A stretch of 64,000 nucleotides of DNA, from contig CAWDVR010000004.1 in the NCBI GenBank assembly GCA_963805975.1, positions 288,001 through 352,000 on the forward strand. Direction: 5' to 3'. This DNA comes from an uncultured Acidobacteriota bacterium. GTDB lineage: Bacteria > Acidobacteriota > Thermoanaerobaculia > Multivoradales > SZUA-115. Of this stretch, positions 1 through 64,000 are shown piece by piece (the stretch's first letter is position 1; each line of letters begins with the position of its first letter). The notes beneath the pieces were generated by a model. The model saw only the letters and a list, made by a program, of their open reading frames with translations, made no database searches and was not told the origin of the DNA. The translations under genes and the position numbers were made by a program.

Positions 1-1421
1 GCGTCGAGCTCGCGCAGTGCGATCTCAACGGCATCGAGAACCAGGAAGAGCTCTTCGCCCGCATCCGCGCCTGCGCCGCCGGCCGCGATCCGGACGCCTG
101 GGTGGTCGGTGGAGGCTGGGCCCTCCCCTTGTTTCCCGATGGCAACCCAGCCAAGGAGCAGCTCGACGCCCTGGTCGGAAACCGTCCGGCCTACCTCTCG
201 GCCGCGGACGGCCACTCGGCCTGGGTGAGCTCCCGGGCGCTGGCCCTGGCCGGCATCGGCCGCAAAACGCCGGACCCGGCGCAAGGCCGGATCGAGCGCA
301 GCGCGAGCGGCGAGCCCAGCGGCACGCTGCGCGAGGCTGCCTCCCACCTGATGGACGGCGTGCTGCCGAAGATCACTCCGGACGATCGGCTGGCGGGCCT
401 GCGGCGCTCGCTCGCGCTGGCCCACTCCTTCGGCATCACCTCGGCCATCGAGGCGAGCGCCAGCAGCAAGGTGCTCGAGACCTACGCCACTCTCGACCGC
501 TCCGGCGAGCTCCAGATGCGGGTGCTGGTGAGCCTCCGCGCCGACCCCGCGGTGGGAGAGGCGCAGGTGCCCGAGCTGCTGCAGCTCCGGGACAGCGCCC
601 GCGGCCTGCGGCGAGTGCGCGCCACGGCAGTCAAGATGTTCGCCGACGGGGTGATCGAGGCCCGCACGGCGGCGCTCCTAGCGCCCTACCTCGGCAAGCC
701 GGGCCCATTGGGTGCCGAGAGCCGCGGTGAGCTCAACTGGGAACCGGAAACCTTCGCCCGCATGGCGACGCGGCTCGACCGTGAGGGCTTCCAGGTCCAC
801 ATCCACGCCATCGGCGACCGCGCCATCCGCGAGTCCCTGAACGCGCTCGCCGCGGCGCAACGGGCCAACGGCACACGCGACGCGCGCCACCACGTGGCCC
901 ACATCCAGCTCTTCGACCCGGCGGACATCCCGCGGTTCCGGGAGCTCGGCGTGGCGGCCAACTTCCAGCCGCTCTGGGCCTGGGCGGACCCCTACATCGT
1001 CGACCTCACCGAGCCGGTGCTGGGGCCGGAGCGCTCGCGCTGGCTCTACCCTATCCGCAGCCTCGCGGCGAGCGGAGCCACGGTGGTGGCCGGAAGCGAC
1101 TGGAGCGTGTCGAGCTTGAACCCGTTGCAGGCGATCGAGGTGGCGCTCACCCGCCGCAACCCGGCGTCGGCCGCCGGCCCGGCTTGGAACCCGCAGGAGA
1201 CGGTGGACCTGCCCACGATGCTCGCGGCCTACACCATCGCGGGCGCCAGGCTGGCCTTCGAGGAGCGGGAGACCGGCTCGCTCGAGGTGGGCAAGGCGGC
1301 GGACCTCATCGTGCTCGACCGCGACCTCTTCGCCATCCCGCCCCACGAGATCGGCGAGGCGAAGGTGCTCCGCACCTGGATCGATGGCCGTGAGGTATTT
1401 CGTGCCGCAGGGAGCTCCTGA
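1..1421 (+). CDS. Amidohydrolase (Amidohydro_3/YtcJ-like), 5' end outside window
   Basis: Frame is open from the window edge. Motifs DGHSAWVSS, KMFADG, HIHAIGD, HVAHIQ, GSDW and GSLEVGKAADLIVLD are typical of YtcJ-like amidohydrolases. Confidence 0.9.
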   Translation, partial: VELAQCDLNGIENQEELFARIRACAAGRDPDAWVVGGGWALPLFPDGNPAKEQLDALVGNRPAYLSAADGHSAWVSSRALALAGIGRKTPDPAQGRIERSASGEPSGTLREAASHLMDGVLPKITPDDRLAGLRRSLALAHSFGITSAIEASASSKVLETYATLDRSGELQMRVLVSLRADPAVGEAQVPELLQLRDSARGLRRVRATAVKMFADGVIEARTAALLAPYLGKPGPLGAESRGELNWEPETFARMATRLDREGFQVHIHAIGDRAIRESLNALAAAQRANGTRDARHHVAHIQLFDPADIPRFRELGVAANFQPLWAWADPYIVDLTEPVLGPERSRWLYPIRSLAASGATVVAGSDWSVSSLNPLQAIEVALTRRNPASAAGPAWNPQETVDLPTMLAAYTIAGARLAFEERETGSLEVGKAADLIVLDRDLFAIPPHEIGEAKVLRTWIDGREVFRAAGSS

Positions 1422-1523
1422 CCCTAGGAGAGCCTAGCAAGACCCGCTCCGCGAGCTTGATCACCACGTCCAGGCGGTGAACCGCTTGCGTTCTGCGCAC
1501 CAGCCTCTCAGCGAAGCTCTGCC

Positions 1524-2981
1524 CTACGACGCCCCCCGCCCCGACAGCACCACGGGGATGGTCTTGAGCAGGATCTTGAAGTCGAGCGAGGGCGACCAGG
1601 AGTCGATGTACTCGAGGTCGAGCTCCATCCAGCGGTCGAAGTCGACCTCGTTGCGGCCGGAGATCTGCCACAGGCAGGTGAGACCGGGCTTCATCGACAG
1701 GCGGCGGCGCTGCCAGCGCTGGTACTTGGCCACTTCCTCGGGGATCGGCGGCCGCGGGCCGACCAGGCTCATGTCGCCGCGCACCACGTTCCAGAGCTGC
1801 GGCAGCTCGTCCAGGCTGAAGCGGCGCAGGAACCGCCCGAACGCCGTCACCCGCGGGTCCCGCCGCAGCTTGAACACCGGCCCGTTCATCTCGTTCAGGT
1901 GCAGCAGCGGCGCGCGCAGCGCCTCGGCGTCCTCCACCATGGTCCGGAACTTGTAGAGCGTGAAGAGGCGGCCGTTCAGCCCGCAGCGCCGCTGCTGGAA
2001 GAGCACGCCGCCCGGCGAGGTGAGCTTGATCAGCAGCGCCACCAAGGCGAGGAGCGGCGCGCCGGCCACCAGCATCGCGGCGGCGGCGGCGACGTCGATC
2101 ACCCGCTTGGCGAGGAGCTGCACCTGGGAGGCCGGTCCGGTGGCGAAGGTGAGGATCGGAATGCCGTCGAGCTCCTCGAGCTCCACCCGGCTCTTGGGCT
2201 CGGTGAAGAAGTTGAGCGCGAAGCGGGTGCGGATGCCCTGCTCGTGGAGGCTCCAGATCAGCTCCTCCATGCGCTCCAGCTCGCGACGGTTGACGGCGAA
2301 GATCACGTCGTCCACCACCGTCTTCTCGACGATCGCCGGCAGGTCTTCCACCTTGCCGAGCACCGGGTAGCGCCCGATGAGCTCCGGCGGCGGTGGGGTG
2401 CCGTTGGCGTCTACGAAACCGATCACCTTGAAGCCCCAGTAGCGGTGGTTCTCGATCGAGTCCACCACCTCGGCCGCGGCGTCGCCGGTGCCCACCAGGA
2501 GCACCGATCGGTAGTTGTAGCCGCTCGCCCGCACGTAGCGGGCCGTCAGGCGCACGGCGACCTTCTCGGCCAGGAGCAGCACACAGGAGAGGCCGGCGAA
2601 GAGCAGGATCCACAGCCGGCTGAAGAGGTCGTTGGGCAGCAGACGGTTGTCGAGGCGGAAGGCGTAGAGGACCAGCGCGAAGATCACCGCGCCCATCAGG
2701 CAGATGCGGAAGATGGCCCACACCTCGTCGAACATCGGTACCGTGCGGTGCGAGCGGTAGCGCCGCGTCTGGAGCAGGAGCAGGCTCCAGACGAGGAGCG
2801 CCACGGGGAGGAGCGGGAGATAGTGGTCGAGCGGGTAGAGGTGGCTGGGGAGGAGCGCCGGGAAGAAGTGCGGGAGAACCTCGCTGCGCAGCCAGTAGGC
2901 GCCGAGGAAGGCCGTGGTGACGAGGATCAGGTCGAAACAGAAGATGACGACGGCTAAAGTTCGGGCTCTCTGCTTCAGCAT
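1524..2981 (-). CDS. Polyprenyl glycosylphosphotransferase (priming sugar transferase, WcaJ/WbaP-like)
   Basis: N-terminal TM helices, central Rossmann-like region, C-terminal Bac_transf motifs KFRTM, DPRVT, SLDELPQLWNV, MSLVGPRP, KPGLT. Confidence 0.93.
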   Translation of the reverse strand: MLKQRARTLAVVIFCFDLILVTTAFLGAYWLRSEVLPHFFPALLPSHLYPLDHYLPLLPVALLVWSLLLLQTRRYRSHRTVPMFDEVWAIFRICLMGAVIFALVLYAFRLDNRLLPNDLFSRLWILLFAGLSCVLLLAEKVAVRLTARYVRASGYNYRSVLLVGTGDAAAEVVDSIENHRYWGFKVIGFVDANGTPPPPELIGRYPVLGKVEDLPAIVEKTVVDDVIFAVNRRELERMEELIWSLHEQGIRTRFALNFFTEPKSRVELEELDGIPILTFATGPASQVQLLAKRVIDVAAAAAMLVAGAPLLALVALLIKLTSPGGVLFQQRRCGLNGRLFTLYKFRTMVEDAEALRAPLLHLNEMNGPVFKLRRDPRVTAFGRFLRRFSLDELPQLWNVVRGDMSLVGPRPPIPEEVAKYQRWQRRRLSMKPGLTCLWQISGRNEVDFDRWMELDLEYIDSWSPSLDFKILLKTIPVVLSGRGAS

Positions 2982-3112
2982 CGTGGTCTCACGGCCGACG
3001 AAAGCTTGTCACAACATGGGTTGATCAAGACGGACCTGCTGATTCAACGGAGCCGGCTGCCGGGTTGTCTATGGCAACCTACCATAGGCCGCCGCAATTC
3101 TTCAAGACGCTC

Positions 3113-4237
3113 TCAACCGCTGGGGCCTAGGAGACGCCGGAAGAGCCGGGCGTAGGCGTCCGCTACCTCGTCCCAGGAGTAGAGGCGGGCCGCCCGGGCG
3201 GCGGCCGCACGCCCCCGCTCCGCGGCCTCCCCGGGGTGCGAGCGCACCCACTCGCAGGCCGCGGTCAGGGTCGAGGGGCGCGCGGCCTCGAAGTAGAGGC
3301 CCACCTCGCCGGCGACCTCCACGTTCTCCGGGGTCCGGTTGACCAGCGTGCAGCAGCCGTAGCCCATGGCCTCGACCAGCGCCGGGTGGGTGCCGCCCAC
3401 CTCGGTGGCATGGATATAAGCCAGGGCACCGGAGAGGAGCTCGCGGTAGCCGTCACCGTAGATCGGGCCGGGGAAGAGCACGCGCGAATCTGCCTTGGCC
3501 TGGAAGTCGCGGATGAAGCTCCTGGCGTAGGGCGCGCCGCCGACCATCACCAGCGGCAGCTCGCCGCCCACCTCCCGGTAGGCCTCGACCACCCGGTGCG
3601 GGTTGTTCTCGGGCTCGAAGCGGCTGACGTACAGGAAGTAGCCGCGGGACGAGAGGCCGAGGCGGGCCAGCACCTCGGTGTGGGCGGGAGGGGTGGGCTC
3701 GACCCCGTAGGCGATGGCGGTCGACTCGGCGCCGTAGCGTTCGAGGTAGTGGCGGCGGATCACCTCGGCGTCGGTCACCAGTACCTCCGGCAGCACGCAG
3801 GCCAGCCGCTCGGAGAGGGCGTAGACGCTCCTGCCGAAGGCGCCCCACTTGGCCCGGCGGTGTTCGATGCCGTCCACGTGGAGGGCGGTCGGCACCCCGG
3901 CGAGGCCCAGGAGAGGCAGGAAGAGGGCGTTGGCGGAGTTGACGACCAGGGCGGCGTCGAAGTCGCGGCGCAGGGCGTCGAGGCAGGAGAGGAAGGTGTG
4001 GACCGGCGTGTCCAGGTACTTGGTGGGGAGGGTCGGCAGCACCACCAGCTCGAGGCCGCGGTAGCTTGCGAGCGTGCGCGGCGTCGAGGGCGCGCGGCAG
4101 TAGACGGTGACCCGGAAGCCGCGCTCCACGAGGCGTACGCCCAGCTCCTCCATCAGCGTCTCGTAGCCGCCATAGCGGCCGGGCACGCCACGGCTGCCGA
4201 GCAGGGCGACGTGGGGAGACTGGGCTTGATCTCTCAT
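3113..4237 (-). CDS. GT4 glycosyltransferase (DUF1972/RgpA-like)
   Basis: GSRGVPGRYGGYET N-terminus, VDGIEHRRAKWG, SRFEPENN, EVGGTHPALVEAM. Confidence 0.9.
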   Translation of the reverse strand: MRDQAQSPHVALLGSRGVPGRYGGYETLMEELGVRLVERGFRVTVYCRAPSTPRTLASYRGLELVVLPTLPTKYLDTPVHTFLSCLDALRRDFDAALVVNSANALFLPLLGLAGVPTALHVDGIEHRRAKWGAFGRSVYALSERLACVLPEVLVTDAEVIRRHYLERYGAESTAIAYGVEPTPPAHTEVLARLGLSSRGYFLYVSRFEPENNPHRVVEAYREVGGELPLVMVGGAPYARSFIRDFQAKADSRVLFPGPIYGDGYRELLSGALAYIHATEVGGTHPALVEAMGYGCCTLVNRTPENVEVAGEVGLYFEAARPSTLTAACEWVRSHPGEAAERGRAAAARAARLYSWDEVADAYARLFRRLLGPSG

Positions 4238-4345
4238 CGAGTCCGCTCCCGGCCGGCGACTGTCGCGGGGGGATCGGCGAGCGCATCGTGGAGAGAAGCG
4301 AGTCGATCCCCCCGCGACAGTCGCCGGCCTCCCCTGGACCCATTG

Positions 4346-5350
4346 CTAGTCATCGAGCGGCAGGCCCTCGTGCCAGAACCAGCGGTCCACCTCCCGTGCC
4401 GGCCGCGTGCGCCGGGCCTGGATGAGCCGCCGCCGGGCGAGGATCTCGCGCCGGTGGCGCCACAACCAGGTGTAGGCGGCGAGCGAAGAGCGCTCGCGGA
4501 CGAGCACGTAGACCAGGGCACCCAGGTCGCGGAGCAGGGTCGGCGCCGCGGTGAGCAGCAGGTTTCTCGCCGTCTGATGGTAAACCCGGAGCAGATAGCG
4601 GTTCTTGAGCGAGTGGAAATTGATCGCTGCCGGCAGCGCCGAGCGCCGCTCGGGAAGCGTGAGGCGCCGGTGGTGGGCGGTGGCCGCCGGCTCGTAGAGC
4701 ACCTCCCAGCCGCGCTCGGCGAAGCGGAAGGCGAGCTCCGCGTCCTCGCGGAAGGAGTGGAAACGCTCGTCGAACGTTTGGCCGTCCACCGCCACGTCTG
4801 CGAGCGCCGCGCGGCGGAAGAGCGAGGCCGCGCCCGTGGCCCCGAACACCCGCTCGGCCTGAGCGTGCTGCCCGCGGTCCACCTCGCCCGAGCCGCGGTC
4901 GAGATGCCGCCAGCTCGCCGTGAGGCGCATGCCGCAGGCATCGATCCGCGGCGGCGCTCCCGGCTCGGGGAGGCGCAGCAGGCGGCCGGTCGCCGCCGCC
5001 GCCCGCGGGTGCGCCTGCAGGCACGCCACAAGCCTGCTCACGTAGCCGGCTGACGGCCGGGCGTCCGGGTTGAGCGAGAGCACGAACGGCGCCTGGCTCG
5101 CGGCGAGCGCCACGTTCATGCCGCCGGCGAAGCCGCGGTTCTCGGGCAGCGCGAGCACCTCGACCGGCAGACCCGCGGCGGCGCCCAGCCGCCGCGCCAG
5201 CCCGGCGCTGCCGTCGCCGCTCGCCGAGTCCACGACCACCGCGGAGAGCGGGCGATGGGTGAGCGCCGCCAGCGCCTCGAACCAGCCCGGCAGCTCCGCC
5301 GCCGAATGGAAGGTCACCGTCGCCACCACCACCGCCGGCCGCTCGCTCAC
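4346..5350 (-). CDS. GT2 family glycosyltransferase
   Basis: VVDSASGDGS, NRGFAGGMN, LNPDA, FREDAELAFR. GTG start overlaps the upstream stop (GTGA). Confidence 0.88.
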   Translation of the reverse strand: MSERPAVVVATVTFHSAAELPGWFEALAALTHRPLSAVVVDSASGDGSAGLARRLGAAAGLPVEVLALPENRGFAGGMNVALAASQAPFVLSLNPDARPSAGYVSRLVACLQAHPRAAAATGRLLRLPEPGAPPRIDACGMRLTASWRHLDRGSGEVDRGQHAQAERVFGATGAASLFRRAALADVAVDGQTFDERFHSFREDAELAFRFAERGWEVLYEPAATAHHRRLTLPERRSALPAAINFHSLKNRYLLRVYHQTARNLLLTAAPTLLRDLGALVYVLVRERSSLAAYTWLWRHRREILARRRLIQARRTRPAREVDRWFWHEGLPLDD

Positions 5351-6291
5351 CGTGTGTCCCCTGCCGGAGCGACGAAGCGCGCCGCGTAAGCCCGTGGCAG
5401 CCTCCAGCCCGAGAGCACCCCGGCGGCGACGGCGAGGAGGCCGGCCGCCGCCTCGCACCGCGACCCTGCCCGCCGCGGCCGGCGCAGAGGCAAGGCAAGC
5501 AGGCGGAGCAGCGCCCCGAGCGCCAGCGCTCCACGCATCGCGAGCGCCGCCGTCCGGCCATGGTGCCGGGCCGTGAAGCGCAGGAGATTGCGGTCGTAGA
5601 CCCAGAGGAAGAGGCCATATCCCAGCCGCGGCACGCTCGCCCCGAGCTGGTGGCGGAAGACGGCGGCCGGCCAGTAGCTGAGCGTGAGGCCGTGCTCGCG
5701 AAGACGGCTCGCGAGGTCCACGTCCTCGAACCAGGCGGGGTGGAAGCGCTCGTCCAGGCCCCCGACGGCCTCCCATGCCGAGCGGCGGAGGAGGAGCGCC
5801 GCCGCCGCCGGCTGCTCGATCGGGGCGCCCGCGGCCGGCTCCGCCTTCGGCCCGAGGCGCGGCGCGAGAAAGACCGCCTGTGCGAGGAGGTTCCCGAGCC
5901 GTGGCAGGCGGCGGAGCTGCCAGGCGAACTGCGGCCGGCCGTCGTGGCCCACGAGCCGCGGTGCCAGGCCCGCCACCTCCGGGTGCGCCGCGAGGCCGGC
6001 CAGCAAGTGCTCCAGCGCGCCCGGCTCCGGCCGTGCGTCCGGGTTGAGCAGCAGCACCGCGGGCGCCGTCGCCATCTGGAACCCGAGGTTGGCGCCGCCG
6101 GCGAAGCCCAGGTTCACGGCCGGGGAGAGGAGCGCGTACGGGCCCGCCGGCAGCGGGCGGGCGCTGCCGTTGTCCACCACGATCAGCTCGAAGCGGGGAT
6201 CTCGGGGCCAGGCGGCGACGAGCTCGGCCAGCGCCTCCTCGTTCTGCCAGTGGACGACGATGCCCGAGAGCAGGGCGCCCGGCGCGCTCAT
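5347..6291 (-). CDS. GT2 family glycosyltransferase
   Basis: IVVDNGS, NLGFAGGAN, LLNPDA, WFEDVDL. ATGA overlap with the upstream gene. Confidence 0.88.
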   Translation of the reverse strand: MSAPGALLSGIVVHWQNEEALAELVAAWPRDPRFELIVVDNGSARPLPAGPYALLSPAVNLGFAGGANLGFQMATAPAVLLLNPDARPEPGALEHLLAGLAAHPEVAGLAPRLVGHDGRPQFAWQLRRLPRLGNLLAQAVFLAPRLGPKAEPAAGAPIEQPAAAALLLRRSAWEAVGGLDERFHPAWFEDVDLASRLREHGLTLSYWPAAVFRHQLGASVPRLGYGLFLWVYDRNLLRFTARHHGRTAALAMRGALALGALLRLLALPLRRPRRAGSRCEAAAGLLAVAAGVLSGWRLPRAYAARFVAPAGDTR

Positions 6292-7247
6292 CGCCGGCCT
6301 CGCGGTGCCTCTAGGCTGCGGAAGCGGCGCAGCTCGGCGAGCGGCACCGCCGGCTTGCCGAGGCCGGCGAAGCGCGGCAGGCGGACGAGCGCACGGGCCA
6401 GGCCGGCGGCGATGCCCGCCGCTTCCCCGGGCCGCCCGCGGAGGAGGGCCGAGGCCAGGCCGCGGAGGTCCGAGAGCAGCACGAGCGGCAGGCGCGGCCA
6501 GAAGCCGCGGCCGAGGAGGCGCGCCAGCACCAGCCAGCGGTTGCCGTAGATCAAGGCGGTGAGCCGCCGGCCCAGGGTGTGGCCGGTCACCGAGCCGGCG
6601 TGCCGCGCCCGCGCCGCGGGCACCGAGAGCGCCCGGTAGCCGGCGGCGCGGAGCCGCACGGCGAGATCCACGTCCTCGTAGTAGGACTCGAGGCCTGGGT
6701 CGAAGATCGCGGCGCCCGGCAGTGCGACGGCCTCGAGCGCGGCGCGGCGGAACACGGCCGCCGTGGCCGAGACCCCGAACACTTCCCGCGGCGGTGCCGA
6801 GGCCGCCGGCGGCGGCTCGTCCCGGCCGAGCTGCACGGCCTGCCAGCTTCGGTTCCAGCCGATTCCCCAGCCGTCGGCGAGGTGGGGCTCGCGGAGCTTG
6901 ACGTTGACGCCCTGCACCGCGGCGATCGTGGCGTCCGCGCGCAGGACGTCGACCAGGGCCGTGCACCAGCCCGGTTCGATCACCGCGTCGTCGTTGACCA
7001 GGGCCACGAAGTCTCCTCGCAGGCGCGCGATCCCCAGATTGGCGGCGGCGGCGAAGCCCAGGCTCTCCGGCAGGCGCAGCACCTCGTCACACAACCGGGC
7101 CGTGGCCTCGGGAAGAGCGGCGCCGCCCTGCTGCACGAGGATGAGCCCCAGCTCGCGGCCGCCGTCTTCCCGCAGCGCCGCGAGGCATTCCCCGAGCCAG
7201 GGGCTGGCGCCCGCGGTGGGAACGACCGCCGTCAGCAGCCTGCTCAT
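6288..7247 (-). CDS. GT2 family glycosyltransferase
   Basis: LGFAAAAN, LVNDDA, YYEDVDL. ATGA overlap with the upstream gene. Confidence 0.88.
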   Translation of the reverse strand: MSRLLTAVVPTAGASPWLGECLAALREDGGRELGLILVQQGGAALPEATARLCDEVLRLPESLGFAAAANLGIARLRGDFVALVNDDAVIEPGWCTALVDVLRADATIAAVQGVNVKLREPHLADGWGIGWNRSWQAVQLGRDEPPPAASAPPREVFGVSATAAVFRRAALEAVALPGAAIFDPGLESYYEDVDLAVRLRAAGYRALSVPAARARHAGSVTGHTLGRRLTALIYGNRWLVLARLLGRGFWPRLPLVLLSDLRGLASALLRGRPGEAAGIAAGLARALVRLPRFAGLGKPAVPLAELRRFRSLEAPRGRR

Positions 7248-9472
7248 CTCCAGACGATCTCTACGCGGTCGAGCACCGCCCCGTTGGCCTGCGCGGGCGC
7301 CGTCCCGTCCGGGAGGGCCTCGATGGTGAGCGCCGCTCCCGCGGGCCAGTCCACCTCGCCGAGCTCGTGGTGCATCCACTGCCGGGGCCGCGCGAGGCGA
7401 AGCGTCGCGAGCTCCTGCCCGCCGGCGCGCACCCGTACCAGCAGGGGCCCGGGATGATGGCGGACGAAGAAGGCATCGAGCGCCAGGCGGGCCCGTTTCC
7501 CTCCCGCCACCACCGGCGCCGACAGGCTCTCACCTTCGCGCAGCACCCAGCCGCCGCGGTAGCGGGTGCGCTCGATGATCCAGCGGTCGGGGTGGAGGTG
7601 GCCGCCGGTCTTCGCGACCTGCGGGTCTTCGATCTCGATCCACCTCGTGGGGAGCGCCCGTGCCGCGAGGGGCAGCGCGGCCACGGCGAGGAGCACGGCG
7701 GCGAGGCCCCAGGCCGCCGCTTTGCGCGGCCTCCGGCGTGGGAACCACCAGAGGAACGGCACCAGCACCACTGCCACGGCCGGCCAGGCCCAGGTCGCGG
7801 TGCGGGACCGCACCGAGCTGGGGAAGAGCCGCGCGACGTCGGCGCCCCAGCGCTGGCTCAGGTGATCGAGCAGGTAGGTGCGCCCGTCGGCGAAGTTGTA
7901 GGTCCAGCCGGGCTCGGCCACCCAGAGCAGGGACAGCACCAGGGTTGCGGCACCCAGCGCGGCAAGGAGCGCCCTGGCCCCGGCCGCGCGGCGGCGAGCG
8001 AGGAGCGGCACCAGCGCCAAGCCGAGGAGCGGCAGCCCCACCAGCGCGTAGCGAAAGGGCGGCGACCAGCCGCCGTACCACTCGGAGCGCGGCGCCACGA
8101 TGGCGAGGTAGGGCAGCACGAAGAGCAGGAGGTCGAGCGGCAGCGGGTGCCGCCGCCAGACGAGGAGACCCGCGGCCGGCAGCAGGAGGAGCCAGAGCGG
8201 CGCCGCGGCGAAGAGGCCGAAGGCGGCATCGAAGAAGATGCCCGAGGCGCCGAGCAGGTACTCGGCCACGGAGTAGCGGCCGAGCTCCACCTCCTGCCAG
8301 GTGTGGATCTTGAGCGGGTTGTCGTAGAGCAACTGGTTGTGGAGCAGGATGCCACCGCCCACCGCGGCGAGAACCAGGCCGATCGCCAGCACGGGTTTCC
8401 ATCGCCGCCCCGCGTGCCACCAGCCGAGCACCAGGAGCGGCGCCGCGAGCAGCATGAAGCGGATCTTGAGGAGCGGCAGCAGCACCACGCAGGCGCCCAG
8501 CGTGAGCCAGCGCGCCCGCTCGCTCCGGGCGCCCGCCGGCATCCGGGCGCGGCGGCCTTCCAGCACCGCGTCGAGGGCGATCATCGACAGCAGCGCCGCC
8601 GGCACCTCGACCCAGATCTGGTAGGAGTAGAGGAGGAGCGGCGGCGCGAAGGCCACCAGCGCGTAGGCGAGCATCACCTCGCCGGGCCGTTCGGGCGCGT
8701 AATGCCGGCCGAGGCGGAGCGTCATCCAGGCGAGCGCCGCCGTGAGCAGCGCCATGGTGAGGAGCGCGCCGGCGAGACCGCCCACCCGGTAGGCCGGCGC
8801 CAAGACCAGCGGCAGGAGCGCGTTGTGGCGCGAGTAGAGCTCGCCGCCGGGCCCCGTGGGATCGCCCGGCTGGGGTGTCAGCGGCCGGGCGAGGAACGCG
8901 CGCCAGTCCTCCCCGGCATAGTTGTTGGTGAGGTCGGCGTCGAGGTCGTGGGCCAGGCTGTGGGTGATGAGCAGGTACCAGGGCTCGTCGCCGTCCGGCG
9001 GGCGTTCGCGCGAGGACCACGGCGCTAGGGCCAGGTACACGACGAAGGGCAGCGCCAGGAAGAGCCAGGACGGCCGTGCCGGCAGGCGCCGGCCGAGAAG
9101 CGGCCGGAGCGCGGGCAGGAGCGCCACCACCCAACCGGCGAGCAGCGCACCGAAAGCGGCCATCAGCACCGGGTCGAGGCCGGCGAGCGCGAGCTGCGGC
9201 CGTGCCGCCACGGCCAGGGCCCAGAGCCCGATGCCCAGGGCGGAAAACGTCCGGAGCGGTGCCGTCCGCCGGCCGCCGCGCTTCTCTCCGACAAGGACGC
9301 GGGCAGCGCGCTCGATCTCGAAGAGGGCCACCACCACCAGCGGCAGCACCGCCAGGGTGCCGGCGAGAGGGTCGCTCCGCTCGAGCGGCCCGAGCCGCCA
9401 CAGCCCCCAGCCTGCGAGGGCAGCGCCGCCGAGCCGCAAGGCCGGCGCGACCCTACGAAGAAGCTCGCTCAA
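7244..9472 (-). CDS. Polytopic membrane protein, probable GT-C fold glycosyltransferase
   Basis: Many TM segments, a DGDEPWY acidic motif in an early extracytoplasmic loop, and a soluble C-terminal domain. TTG start inferred from the TTGA overlap. Confidence 0.65.
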   Translation of the reverse strand: MSELLRRVAPALRLGGAALAGWGLWRLGPLERSDPLAGTLAVLPLVVVALFEIERAARVLVGEKRGGRRTAPLRTFSALGIGLWALAVAARPQLALAGLDPVLMAAFGALLAGWVVALLPALRPLLGRRLPARPSWLFLALPFVVYLALAPWSSRERPPDGDEPWYLLITHSLAHDLDADLTNNYAGEDWRAFLARPLTPQPGDPTGPGGELYSRHNALLPLVLAPAYRVGGLAGALLTMALLTAALAWMTLRLGRHYAPERPGEVMLAYALVAFAPPLLLYSYQIWVEVPAALLSMIALDAVLEGRRARMPAGARSERARWLTLGACVVLLPLLKIRFMLLAAPLLVLGWWHAGRRWKPVLAIGLVLAAVGGGILLHNQLLYDNPLKIHTWQEVELGRYSVAEYLLGASGIFFDAAFGLFAAAPLWLLLLPAAGLLVWRRHPLPLDLLLFVLPYLAIVAPRSEWYGGWSPPFRYALVGLPLLGLALVPLLARRRAAGARALLAALGAATLVLSLLWVAEPGWTYNFADGRTYLLDHLSQRWGADVARLFPSSVRSRTATWAWPAVAVVLVPFLWWFPRRRPRKAAAWGLAAVLLAVAALPLAARALPTRWIEIEDPQVAKTGGHLHPDRWIIERTRYRGGWVLREGESLSAPVVAGGKRARLALDAFFVRHHPGPLLVRVRAGGQELATLRLARPRQWMHHELGEVDWPAGAALTIEALPDGTAPAQANGAVLDRVEIVWR

Positions 9473-10731
9473 GGCCGGAGCTCCGCGCGCTGGAAGACGA
9501 TCGTCGTCGCTGGCGGCAGGTCGGGGTCGCGCACCACCTCGAGCTGAACCGCCTTCACCGGGCGGTCCAGCCGCCAGCGCGCGCGGTAGGTCTGGGCGAA
9601 GAAGCGGCCGGAAGGGTCGAGCTGCGAGCGCCAGGGGTTCGGGGCGGCAAAGCCGGCCGTGGCCGCCACGTCCGGGCGCAGGGCGGCCCACTCGCCGGAG
9701 TGGCGGCCCGCCTCGAGCGCGAAGCCGTGCCGGCCTCCGGCGTCGTCCACGATCTCGAAGCGGGCGAGCTGCGTGCCGGCAGAGAGCGCCACGGCGTGCG
9801 CGAGCTGGGTGTCGAGCACCAGCTCCGAGACGGGCGTCGGCGCGAGCAGCACGCGCCGGTCGGGGTGCGTGGCGTCGAGCGTCACGGGCTCGCGCTCGAC
9901 CAGCAGCACGCCCGACCGCGAGAGGACGGCCAGGCCGAACGCGTCGGCGAGCGGCTCGCGCCGTAGCCACGGTGGCGAAGCGAGGAGCGCCGTGGCGGTG
10001 AAGAGGGCACCCAGGAAGGTCCCGACGACTGTGCCCAGGCGACGCCAGCCCAGGCTCGCGCTACGGCCGAAAGTCCACGGGCGAACGCGCACGGCGATCT
10101 CGTTCAAGACCGCGAGCCCCAAGAGGAGCAGCGCCGCAGTGCGGTTGAACCCCGGCGCGAAGAGGGCGACGACGGCCGCTACCACGACCGCCGTACGGGC
10201 ACCCCAGCGTGCGGCGAGGAGCGCCGCCGCGAGCCCGGCGAGGAGGGCGCCGATCCAGAACGCCGCCAGGGCACGCGGGTCGCCCGCCGCCTCGACCAGC
10301 AGCCGGCCGCGGAGCAGCACCTGGGCACCCAGCGCGAGCGGCACGAAGATCGTCGCCTGGTCGAGCGCGCGGTGGTGCCAGGCGGCAGCGGCGCGCGCCT
10401 GCGCCGTGGCCCTCCACGACGCCGCGGCGAAAGCCGCCACCAGGACTACCATCACCACCGCGGCGCGCGTCGGTCCTCCGGGAAGAGCCCAGAGGGCGAG
10501 CACGGCGAGCGGCGCACCGGCGCCGATCTCGAGCGCCGGCCGCGGGGCTGCCCAGGCCACCACTGCGAGCACCAGGGCGGCGAGCAGGCCCAGGTAGAGC
10601 GTCTCGGCACGGAAGGTGGGGTCCACCTCGGCGGCGGCGAACTGCCGGGCCGAGAGCCAGACCGCGAGCGCCACGACAAGGCCGGGCAGGCGGCCCTGGA
10701 GGTCTCGGCCGAAAGCGGTGGGGAGGCGCAT
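9469..10731 (-). CDS. Hypothetical membrane protein with C-terminal soluble domain
   Basis: Hydrophobic N-terminal two-thirds. First gene of a translationally coupled run. TATCAT -10 lies 9 nt upstream of the ATG. Confidence 0.7.
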   Translation of the reverse strand: MRLPTAFGRDLQGRLPGLVVALAVWLSARQFAAAEVDPTFRAETLYLGLLAALVLAVVAWAAPRPALEIGAGAPLAVLALWALPGGPTRAAVVMVVLVAAFAAASWRATAQARAAAAWHHRALDQATIFVPLALGAQVLLRGRLLVEAAGDPRALAAFWIGALLAGLAAALLAARWGARTAVVVAAVVALFAPGFNRTAALLLLGLAVLNEIAVRVRPWTFGRSASLGWRRLGTVVGTFLGALFTATALLASPPWLRREPLADAFGLAVLSRSGVLLVEREPVTLDATHPDRRVLLAPTPVSELVLDTQLAHAVALSAGTQLARFEIVDDAGGRHGFALEAGRHSGEWAALRPDVAATAGFAAPNPWRSQLDPSGRFFAQTYRARWRLDRPVKAVQLEVVRDPDLPPATTIVFQRAELRP

Positions 10732-10769
10732 CCGGCCGGGATGATACCCCGCGGGTTTGAGCTACCGGC

Positions 10770-10971
10770 GCCTTGGGACCCGATCCCTCGAACCGGTGCT
10801 CGACGCCCCCTTTGGGTAACGCTGCGCACCGGTTCGAGGGACCGGGTCCCAAGGCTGAGCCCAACCGTCGAGCCCTGGCTTCGGGTGCCTCTGACCTGGC
10901 GCGCAGCGTTACCCAAAGGGGGCGTCGAGCGCCAGGTCAGAGGCACCCAAAGCTAGGGCCACACCAACCGT
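10770..10971. repeat. Pair of long hairpin elements sharing an identical 26-nt core in opposite orientation
   Basis: Arms 10770-10799/10826-10855 (30 bp, 1 mismatch) and 10872-10902/10929-10959 (31 bp, 2 mismatches). Cores 10800-10825 and 10903-10928 are exact reverse complements. Each hairpin is followed by CCAACCGT. Confidence 0.92.
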
Positions 10972-10993
10972 TTGCTATGGTTCCTCGATCGCC

Positions 10994-13192
10994 ATGAATC
11001 CCCTCCTGCCGGCGCTGCTCCTGGCGAGCCTCGCTGGGCTTCTTTTCCGGCGGTGCGAGGCGGCGCGGGCGTGGACCGTGGTGGGCCTCGCCGGCATCGC
11101 GCTCCTGGCCCCGGCCCTCGCCCTACCCGACGGCATCCCCAGCCCGTCGGCTCTCCTCGCCGAGCTGCCACCCTGGCAAGGCCAGGCCCTGGGAGCCGAG
11201 CGCAACTCCGAGCTCGTCGATCTCACCTCCATGATCGAGCCCTGGATGCTCTATCTGCGGAGCGAGCTGCGGGCCGGCCGCTTGCCGTTCTGGAACCCGT
11301 ACCAGTTCGCCGGGGCGCCGTTCTGGGCCAACGGCTCGAGCGCGCCGCTCTTCCCGCTCCTCTGGCTCTTCGCCGCGCTGCCGGTCGCGGTGGGCTTCGT
11401 GCTGCTGCCGTGGCTGCGCATCGTGATCGGCGGCCTCGGTGCCTACAAGCTGGCGCGCGAGCTGGGCATCAGCGAGAAGTCCGCGCTCGCCGCGGCGGTG
11501 ATCTTTCCGCTCTCCGGCCGCATCGCGAGCTTCCTGCTCTTCCCCATGGGCAACGCCCTCTGCCTCGTGCCCTGGGTCTTCCTGGCGGTCGAGCGCTTGG
11601 CCCAGGGCAAGGCCGGCATTCGCCTCCTTGCCGTGGCCGGCGGCCTGCAGCTCGTGGCCGGGCACCCGGAGACGCCGTTCTTCACCGGCCTCACCTCAGG
11701 CCTCTACCTGCTGCTCCGCGGCAGCGGGAGGCCGTGGCATTCGTGGGGACGTGTCGCCGCCGGCTGGGCCACGGCCCTGGGGCTGGCCGCCGCGGCGCTC
11801 GTGCCGCTGGCGGTGACCATCCTCGGCAGCGCGCGCTGGCAGCACTGGCAGCCGGGCGCAGCGATGCCGCTCGCCACCGTGGCCCGGCTGGGGCTGCGCT
11901 TCCTGCTGCCCGATGCCTTCGGCCATCCGGCAACGGGCGGCTACTGGGGGCCGTTCGCGTTCGTGCCCACGGCGGTCTACGCGGGAGCGCTCTCGTTGCC
12001 CCTGGCCGCCGCGGGGCTGGCGGCGGTGCGTGGAGACCGGCGCTGGCGCGCGTTCGCCGTGATGACCGGCGTGTGCCTCGCGGCCTCGTACCACCTGCCG
12101 GGAGCGCGGCAGGTGCTGGAGGCGCTGCCCGTCTTCCAGAAGAGCGTGCACCACTATCTGCTCCTGGCGGTGATGCTCGCCCTGGCACTATTCGTCGCCC
12201 GAGGGCTGGACCGCTGGCACGAGGGCCACGGCCGAGGGCTGATGCTGGGGCTCGGGGCGGTGGCGCTCGCTCTGGGCCTCGGCTGGCTGGGCCTGGCAGG
12301 CGAGTGGAGCGCACGCGGCGTGCTGGCGGAGCAGGCCGCCTGGACGGTGGTGATCCTCGGCCTCGGCGCCGCCCTGGCGCTCGCGGCCCGGCTCTCGCCG
12401 GCGCGCCGCGCCGCCCTGGTGCCGCTGGTGGTGGCGGTCCTGGCTGCCGACCTCGCGTTCACCCAGGGTCGCACGTTCCCGGCCCTCTCGGCCGCGCAAC
12501 ACTTTCCAAAGACACCGGCGCTCGACTTCCTGGCCGGCAAGCCCGGCCGGGTGGCGGCGCCGGGGAGCGCCCTGCGGCCCAACAGCGCGATGGTCTACGG
12601 GCTCTCCGACCTGCGGGGCGAAGACTCGCTGAAGGTCTTGGCGTACGAGGCGACCTACGGCAGGCAGGTCGGCTCCCCGAACCCGATCTATTTCCGGCCG
12701 ATCACCCGCTGGCAGAGCCCGTGGCTCGACTCTCTCGGAGTGCGTTGGGTGCTCGCCGAGCCCTTCCTGCCGCCGATCGACCCCGCGTGGCGGCTCGCTT
12801 ACCAGGGCCCGGATGCCAGCGTCTTCGAGCGGCGAAGCGCCCTCGAGCTCGCGCGTCTCGAGCCGCCGGGCAGCGGGAGGCTCGAGGTGGTCGAACAGCT
12901 TCCCGGCCACTGGCGGATCGCGTGGGAGACCACCGCGCCCACGAGGCTGGTCGTGGCGGAGACGCACGCTCCCGGCTGGCGCGCTCGGCTCGACGACCAA
13001 AGCGTCCCGATCGAGACCGTGGACGGCCTGCTGATGGGCGTGGCGTTGCCGGCCGGCCGCGGCACCGTGGAGCTCACCTACCTCCCGCCGGGCCTCCTCG
13101 CCGGGACGATCCTCAGTCTGCTGAGCCTGGTGCTGCTGGCACTGAGCGGGCGATCTGGAACGCTGCGAGCGTCGAAAATGCCCCGTCGCCTG

Positions 13193-13201
<9 letters not shown>
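10994..13201 (+). CDS. YfhO-family (GT-C) membrane protein
   Basis: GRLPFWNPYQFAGAPFWAN, AGHPET, and C-terminal LVVAETHAPGWRARLD...GVALPAGRGTVELTY, typical of YfhO-like proteins. Confidence 0.85.
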
Positions 13202-15560
<2,359 letters not shown>

Positions 15561-15572
15561 GCTTCGGCCCGC

Positions 15573-15662
15573 GGAGGGGTGGCTGAGCGGTCGAAAGCAG
15601 CGGTCTTGAAAACCGCCGGCGGTTTACCCCGCCCGTGGGTTCGAATCCCACCCCCTCCGCCA
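15573..15662 (+). tRNA. tRNA-Ser (anticodon UGA)
   Basis: GGAGGGG/CCCCTCC acceptor stem, anticodon arm GCGGT-CTTGAAA-ACCGC, long variable arm, GGTTCGAATCC, encoded CCA. Confidence 0.96.
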
Positions 15663-15705
15663 AGTCCACCAGCGCTATCATTGAGTCCGGCAGGGGCCGA
15701 CATCG

Positions 15706-16269
15706 ATGGCTGTGCTCGAATCCATAGAACGCCGGCGCTTCAGCGTCGAGGAAGTCGAGCGGATGCTCGAAGCCGGGATCCTCTTGGAGGACGAGTCCGT
15801 CGAGCTCCTGGAGGGAGATCTCGTCGTCATGTCGCCCCAGAACCCGCAGCATGCGACCGGAACCGAGACCATTGCCCGGCTGCTCGAAGAGGTGTACGGA
15901 GCTACGGTGCATGCCCGGCGCCATTCGCCAATCTTTGCGGCGAACGACAGCCTGCCGGAGCCTGATGTCGCCATCTATCGGGGCCAACCGAGGGACTATC
16001 GGGATCGACATCCCACGGGGAAGGAGGCTCTCCTGATCGTAGAGATCTCTTCCTCGTCGCGAAGGATCGATCGCCACAAGGCGACGATCTACGCCAAGGC
16101 GGGGGTGCCGACGTACTGGTTGTTGGACCTCGTTGCCGTGCGCCTGGAGGTCCGTTCCGGGCCGCAGGCGGACGGCCTCTACGAGCTGACGCGAGTCCTC
16201 GGGAGGAACGACGAGGTCGAGGTGCCCGGAACCGAGGCCAAGCTCAGCGTGGCCTCCTTGCTTCCGTAG
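15706..16269 (+). CDS. Uma2 family endonuclease
   Basis: RRFSVEE, VELLEG, PEPDVAI, LIVEISSSS, YAKAGVPTYWLLDL. Confidence 0.9.
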   Translation: MAVLESIERRRFSVEEVERMLEAGILLEDESVELLEGDLVVMSPQNPQHATGTETIARLLEEVYGATVHARRHSPIFAANDSLPEPDVAIYRGQPRDYRDRHPTGKEALLIVEISSSSRRIDRHKATIYAKAGVPTYWLLDLVAVRLEVRSGPQADGLYELTRVLGRNDEVEVPGTEAKLSVASLLP

Positions 16270-16273
16270 CGGG

Positions 16274-16669
16274 TCAGCCCAGAAGCTTCACTTCGAGCGG
16301 CGTGGCGAGAGTGCCCGCTGCGCCGGCGAGCTGCCGGTCGAAGGTGGCGAACCGATCCGCCGGTCCGCTGGACGCCAGGTGGAGGGCATCGGCGAAATCG
16401 AGCCCGGTTGAGAACAAGCGCAGGGCACGCACGACCGCAGTACGATCCTCGATCTCGATGCGGCGGTTTCCCAGCAAGCTGCGAAGGGCATTCGCAATCG
16501 TTTCGACCGAGAGCTGGTACGAATAGCGCAGCACCCACTCCAGCTCCAGCAGCACGGTCTTCGAGAGCCAGAGCCGGTCGGACTCCATGAGCTCGACCGC
16601 CTGTGTTGCCTGCTGCGGATCGTCGAGCGTGATCACCCGGACGAGGACGTTGGTGTCGAGAGCAATCAC
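16274..16669 (-). CDS. vapC: PIN-domain (VapC) toxin
   Basis: IALDTNVLVR, VLLELEWVL, DFADALH, FATFDR. GTG start overlaps the antitoxin stop. Confidence 0.9.
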   Translation of the reverse strand: MIALDTNVLVRVITLDDPQQATQAVELMESDRLWLSKTVLLELEWVLRYSYQLSVETIANALRSLLGNRRIEIEDRTAVVRALRLFSTGLDFADALHLASSGPADRFATFDRQLAGAAGTLATPLEVKLLG

Positions 16670-16917
16670 CGGCTCTCGCGGGCACCGCGAGCGATGGCGG
16701 CTTCCATGTCCTCGAGGCTCCGGCGTGGCCCGGTGTAGCCGGCACTGCCCAGGAGGTCGCGCACCGTGGTCTCGGGAAACTCGTCTTCGGCCAACCGGAT
16801 CACCAACTGTCCACCCTGCTCCTGGATGCTCAGCTCGCTTCCCGGACCCCAACCCAGATGATCGCGTAGATCCTTGGGGATGATGAGCTGGCCCTTGGTG
16901 GAGAGTCGTGTGGTCAT
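16666..16917 (-). CDS. AbrB/MazE/SpoVT-family antitoxin
   Basis: MTTRLSTKGQLIIPKDLRDHLGW swapped-hairpin motif, directly upstream of the PIN gene. Confidence 0.9.
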   Translation of the reverse strand: MTTRLSTKGQLIIPKDLRDHLGWGPGSELSIQEQGGQLVIRLAEDEFPETTVRDLLGSAGYTGPRRSLEDMEAAIARGARESR

Positions 16918-16927
16918 GGCACAGAGC

Positions 16928-16976
16928 CTGTAAGACCGAGGTAAGTCACGCTACGCCAGATTTTGGCTCAAGTCAA
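16928..16976 (-). promoter_or_regulatory. Sigma70-type promoter and candidate operator of the first vapBC
   Basis: TTGACT-17-TAGCGT on the minus strand, with CTTAC repeated at 11-nt spacing just downstream of the -10. Confidence 0.6.
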
Positions 16977-16985
16977 CCGCGAGCC

Positions 16986-19007
16986 TCAGCTCCCTGCGAG
17001 CATCCCTTTCACCCGCCCCACCACCGCCTCCACCGTGTAGCCGAAGTGCTTCGCGAGGTCCTTGTACGGGGCCGAAGCGCCGAAGGTCTCCTGGCCCAGC
17101 ACCTCGCCCGAGTCGCCCACGTACTTGTGCCAGCCGATCGGGGTGGCGGCCTCGACCGCCAGCCGGTGGCGCACGGAGGGGGGCAGCACGGTCTCGCGAT
17201 AGGTCTGGTCCTGGGCGTCGAAGAGCTGCCAGGAGGGGAAGCTCACCACCCGGGCGTGGATACCTTCGACCGCGAGCGCCTTCTGCGCGTCGAGCACCAG
17301 GCTCACCTCCGAGCCGCTCGCGATCAGGATCACCTGCGGCTCCCCGCCCGCGGCCTCGGAGAGCACGTAGGCGCCGCGGGGCACGCCTTCGCGGATGCGC
17401 TCGGCGTCGCCCAGGATGGGCAGCTTCTGTCGGGTGAGCGCCAGCGCCGTCGGCCCCTCGCGGTTCTCGATCGCCACCTTCCAGGCCGCGACGGTCTCGT
17501 TGGCGTCCGCCGGCCGCAGCACGGTCAGGTGCGGGATCGAGCGCAGGGACAGGAGCTGGGACACCGGCTGGTGGGTGGGCCCGTCCTCGCCCAGGAAGAT
17601 CGAGTCGTGGGTGAAGACGTAGACCACCGGCAGCTCCATCAGCGCCGCCAGGCGGATCGCCGGCCGCATGTAGTCCGAGAAGATGAGGAAGGTGCCGCCG
17701 TACGGGCGCAGCAGGCCGGAGAGCGCCATGCCGTTCAACGCCGACCCCATGGCGTGCTCGCGCACCCCGAAGTGGAAGTTGCGCCCTCCGGGCTCGGTGG
17801 CGGAGAAGGCCGGCTCGCCCTTGAGCATCGTGTTGTTCGACGGCGCCAGGTCCGCCGACCCGCCCACCAGCTCCGGGAGCTTCTTGGCGAGCGCGTTGAG
17901 CGCCGCACCGGAGGCCTGGCGGGTGGCCATCTCGCCGTCCTCGGGGCGGAACGCCGGCAGGTCCGCGTCCCAGCCGGGCGGCAGCTCGCCCCTGCGCCGT
18001 ACCGCAAGCTCGGCGCCGGCCTCGGGGTGCTCGCGCGCGAAGCGGTCGAGCTTCGCCTGCCACTCGCGCCGCGCTTCCGCGCCCCGCGCCGCGGCCTCGC
18101 GGAACGGGGCCAGCGCTTCCTCCGGCACCAGGAACGCCGGCTCGAGCGGCCAGCCGAGGTTCTTCTTGGTGGCCTCGACCTCGGAGCCGCCCAGCGGCTC
18201 GCCGTGGGCGGAGGCCGTGTCCTGCTTCTTGGGGCTGCCGTAGCCGATGTGAGTGCGCACCGCCACCAGGGTCGGCCGCTCGTTCTCGGCTTCCGCGGCC
18301 TCGAACGCCCCGGTCAACGACGCGAGATCGTTGCCGTCCCGTACCCTCAGCACGTTCCAGCCGTAGGACTCGTAGCGCTGGCAAACCTCGTCGGAAAAAG
18401 CGAGCTCGGTCGAGCCGTCGATGGTGATGTGGTTGTCGTCGTAGAACACCTTGAGTGGCGCCAGCCGCAGGTGGCCGGCGAGCGAGCTCGCTTCGGAGGC
18501 GACACCCTCCATCAGGTCCCCGTCGCTCACGAAGACCCAGATGCGATGCCCGAAGATCGGCAGGCCCGGCCGGTTGAAGCGCGTGGCGAGGAGCCGCTGG
18601 GCGATCGCCATGCCGACGGCGTTGCCCAGGCCCTGGCCCAGGGGACCGGTCGTGGTCTCGACGCCCTCCGTCAGCCCGTGCTCGGGATGCCCGGGCGTCT
18701 TCGAGCCGAGCTGGCGGAAGCGCTGCAGCTCCTCGACTGGAAGGTCGTAGCCGGAGAGGTGGAGCAGGGCGTAGAGCAGGGCCGAGGCATGGCCGCAGGA
18801 GAGCACGAAGCGGTCGCGGTCCGGCCACGCCGGGTCCGCCGGGTCGTGGCGCAGGAAGCGCGTCCAGAGGAGATAGGCCATCGGCGCCTGCCCGAGCGGC
18901 GCGCCCGGATGGCCGCTCGCCGCCTTCTCCACCATGTCCACGGCCAGGAAACGGATGGTATTGATGGCGAGCTGGTCGAGGTCGGGCTTGTTCGCGGCCG
19001 TCGTCAC
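16986..19007 (-). CDS. tkt: Transketolase
   Basis: [53 protein letters not shown] start follows GGAGG. Confidence 0.97.
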
Positions 19008-19092
19008 GTTCGTCCTCCAAGGGCGACTTCCAGAGGCGGAAGAGCATAGCGGGTTGCCGCGACGAAGGCAGCTCTGCATGAGCCACTCTCTC

Positions 19093-19135
19093 TTGACAGT
19101 CAACGGCTCCTCGTTTACGGTTCCAAATTGGAACC
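19093..19135 (+). promoter_or_regulatory. Promoter plus palindromic operator of the second TA pair
   Basis: TTGACA-17-TACGGT. A perfect inverted repeat GGTTCCAA-A-TTGGAACC (19119-19135) overlaps the -10/+1 region. Confidence 0.75.
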
Positions 19136-19148
19136 AAGGAGACTGCCG

Positions 19149-19388
19149 ATGGCGACAATCACTCTGAAGAGCCTTCCCGACGACCTGCACCGCCGGCTCA
19201 AGGAGAGCGCGGTACGACACCACCGGAGCCTGAACAGCGAGATCATCGCTGCCCTCGAGGACGCGGTCCGCAGCGAGCCACTCGATCCACGTGCTTTTCT
19301 CGAGCACGTACGGCGGCTGCGCCCCCAGGGCCACGAGAGCTTCACCCAGGAAGATTTCGACTCACAGAAGAGGGCGGGCCGGGCTTGA
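19149..19388 (+). CDS. Ribbon-helix-helix (FitA/Arc-like) antitoxin
   Basis: [36 protein letters not shown] motif, AAGGAG RBS. Confidence 0.9.
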
Positions 19389-19789
19389 TCGTGGTCGATG
19401 CCAACGTCATCGCCTACCTCGTGCTCGGGGGAGCCCAGGCGACGGCGGCGGAGGACGTGCTGCTGGCGGACCACGAGTGGCACGCACCGCTCCTGTGGCG
19501 CTCGGAGCTGCGGAGCATCGTGACCGGCTTCCTGCGGCGAGGTGTGCTGAGCCAGGACCGCAGTGTCGAGATCGTGTCAGCTGCCGAGGTCTTGTTCTTT
19601 CGCCGGGAGCACCTCGTGCCGTCACCGGATATCTTGCGGCTGGTCGCTGGTTCGAAGTGCTCGGCCTACGACTGCGAGTACGTCGCCCTCGCCGAGCAGC
19701 TCGAGGTGCCCTTGGTGACCGAGGACAGGGAGGTTCTGGCGGCCTTTCCGCAGGCAGCCCTCTCCATGCGAGCCTTTCTTGGTCTTTGA
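19385..19789 (+). CDS. vapC: PIN-domain (VapC) toxin
   Basis: [39 protein letters not shown] overlap with the antitoxin. Confidence 0.9.
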   Translation: MIVVDANVIAYLVLGGAQATAAEDVLLADHEWHAPLLWRSELRSIVTGFLRRGVLSQDRSVEIVSAAEVLFFRREHLVPSPDILRLVAGSKCSAYDCEYVALAEQLEVPLVTEDREVLAAFPQAALSMRAFLGL

Positions 19790-19815
19790 CTCCCGCCCGC
19801 CGCCGCCCGTACAAT
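19786..19815 (+). promoter_or_regulatory. Sigma70-type promoter for tRNA-Ser(GCU) and glnS
   Basis: TTGACT-18-TACAAT, with the -35 overlapping the vapC stop codon. Confidence 0.7.
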
Positions 19816-19849
19816 CCCCCCTTCACGGCCGTTCGGCCAGCCTTTTCGC

Positions 19850-19944
<95 letters not shown>

Positions 19945-19966
19945 CTCTCTTTTCCCTGAGGATGCC

Positions 19967-21984
19967 TTGAGCGACTCGACGACCAACTCCCCCGGGAAGG
20001 ACTTCATCCGGGAGATGATCGACCGCGACCGCGCCGCCGGCAAGTACGGCGGCCGGGTGGTGACGCGCTTCCCACCCGAGCCCAACGGCTACCCGCATAT
20101 CGGCCATGCCAAGTCCGTCTGTCTGAACTTCGGCCTCGCCCGCGACTACGGCGGCGTCTGCCATCTCCGGATGGACGACACCAACCCCGCGACCGAGAGA
20201 CCCGGAGTACGTCGAGGCCCTCCAGCGCGACATCCGCTGGCTGGGCTTCGACTGGGGCCAGAAGTTGTTTTTTGCCTCGGACTACTTCGAGCAGCTCTAC
20301 GACTTCGCCGTCGAGCTGTCCGCCGCGGCAAGGCGTACGTCTGCAGCCTCTCCGACGACGAGATCCGCGACTACCGCGGGCACGGTCACCGAGCCCGGCC
20401 GGCTCTCGCCCTTCGCCGGTCGCTCGGTGGAGGAGAACCTCGACCTCTTCGCCCGCATGCGGGCCGGCGAGTTCGCGGACGGCACGCACGTGCTGCGGGC
20501 GCGGATCGACATGACCTCGCCCAACATGAAGATGCGCGACCCGCTGCTCTACCGCATCCGGCGGGCCACCCACTACCACCGCGGCGACGCCTGGTGCATC
20601 TACCCGTTCTACGACTTCGCGCACTGCCTGTCGGACGCCATCGAGGGCATCACCCACTCGCTCTGCACCCTCGAGTTCGAGAACAACCGCGAGCTCTACG
20701 ACTGGATCCTGATCGCGCTCGAGATCCCCGAGCGGCCCGAGCAGACCGAGTTCGCCCGCCTGAACCTCACCTACACCGTGCTCTCGAAGCGGAAGCTCCT
20801 GGAGCTGGTGGAGCGCAAGCTGGTCGCCGGCTGGGACGATCCGCGCATGCCCACCCTCTCCGGCCTGCGCCGCCGCGGCTTTACACCACGAGGCGATCCG
20901 CGACTTCTGCGACAAGATCGGCGTCGCCAAGGCCAACAGCACGGTGGACGTGGCGCTCCTCGAGCACTGCCTGCGCGACGACCTGAACCCGCAGGTGCCG
21001 CGCGTGATGTGCGTGCTGCGGCCGCTCAGGGTGGTGATCGAGAACTACCCGGAGGGCGAGACCGAGGAGCTGGAGGCGCCGCTCTACCCGCACGACGTGC
21101 CCAGGGAGGGCTCGCGTCAGGTGCCGTTCGCGCGCGTGCTCTACGTGGAGCGTGACGATTTTGCGGAGAACCCGCCCAAGGGCTTCCACCGCCTCACCCC
21201 CGGCCGCGAGGTGCGGCTGCGCTACGGCTACCTGGTGCGCTGCGAGCGGGCGGTGAAGGACGCGAACGGCGACGTGGTGGAGATCGTCTGCACCTACGAC
21301 CCGGAGACGCGCGGCGGTGCCGCGCCGGACGGCCGCAAGGTGCCGGGCACCATCCACTGGGTGTCGGCCGAGCACTCGCTGCCCGTCGAGGTGCGCCTCT
21401 ACGACCGGCTGTTCTCGGTCGAGCGGCCCGACCTCGCCGAGGGCGGGTTCGAGCAGACGCTCAACCCGGCCTCACTCGAAACCCTCACCGACGCCCGCAT
21501 CGAGCCGGCCGCCGGTGGTGGCGCGCTGGGCGAGCGGCTGCAGTTCGAGCGCCAGGGTTACTTTTTCCTCGATCCCCAGAGCTTCGACGGCAGGCCGGTC
21601 TACAACCGCATCGTGCCGCTCCGCGACTCATGGGCCAAGGAGATCGAGAAGCAGGCTCTGGCGGCGGCGCCCCTTGCCGAGAGGCGTGCCGCTCGCGCCG
21701 CTGTACCGGTGGAGCCCAAGGTCGCCGAGCCCCTGTCCCTGGAAGAGGAGGAGGAGCTCGCCCGGGTACTGCCGGCTCTGGAGCCCGTCGTCCGCGGCTT
21801 GCTCGCGGCTCACCCGGCGGAGGTCGAGCGCTACCGGGCCGGCAGGACGGGGCTCCTCGGTTTCTTCGTGGCACAGGTGATGAAGGCCGCCGCGGGCAAG
21901 GCCAACCCGCGGCTGGTCAACGAGATCCTGACTCGGGAGCTGGGCGCAGCCAGGCCGGCAACCGGCCCCGCGCCGGCTGGCTGA
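19967..21984 (+). pseudogene. glnS: Glutaminyl-tRNA synthetase with C-terminal YqeY/GatB-like tail, broken by four 1-nt indels (pseudogene or sequencing error)
   Basis: [48 protein letters not shown] and FERQGYF are spread over three frames. Frame switches occur near 20198, 20319, 20379 and 20889. Confidence 0.88.
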
Positions 21985-22030
21985 CGAGCCTCGAGCCCGC
22001 TCCCGGGCGCAACTCCGGACTTCCCTCCCC

Positions 22031-22624
22031 CTACGGTGTGCGGTTGATCCGTGACTGGATCGGGTCCGTCGTCACCGAACAGGCCCCGTCGCTGCTGAAC
22101 GCCACGTAGGAGCCGGCCGGGAAGACGTCGACCCCGTGGAGATAGGTGCATTCCACGTAGGCGTCGATGTGCCGCGGCCGCTGCACAGTACCGCCGTAGT
22201 TGTAGACCCGGCCGGGGACGCTCCACTGGATCGCGCCTCCCGGCGAGGTCGTCACCGCGGTGTTGGGCGCCTTGTCCCAGTTCTTTCCCTTGAGCTCCCA
22301 GTGATCGCCCGCGATGCAGCAGTCGGAGATGTGGAAGTCGAGAAAGCTGGCGTTGTTGCACTGGATGCGGAAGCCCTGGACCTGGCCAGGTCCCTGCAGA
22401 CTGCAAACGTGGCCCTGCTTCCAGGTCGCCCTGGGGTCGAACGGGGGAGGCGGAGACGGGATTGGGACTACGGCTTTTGCGTCGGCCAGGCCCTGGCTGA
22501 TGGTGTTGCTCGCGACCGCGGCAGCGGCCTTCTCGTCGGCCTGCGCAGCCGCCTGCGGTGCGGCGGTGCTGACCAGGATGACGGCAAGGGCCACCGCCAG
22601 AGTGAGGATGGATTTCGGGCTCAT
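22031..22624 (-). CDS. Secreted Cys-containing hypothetical protein
   Basis: Signal peptide, AAAGGAG RBS, six Cys including DCCIAGDHW. Confidence 0.7.
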   Translation of the reverse strand: MSPKSILTLAVALAVILVSTAAPQAAAQADEKAAAAVASNTISQGLADAKAVVPIPSPPPPFDPRATWKQGHVCSLQGPGQVQGFRIQCNNASFLDFHISDCCIAGDHWELKGKNWDKAPNTAVTTSPGGAIQWSVPGRVYNYGGTVQRPRHIDAYVECTYLHGVDVFPAGSYVAFSSDGACSVTTDPIQSRINRTP

Positions 22625-22816
22625 CTCGAACGCTCCTTTTCAGACGTTTGGTTCTTCGGCCCAAGACCTGCCCGGCGACACGCGTCAGCCCGGCAGATCC
22701 CAGAGCGTAGGAAACCGGTTTGTCTGTAGAACGTTCGAGAGATCGTGTTTCCCTCATTCTTGAAAGACTGATTCGACGGACCGGGAGCCGCAAGCCCTGT
22801 GATACCTTCCGCCGCC

Positions 22817-24277
22817 GTGACGACTCAGCTCCGCGGCCCGGTCCGCGTGCGTTTCGCGCCGTCGCCCACCGGCTTCCTGCACGTCGGCGGCGCGCGCACC
22901 GCGATCTACAACGACCTCCTGCGCCAGAATCTCGGCGGCTCTTTTACGCTGCGCATCGAGGATACCGACCGCGAGCGCTCCGACGAAGCGATGACCCGCC
23001 AGATCCAGGACGCGCTGGCCTGGATCGGCATCGAGTGGGACGAGGGGCCCTTCCTCCAGAGCGAGCGCCTGCCGCGCCACCGCGAGCGCGGCGAGGAGCT
23101 GCTCGCCGCCGGCAAGGCCTACCGCTGCTTCTGTACGCCGGCCGAGATCGACGCCCAGCGCGCGGCGATCGAAAAGGCCGGCGAGGCCTTTCGCTACCCG
23201 CGCACCTGCCTCGCGCTCGCGCCTGCCGAGATCGAGGCCAAGCTCGCGGCGGGCCTGCCGTTCGCGGTGCGCTTCCGCATGCCGGACGAGCCCATTTGCT
23301 TCCTGGACCTGCTGCGCGGCGACATGGAGTTCCTGCCCGCGGTGCTGGACGATTTCATCCTGCTGCGCTCGGACGGCTCGCCGACCTACCACATGTCCGT
23401 GGTCTGCGACGACATCGACATGGCGATCACCCACGTCATCCGCGGCGAGGACCATCTCTCGAACACCCCCAAGCACGTGCCGCTGTTCGTAGCGCTGGGC
23501 GGCACGGTGCCGCTCTTCGCCCACCTGCCGCTCATCCTGGGACCGGACAGAAAGCGCCTCTCGAAGCGCATCGGCTCGACCTCGGTCGAGGAGTTCCGCC
23601 ACGAGGGCATCCTGCCGCAGGCGCTCTACAACTACCTGGCGCTCCTCGGCTGGTCCCCCGGCGACGACCGCGAGCTGATGACCCGCCAGGAGATGATCGC
23701 GCTCTTCACCGCCGAGCGGCTCAACAAGTCGGCGGCGGTGTTCGACCGCGAGAAGCTGCTGTGGATGAACCAGCAATACATCATGAGTCAGCCGTGGCGG
23801 GAGCTGATGCCGCACCTCGAGCCGTTCCTGGAGGAGGTGGGCCTGGCGGGTGTGGACCGCGAGCGGCTAACGCAGGTGCTCGAGCTCTACCGCGTGCGCG
23901 GCCGTACGCTCCGCGAGCTGGTCGAGCCGCTGCCGCCCTACTTCGCGGCAGCGCTCGCCTACGACCGCGAAGCCTGCGCCAAGTGGCTCGCCGACCCCGC
24001 GCTGCCGGCGCGGCTCGAGGGCTTGGCGGACCGCTGGGCGGTGCTCGAGAGCTTCGACGCCCCTTCGCTCGACGGCGCCCTCCGCGCCGAGACCGAACGG
24101 CTGGGCGTCAAGGCCGCCGTGCTCATCCACCCGGTGCGCATGGCGCTGACCACCGCGACCGGAGGCCCTTCGCTCTTCGATCTCGTGGCCGTGACCGGCC
24201 GCGAGGCGACCGCCCGCCACCTCGCGCAGTTCGTCACCTTTCTGCGCGAGAACGCCGTAGCCCCGGCTGCGGGTTGA
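22817..24277 (+). CDS. gltX: Glutamyl-tRNA synthetase
   Basis: RVRFAPSPTGFLHVGG, LRIEDTD, THVIRGEDH, KRLSKR, helical anticodon-binding domain. Confidence 0.96.
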   Translation: MTTQLRGPVRVRFAPSPTGFLHVGGARTAIYNDLLRQNLGGSFTLRIEDTDRERSDEAMTRQIQDALAWIGIEWDEGPFLQSERLPRHRERGEELLAAGKAYRCFCTPAEIDAQRAAIEKAGEAFRYPRTCLALAPAEIEAKLAAGLPFAVRFRMPDEPICFLDLLRGDMEFLPAVLDDFILLRSDGSPTYHMSVVCDDIDMAITHVIRGEDHLSNTPKHVPLFVALGGTVPLFAHLPLILGPDRKRLSKRIGSTSVEEFRHEGILPQALYNYLALLGWSPGDDRELMTRQEMIALFTAERLNKSAAVFDREKLLWMNQQYIMSQPWRELMPHLEPFLEEVGLAGVDRERLTQVLELYRVRGRTLRELVEPLPPYFAAALAYDREACAKWLADPALPARLEGLADRWAVLESFDAPSLDGALRAETERLGVKAAVLIHPVRMALTTATGGPSLFDLVAVTGREATARHLAQFVTFLRENAVAPAAG

Positions 24278-24303
24278 CGCGCCGCCGGGGCATTCAGTAA
24301 CCT
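24274..24303 (+). promoter_or_regulatory. Candidate promoter of tRNA-Gln
   Basis: TTGACG-18-TAACCT, with the -35 overlapping the gltX stop. Confidence 0.55.
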
Positions 24304-24314
24304 CCACCCCTTGC

Positions 24315-24388
24315 TGGGACGTCGTCTAATGGCAAGACATGCGGCTCTGGACCGCAGAATCGGGGTTCGAGTCCCTGCGTCCCAACCA
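24315..24388 (+). tRNA. tRNA-Gln (anticodon CUG)
   Basis: TGGGACG/CGTCCCA acceptor stem (U1-A72), anticodon arm TGCGG-CTCTGGA-CCGCA, GGTTCGAGTCC, CCA end. Confidence 0.96.
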
Positions 24389-24607
24389 TCCCAGAGCTCC
24401 TGCCTGTAGCTCCCTCGACCTGTAGCGTTTCGCGGCGATCCTCTGCGAAGGCGGCGCGCGAATGCCTTCTCATGACGGCACGCCGCCCAGGGGCAGCACG
24501 CGGCCCGTGCCCCTACATCTGTAGGTTTCTCTTGGCCAGAAAGTCTCTCGAGGTTCGACCGATGGGCCGCAAAAAAGGGGCGGGCTTCGGGGTCCGGCTG
24601 CCGGGAG

Positions 24608-24877
24608 CTAGCGGCCGCGGGGGCCGCGTTCCTGGCGGGGCCGAGCCTCGTTGACCTTGAGCGTGCGGCCGCCCATGGGCGTGTCGTTCAGGGCGTCGAC
24701 CGCGGCGTCGGCCGCGGCATCGTCCATCTCGACGAACCCAAAGCCGCGCGGCTGACCGGTCTCGCGGTCGCTGATGAGGTTGACCGACTGCACGGCGCCG
24801 TACTCCTCGAACATCTGGCGCACCTCATCCTCGTTGGTTTTGAAAGGCAGGTTTCCGACGTAGATCCTCTTGGCCAT
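24608..24877 (-). CDS. RRM-domain RNA-binding protein
   Basis: RNP2 IYVGNL, RNP1 RGFGFVEM, LKVNEARPR. Confidence 0.93.
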   Translation of the reverse strand: MAKRIYVGNLPFKTNEDEVRQMFEEYGAVQSVNLISDRETGQPRGFGFVEMDDAAADAAVDALNDTPMGGRTLKVNEARPRQERGPRGR

Positions 24878-25031
24878 ACTCTCGAGCTCCGCACCGCCCC
24901 TGAGGGCGCAACGTCAATCGACTCGCCGGCCGACAGCGGCCAGCCGCTTCGCAAACCCTATTGACAACCACTGACCTGTCAGGCCATGCAATATTGGTCG
25001 GAGAATAGCACAGGCCCCGGCGCGGACACTT

Positions 25032-26297
25032 TCAGGGACCGCAGGACGCCTGCCCGAGGAGCTTCTCGAGCGCGCGGCAGGCATCGACGATCTGGCCGCC
25101 GGCGTCCTGCCGGGCCTCGCCGTGGGTCCCCGCCGGCGCCGGGGCGGTCGCTTGCGCGGTGTCGCGGATCAAGGCCGCCACCTGGGCCGGCGTCAGGCCG
25201 GGCCGCCTTTCGAGCAACAGGGCGACGACACCCGAGACCTGCGCCGCGGCCATCGAGCTGCCGGTGAAAAAGTCGTAGGTGCCGCGTGGCATGGTGGTCA
25301 GGATGTCGACGCCCGGTGCGGCAAGGGCCTCGGCCGCGCCCGGCGTGGCGCGCAGGCTGCCGGACGGGCCGGACGAGCGCACCGCGATCACGCCGGGCAG
25401 GGAGGCCGGGAAGTCCTCACCGCCGGCGTCCGGGCTCGACGCCACCACCGCGACCCCCTGGTCCAGCGCCTTGGCGAGCAAGCGCGCAAGGAGCGGGTCC
25501 CGGGGGCCCGCGAGGCTCAGGTTGAGCACCTGCGCGCCCTCGCGCACGGCGAAGTCCACGGCCTGGGCCAGGGTGTAGCTGTTGCAGACCGCCTGGCGCG
25601 AGCCCGGAGGGTCCGGCCAGCAGGCCTTGAGCGCCAGCAGCTCGGCGTCGGGGGCCACGCCGACGATCCCCTGGCCGTTGTTGGCGTCGGCGGCGATCAC
25701 TCCGGCCACGGCCGTGCCGTGCACGTCGCCGGTGAATGCGCGCTCTCCCCAGGAGAGAAAGCTGCTGGCGCGCACCACCTTGCCGGCGAGGTCCGGGTGC
25801 GAGAGGTCGAGCCCGGTGTCGATGACCGCGATCTTCACTCCCTTGCCGGTCGCGAGCGCGTGCGCCTTGTCGAGCCGCAGCGAGGCCAGGCCGTACTGCA
25901 GCCGTGCGTAGGGATCGTTGTACCAGGCGGCCATGGAGTGGAAGACGTGGACCGGCTGCGCCAGCTCCACGCGGCGGTCGGACCGCAGCCGCTCCAAGAG
26001 CTCCGTGGTGCTGCGATCCCCGCGGTGCTCGTAGATGATGCAGTTCTCGCCCAGGCTGGGAAGCGGCCAGAAAAATACGGGCTTCAGGCCGTAGACGTCG
26101 GCCAGGTCCTGCATCACCCGCGACCACAGGCGCTCGGGGCCTGGGGGGAGGATCACCATCACCTGGCGCGAGAAGTCCGGTGCGACGTCCGGCGCCGAGG
26201 CGCTCGCGTCGGCGCTCGCGGGAGTGGCCGGCCGGATCGCGGAGCCGCACCCGAGCGCCAGGAGAGCCGCGACCCACGGGAGGAGCCTGCGGAGCAT
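25032..26297 (-). CDS. S8 subtilisin-like serine peptidase, probable lipoprotein
   Basis: Lipobox-like LALGC, and a catalytic triad in AVIDTG, HGTAVAG and GSSMAA. Confidence 0.92.
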   Translation of the reverse strand: MLRRLLPWVAALLALGCGSAIRPATPASADASASAPDVAPDFSRQVMVILPPGPERLWSRVMQDLADVYGLKPVFFWPLPSLGENCIIYEHRGDRSTTELLERLRSDRRVELAQPVHVFHSMAAWYNDPYARLQYGLASLRLDKAHALATGKGVKIAVIDTGLDLSHPDLAGKVVRASSFLSWGERAFTGDVHGTAVAGVIAADANNGQGIVGVAPDAELLALKACWPDPPGSRQAVCNSYTLAQAVDFAVREGAQVLNLSLAGPRDPLLARLLAKALDQGVAVVASSPDAGGEDFPASLPGVIAVRSSGPSGSLRATPGAAEALAAPGVDILTTMPRGTYDFFTGSSMAAAQVSGVVALLLERRPGLTPAQVAALIRDTAQATAPAPAGTHGEARQDAGGQIVDACRALEKLLGQASCGP

Positions 26298-26299
26298 CG

Positions 26300-27043
26300 C
26301 TACGGCTTCCCGACCGGCGATTCTGTGCCCGGCAGCATGGGGGCTACCGCCTCCACGAACCGCACGGCGTCCTGCACCCGCAGGTGGGCGAGCACCACCG
26401 GCAGCGGCTCGCGGTCGGCGCCCGCGGGCAGCGCGAGAGTGTAGACCCCGAGCGGCGAGGGCCCGGCCACGATCTCCGCCTCGAGCGGCAGCAGCAGATC
26501 GCGGATCTCGCCCTCGGTGGCGTCCTCGCGAAAGACGATCCGCAGCTCCGGGCCGGTGGCGGCGGGAGCCACGGCATCCGCCAGCGTGTGGAAGCTCTGG
26601 GAAGAGGGTGCCGGACGGTCCCGCCCGAGGAGGACGCCGGCCCCGAGGAGCAGGGCGAGCTGTGCCGCGAGCGCCCAGCGCACCGCCGCCGGTGTGCCAC
26701 CGAGAGTGCCGCGGAGCCAGCGCTCGAGGCCCCAGCCGCCGCTCTCGGTCTCTTCGGCCGCGTCGATGCGTGCCAGCAGGCGGGCGAGCTCCACGGGATG
26801 CGGCGCCGGCGCCATGATCTCGCTCGCGCGCACCGCGGTGGCGAGCGCGCCGCAGTCCTCCGCCTCGGCGCGGCATTCTTCGCAGTGGGCGAGATGGTCT
26901 TCCACCCAGGCCTGCTCGGCCTCGTCGAGCGTGCCGTTGGCGTACCAGGGAAGCAGGGGCTGCACCTCCTCGTGACTGGCCCTGCCGCCGGAATGGGCGC
27001 TGCCGGAATTGGGGCCGCCGAAATGGCCTCCGCTCTTGCTCAT
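26300..27043 (-). CDS. zf-HC2 anti-sigma factor
   Basis: LLPWYANGTL...VEDHLAHCEEC (HxxxCxxC), one TM helix, C-terminal domain. Confidence 0.88.
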   Translation of the reverse strand: MSKSGGHFGGPNSGSAHSGGRASHEEVQPLLPWYANGTLDEAEQAWVEDHLAHCEECRAEAEDCGALATAVRASEIMAPAPHPVELARLLARIDAAEETESGGWGLERWLRGTLGGTPAAVRWALAAQLALLLGAGVLLGRDRPAPSSQSFHTLADAVAPAATGPELRIVFREDATEGEIRDLLLPLEAEIVAGPSPLGVYTLALPAGADREPLPVVLAHLRVQDAVRFVEAVAPMLPGTESPVGKP

Positions 27044-27603
27044 CGAGCCTCCCTGCCGAAAGCCAGCCCCGATTGCGGCAGCGCGTCCCGCAGACGCCGT
27101 CGGGCATGGAACATCCTCGTCTTCACGGTGTTGACCGGACAGTCCACGATCTCGGCGATCTCGCGGTAGGAGTAGCCGAAGTAGTAGGTGAGCTCGACGA
27201 CCGCCCGCTGGTCCGGGGGAAGCCGGGCCAGGGCGCGGCCCAGGACCGTCGCCTCCTCCCGCCGCGCGAGCAGCCGGTCCGGCCCCTCGACCTGCCGCTC
27301 GAAGGGCCGCGCCACCGGCTCTCCCACCGGCTCCTTGCGGCGCGAAAGTGCCTTGAGCGCCTTGCGGTAGGCGATCCCCAGGATCCAGGTCGAAGGCCGG
27401 GAGATGCCGTCGAAGCGGGCGGCGCTCTGCCAGACCACCATCATCACGTCGTTGACCAGCTCCTCGATCAGATCGGCCCGCCGGGTGACCTTGAAGAGAT
27501 AGACGAAGAGGCGGCGGTGATACCGGTGGTAGAGCGTCTCGAAAGCACGCCGGTCCTTGGCCGCGATGCGGGCCAGCAGGCTCTGCTCGTCGTCGCCTGG
27601 CAT
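27040..27603 (-). CDS. ECF RNA polymerase sigma factor
   Basis: AFETLY, region 2 VWQSAARF..PSTWILGIA, region 4 YSYREIAEIVDCPVNTVKTRMFHAR. Confidence 0.93.
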   Translation of the reverse strand: MPGDDEQSLLARIAAKDRRAFETLYHRYHRRLFVYLFKVTRRADLIEELVNDVMMVVWQSAARFDGISRPSTWILGIAYRKALKALSRRKEPVGEPVARPFERQVEGPDRLLARREEATVLGRALARLPPDQRAVVELTYYFGYSYREIAEIVDCPVNTVKTRMFHARRRLRDALPQSGLAFGREAR

Positions 27604-27780
27604 TCCTGCCCCTTTCGTCGGGGGCCTCCTTCGAGGCGGCGGCTCGAGGCTACCACCCCCTCCCGGGCTCTCGGCCGCGGGTCTCTGAGGGGGTGAATGC
27701 CCGGTGCCGCGGAATCGGTTCAAAGATCCGTCGAGAGAACCTTTCTCCCGCGCCAGGGAACTCAAGTGCCGAGACCTCCC

Positions 27781-28719
27781 ATGGCGAAACCTATGACCAC
27801 GAACCGTCTTTCCCGCCTTCTCCTGGCGCTCCTGTGCCTGCTGCCGGTCGAGACCGATGCGCAGTCGGTGATCGACTTCCGCGAAGAGCTCGACTTCGAC
27901 CGTCCCGAGGCGTGGGCGCTCAAGTACTTCTCGGGGGCGACCCTGTTCACCGGCCTCGGCGTCCCGGAGCGGCGGCAGGCCGGTTCGGTCGAGCTCGGCC
28001 TCGAGGCGGGCTGGGTCCCCAGCCTGTCCGAGGAGGAGCGCCGGGTGGGCTTCAACGGCACCAAGGTCGAGGACCTGAACAAGACCCCGGTCTTCGCCCG
28101 GCCGCGGCTCACGGTGGGGCTGCCCGCCGCGTTCTCGCTCACCCTGGGCTACGTGCCGCCGGTCGAGGTCGGCGGCGCCAGGCCCAACCTCGTCTCGCTG
28201 GCGCTCGGCCGCCCGCTGATCGAGCGCCAACGAAAAGGCAGCAGGGCTTGGCGGCTGGGCGCCCGGGTCTTCGGCCAGACCGGCGAGATCGAGGCCGACA
28301 TCACCTGCGACCGCGGCGCGGTCGAGGCGGGTGACGACCCGGTCGGGAACCCCTTCCAGTGCGAGGAGCCGTCGCGTGACCGGGTGAAGCTCCGCTACCT
28401 GGGCTTCGATCTCGGCGGCTCGTTCGAGGCGGGAGCGGCGGGCAGGCTCGAGCCCTACGGGTCGGTGATGGTCTCTTTCCTCGACCCGGAGATGCAGATC
28501 GACGCGCGCTACAGCGGCCTCGTCGACCGTACCCTGCAGGTCACGGACGGCACGATCTACGCGCTGACCGCCGGCGCTCGGTACGCCGTCTCGGAGAAGG
28601 CCGGCTTGGTGGCGGAAGCCTTCTACTCGCCGCTCACCATCGTGCGGCGAGCGGGCGAGGAGAAGGCGAACCAGGACCTGTTCAACGTCCGGGTGCTGGT
28701 GAGCTACCGCCTGCGATGA
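27781..28719 (+). CDS. Exported hypothetical protein, probable outer-membrane beta-barrel
   Basis: Signal peptide, alternating hydrophobic beta-strand pattern, terminal strand NVRVLVSYRLR. The start could instead be 27793. Confidence 0.65.
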   Translation: MAKPMTTNRLSRLLLALLCLLPVETDAQSVIDFREELDFDRPEAWALKYFSGATLFTGLGVPERRQAGSVELGLEAGWVPSLSEEERRVGFNGTKVEDLNKTPVFARPRLTVGLPAAFSLTLGYVPPVEVGGARPNLVSLALGRPLIERQRKGSRAWRLGARVFGQTGEIEADITCDRGAVEAGDDPVGNPFQCEEPSRDRVKLRYLGFDLGGSFEAGAAGRLEPYGSVMVSFLDPEMQIDARYSGLVDRTLQVTDGTIYALTAGARYAVSEKAGLVAEAFYSPLTIVRRAGEEKANQDLFNVRVLVSYRLR

Positions 28720-28726
28720 GGAAAGG

Positions 28727-28749
28727 GGCCGGGCGCAGGGCGCCCGGCC
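28727..28749. terminator. GC-rich hairpin between convergent genes
   Basis: GGCCGGGCGC-AGG-GCGCCCGGCC. Confidence 0.5.
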
Positions 28750-28771
28750 GGGGTTGCAGGAGCCGAGAGGG

Positions 28772-30196
28772 TTACGGAATGTCCGCCTGGCCGGCGCAGC
28801 TCTGGATCGCGCCCTTCTGGCTGCCGGAGATCATCCCGGCCTTTTTGAGGTCGTTCATGGCGTGGGACACGCAGCTCACGAACTGGCCGTGGTTGCCGGC
28901 CCCGGCCGCGCAACCATCCACCAGGGTGGTGAGCGTGCCGCTGCCCGGCACCGGGAGATTCGGCACGCCGGTGTCGCAACCGTCGATCACGAGATTGGCG
29001 AAGCTCCAGCCCTCGTCGACCAGCAGCCAGGGCGTCAGGTCCACCTGGTGCTTGGTGAGGTCGGCATTGATCGCCGGCTCCATCAGCAGGTTGGGGAAGG
29101 CGACGTTGTCGAAGTGAGAGATCGACGAGTCGGCCTGCACCGGGTTGGTGGCGAAGAGCTGTGCGCGGCCGTTCACGTCGGCACCCGCGTAGCGCGCGTT
29201 GTTGACCCCCAGGCGGGCATTGACGCCCGGCAGGTTGGCCTTGATGGCGTTGCCGTCCGCCAGGGTGAGGCGGGCCGAGGGGATGGTGATCGTGGGATCG
29301 ACGCCCGCCATGCCCGCCGGCGGGCAGCCGGCGACGTTGTCCGCCACCAGCACGGCGCGCGCCCCCGAGGCCTGCGCATTGGCCACCTTGACCGTGAAGC
29401 CGCAGGTGCCGCGATCGACGAGCGCGATGTTGCCGTTGACGGCGGCGGCGTTGGTGAACGGCGAGCAGCCGTCGGTGGTCGCGGGGCCGGCCGGGTTGGA
29501 GGGGTCGATGGCCTGCACCACGTTGCCGGTCACGCCGGGAGAGGTGAGCAGCGGCCCGAACGCCGCCGCGCCCACCCGCCGTGGGCCGGCGATGCCGGCC
29601 GGAGAGTTGACGGTCACCGAGGGCAGCCCCTTGCCGATGATGCGCGGCACGTTGGTGGTGACGTTGGGGCCGACCCAGACCACGTTGTCGCAGTTGAGGG
29701 CCGAGGCCGCGACCTGCGCCGGGGTCTTCTGGTTCCAGTTGAGGCCGGTGGTGTTGTCGCGGGTGAAGGTGGCGTAGATGTCGGTCAGCCCGTCGGGGCC
29801 GGTGCCGCTCGTCTCCGAGATGAAGTTGGCGAAGCCCAGGCCGTGGGCGAACTCGTGCAGCAGCACGTGGACCAGCGAGATGTCCGTGCCGTGGTTGTTG
29901 TCGAAGCCGTAGTACCAGCCGCGGCCGGTGAGGCAGCCGGGGAGGGTGCCGATCGAGCTGTTGAAAAAGGCGACGATGTCGTCGTTGAACGGCGGCTCGA
30001 GGAGACCCGGGTCCGGCGGGCCCGGGGTGAGGTCGAAGCCGGCGAGCTTGTTGGCGAGCGCGGAGTGGTACCAGGTGTCGACGAAGGCGGAGCCCGGGAA
30101 GTTGGCGAAGATCTGAATGGTGCCCGCCTGGCCGAGCACGGCGCCGGTCGCCGTGCAGGTCAGCGGCTGGAACGAGCCCTGGACCACGATCTCAGC
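28772..30196 (-). pseudogene. 5'-truncated PA-domain zinc metallopeptidase
   Basis: HEFAHGLGF zinc motif, PA domain (GNIALVDRGTCGFTVKVANAQ), SISHFD...LLMEP. The frame begins abruptly at EIVVQGSF with no signal peptide or RBS. Confidence 0.7.
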
Positions 30197-30498
30197 ACCG
30201 CGGAGAGCATGCCGTCGCGGTGGCGCACCACCTGTGCCGGGCCCCGACGGCCGAGCTTCTCCACCATGCCCGCGGCCAGCGCCCTGGCCTCCTCGGGAGT
30301 GGGCTGGCGGAGGCGCCCGGTGACCGGGTCGATGGCGACCGTGAGGCCGACGCCGGGGAGCTCGACCTCGACCGGTGCCGGGGCAACGGCTTCTGGAGGA
30401 GTGGCCTTTGGAGGCTCCTCGGCGAGAAGGGGAGCGGCGAGCACGGCTGAGGCTGCGAGCCCCAGCGCCAGCGCCCAGGATGGAGACGGGTTGCGCAT
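30160..30498 (-). pseudogene. 3'-truncated small secreted protein (post-PEP-CTERM-1-like, DPxTGxLRxPTxEE motif)
   Basis: AGGAGG RBS, signal peptide, VAIDPVTGRLRQPTPEEARAL...RHRDGMLSAVL. It then runs out of frame into the PA gene. Confidence 0.6.
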
Positions 30499-30611
30499 GG
30501 ATGGACCTCCTGTCGGGTCAGTGTTTCGGGCTGCGAACATGCTTCCGGCTCAATGTGCGGTAAAGCTGCACAATCGAGACGGCTCTCGCGGTCGGGATGC
30601 TCGAGAGGTCG

Positions 30612-30642
30612 AAAGAAAAACGGCCGAGAGGGGACTCGGCCG
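30612..30642 (-). terminator. Intrinsic terminator downstream of lon
   Basis: CGGCCGAG/CTCGGCCG stem followed on the minus strand by TTTTTCTTT. Confidence 0.75.
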
Positions 30643-30673
30643 TCGGGAGGTCAGGGGAGCGGGGTGAGGCCGA

Positions 30674-33244
30674 TCAGTGTCGATAGGCGAGCGAGAGCGG
30701 GGCGACCTCGGCCGGGTCGTCGCCGGTAAAGAGCAGCCTACCCTCCTGGTACCGCGCGTCCTTCAGGGTGAGCGCCAGCACCTCTCCCAGCTCGGAGACC
30801 GGGTGCACCTCGATCGAGTCCCGCACCTCCTGCGGCAGATCCTCGAGGTCGGCCTCGTTGGCCAGCGGCAGGACGAAGCGGCGGATGCCGGCGCGCACCG
30901 CGCCCAGGATCTTCTCCTTGACACCACCGATCGGCAGCACGCGGCCGGAGAGCGTCACCTCGCCGGTCATCGCGATGTCCGGCCGCACCGACCGGCCCGA
31001 CAGCGCCGAGATCAGCGCCGTCGCCATGGTGATGCCCGCCGACGGGCCGTCCTTGGGGATGGCACCGGCCGGCACGTGGATGTGGAGATCGCTCTTGAAG
31101 GCGTCCTCGTCGATGTGCAGCGGCAGGGCGTGCGAGCGCGCGTAGCTCCAGGCGGCGCGCGCCGACTCCTTCATCACGTCGCCCAACTGGCCGGTCAGCA
31201 CCAGCTCGCCCTTGCCGCGCATGGTCGACGCCTCGACGAACATGATGTCGCCGCCCACCGGCGTGTAGTACATGCCGGTCGCGACGCCGATCTGCTCTTC
31301 CTGGGAAGCGTGCTCCGGGTGCACCTTGGGCCGGCCGAGAAGGGTGCGGACCATGGCGGCGTCGGCCACCACCTGCGACGTTTCCGCGGCGGCGATGCGG
31401 CGCGCCACCTTGCGCGCCACGCGGCCGATCTCGCGCTCGAGCTGGCGCACGCCGGACTCGCGCGTGTAGCTCGCGATGAGCGGCGCGAGCCCTGAGTCCT
31501 CGAAACGAAGCTGATCTTCGGAAAGCGCGTTCTCCTTGAGCTGCCGCGGCACCAGGTACTGGCGGGCGATGGTGAGCTTCTCGCGCTCGGTGTAGCCGGA
31601 GAACTCCACCACCTCCATGCGGTCGAGGAGCGGCGCCGGAATGTTCTGGATGAAGTTCGCCGTGCAGACGAACAGCACCTCTGAGAGATCGAACGGGATG
31701 CCGAGGTAGTGGTCGGTGAACGAGTCGTTCTGCGCCGGGTCCAGCACCTCGAGCAGCGCCGCCGCCGGGTCGCCGTGGAAGGAGGCGCCGAGCTTGTCGA
31801 CTTCGTCGAGCAGGAAGACGGGGTTCCTGGTCCCCACCTGTTTCATGCCCTGGATGATGCGGCCCGGCATGGCCCCCACGTAGGTACGGCGGTGGCCGCG
31901 GATGTCGGCCTCGTCGCGTGCGCCACCGAGCGAGATGCGCACGTACTTCCTGCCCATGGCGCGGGCGATCGACTTGGCGATCGAGGTCTTGCCCACGCCG
32001 GGCGGGCCCACGAAGAGGAGGATCGGGCTGCGCCGCGACGGGTCCTCGGGATCCTTCGCCACGGGCGCCACCGGCTGAGGTTCCACGACCGGCTCATCTG
32101 CGATCGGCTCCTCGCTCGCCGCGATCGTTTCCTCGCGCGGCTCGGCCGGAGCGTCGTCCATCTCGTCGTCGGCCTCGGCAACAGCCGCCTCGGCCTGTTC
32201 CCGTTCTTTCTGCGCCGCCTGCCGCAACTGGCGCACCGCCAGGAACTCGAGCACGCGGTCCTTGACGTCGCCCAGGGCGTAGTGGTCCTGGTCGAGAATC
32301 TCGGCCGCCTGCCCCAGGTCGAGGGACTCCTCGTCACGCTCGTTCCAGGGCAGCTCCGACACCGTCTCGAGGAAGGTGCGAATGACCTGCGACTCCATGC
32401 CCTCGCGACCGATGCGCGACAGGCGCCCGAGCTCCCGGTCGACCTCCTTCTTCGCCGTCGGCGGCAGGTTCAGGGCCTCGAGGCGCTCCTTGAGCTCGGC
32501 CACGTCGTCGCCGCCGTCGCTCTCGCCGAGCTCCTTCTGGATGGCCTTCATCTGTTCGCGCAGCAGCATCTCGCGCTGGCGCCCGCCGAGCTCCTCCTGC
32601 ACCTTGGACTTGATGTCCTCCTGCGCGTCGAGCACCGCGAGCTGCTTTTGCACGTGCACCAGCACGCGCCGCAGCCGCTCTTCGACGGAGAGGATCTCGA
32701 GCAGGTTCTGGCGTTCGGCGATGGTGCCTTCCACGTGGGCGGCCACCAGATCGGCGAAGCGGCCGGGGTCCTCGACGCTCGACAGCACCTGCTGCACGGC
32801 CTCGCGCGGCAGGCCGGACTTCTGGCCCAGCTCGGCCGCGCGCTGGTGGAGCTCGCGGTAGAGGCCGACGTAGCTCGGATCGTCCAGCTTGAGCGGCGGC
32901 ATCTCCTCGGCCACGCGCACCACCGCCTGGAGGTAGCCCTCCTTCTCGACGATGCGCACGGCGATGCCGCGCTCCTGGCCGTGAAGCAGCAGATGGACGC
33001 CGGAAAGACCACGTTGCAACTGGTCGAAGCGGGCGATCGTGCCGATGGTGAAGAGGCTCTCGGGGGAGGCCTTGTCGGTCGCGTCGCGCTGGGCGACCGC
33101 GAACACCATGCGGTCGGTCTCGCGGGTGGCGACCTCGAGCGCCTTCAGGCTCGCGGGTCGGCCCACGCCGATGGGAAGGGTGACCTGCGGAAAGACGACG
33201 ACGTCTCGCAGGGCGAGGACGGGCAGGGTGAGCGTCTCGGTCAT
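30674..33244 (-). CDS. lon: Lon protease (endopeptidase La)
   Basis: LON N-domain, GPPGVGKT, RGHRRTYVGAMPG, LLDEVDK, PKDGPSAG, IGGVKEK. Confidence 0.97.
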   Translation of the reverse strand: MTETLTLPVLALRDVVVFPQVTLPIGVGRPASLKALEVATRETDRMVFAVAQRDATDKASPESLFTIGTIARFDQLQRGLSGVHLLLHGQERGIAVRIVEKEGYLQAVVRVAEEMPPLKLDDPSYVGLYRELHQRAAELGQKSGLPREAVQQVLSSVEDPGRFADLVAAHVEGTIAERQNLLEILSVEERLRRVLVHVQKQLAVLDAQEDIKSKVQEELGGRQREMLLREQMKAIQKELGESDGGDDVAELKERLEALNLPPTAKKEVDRELGRLSRIGREGMESQVIRTFLETVSELPWNERDEESLDLGQAAEILDQDHYALGDVKDRVLEFLAVRQLRQAAQKEREQAEAAVAEADDEMDDAPAEPREETIAASEEPIADEPVVEPQPVAPVAKDPEDPSRRSPILLFVGPPGVGKTSIAKSIARAMGRKYVRISLGGARDEADIRGHRRTYVGAMPGRIIQGMKQVGTRNPVFLLDEVDKLGASFHGDPAAALLEVLDPAQNDSFTDHYLGIPFDLSEVLFVCTANFIQNIPAPLLDRMEVVEFSGYTEREKLTIARQYLVPRQLKENALSEDQLRFEDSGLAPLIASYTRESGVRQLEREIGRVARKVARRIAAAETSQVVADAAMVRTLLGRPKVHPEHASQEEQIGVATGMYYTPVGGDIMFVEASTMRGKGELVLTGQLGDVMKESARAAWSYARSHALPLHIDEDAFKSDLHIHVPAGAIPKDGPSAGITMATALISALSGRSVRPDIAMTGEVTLSGRVLPIGGVKEKILGAVRAGIRRFVLPLANEADLEDLPQEVRDSIEVHPVSELGEVLALTLKDARYQEGRLLFTGDDPAEVAPLSLAYRH

Positions 33245-33422
33245 GTCGATCCTCTCGATCGCGAAGAAGGGCCGCCCGACCCCCTGGGGGCATGGGCGGC
33301 CGACGCCTATCGAGAACGCCGACAGAGAAGGTGTTATTCCGAGGTCTTCGCGCCTCGCACTCAGGTTCGCGCGAAACCGGAAGAACCTGAGCGCGAATGA
33401 CTACAATTTTCCTTGCGAGTCA

Positions 33423-35888
33423 TCATCCGGCCGGCGGCTCGATGGGCTCCTCGACCTCGTGCTCCGGCGCGTCCGGGGCCGGTGTGCTCTCGGCGCGTGG
33501 AGGGCGGGGTGGGTGCGGTGTCGCGTGGTCGCGGTGGTGGTTGCGCGAGCGATCGAGGTCCATCCGGGTGCGCTCGAGCTCGTGCACGGCACGCTCCAGG
33601 CTCTCGCGGGCCGCTCGCCCGGCCTCGGCCGTGGCCTGATCGATCGCGCTCCGGGCCTCTGCCAGCGCGCGGTCGATCTCGGCCTGGGACAGCTTGCCGC
33701 CTCGCGCCAGCTCTCGCTCGAGCTCGCCGCGGACCTGCTGTTCGATCACCTGCCGCTGCCCGGCGAGCTCACGATCGAGGCCGGCCAGATGACGCCGGAT
33801 CTCCACCTGCTGGCGGTCGAGGTTTCTCCTCACCTCGACCAGCGCCTGCCGTTGCGCGTCGGCCACGGCGTCTTCGATCGCCTCGCGCTGGTCCGCGAGC
33901 GAGTCGATCGCCTGCCGGCGGGCGTCCTCCATGGCGTCGTGCCGATACTGCTCCGAAGGGTCGTGGTGCGCGCGCGGCGCACGAGCGTCCCGGCCCGGCG
34001 GGCGTGGGGTGTAAAGCTCACCGGACCGGCGCTCGGACATCGACTCCGCCAGGGCCCGCGTCTCGGCCGCCATCTGCGCGACCTTGGCGGGCGAGCGGCT
34101 GGCCTCGGCGGCGCGGGCCGCGCTCGCCTCCACCATGCGGTCGTGCTCCTCGATCGAGATCGCGTCGGCGCGTAGCGCGACGCGCGCCGACTGCCGCAGC
34201 AGCCGCGTCAGCTCGACGGCCGGGACTTGGCGCGCCGCAGCCAGGGCCTCCATCTCATGAGCGATGGCCGCCAGCTCGTGCCCCGGGTGCCAGGCGCGCG
34301 GAGCGCGTGGCGTACCCGGTGCGGGAGGAGCCGGCGGTGCCCCGGGCGCTGGTGGAGCCTCGGGCGGCGGTGTCGCCTCCGGCGCGTGGCCGGGGGGAAG
34401 CGCGGCTCGCGGTGCCCGCGGTGCTCGCGGCGAAGGCGGAGCCATCGGGGGAGGTGGCGGCGAGCCCCAGGCCTCGGCGATCACGGGGTGCGGCGCCGGT
34501 ATTCCGGGCAGCGGCGCCATGCGTTCGATCACAACGGGCTCGATCACACCGGGGACCTCCGGCAGATCTCCGTCCAGGGGAGCCAGGGCGGGCAGCGCCT
34601 CGGGCAACGCGTGGAGCTCGATCGGCAAGACCTCGGGCATCGGTGCCAGCGGTTCGATGATCTCCAGCCGGGGCAGCTCCGGCTCGGGCGCCGCCGCGGG
34701 CTCGGGCATCGCTTCCGGCACAGGCCAGGCGATCTCCTCGCTCGGTGCCACCGGTTCTACGACCGGAACCTCTTGCGGCTCGGATGCGCCGCCGGCGAGC
34801 GTCAGGCCCGGCGCGAAGGCCACCACCGCCGTCAGCACCAGGGCCGATGCCGGCAAGGCCCAGCGCGGTACCCCGCGCTCGCCGGTGACCGTGCCGCTCG
34901 CGAGCAGACGCTCGATGCGCCGCGCCAGGTTCGACCGGCTGCGGCCCATGGCCGGCACCGGCAGCTCGGAGTACCGGTCCTTGACCAGCCAGGTGGCGAC
35001 CTCGGTCAGGGAGCGGGCGAGATCCTTGCCGCGCCCCGTGGCGCGGGCCGCCCAGTCGTCGCAGTGGAACTCGGAGAGCTCGAGGAGGCGGCGGCTCGCC
35101 AGCCGGTGGAGAGGCTGGAAGAAGAACAGCGCCTCCACCATCCGCAGGCCGGCGAGCCACAGTGGATCGCGCCGTACCAGGTGCGCCACCTCGTGGGCCA
35201 GGATGCCCTGCTGCAAGGTGGGGTGAAGCGAGGAGACGGCGCGTTCGGGCATGCAGATCTCCGGGCGGGCCAGGCCGCGGGCGAAAGGCACCGCGAAGCG
35301 GCGCGTGGAGGTGAGGCGCACGGCGCGACCGGCGAGGGCCGGGGCTGCGAGATCGTCGAGCATCTCGGTGAGCGGTCCACCGGCGATCGGCCGGCGGCCG
35401 GTGAGCCGGCGCCGGAAGGCGATCCAACCCGCGGTGAGGCGGATGGAGAAAAAGGCGGCGCCGGCAGCCCACAGGGCGAGGAGCAGAGCGGGCAGGGTCG
35501 ACGGGCTTCGTCCGAAGCCGGACGAGGCTCGCGGTGCGGGCCTGGCAGCCGTCGGCCGCAATTCGATCGCCGTGCCGCTCGCGAGCGGCATGGCCGTGAG
35601 CTCGGCCAGCGGTGTGATCGCGGCCGGCTGCTCGATCGCCGTGCGGGCTGCCGGGGGGGTGACCGGAGCTGCGGCCAACGCGCCGCCCAAGGCGAGCTGC
35701 AACGAAGCGGTGATCAGGCCGCCCGCCAGGGCCGAGCGCCAGATCCATTCCTCGGCCGCCGTGTTCCTGCCCGCGAGCCAGCGCGAGGCGAGCCAGGCCG
35801 CGCCCAGGAGCACGGTGCTGTGCACCAGATAGTTGACGAGCCAGGCTGCTGCCACGCCCGTCCAGCCGTTCGAGCTCAGTGCGTGCAT
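33423..35888 (-). CDS. M56 (BlaR1-like) membrane metallopeptidase with Pro-rich and coiled-coil C-terminus
   Basis: AHEVAHLVRRD, FFFQPL, EFHCDDWA, LARRIERLL. Lies 1 nt downstream of a BlaI-like gene. Confidence 0.88.
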   Translation of the reverse strand: MHALSSNGWTGVAAAWLVNYLVHSTVLLGAAWLASRWLAGRNTAAEEWIWRSALAGGLITASLQLALGGALAAAPVTPPAARTAIEQPAAITPLAELTAMPLASGTAIELRPTAARPAPRASSGFGRSPSTLPALLLALWAAGAAFFSIRLTAGWIAFRRRLTGRRPIAGGPLTEMLDDLAAPALAGRAVRLTSTRRFAVPFARGLARPEICMPERAVSSLHPTLQQGILAHEVAHLVRRDPLWLAGLRMVEALFFFQPLHRLASRRLLELSEFHCDDWAARATGRGKDLARSLTEVATWLVKDRYSELPVPAMGRSRSNLARRIERLLASGTVTGERGVPRWALPASALVLTAVVAFAPGLTLAGGASEPQEVPVVEPVAPSEEIAWPVPEAMPEPAAAPEPELPRLEIIEPLAPMPEVLPIELHALPEALPALAPLDGDLPEVPGVIEPVVIERMAPLPGIPAPHPVIAEAWGSPPPPPMAPPSPRAPRAPRAALPPGHAPEATPPPEAPPAPGAPPAPPAPGTPRAPRAWHPGHELAAIAHEMEALAAARQVPAVELTRLLRQSARVALRADAISIEEHDRMVEASAARAAEASRSPAKVAQMAAETRALAESMSERRSGELYTPRPPGRDARAPRAHHDPSEQYRHDAMEDARRQAIDSLADQREAIEDAVADAQRQALVEVRRNLDRQQVEIRRHLAGLDRELAGQRQVIEQQVRGELERELARGGKLSQAEIDRALAEARSAIDQATAEAGRAARESLERAVHELERTRMDLDRSRNHHRDHATPHPPRPPRAESTPAPDAPEHEVEEPIEPPAG

Positions 35889-35889
35889 C

Positions 35890-36270
35890 TCAGCCCTCCT
35901 CTTCTTTCTCGGCGATGGTGGCTTTCAAGGCGGCCAGCTCGCTGGCGTCGATCTCGTACTCGGACAGCAGGTGGCTGACGAGCGCCGCGGCGTCGCCGGC
36001 AAAGAAGCGCGCCGTGAGATCGCTCACCATCGACTGGCGCACCTCGCTCTCGGACACCCGCGGCTGGTAGATGAACCGCCGGCCCTCGGTGCGATGGCCG
36101 ACGATTCCCCGGGCTTCCATCTTGGTCAACATGGTGGCGATCGTGGTCAGCGCCAGGCCGCGTTCCTCCTCGAGCTGCTGGTGAACGTCGGCAACCGACG
36201 CTTCACCGTGCTGCCAGAGAACGCTCAGGATGGCGTGCTGGAGATCGCCGAGGCGGTGGGGGGTAGACAT
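35890..36270 (-). CDS. BlaI/MecI/CopY-family repressor
   Basis: LGDLQHAILSVLW, LALTTIATMLTKMEARG, GRRFIYQP. GGAGG RBS. Confidence 0.92.
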   Translation of the reverse strand: MSTPHRLGDLQHAILSVLWQHGEASVADVHQQLEEERGLALTTIATMLTKMEARGIVGHRTEGRRFIYQPRVSESEVRQSMVSDLTARFFAGDAAALVSHLLSEYEIDASELAALKATIAEKEEEG

Positions 36271-36293
36271 GATCGGTGGTCCTCCCTGTCTCA

Positions 36294-36331
36294 ACTACCT
36301 GGATAGTACTACCGCGCTAGTTGAGAGTCAA
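36294..36331 (-). promoter_or_regulatory. blaI-M56 promoter with two tandem BlaI-type operators
   Basis: TTGACT-17-TACTAT. The 14-bp sites ACTACCTGGATAGT (36294-36307) and ACTACCGCGCTAGT (36308-36321) cover the -10 and spacer. Confidence 0.8.
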
Positions 36332-36382
36332 GAGGGGACTGACTGAGTTACGCGAGATGGCAGGCGGGGTTGCTGGCCGGCC

Positions 36383-36640
36383 TCACTGCCGCGCGGCGAC
36401 CTCGGCGAAGACGGCGCGGAAGTCCGTGGTCACCGGCAGGTCCCGCTGCGCGTCCACATGGCTCGCTCTCTCTCGAGCCTGCTCAGCGGCGCTGGAGCTC
36501 GGGCGAGCCGAAGATGGCGCTCACGATTTGTTCGATCGATGTGGGGCTCGGCGCGGTTGCGTGTGTAGATCGAGAAGCTCGCGCGCGTAGTTCTCGTTGA
36601 GCCCTTGCGGTACGCGTCGTCGTCGCCGCGGACCCCGGGG
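36383..36640 (-). pseudogene. Collapsed relic of a DUF1800-DUF1501 gene pair
   Basis: Consecutive out-of-frame fragments GLNENYARELLDLHT, AIFGSPELQRR*, MWTR and RDLPVTTDFRAVFAEV. Confidence 0.7.
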
Positions 36641-36719
36641 AGCGGAGCGGGGAAGCTTGGGATGCGAAAAGGGGAGAGGGAACCTTGGTGCCGAGCCGGG
36701 AGACCCGACACGAGTGAGG

Positions 36720-36763
36720 GGCCGGAGCCCGGCCTTCCGTTGCCGAAAGACCGGGCTCCGGCC
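36720..36763 (-). terminator. Hairpin downstream of the histone-like gene
   Basis: GGCCGGAGCCCGG...CCGGGCTCCGGCC 13-bp stem, with no adjacent U-tract. Confidence 0.5.
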
Positions 36764-36777
36764 TCGTTGCAAGCTGC

Positions 36778-36927
36778 TTACTTCGCCTTCTTCGCGGCGG
36801 TCTTCTTGGCAGCGGGCTTCTTGGCGGCGGCCTTCTTCGGCGCAGCCTTCTTCGCTGCTGCGGGCTTCTTGGCGGCGGCCTTCTTCGGCGCAGCCTTCTT
36901 CGCGGCGGGCTTCTTCGCAGTGGCCAT
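36778..36927 (-). CDS. 49-aa Lys/Ala/Pro-rich histone-H1-like protein (absent from the ORF track)
   Basis: GAGGAG RBS. Sequence MATAKKPAAKKAAPKKAAAKKPAAAKKAAPKKAAAKKPAAKKTAAKKAK followed by TAA. Confidence 0.85.
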   Translation of the reverse strand: MATAKKPAAKKAAPKKAAAKKPAAAKKAAPKKAAAKKPAAKKTAAKKAK

Positions 36928-37088
36928 AGTCTTTCTCCTCTAGAGTTGGCGGCGCGATCAAATCTCGCGTCGCAGTACCACGAAACTTCCCTCGGCAAAA
37001 AAAGAAGCGCCGGGCTCGAGGACGTCGTGCTGCGCGACCTCGTGCCATGCGCTTCCTAGACAGAATGTTTTGCTCATCGGTGAGAAAA

Positions 37089-37117
37089 ACTGTAAGGCAC
37101 TCTGTCAAGAGAGTCAA
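37089..37117 (-). promoter_or_regulatory. Sigma70-type promoter upstream of the histone-like gene
   Basis: TTGACT-17-TACAGT in an AT-enriched patch. Confidence 0.65.
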
Positions 37118-37308
37118 TCACTCGAAACGCACTTCGCGAGGTGTGCGCCACCGAGGAGCTCGCACCGCGCATGGAGCGACGAGGAGAGCTGCGAGCTTTC
37201 ATCGAGAAAATGGCTGCAACGTCACACTCGCGTGCATCGCGCTCCGGCACGTGCACCAACGACGCGCGCGCCGGAACACGCGCATCCACACGCGTTCGAG
37301 CGCGGCGT

Positions 37309-38379
37309 CTACAGACCGGCGGGAGTGAGTGAAGAGAGCGGCGGGTGATAGCCGACGCGTAGTGCGAGCTTCGCAGCGGCGCTCGTGAGCTCTACCTCGA
37401 CCTCGTCGGAGTGCGTTTGGCGCGCGGTGCGGTCGAAGACGGCGCGGCGGGAGAAGCGCAGACGAGTGTCCGCCGAACGTGCGCCGGAGAGCGGCACGTC
37501 GAAGCCGCCCTCGACGACGACCTCGCGCTCGCTCACCGCGCTCACGTGGAAGAGTGCACTGCCACCACCCTCACCGAGGAGCTTGCCGCGCACCTTGGGC
37601 GCCAGCGTCTCGAGCACGCGCCGCGCTGTCTCCGCGACGCGCTCTTGCCCGAGCGCGTACGAGCTGCCGAGCGCCGCGGCGCGCTCCGCGTCGTCGTCCG
37701 GGAAGAGCGGCAGCGCCAGGAGATCGAGAGCGGCGGCGAGCGCGTGGTAGGTGTGCGGCTCCCAGGGAAAAGGCCTTGTTTCGCCGTGGTTCCAGAACCA
37801 GTAGCCATGCGGCGGAGCGCGCTTCGCGGCCTCGGCCTGCCGCCAGGCCGCGAGGTGAGCGTCGAGGTCGCCGGGCAGCCAGCGGTCGGTGAGCCGATCG
37901 ACGGCGCTGGTCACGCGGCCCGAGCGCGCCACCTCGACGAGGAAGCGTCCGCGCGGCGGACCGATCACCACGAAGGCGAAGCTGCCGTCGAAGGGCAGGC
38001 GTGCGAGCCCGGCGTCCGCGAGGCGCCGATGCTGGTCGCGGCCGAGGCGGTCGACCTCGTCGCTCGCCTGCGCGAGCGCTTCCCAGCTCGGCTCGGCGAG
38101 CGTGACCACGGCACCGAGCTTCGCCTCTTCGCCGAGCGGTCCGGCAGGGTCGACGGTGTAGAGCTTCCATGCCGGGGCGAGAGGCTCGAGCAAGGAGAGC
38201 CGCACGCCGCCATCACTCTTCCTCTCACTTTCCATCAGCAGGCGCGCCGCGGCGCGCACCGTGGCGTCGAGCGCCGGTGTCTCGACGCGCGCGTCGAGCT
38301 CGAAGGAGAGCTCCACCGTGTACGGCGGTGAAGCGGCGGCGGCCAGCGTCGTGCCGAGCACCCACGCCGCGGCGAGCAC
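37309..38379 (-). CDS. Hypothetical exported protein
   Basis: Open frame directly after DUF1684 with a signal-peptide-like N-terminus. No family recognised and the start is uncertain. Confidence 0.55.
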   Translation of the reverse strand: MLAAAWVLGTTLAAAASPPYTVELSFELDARVETPALDATVRAAARLLMESERKSDGGVRLSLLEPLAPAWKLYTVDPAGPLGEEAKLGAVVTLAEPSWEALAQASDEVDRLGRDQHRRLADAGLARLPFDGSFAFVVIGPPRGRFLVEVARSGRVTSAVDRLTDRWLPGDLDAHLAAWRQAEAAKRAPPHGYWFWNHGETRPFPWEPHTYHALAAALDLLALPLFPDDDAERAAALGSSYALGQERVAETARRVLETLAPKVRGKLLGEGGGSALFHVSAVSEREVVVEGGFDVPLSGARSADTRLRFSRRAVFDRTARQTHSDEVEVELTSAAAKLALRVGYHPPLSSLTPAGL

Positions 38380-38384
38380 GCTGC

Positions 38385-39311
38385 TCAGTGCGGAGCGCCC
38401 CACATCTTCTCGCCCGCCTCGATCCGCAGCTCGAGCTTGTTCTGGCGCGGCGGCAGTGGGCAGGTGGCGTAGGGCGTGAACACGCAGGGAGGGTTGTAGG
38501 CCTGATTGAAGTCGAGGACCGCCTTGCCGCCCTGGGCGGCAGGCACGGACAGAAAGCGCCCACCGCCGTAGGTCTCGTGGCCGTTGGTCGCGTCGCCGAA
38601 GACCAGGAAGAGATCCTGGCCCGTCTCGCCGGTGGGCTCGAGCCGATAGGTCTCGCCGCCGCGTTCGAAGACCACGGCGCCGGGCGAGGTCTCGTCGAAG
38701 TCGGTGCCGATGATGTTGGGCACCTTGATCTTCTTGGGCGGATCGTAGGGCTCGAAGCGGGCCTCGATGCGCCACGAGGGGTCGACGGGGAAGCTCTCGA
38801 TGCCGGTGAAGCCCGCGAGCACCGGGCTCTCCTTGTCCTTCAATCGGATGCCGAGCTTGCCCGGCCGCTCGAGCACGTGGAAGGTGAGGCTGCCGATCGA
38901 GAGCAGGGTGGGCTTGCCGCTGGCGTCGGCGGCGAGCTCGATCCGCGGCGCGGTGATCTCTTTGCCGTCGGTCTGGAGGCCGGTGCCGGGAAGGGCTTCG
39001 AGCGAGACCTTCGTTCCCTGGCGATGGAAAGTGCCGAGCCGATCCGGCGCCTTGCCGGCGGGAAAGACCAGAGTGTTGTCCGGCGCCGAGCCGAAGGTGC
39101 TGGCGCCCTCCTCGAGCCAGAAGAGGCCCGCCAGGGTGAGCCAGCCGTTCTCACTCCTCAGGCTCTTCTCGCGCTCGGCACGCCACGCGTCGATCTCCGC
39201 GCGGTGTTCGGCATCCGTTGGCGCGGGGGGAGGCACGGGCGCCGGTGAGCACGCCGTGAGGGAAGAGACGGCAAAGGCGAGGAGAAAGACGCGCCGCAGG
39301 TGGGATCTCAT
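38385..39311 (-). CDS. DUF1684 domain lipoprotein
   Basis: LTAC lipobox, GWLTLAGLFWL, FGDATNGHETYGGGRFL, LDFNQAYNPPCVFTPYATCPLPP. Confidence 0.92.
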   Translation of the reverse strand: MRSHLRRVFLLAFAVSSLTACSPAPVPPPAPTDAEHRAEIDAWRAEREKSLRSENGWLTLAGLFWLEEGASTFGSAPDNTLVFPAGKAPDRLGTFHRQGTKVSLEALPGTGLQTDGKEITAPRIELAADASGKPTLLSIGSLTFHVLERPGKLGIRLKDKESPVLAGFTGIESFPVDPSWRIEARFEPYDPPKKIKVPNIIGTDFDETSPGAVVFERGGETYRLEPTGETGQDLFLVFGDATNGHETYGGGRFLSVPAAQGGKAVLDFNQAYNPPCVFTPYATCPLPPRQNKLELRIEAGEKMWGAPH

Positions 39312-39430
39312 GGCGGAAAGTCTACCAGCCCGCGCTTGCGTCCCGGCCGCGCACCCAGGCTAGAATCTGGCGCTCGAAGCACAAACCTTTCAGCCGACCG
39401 CGGCCTGGCCGCCGTCCCGAGGAACCGACG

Positions 39431-40174
39431 ATGAAGCGACGTCACGAGCTCATCCCCAGCCGTGCCATGGACCGGCGCATGAACGTATGGTGCTACGGCC
39501 ACTGGGGCGCGCCGCTCATGGTGCTGCCCACCGCGGCCGGCTTCGCCCACGAGTGGGAGGCGCAGGGCATGACCGAGGCCATCGAGGACCTGCTCGACGG
39601 CGGGCGCCTCAAGCTCTACTGCCCGGAGAGCAACGTCTCGCAGTCCTGGACCAGCAAGGAGGCGAGCCCGCAGGAGAAGGCGCTGCGCCACCGCGCTTAC
39701 GAGTCGTTCATCGTCGAGGAGCTGGTGCCCTGGATCCGGCAGGACTGCGGTGCGCCAGGCATCCGGGTCGGGGTCAGCGGCGCGAGCCTCGGCGGCTATT
39801 ACGCGGCCAACTTCGCGTTGAAGTTCCCCGAGATCTTCCACTACGCGCTCTGCATGAGCGGCCGCTACGACATCACCGAGTTCACGGACGGCGCTTCCAA
39901 CTCCGAGATCTACTTCAACAACCCGCTCGCCTACGTCCCCAACCTTCACGGCGAGCACCTGGAGCGCGTGCGCCGCGGCACGCACGTCACCCTGGTCTGC
40001 GGCCAGGGCCCCTGGGAGGAAGGCTGCATCGAGGAGACCATCCGCCTGGCGGAGGTGCTGGCGGCCAAGGACATCCCGCACGAGCGCGACATCTGGGGCC
40101 ACGACGTCTCCCACAACTGGGTGTGGTGGCAACGCCAGGCGCGGCTGCACTTGACGAAGACGTTCGGGGCGTGA
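39431..40174 (+). CDS. Putative esterase (alpha/beta hydrolase)
   Basis: YGHWGAP, GASLGG nucleophile elbow, SGRYD, WGHDVSHNWVWW. Confidence 0.87.
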   Translation: MKRRHELIPSRAMDRRMNVWCYGHWGAPLMVLPTAAGFAHEWEAQGMTEAIEDLLDGGRLKLYCPESNVSQSWTSKEASPQEKALRHRAYESFIVEELVPWIRQDCGAPGIRVGVSGASLGGYYAANFALKFPEIFHYALCMSGRYDITEFTDGASNSEIYFNNPLAYVPNLHGEHLERVRRGTHVTLVCGQGPWEEGCIEETIRLAEVLAAKDIPHERDIWGHDVSHNWVWWQRQARLHLTKTFGA

Positions 40175-40175
40175 G

Positions 40176-40308
40176 GCCCCTCACCCCGACCCTCTCCCCG
40201 CTGACGCGGGGCGAGGGCGCCACCGCCCGCCGCGCGGAGTCGCTCGACCTCTCGCCAGCTCCGGTCCCCCCTCGCCCCGCTTGCGGGGAGAGGGCTAGGG
40301 TGAGGGGC
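40176..40308. repeat. Palindromic intergenic repeat (CCCTCACCCC..CCCTCTCCCC type), copy 1
   Basis: Two inverted units CCCCTCACCCCGACCCTCTCCCCGC...GCGGGGAGAGGGCTAGGGTGAGGGG between convergent genes. Confidence 0.88.
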
Positions 40309-40313
40309 TCTGC

Positions 40314-41291
40314 CTACCCGGCCATCACGTAGGCGAAGATCAGCGGCGCGACGATGGTGGCGTCCGACTCGATGATGAACTTCGGCGACTCTGTGGAGAG
40401 CTTGCCCCAGGTGATCTTTTCGTTGGGCACCGCGCCGCTGTAGGAGCCGAACGAGGTCGTCGAGTCGCTGATCTGGCAGAAGTAGCTCCAGAGCTTGACC
40501 TCCTGCTCCATGTCCTGGGCGATCAACGGCACCACGCAGATCGGGAAGTCGCCGGCGATGCCGCCGCCGATCTGGAAGAAGCCGAGGCCGGCCTTGGCCG
40601 TGGTCTCCTGGTACCAGTGGATCAACCGGTGCATGTAGTGCAGGCCGCCCTTCACCGTATCCAGCCCCAGCTCGCCGCGGACCGTGGCGGCGACGAACAT
40701 GTTGCCCATCGTCGAGTCCTCCCAGCCCGGTACGTAGAGCGGGAGGTTGCGCTCTGCTGCCGCGTGGAGCCAGGAATGCGCGGGGTCGATCTGGTAACTC
40801 GCCGCGAGCTCGCCCGAGCGCAGGATCTCGTAGAAGTACTCGTGCGGCAGGTGGCGCTCGCCGGCCTCGTGCGCCCGCCGCCAGCGCGCCAGGATGGTCG
40901 ACTCCACACGCCGCATCGCCTCCTCTTCTGGGATGCAGGTGTCGGTCACCCGGTTCAGCCCCTGTTGGGCGAGCTCCCACTCCTGCTCGGCGGTCAGGGC
41001 CCGCCAGTTGGGGATGCGCCGGTAGTGGTCGTGCGCCAGCAGGTTGAAGAGATCCTCTTCGAGGTTGGCGCCGGTGCAGACGATGGCGTGGACCTTCTCC
41101 CGGCGGATCATCTCGGCGAGCAGGATGCCGAGCTCGGCCGTGCTCATCGCGCCGGCCATCGTCACCAGCATCTTGTTGCCCTGGGCGAGCTGATCGATCC
41201 AGCCGTCCGCCGCCTCGACCACCGTGGCGGCGTTGAAGTGGCGGTAGTGATGGCGGACAAACCGCTGGACGGCCTTGAAGTCCTCGCTCAT
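40314..41291 (-). CDS. Deoxyhypusine synthase-like protein
   Basis: HFNAA, MAGAMSTAELG, TGANLEED, QIGGGIAGD, GSYSGAVPNEKITWGK. Confidence 0.92.
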   Translation of the reverse strand: MSEDFKAVQRFVRHHYRHFNAATVVEAADGWIDQLAQGNKMLVTMAGAMSTAELGILLAEMIRREKVHAIVCTGANLEEDLFNLLAHDHYRRIPNWRALTAEQEWELAQQGLNRVTDTCIPEEEAMRRVESTILARWRRAHEAGERHLPHEYFYEILRSGELAASYQIDPAHSWLHAAAERNLPLYVPGWEDSTMGNMFVAATVRGELGLDTVKGGLHYMHRLIHWYQETTAKAGLGFFQIGGGIAGDFPICVVPLIAQDMEQEVKLWSYFCQISDSTTSFGSYSGAVPNEKITWGKLSTESPKFIIESDATIVAPLIFAYVMAG

Positions 41292-41376
41292 GGCGTGCTC
41301 CCGGAAGAATGTTGCGATCTGGAGGCTTGGCAACGATCTGGTTTCGAACGGCGAGACTGTAGCACCAGCGCCGCGT

Positions 41377-42783
41377 TCAGCCGGTGCGCTCCGGCCCTTC
41401 CCGGACCTTCACCACCAGGAACGTCAGGTCGTCGGCCTGGGGCGCGCTGCCGCGGAAGGCGGTGAAGTCGCGGAGCACGGCGTCCCGCATCTCCACCGCG
41501 CCGGCGCTCGGCTCCTGGCGCGCGAGCGAAGCCGCCAGGCGGGCGAAGCCGTACGGCTCGCCGCTCGCGTTGGTCCCTTCGTAGAGACCGTCGGAGAGGA
41601 GGAGCAGCGTGTCGCCCGTCTCGAGCGGCACCTCACGCTCCCCGAACTCCGGCCGGAGCTGCGTGCCGAGCGGCACCGAGGGCAGGCTCACCTCTTCGAC
41701 ACGGCCGGCGCGGGCGACGAGCACCGGCGGATGGCCGGCGCTGGCGACGGTGGCGACGCGGCGGTGCGGATCGAAGACGACGATGGCGAGCGTCACCAGC
41801 ATGCGCCGCCGCGCCGTCTGCTGCACCATGCGGTTGAGCTTGGCGAGCACCTCGAGCGGCCGGTCGAGATCCTCGACAAGGATGGTCAGCGAGCTGCGCA
41901 CGCCGGCCAGGAGAAGGCCGCTCGCCATGCCGTGGCCGGCCACGTCGCCCACCACCACGGCGAGGCGGTCGCCGGGCAGCGGAAAGTAGTCGTAGTAGTC
42001 GCCGCCCACCTCGGTGGCAGGCCACGACAGGCTGCAGATCTCCAACCAGTCCTGCGTCGGGCAGTCCGCCGGCAGCATCGAGAGCTGGATCTCCCGCGCG
42101 TAGTCGAGCTCCTGGCGCATGCGGACCTGGACCCGCGCCTGCTCGCGGCCCTGGCGCAACCGGTCGACGAGCGAGCGCCGCACCCGGCGCGTGGTCAGGA
42201 GGCCGATCACCATCGCGAAGCCCTGGCTCGTGATCAGGGCCGGCAGCAGCTCGCCGGATTCCCTGCCGGCCGGCGCTTGGCCGAGGCCGAGGATCGCGAC
42301 CCCCAGGCACAGGCCGATGACCGAGAGGTGGAGCGCGATGCGCTCGATCGCCCGCAGCCGGAACGCCGGCACGAAGAAGCCCAGCATGATGGTGAGCGGC
42401 AGCAGGCTCTCCGTGCCGTAGGCGCTGGCGATCACCAGCGAGATCCCCAGCAGCAGCCAGCTCAGGGTGAGGGACCGCGGCGAGCGCTGGTACAGGCGGG
42501 CGATCGGCTGGAGGAAGCGGGTCCGGCCGGCGTGCGGGGGAACCTTCAGCGTCACCCGGCGCAAGCCCAGGAAGATCGCCGCGGAGAGGAGCACGGTCAG
42601 CGCGGGCATCGCCGCGAACGCCCCGCGCTCGCCCGCCGCCGCCAGGAACAGGCCGAACGAGATGAAGCCCACGACCGCCGAGAACAGCCGGCCGATGCGA
42701 GCGTTGCCCGCATCGAACTGGCGCGCCACCGCCTCGTCCTCGCCGAGGGTCGCCAGCTCGTCGAGGGTCAGCTCGTCGCTCAT
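41377..42783 (-). CDS. Membrane-bound PP2C/SpoIIE-family phosphatase
   Basis: N-terminal TM helices, AREIQLSMLP, VGGDYYD, GDVAGHG, SAGHPP, SDGLYE, DDLT. Confidence 0.92.
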   Translation of the reverse strand: MSDELTLDELATLGEDEAVARQFDAGNARIGRLFSAVVGFISFGLFLAAAGERGAFAAMPALTVLLSAAIFLGLRRVTLKVPPHAGRTRFLQPIARLYQRSPRSLTLSWLLLGISLVIASAYGTESLLPLTIMLGFFVPAFRLRAIERIALHLSVIGLCLGVAILGLGQAPAGRESGELLPALITSQGFAMVIGLLTTRRVRRSLVDRLRQGREQARVQVRMRQELDYAREIQLSMLPADCPTQDWLEICSLSWPATEVGGDYYDYFPLPGDRLAVVVGDVAGHGMASGLLLAGVRSSLTILVEDLDRPLEVLAKLNRMVQQTARRRMLVTLAIVVFDPHRRVATVASAGHPPVLVARAGRVEEVSLPSVPLGTQLRPEFGEREVPLETGDTLLLLSDGLYEGTNASGEPYGFARLAASLARQEPSAGAVEMRDAVLRDFTAFRGSAPQADDLTFLVVKVREGPERTG

Positions 42784-43883
42784 CGCACCGGCTCTCCGAG
42801 ACAGATCCCCAGCTCGCGCGCGGTCGCCACGGCGTCGCCGTCGAGCGGCACGGTCTTCAGGCGGCGGATGGCCTCCGACAGCGGCACCGCTTTGACCCGC
42901 GGCGGATCGACGGCCACCATCACCGAGAAGCGGCCCCGCGCCACCATACGCACCGCCGCGGCGCCGAAGGAGAGGGCGAGCAGGCGGTCGTGCGCCGTGG
43001 GCCCGCCGCCCCGCTGCAGGTGCCCGAGAGTCACGGTGCGCGTTTCCTTGCCGGTCCAGCGCGCGATCTCGGCGGCGATCGGCTCGCAGACGCCGCCCAG
43101 CCGCACCTCGCGGCCGATCTCTTGCGGCCCGCGGATCGTCAGTGCGCCTCCCGCGGGCTTGGCTCCTTCCGCAGCGACCACGATCGAGAAGCGGCGGCCG
43201 TTCGCCTCGCGGTCGAGGATCTTTCGCGCCACGGCCTCGAGGTCGTAAGGGATCTCCGGGATGAGGATCACGTCCGCGCCGCCGGCCAGCCCCGAGTGCA
43301 GCGCGATCCAGCCGGCATAGCGGCCCATCACCTCCACCACGAAGACCCGCTCGTGCGCCTCCGCGGTCGAGTGCAGGCGGCCGATGGCCTCGCTCGCCAC
43401 CGTCACCGCGGTGTCGAAGCCGAAGGTGGCGGCGGTGCCCTCGAGATCGTTGTCGATGGTCTTCGGTACTCCGACCACCGGCAGGCCCTTCTGCGCCAGG
43501 CCGTGCGCGATCCGCATCGAGCCGTCGCCGCCGATGGCGATCAGCGCGTCGAGGCCCAGGCGATGGAAGTTGGCCACCACCTCGTCGGAGCGGTCCGCGG
43601 TGGTGGTGCCGCCGTCCGGCTGCGCCACCGGGATGGCGAAAGGGTCGCCCTTGTTGGTGGTGCCGAGGATGGTGCCGCCCAGGTGGGTGATCCCGCGCAC
43701 CCGCTCGCGGTCGAGGGGGACGACCTGGCTGGTGTCGAGGAGCCCCAGGTAGCCTTTCCGGATGCCGAGCACCTCCCAGCCGCGCAGCTCGGCCGCGAGC
43801 ACCGCGGCACGGATCACCGCGTTCAGACCGGGAGCGTCACCACCGCCGGTGTTGATGGCGATGCGACGGATCTTGCGTCTCAT
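42780..43883 (-). CDS. pfkA: 6-phosphofructokinase
   Basis: TGGGDAPGLN, IGGDGS, PKTIDND, EVMGR, LGHLQRGG. Confidence 0.95.
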   Translation of the reverse strand: MRRKIRRIAINTGGGDAPGLNAVIRAAVLAAELRGWEVLGIRKGYLGLLDTSQVVPLDRERVRGITHLGGTILGTTNKGDPFAIPVAQPDGGTTTADRSDEVVANFHRLGLDALIAIGGDGSMRIAHGLAQKGLPVVGVPKTIDNDLEGTAATFGFDTAVTVASEAIGRLHSTAEAHERVFVVEVMGRYAGWIALHSGLAGGADVILIPEIPYDLEAVARKILDREANGRRFSIVVAAEGAKPAGGALTIRGPQEIGREVRLGGVCEPIAAEIARWTGKETRTVTLGHLQRGGGPTAHDRLLALSFGAAAVRMVARGRFSVMVAVDPPRVKAVPLSEAIRRLKTVPLDGDAVATARELGICLGEPVR

Positions 43884-43894
43884 GAGCGGCGATC

Positions 43895-44416
43895 CTAGCG
43901 CGGGGCCAGCGGGCTCACCAGGATGCGGTCGATCTGCGGGTCGTTGCCCACCGGGAAGAGGTGCCAGCCCACGTCCACGAAGCCGCACTTGGCGTAGAAG
44001 GCGATGGCGCGGGCATTACGCTCCCAGACGCCCAGCCAGATGGTCTCGGCACCCGCTCGGCGCGCCTCCTCCCGGGCCGCTTCCATCAGCGCCTGTGCGA
44101 CGCCCCGGCCCTGCCACTTGCGGTCGAGATACAAGCGATAGATCTCGATCGGCCGGGGGCCCGTGACGCAGTCGGGCGGCGGCCCGGCCTTGAGCTGTGC
44201 GAAGCCGGCGAGCTCGCCCGCCACCTCGGCGAGGAGAGTCGTCATCGCCGGGTCTCGGAGCTCGGCCGTCTGCTGCGGGACGCCGTATCTTTCCTCGAGA
44301 AACAGCGCGAGGTCCTCGGCCGGAGTTTGCGGCGCGAAGGTGTCGCGGAAAGTTCGCGCTGCGATCTCGGCCAGAGGCGCTGCGTCGGCAACGGTGGCGT
44401 GGCGGATGATGAGCAA
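43895..44416 (-). CDS. GNAT N-acetyltransferase (PaiA-like)
   Basis: EIYRLY, QGRGVAQALM, IWLGVWERNARAIAFYAKCGF. Start uncertain. Confidence 0.85.
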   Translation of the reverse strand: MLIIRHATVADAAPLAEIAARTFRDTFAPQTPAEDLALFLEERYGVPQQTAELRDPAMTTLLAEVAGELAGFAQLKAGPPPDCVTGPRPIEIYRLYLDRKWQGRGVAQALMEAAREEARRAGAETIWLGVWERNARAIAFYAKCGFVDVGWHLFPVGNDPQIDRILVSPLAPR

Positions 44417-44436
44417 GGCCGGTGGGCTCTCGAGAG

Positions 44437-45056
44437 TCAGCGCTGCTGCAGCCGCGCTGCCTCGGCCGCGAGCCGGCGCACGCGCTGCCAGTCGCCCGCG
44501 GCCACCGCGTCGGCCGGAGAGAGCCAAGTGCCGCCCACGGCGCGCACGTTGGGCAGTCTCAAATAGTCCGGCGCGTTCGCCGGGCCGATGCCGCCCGTGG
44601 GACAGAACCAGATCTCGGGGAAGACGGCGGCGAATGCCTTGAGCGCGGTCACGCCGCCGCTCGCCTCGGCCGGAAAAAACTTGAGACAGCGAAAGCCCGC
44701 CTCGCGTGCCCGCATCACCTCGGACGCCGTCGCCACGCCGGGCAGGAGCGGCACCGCCCGCGTGCTCGCCGCTTCGGCCAGCGCCTCGGTGAGGCCCGGG
44801 GAGACCACGAAGCGCGCCCCGGCGGCGATGGCATCGTCGTACTGCGTGGCGGAGAGCACCGTGCCCGCACCGACCAGGGCACCGTCGATCCCGGCCATGG
44901 CCCGGAGCGCCGCGAGCGCTGCCGGCGTACGCAAGGTGACCTCGAGCACCGGAAGGCCGCCTTCGACGAGCGCCCGCGCCAGCGGCACCGCGTCCGCGGC
45001 GCGCTCGATCACCAGCACCGGCACCACCGGCCCCAGGGCGAGAATCTCTTCGATCG

Positions 45057-45060
<4 letters not shown>
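44437..45060 (-). CDS. eda: KDPG/KHG aldolase
   Basis: LEVTLRT, VGAGTV, FVVSPG, LKFFPA, FCPTGGI. ATGA overlap with edd. Confidence 0.95.
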
Positions 45061-46901
<1,841 letters not shown>

Positions 46902-46998
46902 AGCCCGCTAGGGTAGCAAAGGCCGGGACGGACAACACTTGACTGTGGCAGTAGGGCGGGAACGCCTGGGCGGCCCCGAGGTGTAGCACAATCTCTCC

Positions 46999-48198
46999 AT
47001 GCCCATCCCCGCCTACCACCGCGACCCCTATCTCCAATCCCTCGAAACCCGCGTGCTCGCCACCGGCTACGACGCCGACCGGCCGTATGCGCTGCTCGAA
47101 GACACAGTCCTCTTTCCCGAAGGTGGGGGGCAGCCGGCGGATCGGGGTTGGCTGCGATTGGGAGCAGGTGAGGTGGAGGTGGTGGACGTGCAGAAGGCCG
47201 AGGACGGGGCGCGGCACTATCTGGCGGCGGCGGTGGAGGCGGGGCCTGCGACGGTGGTGCTCGACTGGCGGCGGCGCTTCGACAACATGCAGCAGCACAC
47301 GGCGCAGCACCTGCTCTCGGCGGTGGCGGGGGACCGCTTCGGCTGGCGCACCACCGCTTTCCACCTGGGTGCGGTGATCTGCGACATCGAGCTCGACGTG
47401 CGCGGCCTGGGCGCGACCGAGCTCGAGACGCTCGAAGAAGCGGTGATGACGGAGATCCGCGCCGCGCGGCCGGTGACGGACCGCCGCGTGAGCGCCGAGG
47501 AGTACGCGGCGCTGCCCACGGTGAGGAGCCGCGGCCTACCAGCCGGCCACACGGGAGACGTGCGGCTGGTGGAGATCGCCGGCGTGGATCTGGCCACCTG
47601 CGGCGGCACGCACGTCTCCTCGACCGCCCACCTCGAGGGCCTGAAGCTTCTCGACACCGAGTCCCTCCGCGGCGGGGTGCGCCTCTCCTGGGTGGCGGGG
47701 GGTCGTGTGCGTTCGCGCCTCGCGGCGCACGAGGCGCGCAATGCGCAGATGCGCGCGGCCTTCAACACCTCGGACGAGGACCTCGCCACGGTGGCGGTGC
47801 TGAAGCTTGGCCAGCTCAAGGATGCCGCCCGCCGCGAGCGCCTGCTCTCGGACCAGCTCGCGGACCTCGCGGTGGACGCTCTCGCCGCCGCGCCCGCCCG
47901 GCTCGTCGAGCGGCACTTCGAGGGCGCCGACGCCGGCCTCCTCCAGCTCGTGGCGCGGCGGTTCGCGGCGCTCTCCCACGACAAGGTCGCCTTCCTCACC
48001 GCCGCGACACCCAAGGGCGGGGCCTTCGCGCTCGCCGCCGGCGAAGGCGCCGCGGTGGACCTGGCCGCCCTGGGGCGCGAGGCGGCGGCGGCCCTCGGCG
48101 GGCGGGGAGGCGGCTCGGGGCGCACCTTCCAGGGCCAGGCACCCTCCCTTGACCACCGGACCGAGGCCCTCGAGCTACTGGCCCCCTTTTTCCCGTAG
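46999..48198 (+). CDS. AlaX-type alanyl-tRNA editing protein with C-terminal DHHA1-like domain
   Basis: FPEGGGQPADRG, MQQHTAQHL (HxxxH), CGGTH (CxxxH), GGRGGG. Confidence 0.9.
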   Translation: MPIPAYHRDPYLQSLETRVLATGYDADRPYALLEDTVLFPEGGGQPADRGWLRLGAGEVEVVDVQKAEDGARHYLAAAVEAGPATVVLDWRRRFDNMQQHTAQHLLSAVAGDRFGWRTTAFHLGAVICDIELDVRGLGATELETLEEAVMTEIRAARPVTDRRVSAEEYAALPTVRSRGLPAGHTGDVRLVEIAGVDLATCGGTHVSSTAHLEGLKLLDTESLRGGVRLSWVAGGRVRSRLAAHEARNAQMRAAFNTSDEDLATVAVLKLGQLKDAARRERLLSDQLADLAVDALAAAPARLVERHFEGADAGLLQLVARRFAALSHDKVAFLTAATPKGGAFALAAGEGAAVDLAALGREAAAALGGRGGGSGRTFQGQAPSLDHRTEALELLAPFFP

Positions 48199-48255
48199 AC
48201 TCCGCCGGCAATTTCAGGCTCGGGAGCGGGACGGCGCGACCGGAGGGAGACGAGC

Positions 48256-49362
48256 ATGGCGCGGCAGGCTTTTACCATCGGCATCGAAGAGGAATACCAG
48301 ATCATCGATCCCGAGACCCGGGAGCTGACCTCCTACATCCAGGAGTTCCTGGAGCAGGGCAGGGTCGTGCTCAAGGACCAGATCAAGCCCGAGTTTCTGC
48401 AGTCCCAGGTGGAGGTCGGGAGCCAGATCTGCCACTCGATCGAGGAGGCGCGCGCCGAGCTGGTGCGCCTCCGGCGCTCGGTGCTCGAGATCGCCGACGC
48501 CAACGACCTTCGCGTGGCCGCCGCCAGCACCCATCCCTTCTCCAAGTGGATGGACCAGCTCATCACCGCCGGCGAGCGCTACACCAAGCACGAGCGCGAG
48601 ATGGTGGACGTGGCCCGGCGCCTGCTGATCTTCGGCATGCACGTCCACATCGGCATCGACGACAAGGACCTGATGATCGACGTGATGGACCAGGCGCGCT
48701 ACTTCCTGCCGCACCTGCTGGCCCTTTCGACCAGCTCGCCCTTCTGGTACGGGCGCGAGACCGGCCTCAAGTCGTACCGCTCGGTGGTCTTCGAGAGCGT
48801 GCCGCGCAGCGGCCCGCCGCCGGCCTTCAGCTCGTGGAGCGACTATCAGCAGACCATCGACATGCTGATCAAGACCCACTGCATCGAGGACGGCACCCGC
48901 ATCTGGTGGGACTGCCGGCCGCACTCCAAGTTCCCCACGCTGGAGTTCCGCGTCACCGACATCTGCACCCGGGTGGACGACGCGATCTGCCTCGCCTCGC
49001 TGATCCTCGCCATCGTCACCAAGCTCATCAAGCTGCGGCGCTCGAACCTCTCCTGGCGCCACTACCGCCACCACCTGATCACCGAGAACAAGTGGCGGGC
49101 GGTGCGCTACGGCATCGACGGCAAGCTGCTCGACTTCGGCCGCCAGGAAGAGGTGCCGTTCAAGGAGCTCGCCGTCGAGCTCCTCGAGCTGGTGGACGAC
49201 GTGGTGGACGGCCTCGGCGTGAGGAAAGAGGTGGAGCACGTGCACACCATCCTCAGGGAAGGCACCAGCGCCGATCGCCAGCTCGCCGTGTTCCGCGAGA
49301 CCCAGGACATGAAGGCCGTGGTCGATCACGTGGTGGCGGAGACGCGGAAGGGCTGCGAGTAA
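48256..49362 (+). CDS. ybdK: Carboxylate-amine ligase (YbdK / glutamate-cysteine ligase 2 family)
   Basis: FTIGIEEEYQ, FGMHVHIG, ALSTSSPFW, IWWDCRP, TLEFRVTD, ENKWRAVRYG. Confidence 0.92.
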   Translation: MARQAFTIGIEEEYQIIDPETRELTSYIQEFLEQGRVVLKDQIKPEFLQSQVEVGSQICHSIEEARAELVRLRRSVLEIADANDLRVAAASTHPFSKWMDQLITAGERYTKHEREMVDVARRLLIFGMHVHIGIDDKDLMIDVMDQARYFLPHLLALSTSSPFWYGRETGLKSYRSVVFESVPRSGPPPAFSSWSDYQQTIDMLIKTHCIEDGTRIWWDCRPHSKFPTLEFRVTDICTRVDDAICLASLILAIVTKLIKLRRSNLSWRHYRHHLITENKWRAVRYGIDGKLLDFGRQEEVPFKELAVELLELVDDVVDGLGVRKEVEHVHTILREGTSADRQLAVFRETQDMKAVVDHVVAETRKGCE

Positions 49363-49366
49363 GCGT

Positions 49367-49494
49367 CCCCTCACCCCAGCCCTCTCCCCGCAAGCGGGGA
49401 GAGGGGACCGGAACAAGAGAGGTTGGAGCGTCCGACCTGGTCGGGTGGTGGCGCCCTCGCCCCGCGTTAGCGGGGAGAGGGTCGGGGTGAGGGG
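49367..49494. repeat. Palindromic intergenic repeat, copy 2 (inverted relative to copy 1)
   Basis: CCCCTCACCCCAGCCCTCTCCCCGCAAGCGGGG...CCCCGCGTTAGCGGGGAGAGGGTCGGGGTGAGGGG between convergent genes. Confidence 0.88.
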
Positions 49495-51789
49495 TTACTG
49501 CGCTGGCGCCGGGTTCACCACCGTCTTCGAGTACACCAGGCTCGAGTCCGTGCTCCACACCGAGAGCGGCATGGTGTCCGCGGGCCGCTCGACGAGCGTC
49601 ACCCCGGGGAGCTGGGGCAGGCCGAAACGCTGGGTGACGACCTCGACCTCGACCGGCCCGCCGGCGGCCGGCGAGACCTCGATCTCCAAGCCTTCCGCCG
49701 GCGGCGCGTAGTAGAGCAGCGTCCTTTCCTTCCCTTCCTCACCGGCCAGCGGGCGGCCGTTGACGCGCACGGCGCCGAGCGAGGTGGCGGAGCGCAGCGT
49801 GACGATGGCGCGGGCCACCGGCTCCGGCCAGGAGAGGCCGAGCCGCACGGTCTTCGCCGCCGGGTCGCCGCCGGGGAGAGCCGTCACCTTCGCCGCGGCG
49901 AGCGGCGCCATCGGGGCCGGTGCGGTGAGCACCGGGGCGCGGATGCCGAAGGCGGGCGGCAGGGCCTCGCGTGTCGCGGCAGCGGGGATGACCTGCGAGG
50001 TCCAGGCGTCGGGCGCGCGGTCGTAGCTCGCCCAGCGCGCCGTGCCGGCTTCGGTGTCCAGCACGTAGACCAGGCTGTTCGGCCGGCGGCTGTCGGCGTC
50101 GTAGGCGGAGCCGAGCCGCACCGTCGCGATCAGCGCCAGGGCCGCGAGCAAAACTCCCACCGGGAAGCCCCAGCCGCCTTGCCCCGGCCTGCCCCAGGAG
50201 AGTCCCGTGCCGAAGAGCCCGAGCCCCAGGAGCACCACGGCCCCGGCCATGGCCGGGGCTGCGGCCTGACCGAGGGCCACGCCGAGCAGGCTGAGCGTCG
50301 GCACCCACAGGAGAGCCGTCACCACGACGGCGAGGGCCGCCAGCGCCACGGTCCCGGCGGGCAGCGGCGCTTCGGGCTCGGCCTGCCACCAGCGCGCCAC
50401 CGCGGCCAGCGTGAAGGCGAGCGGCAGGCCCACCATGTAGCTGGCGCCGGGTGCCGCGAAGGCCGCCGCCACCGCCAGCGCCAGCGAGACCACCAGGCCG
50501 CCGGCCGCCAGACCTTCCCCCTGGATCCGCCGGCCGAGGAAACGCTCGAGGCCGACGGTGAGGGCGAAGGCGGCGAGCGCCAGGCCCCACAGCACGAGCG
50601 AGGTGCTGCGCGCGCCGCCCCACAGGGTGAAGTCATGCGGGCCGGGGAAGGCCAGGCGCGCGCCCAGGGCCGCGAGGTAGCCGATGCCACCGATGGCCAG
50701 CAGGCAGGCGACGCTGCCCAGGAGCACGCCACCCGGTGTGAACCGGCGCCGCCGCAAGCCGAGCGCCAGTGCCGCCCCGGTGGCCACCACCAGGGCCAGC
50801 GCGAGCGGCAGCACCCAGAAGCCCGAGTAGCGCAGGAAGACGGGGCCGAGCAGGTTGAAGTACACCGCGTTGGGCTCGCCGGCCCGGGGCGGCAGCTCCT
50901 GGTTGCCGAAGGCGCGGGCCAGGGCGAGCGCCGCGTCGCCGTGGTGCTGCAGGCTCGCGAGGCTCAGCCGCTCGATCGAGTCCTGCGCCGTGTGGTAAGC
51001 CGCGGGGTCGTGGATGTAGGCGAAGTTCAGGCCGGGGACTCCTTTGCCGCGCAGCACCGTGAAGTCGGTGTCGTTCGGCATCAGCCGGTAGACCTCGTAG
51101 CTGAACGAGTAGGCGACCGGCCGCGGCACGGCGCGGCCGAGGGTGGAGATCAGAGGGCCGTTGCCGGGGCTGGTCTCGAACATCAGCGAGGGCCCGTCCG
51201 CACCCCGCGCCTCGAAGTTGAGCGCCACGCCCACCTCGGCCGCCCAGGGGTGCTGGTCGGCGAAGGCGTGGGCGCCGAGGAGGGCCACCTCCTCGCCATC
51301 GGTGAAGAGGAAGATGACGTCGTTCTCGAGGGGCTCGCCGCTCTTGAGGGCGCGGAGCGTCTCGAGCAGGACGGCGACCCCGGAGGCGTCGTCCGAGGCC
51401 CCCGGTCCGGCGGGCACCGAGTCGTAGTGGGCCATCAGCAGCACGGCCTTGCCCTTCTCCCGTCCAGGCAGGCGTGCGAGGACGTTGGCGACCGTGCCGC
51501 CGATGCCGCGTCCCGGCGAGAGCGCGGTCGTGGTCTGCACCTGCGGCTCGACGCCGAGGCTCCGCAGCCGCTCCACCAGCCAGGCGCGCGCCCGGCCGTT
51601 CTCGGCCGAGCCCATGGGCCGTGGCCGCCGGGCGAGGCTCTCGAGAGTGCTGCTGGCGCGCTCGGCGGAGAACTCTCCGGCCGGTGCCGTCACGGGCTTC
51701 GGGCGAGGGGGGGCGAGCGAACGAATGCCGATCGCGCCAGAGAGCAGAAACAGGACGAACAGGAAAGGAGCCGCGGACGACGCCTTCAT
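49495..51789 (-). CDS. M28 family membrane metallopeptidase
   Basis: AHYDSV, GASDDASG, TDGEEV, NFEARG, PNDTDF, YHT, followed by multiple TM helices. Confidence 0.92.
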   Translation of the reverse strand: MKASSAAPFLFVLFLLSGAIGIRSLAPPRPKPVTAPAGEFSAERASSTLESLARRPRPMGSAENGRARAWLVERLRSLGVEPQVQTTTALSPGRGIGGTVANVLARLPGREKGKAVLLMAHYDSVPAGPGASDDASGVAVLLETLRALKSGEPLENDVIFLFTDGEEVALLGAHAFADQHPWAAEVGVALNFEARGADGPSLMFETSPGNGPLISTLGRAVPRPVAYSFSYEVYRLMPNDTDFTVLRGKGVPGLNFAYIHDPAAYHTAQDSIERLSLASLQHHGDAALALARAFGNQELPPRAGEPNAVYFNLLGPVFLRYSGFWVLPLALALVVATGAALALGLRRRRFTPGGVLLGSVACLLAIGGIGYLAALGARLAFPGPHDFTLWGGARSTSLVLWGLALAAFALTVGLERFLGRRIQGEGLAAGGLVVSLALAVAAAFAAPGASYMVGLPLAFTLAAVARWWQAEPEAPLPAGTVALAALAVVVTALLWVPTLSLLGVALGQAAAPAMAGAVVLLGLGLFGTGLSWGRPGQGGWGFPVGVLLAALALIATVRLGSAYDADSRRPNSLVYVLDTEAGTARWASYDRAPDAWTSQVIPAAATREALPPAFGIRAPVLTAPAPMAPLAAAKVTALPGGDPAAKTVRLGLSWPEPVARAIVTLRSATSLGAVRVNGRPLAGEEGKERTLLYYAPPAEGLEIEVSPAAGGPVEVEVVTQRFGLPQLPGVTLVERPADTMPLSVWSTDSSLVYSKTVVNPAPAQ

Positions 51790-51871
51790 CAGAATCCCCC
51801 TTTGTAAGGCCGGCGATGCACGAGTGCGCGCGCACGGTGGGCGCGGGACACCCGAGTCAATTCACCCCGGA

Positions 51872-53857
51872 TCAATGTACGTATCCCAAGGCTTCCAGGG
51901 CCCGTCGCTGCTCGGGCGTCAGCACCGGCGCCGCCGCTGCCGGCGCCACCGCGAGCGGCGGCAGCAGCGCGGCGAGGACGGCGACCAGGTCGGGCCTGGC
52001 GGCGCCCAGGTCGCGCGTCTCACCGGGGTCGGCGTCGAGGTCGTAGAGCTCCCGCCGTCCGCCGTGCTCGATCAGCTTCCAGTTGCCGAGCACCACGGCG
52101 CGCCCGGGCTCGGCCGCCAGCGCGCCGAAGTACGGGGCCTTTCCCGGGTCGCCCGTGCTCTCGATCACCACCGGGCGCCGGGCCAGGGGTCGCCGGAGGT
52201 CCCGGCCGGCGCCCGGCAGCTCGACCCCCGCGATGGCGGCGACGGTGGCGGCGACGTCCGTCAGGTCGACCGGCTCGGCGCTCGCCGCGATGCGTCGCCC
52301 AAGCGGCGGCAGCACCACGAGAGGCACGCGCACCTCTTCGTTGTAGAGCGCGGTGCCGTGCTCGGTGACGCCGTGCTCGCCGAAGGCCTCGCCGTGGTCG
52401 GCGGTGATGAACACCCAGCCGTGCTCCGAGAACCGCCGCCGGTCGAGCTCGGCCAGCAGGCCGGCCACCGCCAGGTCGAGCGCACAGATCTCCTCGTCGT
52501 AGCGGACCACGAGGCGTGACAGGAGCTCCGGAGGATGGGCGAGCAAGGGGTGCTCGATGGGCTCGCGCCAGCTCCAGGGCCGAAAGCGCCCGCGGCAGGG
52601 GAGGGGTGGAGCATAGAGCGCGTGCGGCTCGAAGTAGTTGGCGAGCACGAAGCAAGGCCCGCCCTGGCAGGCGTCCAGCGCGGCGAGCACCCACTGGTTG
52701 ATGCGCGGCGCGGCCGGATGCCAGAGCAGGGCGTCGGGGAAGAGGCCCGGCACGGCGAGGCGGCGCAGGTGCTCGCCGAGCACCGGGATCCCCGCGGTCG
52801 AGGGCGGCAGGCCGAAGGAGTCGAACCCCCGTGCGAAGCCGCCCGACAGCACGACCTGAGGGTTCGCCACCACGCCGTGGCTCTCGTAGCCGGAGGCGCG
52901 CAGGCGCTCGGCGAGCGTCGCCACCTCCGGCCGCAGCTTCCCGGCCCGCTGCCGAGCCTCGCCCGCGGCCCGCTGGAAGCGAGCTCCGTGCTCGGACGGC
53001 AGGAGGCCGGTCAACAGGGAGCCGTGCGAGGGGATCGTCCAGTTGCCGTTGGCGAAGGCGCGCGGATAGACCGCGATCGGCCGCCCGTCCTCGAAGAGCG
53101 CCTCGAGCTTCGAGGTCGTCGGCCGCGAGTAGCCGTCCCACGACAGGTGGTCGGCGCGCACCGTGTCGAGCACCAGGACGAGGATGGACGGCCGCTGTGC
53201 CGCCGCGGCCCGGCTCGCCGCCGCCGGTGCCGCGGCCTCCGGCGGCACGGGAACCTGGTACCAGGCCCACAGCACGGCGGCTACCGCCGGCAGCACGGCG
53301 GCGAGCGCGAGCCGCCAGGCCAGGCTGCGGCCTGGCCGCAGCCAGAGGGCCAGCGCCAGGCAGACCAGGAAGAGGGCCAGATGGGGCCTGGCCCACTCGA
53401 CGGACCAGGCGGGCAGGCCGAACGTCGGCAGCGCCCAGCCGGAGTAGATGACGGCGGCGAAGAAGGTCGCCCCGGCGGCGGCGATGGCCGCGCCGCGCGG
53501 CACCGGCTTCGCCAGCGCCAGCGCCGCGGCGAGCGCGATCGCGGGCAGCAGGCAGCGGGCCAGAACCGGCAGCGGTCCCGAGGTCTGCCAGATCCACCAG
53601 CGGACGGCGGTGAGCTGGGTCAGCGCCACCCAGGCGGAGAGGGTGAGCACCAGGGGCAGCCGGAGGCGTGCCGCCAAGAGGCCCAGCAGGCCGGAGCCCA
53701 GGATCCCCAGCGCGAGGCACAGCAGGAAATAGAAGGGGGAGAGCGGCCAGCGGCCGGCGAGCCGGGCGTAGAGGCTGGCGTAGAGGGTGACGAGCGCCCC
53801 CGCCAGTACCAGGGCTCGGGCTTGCGAAGGGTGGTCACGCTCCACGGTGGGCGCCAT
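51872..53857 (-). CDS. Membrane-anchored sulfatase-like hydrolase/transferase
   Basis: TM N-terminus, LDTVRADHL, WTIPSHGSLLTG, EPH, TADHGEAFGEHG, ELYDLDADPGE. The start may be the GTG at VERDH. Confidence 0.88.
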   Translation of the reverse strand: MAPTVERDHPSQARALVLAGALVTLYASLYARLAGRWPLSPFYFLLCLALGILGSGLLGLLAARLRLPLVLTLSAWVALTQLTAVRWWIWQTSGPLPVLARCLLPAIALAAALALAKPVPRGAAIAAAGATFFAAVIYSGWALPTFGLPAWSVEWARPHLALFLVCLALALWLRPGRSLAWRLALAAVLPAVAAVLWAWYQVPVPPEAAAPAAASRAAAAQRPSILVLVLDTVRADHLSWDGYSRPTTSKLEALFEDGRPIAVYPRAFANGNWTIPSHGSLLTGLLPSEHGARFQRAAGEARQRAGKLRPEVATLAERLRASGYESHGVVANPQVVLSGGFARGFDSFGLPPSTAGIPVLGEHLRRLAVPGLFPDALLWHPAAPRINQWVLAALDACQGGPCFVLANYFEPHALYAPPLPCRGRFRPWSWREPIEHPLLAHPPELLSRLVVRYDEEICALDLAVAGLLAELDRRRFSEHGWVFITADHGEAFGEHGVTEHGTALYNEEVRVPLVVLPPLGRRIAASAEPVDLTDVAATVAAIAGVELPGAGRDLRRPLARRPVVIESTGDPGKAPYFGALAAEPGRAVVLGNWKLIEHGGRRELYDLDADPGETRDLGAARPDLVAVLAALLPPLAVAPAAAAPVLTPEQRRALEALGYVH

Positions 53858-53912
53858 TCTATGCACCCGCCGCCGCCCGCCCGGGCGGCCGGCCGCGATT
53901 AGACTGCCGCGG

Positions 53913-56246
53913 ATGAGCGTTGCCGTGCGTGGTTTCATCCTCCAGCCGACCTATCGCATCGAAGGCGGCAGGACGGTGGTGCAGCTCTTCGGCAAGCTGG
54001 AGACGGGTGAGCCCTTCCTGGTGCGCGACGGCCGCGAGAAGCCGCACTTCTACGTCGCGGCCGAGGATGCGGTGCGGGCGCGGAGCCTCGGTGCCCAGCC
54101 GCTCGCGCCGACCTCCCGCGTCACCCTCGAAGGGAGGAAGCCGGTGGTGCGGGTCGAGGTGCCGACCCCTCCGGACACCCCGGCGCTCCGCGACCGGCTG
54201 CGCGACGCCGGCATCGCCTGCTACGAGGCGGACGTGCGCTTCGCCCTGCGCTTCCTGATCGACCGCGGCATCAAGGGCTCGCTCGCGATCACGGGAGAGC
54301 CGCGCCAGGTGCCGGGCGTGGGCTTGGTCTTCGACGATCCCCAGCTCGCCCCGGCCGACTGGCGGCCGTCGCCCACCGTGCTCTCCTTCGACATCGAGAC
54401 CGATCCGCGCGCCCGGCGGCTGCTGTCGATCGCCCTCTACGGCTGCGGCGCCGCCGAGGTGCTGCTGCTGACCCCCGAGGGCTGGACCTGTCCCGAGAGC
54501 GCCGTGCCTTTCGCCAGCGAGCGGGACCTGCTCGCCGCCTTCGTCCGCAGGGTGCGAGAGCTCGACCCGGACGTCCTCACCGGCTGGAACGCCGTCGACT
54601 TCGACCTCACGGTGCTCGCCCGCATCGGAGCGCGGGTCGGGGTGCCGCTCGAGCTCGGCCGCGGGCCGGGCCTGCTGCGCCTGCGGGAGGAGCGATCGCT
54701 GCGCGGTGGCAGCCAGGCCACGATCCCCGGCCGGCTGGTGCTCGACGGCATCGAGCTGCTGCGCGGCGCCTTCGTGCGCATGGAGGAGTACTCGCTCGAC
54801 TTCGTCGCCCGGCAGGTGCTCGGCGAGGGCAAGCTCCTCGCCGGCCACGACCGCGGCGAAGAGATCCTGCGCCAGTTCAAGGAGGACCGCGCGCGGCTGG
54901 TGGACTACAACCTCACCGACGCCCGCCTGGTGATGGAGATCCTGGAACGGCTCCAGGTCATCGAGCTGGCCGTCGAGCGGAGCCTTCTGACCGGCATGCC
55001 GCTCGACCGGGTGGCGGCGTCGATCGCCTCCTTCGACTTCCTCTACCTCTCCGAGCTCGGCCGGCGCGGGGTGGTGGCGCCCACCGTGGGCTGGGGCGCC
55101 AGCTCCGAGATCCCGACCGGTGGCGGGCACGTGCTGGAGCCCGAGCCGGGGCTCTACCGGAACGTCCTGGTCTTCGACTTCAAGAGCCTGTACCCGAGCC
55201 TCATCCGCACCTTCCACATCGACCCGCTCGGCTACCTCCCGTCGCCCGGGCCCGAGGACGACCCGATCGTGGCACCCAACGGCGCCGCGTTCCGCCGCGA
55301 GCCGGGCATCCTCTCGCAGTTGCTCGACGACCTCTTCCCGCGGCGCGAGGTGGCGAGAAAGGCCGGCGACGCGGTGGCCACCCACGCCATCAAGATCCTG
55401 ATGAACAGTTTCTACGGCGTGCTCGGCACCCCGGCCTGCCGCTTCTACAACCCGCTGGTGGCCAACGCCATCACCAGCTTTGGCCGCGAGATCCTGCTGT
55501 GGTCGAAGGCCCGCTTCGAGGCCTACGGGCACCGCGTGCTCTACGGCGACACGGACAGCCTGTTCGTGGCCTCGGGCGAAGAGGAGGCCGCGGCCGCGCG
55601 GGCGGTGGGCACCCGCCTGGCGGCGGCGCTCAACCGCGATCTCGCGGCCCACGTCGCCGCCACCTGGCGGGCGGAGAGCCGGCTCGAGCTGCAGTTCGAG
55701 CGGCTGTACCTGAAGCTCCACCTGGGCTCGGTGCGCCACGGCACGGGAGGCGCCCGCAAGCGCTACGCGGGGTGGATCGAGGACGTCGCAGGCGCCGAGC
55801 GCGTGGTGTTCACCGGCATGGAGTCCGTTCGCCGCGACGCGACCGAGCTCGCCAAGCAGGTGCAGCGCGGGCTCTACGAGCGGCTGTTCACCGAGCAGCC
55901 GGTCGAGGGCTACCTGCGGAACGTCGTCGAGGAGCTCCGGGCCGGCCGGCTCGACGCCCTCCTGGTCTACCGCAAGGCCTTGCGCAAGCCGCCCGAGGAC
56001 TACACCACCACCACGCCACCCCACGTGGCGGCGGCGCGGAAGCTCGCCTCGCAGCCGCGCCGGGGCCTGATCTCCTATTTGATGACCGTCAACGGCCCGG
56101 AGCCCACCGCCGAGGTCGCGAGCCCGCTCGACTACGACCACTACGTGGACAAGCAGGTGCAGCCGGTAGCCGAGCCGATCCTAGCCCTCCTGGGCCTCGA
56201 CTTCCGCCGGGTCACGGGGGAGGAGAAGCAGTTGGGGCTGTTCTGA
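53913..56246 (+). CDS. polB: DNA polymerase II (family B)
   Basis: SFDIET exonuclease motif, DFKSLYPS, KILMNSFYG, YGDTDS, KRYAG, PPHVAAARK. Confidence 0.95.
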   Translation: MSVAVRGFILQPTYRIEGGRTVVQLFGKLETGEPFLVRDGREKPHFYVAAEDAVRARSLGAQPLAPTSRVTLEGRKPVVRVEVPTPPDTPALRDRLRDAGIACYEADVRFALRFLIDRGIKGSLAITGEPRQVPGVGLVFDDPQLAPADWRPSPTVLSFDIETDPRARRLLSIALYGCGAAEVLLLTPEGWTCPESAVPFASERDLLAAFVRRVRELDPDVLTGWNAVDFDLTVLARIGARVGVPLELGRGPGLLRLREERSLRGGSQATIPGRLVLDGIELLRGAFVRMEEYSLDFVARQVLGEGKLLAGHDRGEEILRQFKEDRARLVDYNLTDARLVMEILERLQVIELAVERSLLTGMPLDRVAASIASFDFLYLSELGRRGVVAPTVGWGASSEIPTGGGHVLEPEPGLYRNVLVFDFKSLYPSLIRTFHIDPLGYLPSPGPEDDPIVAPNGAAFRREPGILSQLLDDLFPRREVARKAGDAVATHAIKILMNSFYGVLGTPACRFYNPLVANAITSFGREILLWSKARFEAYGHRVLYGDTDSLFVASGEEEAAAARAVGTRLAAALNRDLAAHVAATWRAESRLELQFERLYLKLHLGSVRHGTGGARKRYAGWIEDVAGAERVVFTGMESVRRDATELAKQVQRGLYERLFTEQPVEGYLRNVVEELRAGRLDALLVYRKALRKPPEDYTTTTPPHVAAARKLASQPRRGLISYLMTVNGPEPTAEVASPLDYDHYVDKQVQPVAEPILALLGLDFRRVTGEEKQLGLF

Positions 56247-56287
56247 TCGAGACTCCTGGGCGGTCGCCGCCCTGGGCTCGGGTCAGC

Positions 56288-58057
56288 TCAACCCGGCTTC
56301 CGCGGCAGGCGGGTCTTGCTCTCTCCCCCGACCAGCACCAGCGCCGTCGCCTTGCCGTTCTCGACCTCGAAGGTCATGCCGTAGCCGGGCGGTGCGCCGG
56401 CGGCGCGGAAATGGGTGGCGGTCTCGGGCAGCAGGATGAAGGTCTCCTCGCCCAGGATCGCGGCCTTGAGCTTGTCGCCTTCGAGCCGGACGGTCACCGA
56501 GAGGCCGCCTCCCTCCTGCGCGTAGGTGCCGGCGAAGCGGCCGAGGTCCGCGGCGCTGAGCTCCACCGCGCTCACTTTCGGGACCTCGAGCAGGAAGGGC
56601 GCGCGGCGGATGCGCGAGACGCACGACGTATCGAGACCGCGCGTGCTGCCGGCCTCGATGAACGCGGTCACCATCTCCGGCAGGCACTCCGCGCCGGCCA
56701 TGCCGTCGGTGCCGTGGCTGCCGTCCGGGATCACCAGGTGCAGGCTGTTGGGCAGATGGCTCGCCACCCGCTCGGCGCCCGCCGCCGGGGTCGCCGGGTC
56801 GCGCTCGCCCGAGAGGAGGAGCGCCGGCACCTCGGAGCGCACCGGCTCGAGGACGCTCGGCGGCAGCTTTCTCGCCGGCCACTCGGCGCAGGCGGCAAGC
56901 TGCTGGCGGACACGGAAGTCCCCCATGAAAGAGCCGGCGACCGCTGCCGGCACCTGGGAGCGGTCGATGAAGGCCACGTCCTCCGGGCAGACGACCGAAA
57001 GGTAGAACCCCTCGGACATCTGCGTCAGGCCGCTGCCGAAGAAGTAGGCCGTCTCGGCCAGCGGGCGGAAGTCGCCCTGGGCCGCGGCGTGGAGGTAGGC
57101 CGGGATCGCCACCGCGGTGGCCGGTACGTACAGCATGTAGCGCACGGTCTGCGCGAAGCCGGGGTACGCGAGCCGGACCGGCTCGGGCTCGCCGGTCGTG
57201 GGGTGCTCGATCTCGACCGTCACCGGCGCGGTCTCCAGCCGCTTCGCGATCGCCGCGAGATCCGCAGGGAGGTCCGGGAACGCGCCGTGGCAGGCGGCGT
57301 CGCCCGCGCACTCGGCGAAGAGCCCGTCGAGCGCCTCCTGCGTGTGCTGGGCGAGGAACAGGGGCATGCGCTCGTCGGAGGGGACCACTCCCTCGAGGAT
57401 GATGGTCCGCACCTGATCCGGGTGCCGGGCGAGGAAGACCTGCACGGCGCGGGTGCCGTAGGAGCCACCGAGCAGGTTGGCCTTGGGGTAGCCCAGGGCG
57501 AGGAGCATCTCGGCCACATCGTCCGTGGCCTCGATCGAGGTGTAGAGATCGAGGCGGCGCCCCTCCTTCTCCAGCCGTTCGCGGCAACGGCGCACCGCAT
57601 CGGCCGGCATGAAGCTGTCGAGGAAAGCCTGTACGCCGCCTTTCCGGGCGGAAAGCTCGTCGCACATCAGCGCCGCCGAGCCGCCGGTGCCGCGCACGTC
57701 GACGAGCACGATGTCGCGGTGGGTGCGGAGAGCCTTGAAGGCGTGCGCGAGGCCGGCCGCCCCGTCGGTGGCCGCTTCGCCGGGCCCGCCCGAGAAGTAG
57801 ACCAGCGGATCGGGCTCGCGAGGCGTGCCGGTCGCAGGCAGCACGACGATCTTGAGCGGGATCTTCCGGCCCTGCCGGGTCTCCCGGTTCTCGAACACCT
57901 CGTAAGTGCCGCACCGGGCTTCGCCGTCGAGGCTGGGGACACTGCAGGAAGTGAGCTTGACCTTGGCTTCACCGCTTTTGTCGGCAGCGGAGCAAGCCGC
58001 CGAGGAGCCGAGGAATGCGAGGCAGAGCAAGAGCCGGGCGGGGATCGATGGCTGCAT
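56288..58057 (-). CDS. Alpha/beta hydrolase (TAP-like peptidase) with C-terminal DUF3471-like domain
   Basis: Signal peptide, GGPG, DVRGTG, GGSYGT, SGERDPATP, SHG. Confidence 0.88.
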   Translation of the reverse strand: MQPSIPARLLLCLAFLGSSAACSAADKSGEAKVKLTSCSVPSLDGEARCGTYEVFENRETRQGRKIPLKIVVLPATGTPREPDPLVYFSGGPGEAATDGAAGLAHAFKALRTHRDIVLVDVRGTGGSAALMCDELSARKGGVQAFLDSFMPADAVRRCRERLEKEGRRLDLYTSIEATDDVAEMLLALGYPKANLLGGSYGTRAVQVFLARHPDQVRTIILEGVVPSDERMPLFLAQHTQEALDGLFAECAGDAACHGAFPDLPADLAAIAKRLETAPVTVEIEHPTTGEPEPVRLAYPGFAQTVRYMLYVPATAVAIPAYLHAAAQGDFRPLAETAYFFGSGLTQMSEGFYLSVVCPEDVAFIDRSQVPAAVAGSFMGDFRVRQQLAACAEWPARKLPPSVLEPVRSEVPALLLSGERDPATPAAGAERVASHLPNSLHLVIPDGSHGTDGMAGAECLPEMVTAFIEAGSTRGLDTSCVSRIRRAPFLLEVPKVSAVELSAADLGRFAGTYAQEGGGLSVTVRLEGDKLKAAILGEETFILLPETATHFRAAGAPPGYGMTFEVENGKATALVLVGGESKTRLPRKPG

Positions 58058-58144
58058 GAGCGGGCTCCGGGAGAGACGAGGGCGGGTGGCTCCGCCCCCT
58101 GTCGAGAGTACGGCAGGAAGGCGGGCTGAGTTGCAGCGCTCGCT

Positions 58145-58696
58145 CTACGTCGCCCCGTGGGCCTTGAGCAGCTCCACCATCGCCTCCTGCTTGCCCAGCA
58201 CCGCGTGCCGCAGCAGCGGGATGCGGTGCGGCCCCGGCAGGTCCACCACCTTCGGGTCGAAGGCCAGGAACGCCTTCACGAGGGCGATCTCGCCGAGCAT
58301 CGCGGCGCAGAACACGTCCATCCGCGCCCCACGCGAGAGGAGGAACCGCGCGATCTCCGCGTTGCCCATGTGCGAGGCGCCGCCCAGACCCGTCTCCCAA
58401 TCGCCGCCGCCCCAGTCCCAGGTGGCGTTCACCAGCGCCGGCACCGCGTCCAGCATCTCGCGCGTGCGCCCCAGGTTGCCGTGCGCGGCCCCCACGAACT
58501 CCTTCACCAGGCCCGGGTCCAACTGCGGCCCGCGATCCGGGGTCGCTTTCTGGGTCGACCCGGCCCCTCCCGCCTGCGCACGGGCCTCGAGGCCCACCAC
58601 GCCCAGAACTCCGGCCAGCGCCGTCCAGCGCGCACCGTGGCGGAGCAGCTCTTTTCTCGTCATCTCCTGAAGCAATCCGGCCGGCTCGTCTCGCAT
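58145..58696 (-). CDS. Small ankyrin-like repeat protein with Tat-like leader
   Basis: GAGGAGG RBS, TRKELLR plus hydrophobic stretch ending ARA, FVGAAHGN, DWETGLGGASHMG, LLSRGA, LLKAHGA. Confidence 0.8.
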   Translation of the reverse strand: MRDEPAGLLQEMTRKELLRHGARWTALAGVLGVVGLEARAQAGGAGSTQKATPDRGPQLDPGLVKEFVGAAHGNLGRTREMLDAVPALVNATWDWGGGDWETGLGGASHMGNAEIARFLLSRGARMDVFCAAMLGEIALVKAFLAFDPKVVDLPGPHRIPLLRHAVLGKQEAMVELLKAHGAT

Positions 58697-58822
58697 CGCC
58701 TTTCCTCCTCGGTCCAAGCTATCCCGGCGCCGGGGAGGGCGCATCTGCGGGCGGTCGTAGGCGGCGCCTATGTCTTTCGGCCTACGCGGTGCCGCGGGCC
58801 GCGCGCTAAGCTCGCCCGCGGC

Positions 58823-59950
58823 ATGACCTCCCTCCCTCGCGACACCCTGCGCCTCCTCGCCTGGGCGGGGACCGCCGCCTGGCTGGCGGTGGGCTCCCCG
58901 GTGCTCGCCGGGGGCTCGATCCAGTCCGGCCGCTTCCTCCTCTGGCTGGCCTCGTTCCTGCTCTTCGGCGCCGCGTTTCTCGCCACCGTGCGCCAGCTCG
59001 CCCGCGGCGGGGCCGGCGTGCGGTGGCTGCTGGCCTTCCAGGTGGCGGCGGTCCTCGGTCTCGTGCTCACCCTCTGCGACGGCTACGAGGGCACGCTCTT
59101 GGTGCTGGTGGCCATGGTGCTCGGCCTCACCGCCCCGCGCCGGACCGGCCTCGCCTGGATCCTCGTGCAGTCGCTCGCCCTCACCGCCGCCATCGCCTAC
59201 CACTGGTCGGCGCGGCCGGCGCTGCTCCTGGCGCCGCCCTACCTGGGCTTCCAGCTCCTGGCTTTCTTCGTCCTCTCCTCGCTGGGCCGCGAAACGCGGG
59301 CGCGCGAGGCACTCGCGCGCTCACATGCCGAGCTCGAGGCGACGCAGGACCTGCTGGGCGAGAGCGCCCGTCTGGCCGAGCGCCTGCGCATCTCGCGCGA
59401 GCTCCACGATGCCGTGGGCCATCATCTGGTGGCCCTGTCCCTCAACCTGGAGGCGGCCCTCCACCGCCACGGCGCGGACGACGAGGAGCTGGCGACCGCG
59501 CGCTCGCTGGCGCGCCTGGTGCTGACCGACCTCGGCGAGATGGTCGCGACCCTCCGCCACGAGGGCGGCGTGGACCTCGGCCGTGCCCTCGGGCTCCTGG
59601 CGCGCGACATCCCGCGGCCCCGGGTCCATCTCGAGGCTCCGGCCTCGTTCCGTCTTGCGGACCCGGAGCGCGCCCACGCCCTGCTGCGCTGCTGCCAGGA
59701 GGCGATCACCAACGCGGTCAAGCATTCCGGCGCCGAGAACCTCTGGCTCTCCGTGGCGCGCGAGGACGGCGTCGCGGTGCTCGCGGCCCACGACGACGGC
59801 CGCGGCGCGGCAGCCTTCGAGCCCGGCCACGGCCTCGCCGGCATGCGCGAGCGGCTGGCGGCCTTCGGCGGCACCCTGACGACGGAGGCCCGCCCCGGCG
59901 CCGGTTTCCGCCTGACGATCCGGCTGCCCCTCGCCGAGGAGCCGGCGTGA
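58823..59950 (+). CDS. Membrane sensor histidine kinase (HisKA_3)
   Basis: TM helices, ERLRISRELHDAVGH, QEAITNAVKHS, DDGRG, GHGLAGMRER. Confidence 0.93.
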   Translation: MTSLPRDTLRLLAWAGTAAWLAVGSPVLAGGSIQSGRFLLWLASFLLFGAAFLATVRQLARGGAGVRWLLAFQVAAVLGLVLTLCDGYEGTLLVLVAMVLGLTAPRRTGLAWILVQSLALTAAIAYHWSARPALLLAPPYLGFQLLAFFVLSSLGRETRAREALARSHAELEATQDLLGESARLAERLRISRELHDAVGHHLVALSLNLEAALHRHGADDEELATARSLARLVLTDLGEMVATLRHEGGVDLGRALGLLARDIPRPRVHLEAPASFRLADPERAHALLRCCQEAITNAVKHSGAENLWLSVAREDGVAVLAAHDDGRGAAAFEPGHGLAGMRERLAAFGGTLTTEARPGAGFRLTIRLPLAEEPA

Positions 59951-60603
59951 TCCGCGTGCTGATCGCCGAGGACGAGACCCTGGTCCGCCGCGGCCTGGTG
60001 AAGCTGCTCGAGCTCGAAGCGGGCGTCCTCGTGGTGGGCGAGGCCCAGGACGGCGACGAGGCGCTCGCCCTCGTCGAGCGGCTGCGGCCGGACGTCGTGC
60101 TCCTCGATCTGCGGATGCCGCGGCGTGACGGGCTCGAGGTGCTGGCGGCGCTCGCCGGACGGGAGGGAGCGCCGCGCTGCCTGGTGCTCACCACCTTCGA
60201 CGACGCCGAGCTGTTCCTCAAGGCGGCGCGAGCCGGCGCCGCCGGCTACCTGCGAAAAGACGTGCCGCTCGAAGAGCTGCTGGCGGCGATCCGCACCGTG
60301 GCCGGCGGCGGCACCTACCTGCAGCCGGCCCTGACCGCGAGCCTGTTGCGCGGCTTCGAGGCGGTGCGCCGGGGCGCCGCGACCTCGACCGCCGGCGGCT
60401 CGCCGCTCCTCGAGCCGCTGACGGCGCGGGAGACCGAGGTGCTTCGCCTGATGGCCCGCGGCCTCTCCAACCGCGAGATCGGCCTCGCCCTCGACGCCGC
60501 GGAGGGCACGGTCAAGATCCACGTCTCGAGCATCCTCGGCAAGCTCGCGGTGCGCGACCGCACGCAGGCGGTGTTGAAGGGGATCGAGCTGGCGATTCTC
60601 TAG
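59947..60603 (+). CDS. NarL/LuxR-family response regulator
   Basis: GTGA overlap, LIAEDE, DLRMP, LTTFD, LTARETEVL, TVKIHVSSILGKL. Confidence 0.93.
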   Translation: MIRVLIAEDETLVRRGLVKLLELEAGVLVVGEAQDGDEALALVERLRPDVVLLDLRMPRRDGLEVLAALAGREGAPRCLVLTTFDDAELFLKAARAGAAGYLRKDVPLEELLAAIRTVAGGGTYLQPALTASLLRGFEAVRRGAATSTAGGSPLLEPLTARETEVLRLMARGLSNREIGLALDAAEGTVKIHVSSILGKLAVRDRTQAVLKGIELAIL

Positions 60604-60695
60604 AGCCTCGCTGTCGGACGCTGGGCTCGTTCGGTCCCGGTTGGGGCACTAGTACTAAGCAGTAGGATCCGCTGGCACTCGCCGAGGAGCCTTCG

Positions 60696-61952
60696 ATGCC
60701 GTCTCGACAACGCCCCGCCCTTGTCGCCGCGCTCGCCGCCTGCTGGGCGGCGACCATCGCTCCTTCCTTGGCGGCAGGAGACTGGCCGCAGTGGGGCGGG
60801 GCTTCCCGCCAGTTCCGGGTGGACGACGTGCAGCTCGCCGACTCCTGGCCCGAGGGCGGGCCGAAGCTGCTGTGGGAGCGTGAGCTAGGCGAGGGCTACG
60901 CCGGCGTGGCGGCGGTCGGTGGACGGCTCTACGCCCACTACCGCGTGGAACAGGAGGAGCGGGTGGTGGCGATCGACGCCGCGACCGGCAAGACGGTCTG
61001 GGAGCAGCCCTATCCCTCGCCCACCACGACCCTCACCGACCAGTACGGCTTCGGCCCGGACGCCACACCCCTGGTGGCGGGGGAGCGGGTCTTCACCATC
61101 GGCTCGCTCGGTGATCTCAAGGCGCTGGACGCGGCCACCGGCAAGGTGCTCTGGACGCAGGAGCTGGTCAAGGGCCTGGGCGGCACCTTCCGCGGCCTGA
61201 GCTACTCGTCGAGCCCCATCGCCTACGGCGACACGGTGATCGCCCAGGTGGGCGGGACCGGCCGCGCCCTGGTGGCCTTCCGCCAGAGCGACGGCGCCGT
61301 CGTCTGGCAGAGCGGCGACTTCGAGGGCTCGGCGGCCTCGCCGCTCCTCATCCGCCTCGGGGAGCGCGATCAGATCGTGGCCTTCCTGGGCTTCGAGCTC
61401 GCCGGCTTCGACCCTGCCACCGGCAAGCTCCTCTGGTCCCACCCGCACAAGACCACCATGGGCCACAACATCTCGACCCCGGTGTGGGGCGACGACGGCG
61501 TGCTCTTCGCCTCCGCGGCCTACGACGGCGGCAGCGCCGCCGTGCGGCTGGTGGCCGAAGGGGGCGCGGTCAAGGTGGAGCCCCTGTGGAAGCACCAGCA
61601 GATGCGGGTGCATTTCACCTCCGCGGTGCGGATGGGCGACCTGGTGCTGGGCTCCTCCGGCGACTTCGGGCCGATCCCGCTCGCGGCGGTCGACATCAAG
61701 ACCGGCAAGATCCTCTGGCGGGACCGGGCCTTCTCCCGCTCGAACCTCCTGCTGGTGGGGGACCGCGTGCTGCTCCTCGACGAGGACGGCACCCTGGGCC
61801 TCGCGACGTTCTCGCCCGAGGGCCTCACCGTCCTCGCCAGGGCCGAGCTCGGCGGGGACCGCAAGTGGACCGTGCCGACCCTCACCGGCAACCGCCTCTA
61901 CGTGCGGGACAGGAAGGTGCTGAAGGCCCTCGAGCTGCCGCTCCGGCAGTGA
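60696..61952 (+). CDS. PQQ-like beta-propeller repeat protein
   Basis: Signal peptide, DWPQWGG, repeated DAATGKxxW units, LYVRD. Confidence 0.9.
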   Translation: MPSRQRPALVAALAACWAATIAPSLAAGDWPQWGGASRQFRVDDVQLADSWPEGGPKLLWERELGEGYAGVAAVGGRLYAHYRVEQEERVVAIDAATGKTVWEQPYPSPTTTLTDQYGFGPDATPLVAGERVFTIGSLGDLKALDAATGKVLWTQELVKGLGGTFRGLSYSSSPIAYGDTVIAQVGGTGRALVAFRQSDGAVVWQSGDFEGSAASPLLIRLGERDQIVAFLGFELAGFDPATGKLLWSHPHKTTMGHNISTPVWGDDGVLFASAAYDGGSAAVRLVAEGGAVKVEPLWKHQQMRVHFTSAVRMGDLVLGSSGDFGPIPLAAVDIKTGKILWRDRAFSRSNLLLVGDRVLLLDEDGTLGLATFSPEGLTVLARAELGGDRKWTVPTLTGNRLYVRDRKVLKALELPLRQ

Positions 61953-61970
61953 GAGTGGGCGGGTGACGCC

Positions 61971-63662
61971 TTACCGCGCCAGCGACAGCCGCTGGCCGGG
62001 GTAGATGCGGTGGCCGCTCTTGAGGCCGTTGACCTGCACCAGCGTCTTGATCGGCACGCCGTAGCGCTGCGAGATGCCGTAGAGCGTGTCGCCGGGGCGC
62101 ACCACGTGCTCCCTGGGCCTCGCCTTCTCCCTGCCGTCGGCCGGCAGCGCCGGCGCCACCACCGCCTGGGTGGTCGCGGTGGCCTGGGGCGCGGGGGCCG
62201 GGGCGGGCGTCACCGACGCCACCCGCGGCGTCGCCGGGCCGGCGGTGAAGCGACCCGGGATCTGCAGCACCTGGCCGATGCGGAGCGTGGTCTTCCTGCC
62301 CATGTGGTTGGCCTGCTGGAGAGCGGCCACCGAGACGCCGTTGCGGCGGGCGATCACCGACAGCGTCTCGCCGCTGCGCACGCGGTGCTGGGTACCGGCC
62401 TGGCGCGCCACCTTGACCTCGGCGGGCAGCTCGGCGTAGGCCTTGCGGAAAGCCTCGCCCTGGCCCGGCGGCACCCGCAGGCGGTAGCCGGCCGGCAGCA
62501 GCAGGCGGCCCGTCCACACGTCGGAATCGACCGCCGGGTTGAGCGCCGCGAGATCCAGCACCGGGAGGCCCACCTTGCCGGCGAGGGCCGGCGCCGGCAC
62601 GTGGTTCGGCACCACGAGCTCGTCGAACCGCACCTCGGGCAGGGGCTCTGCGCCGGGGAAGTAGTGGCCGCGGTTCTCGTAGATGGTGGCGGCGGCCACG
62701 AACTCCGAGTAGAAGTTGCGCGAGGCGAAGCCGAAGGTGCGGCCCTGGTGCTGGGCGGCAATGGTGCCCAGGTCCCTGGTGCCCAGGTTCTTGACCGCCT
62801 TCATCAGGCCGCCCGGCCCGTGGTTGTAGGCGGTGACGGCGAGCGGCCAGGTGCCGAGATAGCGGTAGTTCTCCTTGAGCACCGCGGCGGCGGCCGAGGC
62901 GGCGAGCAGCGGATCGAAGCGCTCGTCCACGTCCGCCGCCACGCGCAGGAAGCGGCGGCCGGTCGAGGGCATGATCTGCCAGATGCCGCCCGCCGCCACC
63001 TTGGAGCGCGCCTGCTCGTTGAACATCGACTCGACGAACGGCAGGCGGGTGAGGGTGAGCGGCAGGGCGCGGTCCTCGAACAGCCGCTCGATGGCCGGCA
63101 GGTAGCGCCCGGCGCGTCCGATCGCCTCGGTGAAATGGTCTTTGAGGCCGGCCTGCTGGCGCAGGCGGTCCGCCGCCAGGCCGAGCTCGCTCGTGGGGGC
63201 GCCGGCAAAGAGCGCCGCGATCTTCTTCGCCTCGTCCGGGTAGGCCGGCGAGCGGCCGGCGGCCAGATCCTGGAGCGTGACCTCGATCTTGGTCATCTCC
63301 TCGCGGATGGCGTCCTTGCGGCGGCGCTCCTTGGCCGCCTCGGACAGAGGCGAGGTGGCGAGCTCGGTGAAATCCAGCACCGCGTAGGTGCGCTGGATGT
63401 GCCACTCGTCGTGCAGCACCACATGGTCGCTGGTGTAGCGGCTGAAGATGTCGTTCCAGAAGGAGACGTTCGGTACGAGCTGGCTCGGCAGGGGGAAGAG
63501 CTTGCCGTCGATCTGCTTGAGGGCAGGGGGGGCCGGCGCCTCCGGCACCGGCTGCGCGGAGACGGCCGAGGCGAGCGCCGCGAGCACCGCCGGGGCCAGG
63601 GTCGACGCGAGGATGCGAGCGGGGAAGATGCGAACGGACACCGCGGATCGCTTCGAGCTCAT
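61971..63662 (-). CDS. Lytic murein transglycosylase with LysM domains (MltD-like)
   Basis: LPFVESMF, AGGIWQIM, AYNHG, and two C-terminal LysM repeats (HRVRSGETL, HVVRPGDTL). The start may be a few codons downstream. Confidence 0.9.
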   Translation of the reverse strand: MSSKRSAVSVRIFPARILASTLAPAVLAALASAVSAQPVPEAPAPPALKQIDGKLFPLPSQLVPNVSFWNDIFSRYTSDHVVLHDEWHIQRTYAVLDFTELATSPLSEAAKERRRKDAIREEMTKIEVTLQDLAAGRSPAYPDEAKKIAALFAGAPTSELGLAADRLRQQAGLKDHFTEAIGRAGRYLPAIERLFEDRALPLTLTRLPFVESMFNEQARSKVAAGGIWQIMPSTGRRFLRVAADVDERFDPLLAASAAAAVLKENYRYLGTWPLAVTAYNHGPGGLMKAVKNLGTRDLGTIAAQHQGRTFGFASRNFYSEFVAAATIYENRGHYFPGAEPLPEVRFDELVVPNHVPAPALAGKVGLPVLDLAALNPAVDSDVWTGRLLLPAGYRLRVPPGQGEAFRKAYAELPAEVKVARQAGTQHRVRSGETLSVIARRNGVSVAALQQANHMGRKTTLRIGQVLQIPGRFTAGPATPRVASVTPAPAPAPQATATTQAVVAPALPADGREKARPREHVVRPGDTLYGISQRYGVPIKTLVQVNGLKSGHRIYPGQRLSLAR

Positions 63663-63800
63663 CTGCCTTCAACGCCTCCAAACCGGAACCGGGTTACCTC
63701 GTAGAGCACGGGCGTTTTCCTATCGTAAACCCTTTTGCGGCGATCCGGACCAGGGAGTTGGGGAGTTTTTGACCGGGAAAGGCGCTTCGATGGGCCGCTC

Positions 63801-64000
63801 TCAGGTCCCGATCCGCTCGAGCTCCAGGAGCGGACCCTCGGGCACCTGGCCGGAGGAGAGGTCCACCTGCCCTGAGAGATGCCAGAGGTCGTCGGAGCTG
63901 GGGTCGAGGAGCACCTGCCGCACCCGCCAGGTGCGGGGGCCGGTGGCCTCCACCAGGGTGCGGTGGGCCTGCCGGGCCTCGGGCGTGAACAGCAGCTCGC
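63801..64000 (-). CDS. 3' end of a DUF3516-domain (DEAD/DEAH helicase-associated) protein, partial
   Basis: Reads LLFTPEARQAHRTLVEATGPRTWRVRQVLLDPSSDDLWHLSGQVDL...LERIGT*, resembling the DUF3516 C-terminus. Confidence 0.6.
   Translation of the reverse strand, partial: ELLFTPEARQAHRTLVEATGPRTWRVRQVLLDPSSDDLWHLSGQVDLSSGQVPEGPLLELERIGT

Follow-up and report, generated by a model that had tools for sequence, protein, structure and literature searches.

REPINs and the GTAG and CGTC REPs, as set out in the main text of their published descriptions, are non-autonomous, extragenic long hairpins in which a variable stem carries compensatory changes (PMC3116915, PMC3733652). REPINs keep their ends and vary in the middle, and the main text of one of these papers names no known transposase for the CGTC REPs (PMC3733652). 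Bacterial MITEs, including ERIC/IRU, are described as intergenic long stem-loops of ~100 bp for which both empty and filled sites are found (PMC2229807, PMC3184786), and insertion sequences that target REPs are known from the main text of the second account (PMC3184786). BRE, as its main text presents it, is an intergenic repeat of ~90-110 bp and unclear mobility (PMC3110155); CIR, likewise intergenic and of ~90-110 bp, is built from two arms and a linker and carries GANTC sites (PMC2229807). Template switching at inverted repeats is described as homogenising the arms and inverting the spacer, with all-or-none, multi-base arm conversion in either direction and spacer inversion between long perfect arms (PMC8604942).

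We analysed a window of 64,000 nucleotides (the whole stretch under study) from an uncultured Acidobacteriota bacterium whose 5.36-Mb, 96% complete genome is referred to here as G000, with contigs C1 to C6. It was compared with a genome of the same genus (G001), with further relatives (G004, G006 and G027) and with contigs from four metagenome runs in three studies (X1 to X4), X1 and X2 being independent short-read contigs. Genes and ORFs were called with our own hexamer model. Between two divergent genes of the window, a 420-aa ORF and a YfhO-family gene, lie two hairpins, HP1 and HP2, which are copies of an apparently undescribed small DNA repeat family; no published description of it was found in a literature search that covered mostly papers outside subscription. 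The features of the locus, in window coordinates, are as follows.

10741 to 10746, minus strand: host -10-like hexamer of the leftward gene, outside the element; recognised by eye, with no full sigma-70 match, and kept in the empty allele of G001.
10770 to 10855, plus strand: HP1, a copy of family A; 30-nt arms, 97% complementary, around a conserved core.
10800 to 10825, plus strand: conserved 26-nt core of HP1, with the apex variant TTT/AAA.
10856 to 10871, no strand: 16-nt spacer with the first CCAACCGT (10861-10868), likely a duplicate of host DNA.
10872 to 10959, minus strand: HP2, a copy of family A; 31-nt arms, 94% complementary, with the core reversed relative to HP1.
10903 to 10928, minus strand: conserved core of HP2, the exact reverse complement of the HP1 core.
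10964 to 10971, plus strand: second CCAACCGT; the AACCGT within it is native DNA that empty alleles have as well (joint 10759 to 10966).
10973 to 10981, plus strand: host extended -10-like motif of the rightward YfhO-family gene, outside the element; recognised by eye and kept in the empty allele.

These coordinates bear out the earlier note, which had described hairpins of 86 and 88 nt, 16 nt apart, with cores that are exact reverse complements of one another. It had also put the likeness of the arms at about 21 of 31 positions with all of some ten differences mirrored in the partner arm, which is nearly so: the left arms of HP1 and HP2 are alike in 20 of 31 columns and differ in 11 (35%), and ten of these 11 differences, including a 1-nt indel, are mirrored. 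The core matches the window twice, 100 shuffles gave no match, and the region of the doublet folds with z = -12.2 as DNA and -12.9 as RNA. Pairing of the two cores with each other, raised in the note as an alternative, is not the favoured fold, since its energy of -68.1 kcal/mol falls 17 kcal/mol short of the -84.8 kcal/mol reached when the two hairpins fold separately. The note's remark that no transposase or recombinase lies nearby agrees with our finding that none of the transposase or recombinase families searched for has a match inside the window. Elsewhere in the window (15573-16917), a tRNA-Ser is followed by ORFs that resemble, by eye, a Uma2-type nuclease and a PIN/AbrB toxin-antitoxin pair.

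At up to five mismatches, the core has 22 matches in the 5.36 Mb of G000. An HMM seeded on core copies brings the family to 47 copies, after removal of a weak, armless 48th match, and by core type these are 24 A, 21 B and 2 C. The earlier note's proposal, an unannotated palindromic element that is non-autonomous and whose core is conserved while its arms vary, is thus borne out at 47 dispersed loci. In the 43 copies whose stem is clear, the hairpin measures 67-107 nt, with a median of 87. Between copies, the cores share a median identity of 91% and the arms of 52%, and the closest pair of copies is 89% alike; the lack of any near-identical pair gives no sign of very recent movement. Within a copy, however, the arms are 96% paired: the stems contain 28 mismatches and 9 gaps beside 946 Watson-Crick pairs, and the arm-arm alignment score has a median of 20 within copies versus 6 between copies (95th percentile 9).

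The GCGCAGC mini-hairpin that the earlier note placed at the core edge is kept in subfamily A and replaced by GCGCAGG in B. What is conserved is instead an apical C-G(N1-2)A-G loop on the minus strand, where each of the 44 copies parsed has A as the last apical base and 39 of them fit G(N1-2)A; the TTT/AAA apex occurs, among A copies, in HP1 and HP2 only. One A copy and one B copy have nearly equal arms (2 differences in 22) around cores that differ at 8 of 33 positions, which indicates that cores and arms can reassort. Of 45 A/B copies, 17 have CGAG at 23-27 nt outward from the core, a weak motif chosen post hoc. Other hairpins with conserved loops and self-complementary arms, outside types A, B and C, were seen in G000 at C1:1044986-1045059, C1:240205 and C1:624358-624484.

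The copies lie in 22 tandem, 14 divergent and 3 convergent gaps, versus 671, 422 and 102 for background intergenic regions, and 7 of the 47 overlap our own ORF calls. Unlike this family, two REP families in G000 favour convergent gaps; ordinary REPINs, with conserved arms and variable loops, are also present in this genome. An intrinsic terminator was considered as the identity of the hairpins and rejected, as they have no U-tract and 19 of the 47 copies lie between divergent genes.

Like REPs and REPINs, this family consists of dispersed, extragenic long hairpins with compensatory changes, and like the CGTC REPs it has no known transposase. Whereas REPINs conserve their ends, it keeps the apex and frees the outer stem. 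As far as the main texts describe REPs, it further differs from them in having no terminal GTAG or CGTC tag, no RAYT in G000 or G001 and no convergent bias. The stem ends share no dinucleotide or tag, and CGTC is confined to the minus strand of the A core and is absent from B. Compared with MITEs as presented in the text of those papers, A and B have no conserved terminal inverted repeat, TA end or target duplication, and no arm ends matching an insertion sequence were found at the DDE, IS5 and IS110 loci examined. Identity with BRE was rejected, since two words of the core have 0 matches in the BRE sequences (PMC3110155). In comparison with integron attC sites, the outer ends of the hairpins vary and the copies are solitary. 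The family works like a REPIN or MITE yet lacks their defining tag, conserved ends, RAYT and target duplication; the main-text descriptions set it apart, and the supplements of the REP and REPIN papers may list relatives.

The manner in which the arms change is recorded in the copies themselves. In 27 close pairs of copies, 147 of 159 differences in the left arm are mirrored on the right. In B copies, an imperfect CTC/CTC segment of the stem is unconverted in three cases (C3_946, C1_900 and the G006 copy), overwritten on the right arm in four (C1_13, G001_C49, C3_72 and C1_955) and overwritten on the left arm in five (G001_C13b, C2_88, C3_37, C3_833 and C5_486). Each of these conversions spans three bases and is all-or-none. 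Such conversion in both directions points to template switching, and it is likely, judging from these sequence patterns, that the arms are kept paired by DNA polymerase using one arm as the template for the other, much as the earlier note had supposed. HP1 and HP2 are two of the three copies that our own test scored as perfected flush to the core, and a fourth is visible separately; the innermost core is perfected in none of the 47. The cases in the main text of the template-switching report (PMC8604942) are isolated inverted repeats, not a force shaping a dispersed mobile family, and their inverted spacers measure 2-5 nt versus 26 nt in the doublet.

The repeat unit comes and goes between close relatives. 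At the site of the doublet, the flanking genes of G001 are adjacent, with 23 nt between matches as opposed to 217, and the site is also empty in X1 to X4, three of these contigs having 18 other letters in place of 10760-10965. Both host -10-like boxes and AACCGT are present in the empty allele, so the first CCAACCGT appears to be a duplicate of host DNA. The earlier note had read CCAACCGT (at 10861 and 10964, where it is indeed found) as a motif of the element, which does not hold: the AACCGT part is native and no direct repeat is family-wide. A second site, C1:1319043, is empty in G001, and a third, C1:915846, is empty in X1 and X2, which brings the orthologous presence/absence differences to three loci; of the four site comparisons with G001, two (L001 and L003) are not syntenic and yielded no result. 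X1 carries at a different locus an 87-nt near-copy of the C1:915846 element with the same arms, indicating that core and arms move together. This near-copy and the site comparisons rule out arms derived from target DNA. No target-site duplication, end motif or fixed end was found family-wide, and just 2 of 43 copies have direct repeats of at least 8 nt, which lie at no constant position. The ends therefore do not settle insertion versus precise deletion in the relatives, and the empty alleles are too diverged to place the ends of the element exactly.

The searches for an enzyme that moves the hairpins returned no locus flanked by the core. PF01797 (Y1/RAYT) has no match in G000 or G001, and the core lies within 1.5 kb of none of the 20 PF01797 loci of G004, G006 and G027. 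Neither the IS110, reverse transcriptase, DDE and IS5 loci examined nor the seven DUF559 loci are flanked by it. A GIY-YIG enzyme was rejected as the mover, the one ORF found (638 aa) having no flanking core. Pfam searches of 67 of the 95 candidate ORFs neighbouring copies gave no transposase and one DUF559. At five of the seven DUF559 loci, the genes (L407, L408, L411-L413) are flanked by REPINs of the CCCTCACCC type, which makes DUF559 a candidate mover of that REPIN family. Two reverse transcriptase genes (G000:C4:585407 and C2:648089; L325 and L328) have no core motif near them; one lies ~4 kb from the end of the C4 island described below.

Outside G000, the A pattern is present in contigs X1 and X2 and absent from the 40 relatives searched. 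B-type copies number five in G001 and one in G006, four of the five matches in G027 are of a variant type, and a strict pattern is found in 1 of 400 other genomes of the class. In metagenomes, an initial pattern had 0 matches; of 63 stretches recovered, ~20 are chance coding matches by eye, and eight of nine G027-type copies have their own complementary arms. Viral contigs matched neither the core pattern nor the integrase described below, and a BLAST search of the doublet against plasmids gave chance matches only. A scan of a genome collection returned at least 118 stretches, mostly chance coding matches; among the matches listed, ~14 loci appear structured by eye and none has long perfect arms. 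Also among the matches listed, TGCGGTGCTCGA-hairpin-CTGCGCTCC lies within longer imperfect hairpins of Bacillota, Burkholderiaceae, an alphaproteobacterium and Patescibacteria, and in plasmid repeats. The same module occurs in metagenome contigs of 31-36% GC within ribosomal-protein/gat operons, and in contigs that look haloarchaeal by their gene content. As the motif was the criterion by which these distant matches were chosen, they attest to the spread of the module and not to common descent of whole elements.

Several of these loci have features of their own. L243-L245, L253, L262 and L281, in the 31-36% GC contigs with ribosomal-protein/gat operons, combine a GC-rich core motif with variable AT-rich arms. 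Partial core modules form tandem arrays in GC-rich metagenome contigs (L234, L239, L246, L255, L261, L268 and L288), of which L234 resembles a fold-back contig. In Paraburkholderia and Xanthomonas (L064/L065, L071, L075/L076, L105 and L167), the core motif lies in direct repeats ~2.8 kb apart, upstream of plasmid-type gene cassettes; these presumably resemble the single-strand promoter repeats of leading regions.

A second family, D (L395-L397, L414-L433), consists of ~140-bp hairpins that are MITE-like and have copy-specific terminal arms, with three intact and several split copies in G000 and 20 pattern matches in G001; no cognate transposase was found at the loci examined. D and the E. coli rpsB-tsf element share, by eye, the apical layout GGAGC(T/G)TAC-loop-GTA(A/C)GTGA. 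We take the rpsB-tsf element to be ERIC, a 127-bp element. An HMM and a sequence-only model (a covariance model without base pairs) built from the long relatives gave no match to it.

We favour, with a probability of about 0.62, the reading that the hairpins are copies of a non-coding, non-autonomous DNA repeat of ~70-105 bp whose imperfect tip is read by a putative mobilising enzyme, while the stem is free to vary and is re-paired by template switching. Loops of the G(N1-2)A type are stable in single-stranded DNA, and recognition would be of the minus strand in its folded form, its G(N1-2)A loop being sheared. Copying would be limited to elements whose tip is intact, which would conserve the core through selection on the element and not on the host. 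Ancestral stems would have had internal loops, which template switching erased in either direction, and drift together with re-pairing would have made the arms specific to each copy.

Among other explanations, A and B may be worn-down, immobile derivatives of a longer MITE-like hairpin, represented by D and by related hairpins from other phyla, whose terminal inverted repeats formerly allowed a DDE transposase to move it; the perfect, variable arms would then be products of decay. The D copies of G001 are conserved, imperfect hairpins of ~130 nt whose 11-17-bp terminal arms often start with GAGC, D shares CGCAGCGT(T)AC with the A core, and the core motif lies inside longer hairpins in distant taxa. 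The CGAG outside the A/B core (the post-hoc motif) and the lack of near-identical copies fit decay as well. This account is nonetheless unlikely, because the DDE and IS5 loci examined have no cognate transposase ends, there is no target duplication, and A units are polymorphic relative to a 95%-identical relative. This polymorphism and the 87-nt unit with the same arms at a second locus indicate movement, or else precise loss, of the short form itself.

We consider it quite improbable that the hairpin is a structured RNA, with a cUNCGg-capped core and a long stem, that modulates transcripts or is cut by a double-strand RNase and is selected by the host. The RNA fold has the strongly negative z-score given above, the covariation score of 0.206 is not reached in any of 500 shuffles, and the plus strand of the commonest apices has the sequence cUNCGg, consistent with an RNA tetraloop. 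However, the copying of DNA palindromes yields covariation likewise, and nine 4-nt apices (TGGC, TGCC, TGAC) as well as TTT/TAA break the UNCG pattern while keeping a DNA-type loop on the other strand. There is no G.U bias: G.T mismatches number 9 on the core strand and 14 on the other, and this strand symmetry favours DNA over RNA. Nor do the hairpins show a U-tract or convergent enrichment, and their presence and absence among close relatives also counts against a host RNA. An Rfam search gave no family at the gathering threshold, generic hairpin matches below it and one tRNA. Thus, the hairpin family most likely acts as DNA and not as RNA.

The repeats also serve as sites for integrated islands. 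In one A copy on C4 (G000:C4:566.7-581.1 kb, L023), with arms matching at 26 of 27 positions, the core is split by a 14-kb island flanked by an 11-bp direct repeat and carrying genes for a P4-like integrase, a relaxase, NikA and an LRR-Roc-COR-TIR protein. The last, of 1495 aa (L023:12325-16812), is cargo of this island. A second A copy, on C2 (16.2-19.9 kb, L024; arms 31/33), is split inside the core by a 3.6-kb island that lacks an integrase and is flanked by a 7-bp direct repeat. By eye, its genes (L024:16411-19455) are of MarR, methyltransferase, ArsR/ArsC and aquaporin types and are arsenic-related. With the site split by an island, direct repeats at the junctions and an empty site that can be rebuilt, these two copies would qualify as attB sites. 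Further repeat-inserted integrases and satellite islands lie at the following sites.

G000: C5 end/C2 start; C6:6.8-9.5 kb; C3:36.4 kb; C2:90.3-154.4 kb.
G001: L345, L348, L354, L357, L406.

Seven sister integrases of G000 and G001 (~70-85% identical) lie in D copies or in a REP family. Eight integrases, all in palindromic repeats, form one clade with support of 100/99, in a tree that omits L376, L390, L392, L337, L341, L351, L371, L373, L380, L382 and L393; a ninth, outside the tree, lies in another REP family. The sister pair of this clade and most of its deeper relatives are at tRNA halves, the target labels having been given by eye from the upstream DNA. As in the P4-like islands (Arm-DNA-bind_3 plus Phage_integrase) known from tRNA genes, these islands have that integrase architecture and short direct repeats at their junctions. 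Whereas P4-like islands sit in tRNA genes, the G000/G001 clade sits in multi-copy palindromic repeats (A, D and two REP families), and a lineage of tyrosine integrases appears, from these positions and the tree, to insert into such repeats instead of tRNA genes. No paper on tyrosine integrases that target repeats was found in the literature covered, again mostly papers outside subscription.

Given two A copies split inside the core and a single clade of integrases in palindromic repeats, this resident clade might itself be what mainly keeps and spreads the core as a many-copy attB, the hairpins being minimal elements or scars. That is very improbable in our judgement. D and two unrelated REP families are likewise targets of the clade, the hairpin ends lack the GCATGC-N5-GCATGC motif found at the island ends, and G027 has hairpins and no match to the integrase at E ≤ 1e-40. 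The use of several repeat families and the G027 hairpins without a match to the integrase make the integrases look like users of the repeats and not their makers. Assembly fold-back or chance palindromes have next to no probability and are excluded at the level of the family, for although no sequencing run with the exact doublet allele was found, the asymmetric core is conserved at 47 loci, members occur in other genomes, the short-read contigs X1 and X2 have the core with self-complementary arms, and orthologous sites are empty.

Returning to the mobile DNA repeat that we favour, the origin of the doublet may be sketched as follows. A tandem duplication and a core flip are suggested by the recurrence of CCAACCGT in direct orientation after 103 nt, by the TTT apex common to both hairpins and by their similar arms: a 103-nt unit including host DNA ending in CCAACCGT would have been duplicated in tandem, one core would then have been inverted between its arms, and the two now-inverted cores may later have been homogenised. 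Inversion of the core between the arms, which the earlier note had also raised, is the simplest reading of the doublet, though no second flipped copy was seen. An inverted duplication is disfavoured because it would mirror the flank, and the flank is not mirrored. X1 lacks both hairpins, yet its flanking genes are ~95% identical. Combined with the 35% difference between the arms of HP1 and HP2, this weakens the tandem-duplication step, and either two related copies were inserted separately or the arms change unusually fast. That doublets recur is hinted at by a degenerate half copy lying 103 nt away from a different A copy (C2:636.7 kb).

In a broader and tentative form, which we regard as possible but doubtful, the conserved tip TGCTCGA-hairpin-CTGCGC would be the module by which an unrecognised class of mobile hairpins is recognised as single-stranded DNA, in this lineage, in Bacillota, in Proteobacteria and probably in haloarchaea. 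Their mover would need neither terminal repeats nor a RAYT, their stems would be rewritten by template switching, and a lineage of tRNA-targeting integrases would have switched to these hairpins and to other palindromic repeats as docking sites with many copies.

The family offers a clean natural record of template switching, in which the same imperfect stem has been perfected from left to right or from right to left. It also carries a warning for screens for non-coding RNA, in that strong covariation in a stem can come from the copying of DNA alone. The short invariant DNA module may serve as bait for the enzyme behind palindromic repeats without a transposase, such as the CGTC REPs and ERIC-like elements, a question that has long been open. 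Targeting of repeats would explain how islands gain access to many sites in one genome, and the matched integrases with tRNA and repeat targets make the evolution of a target switch testable.
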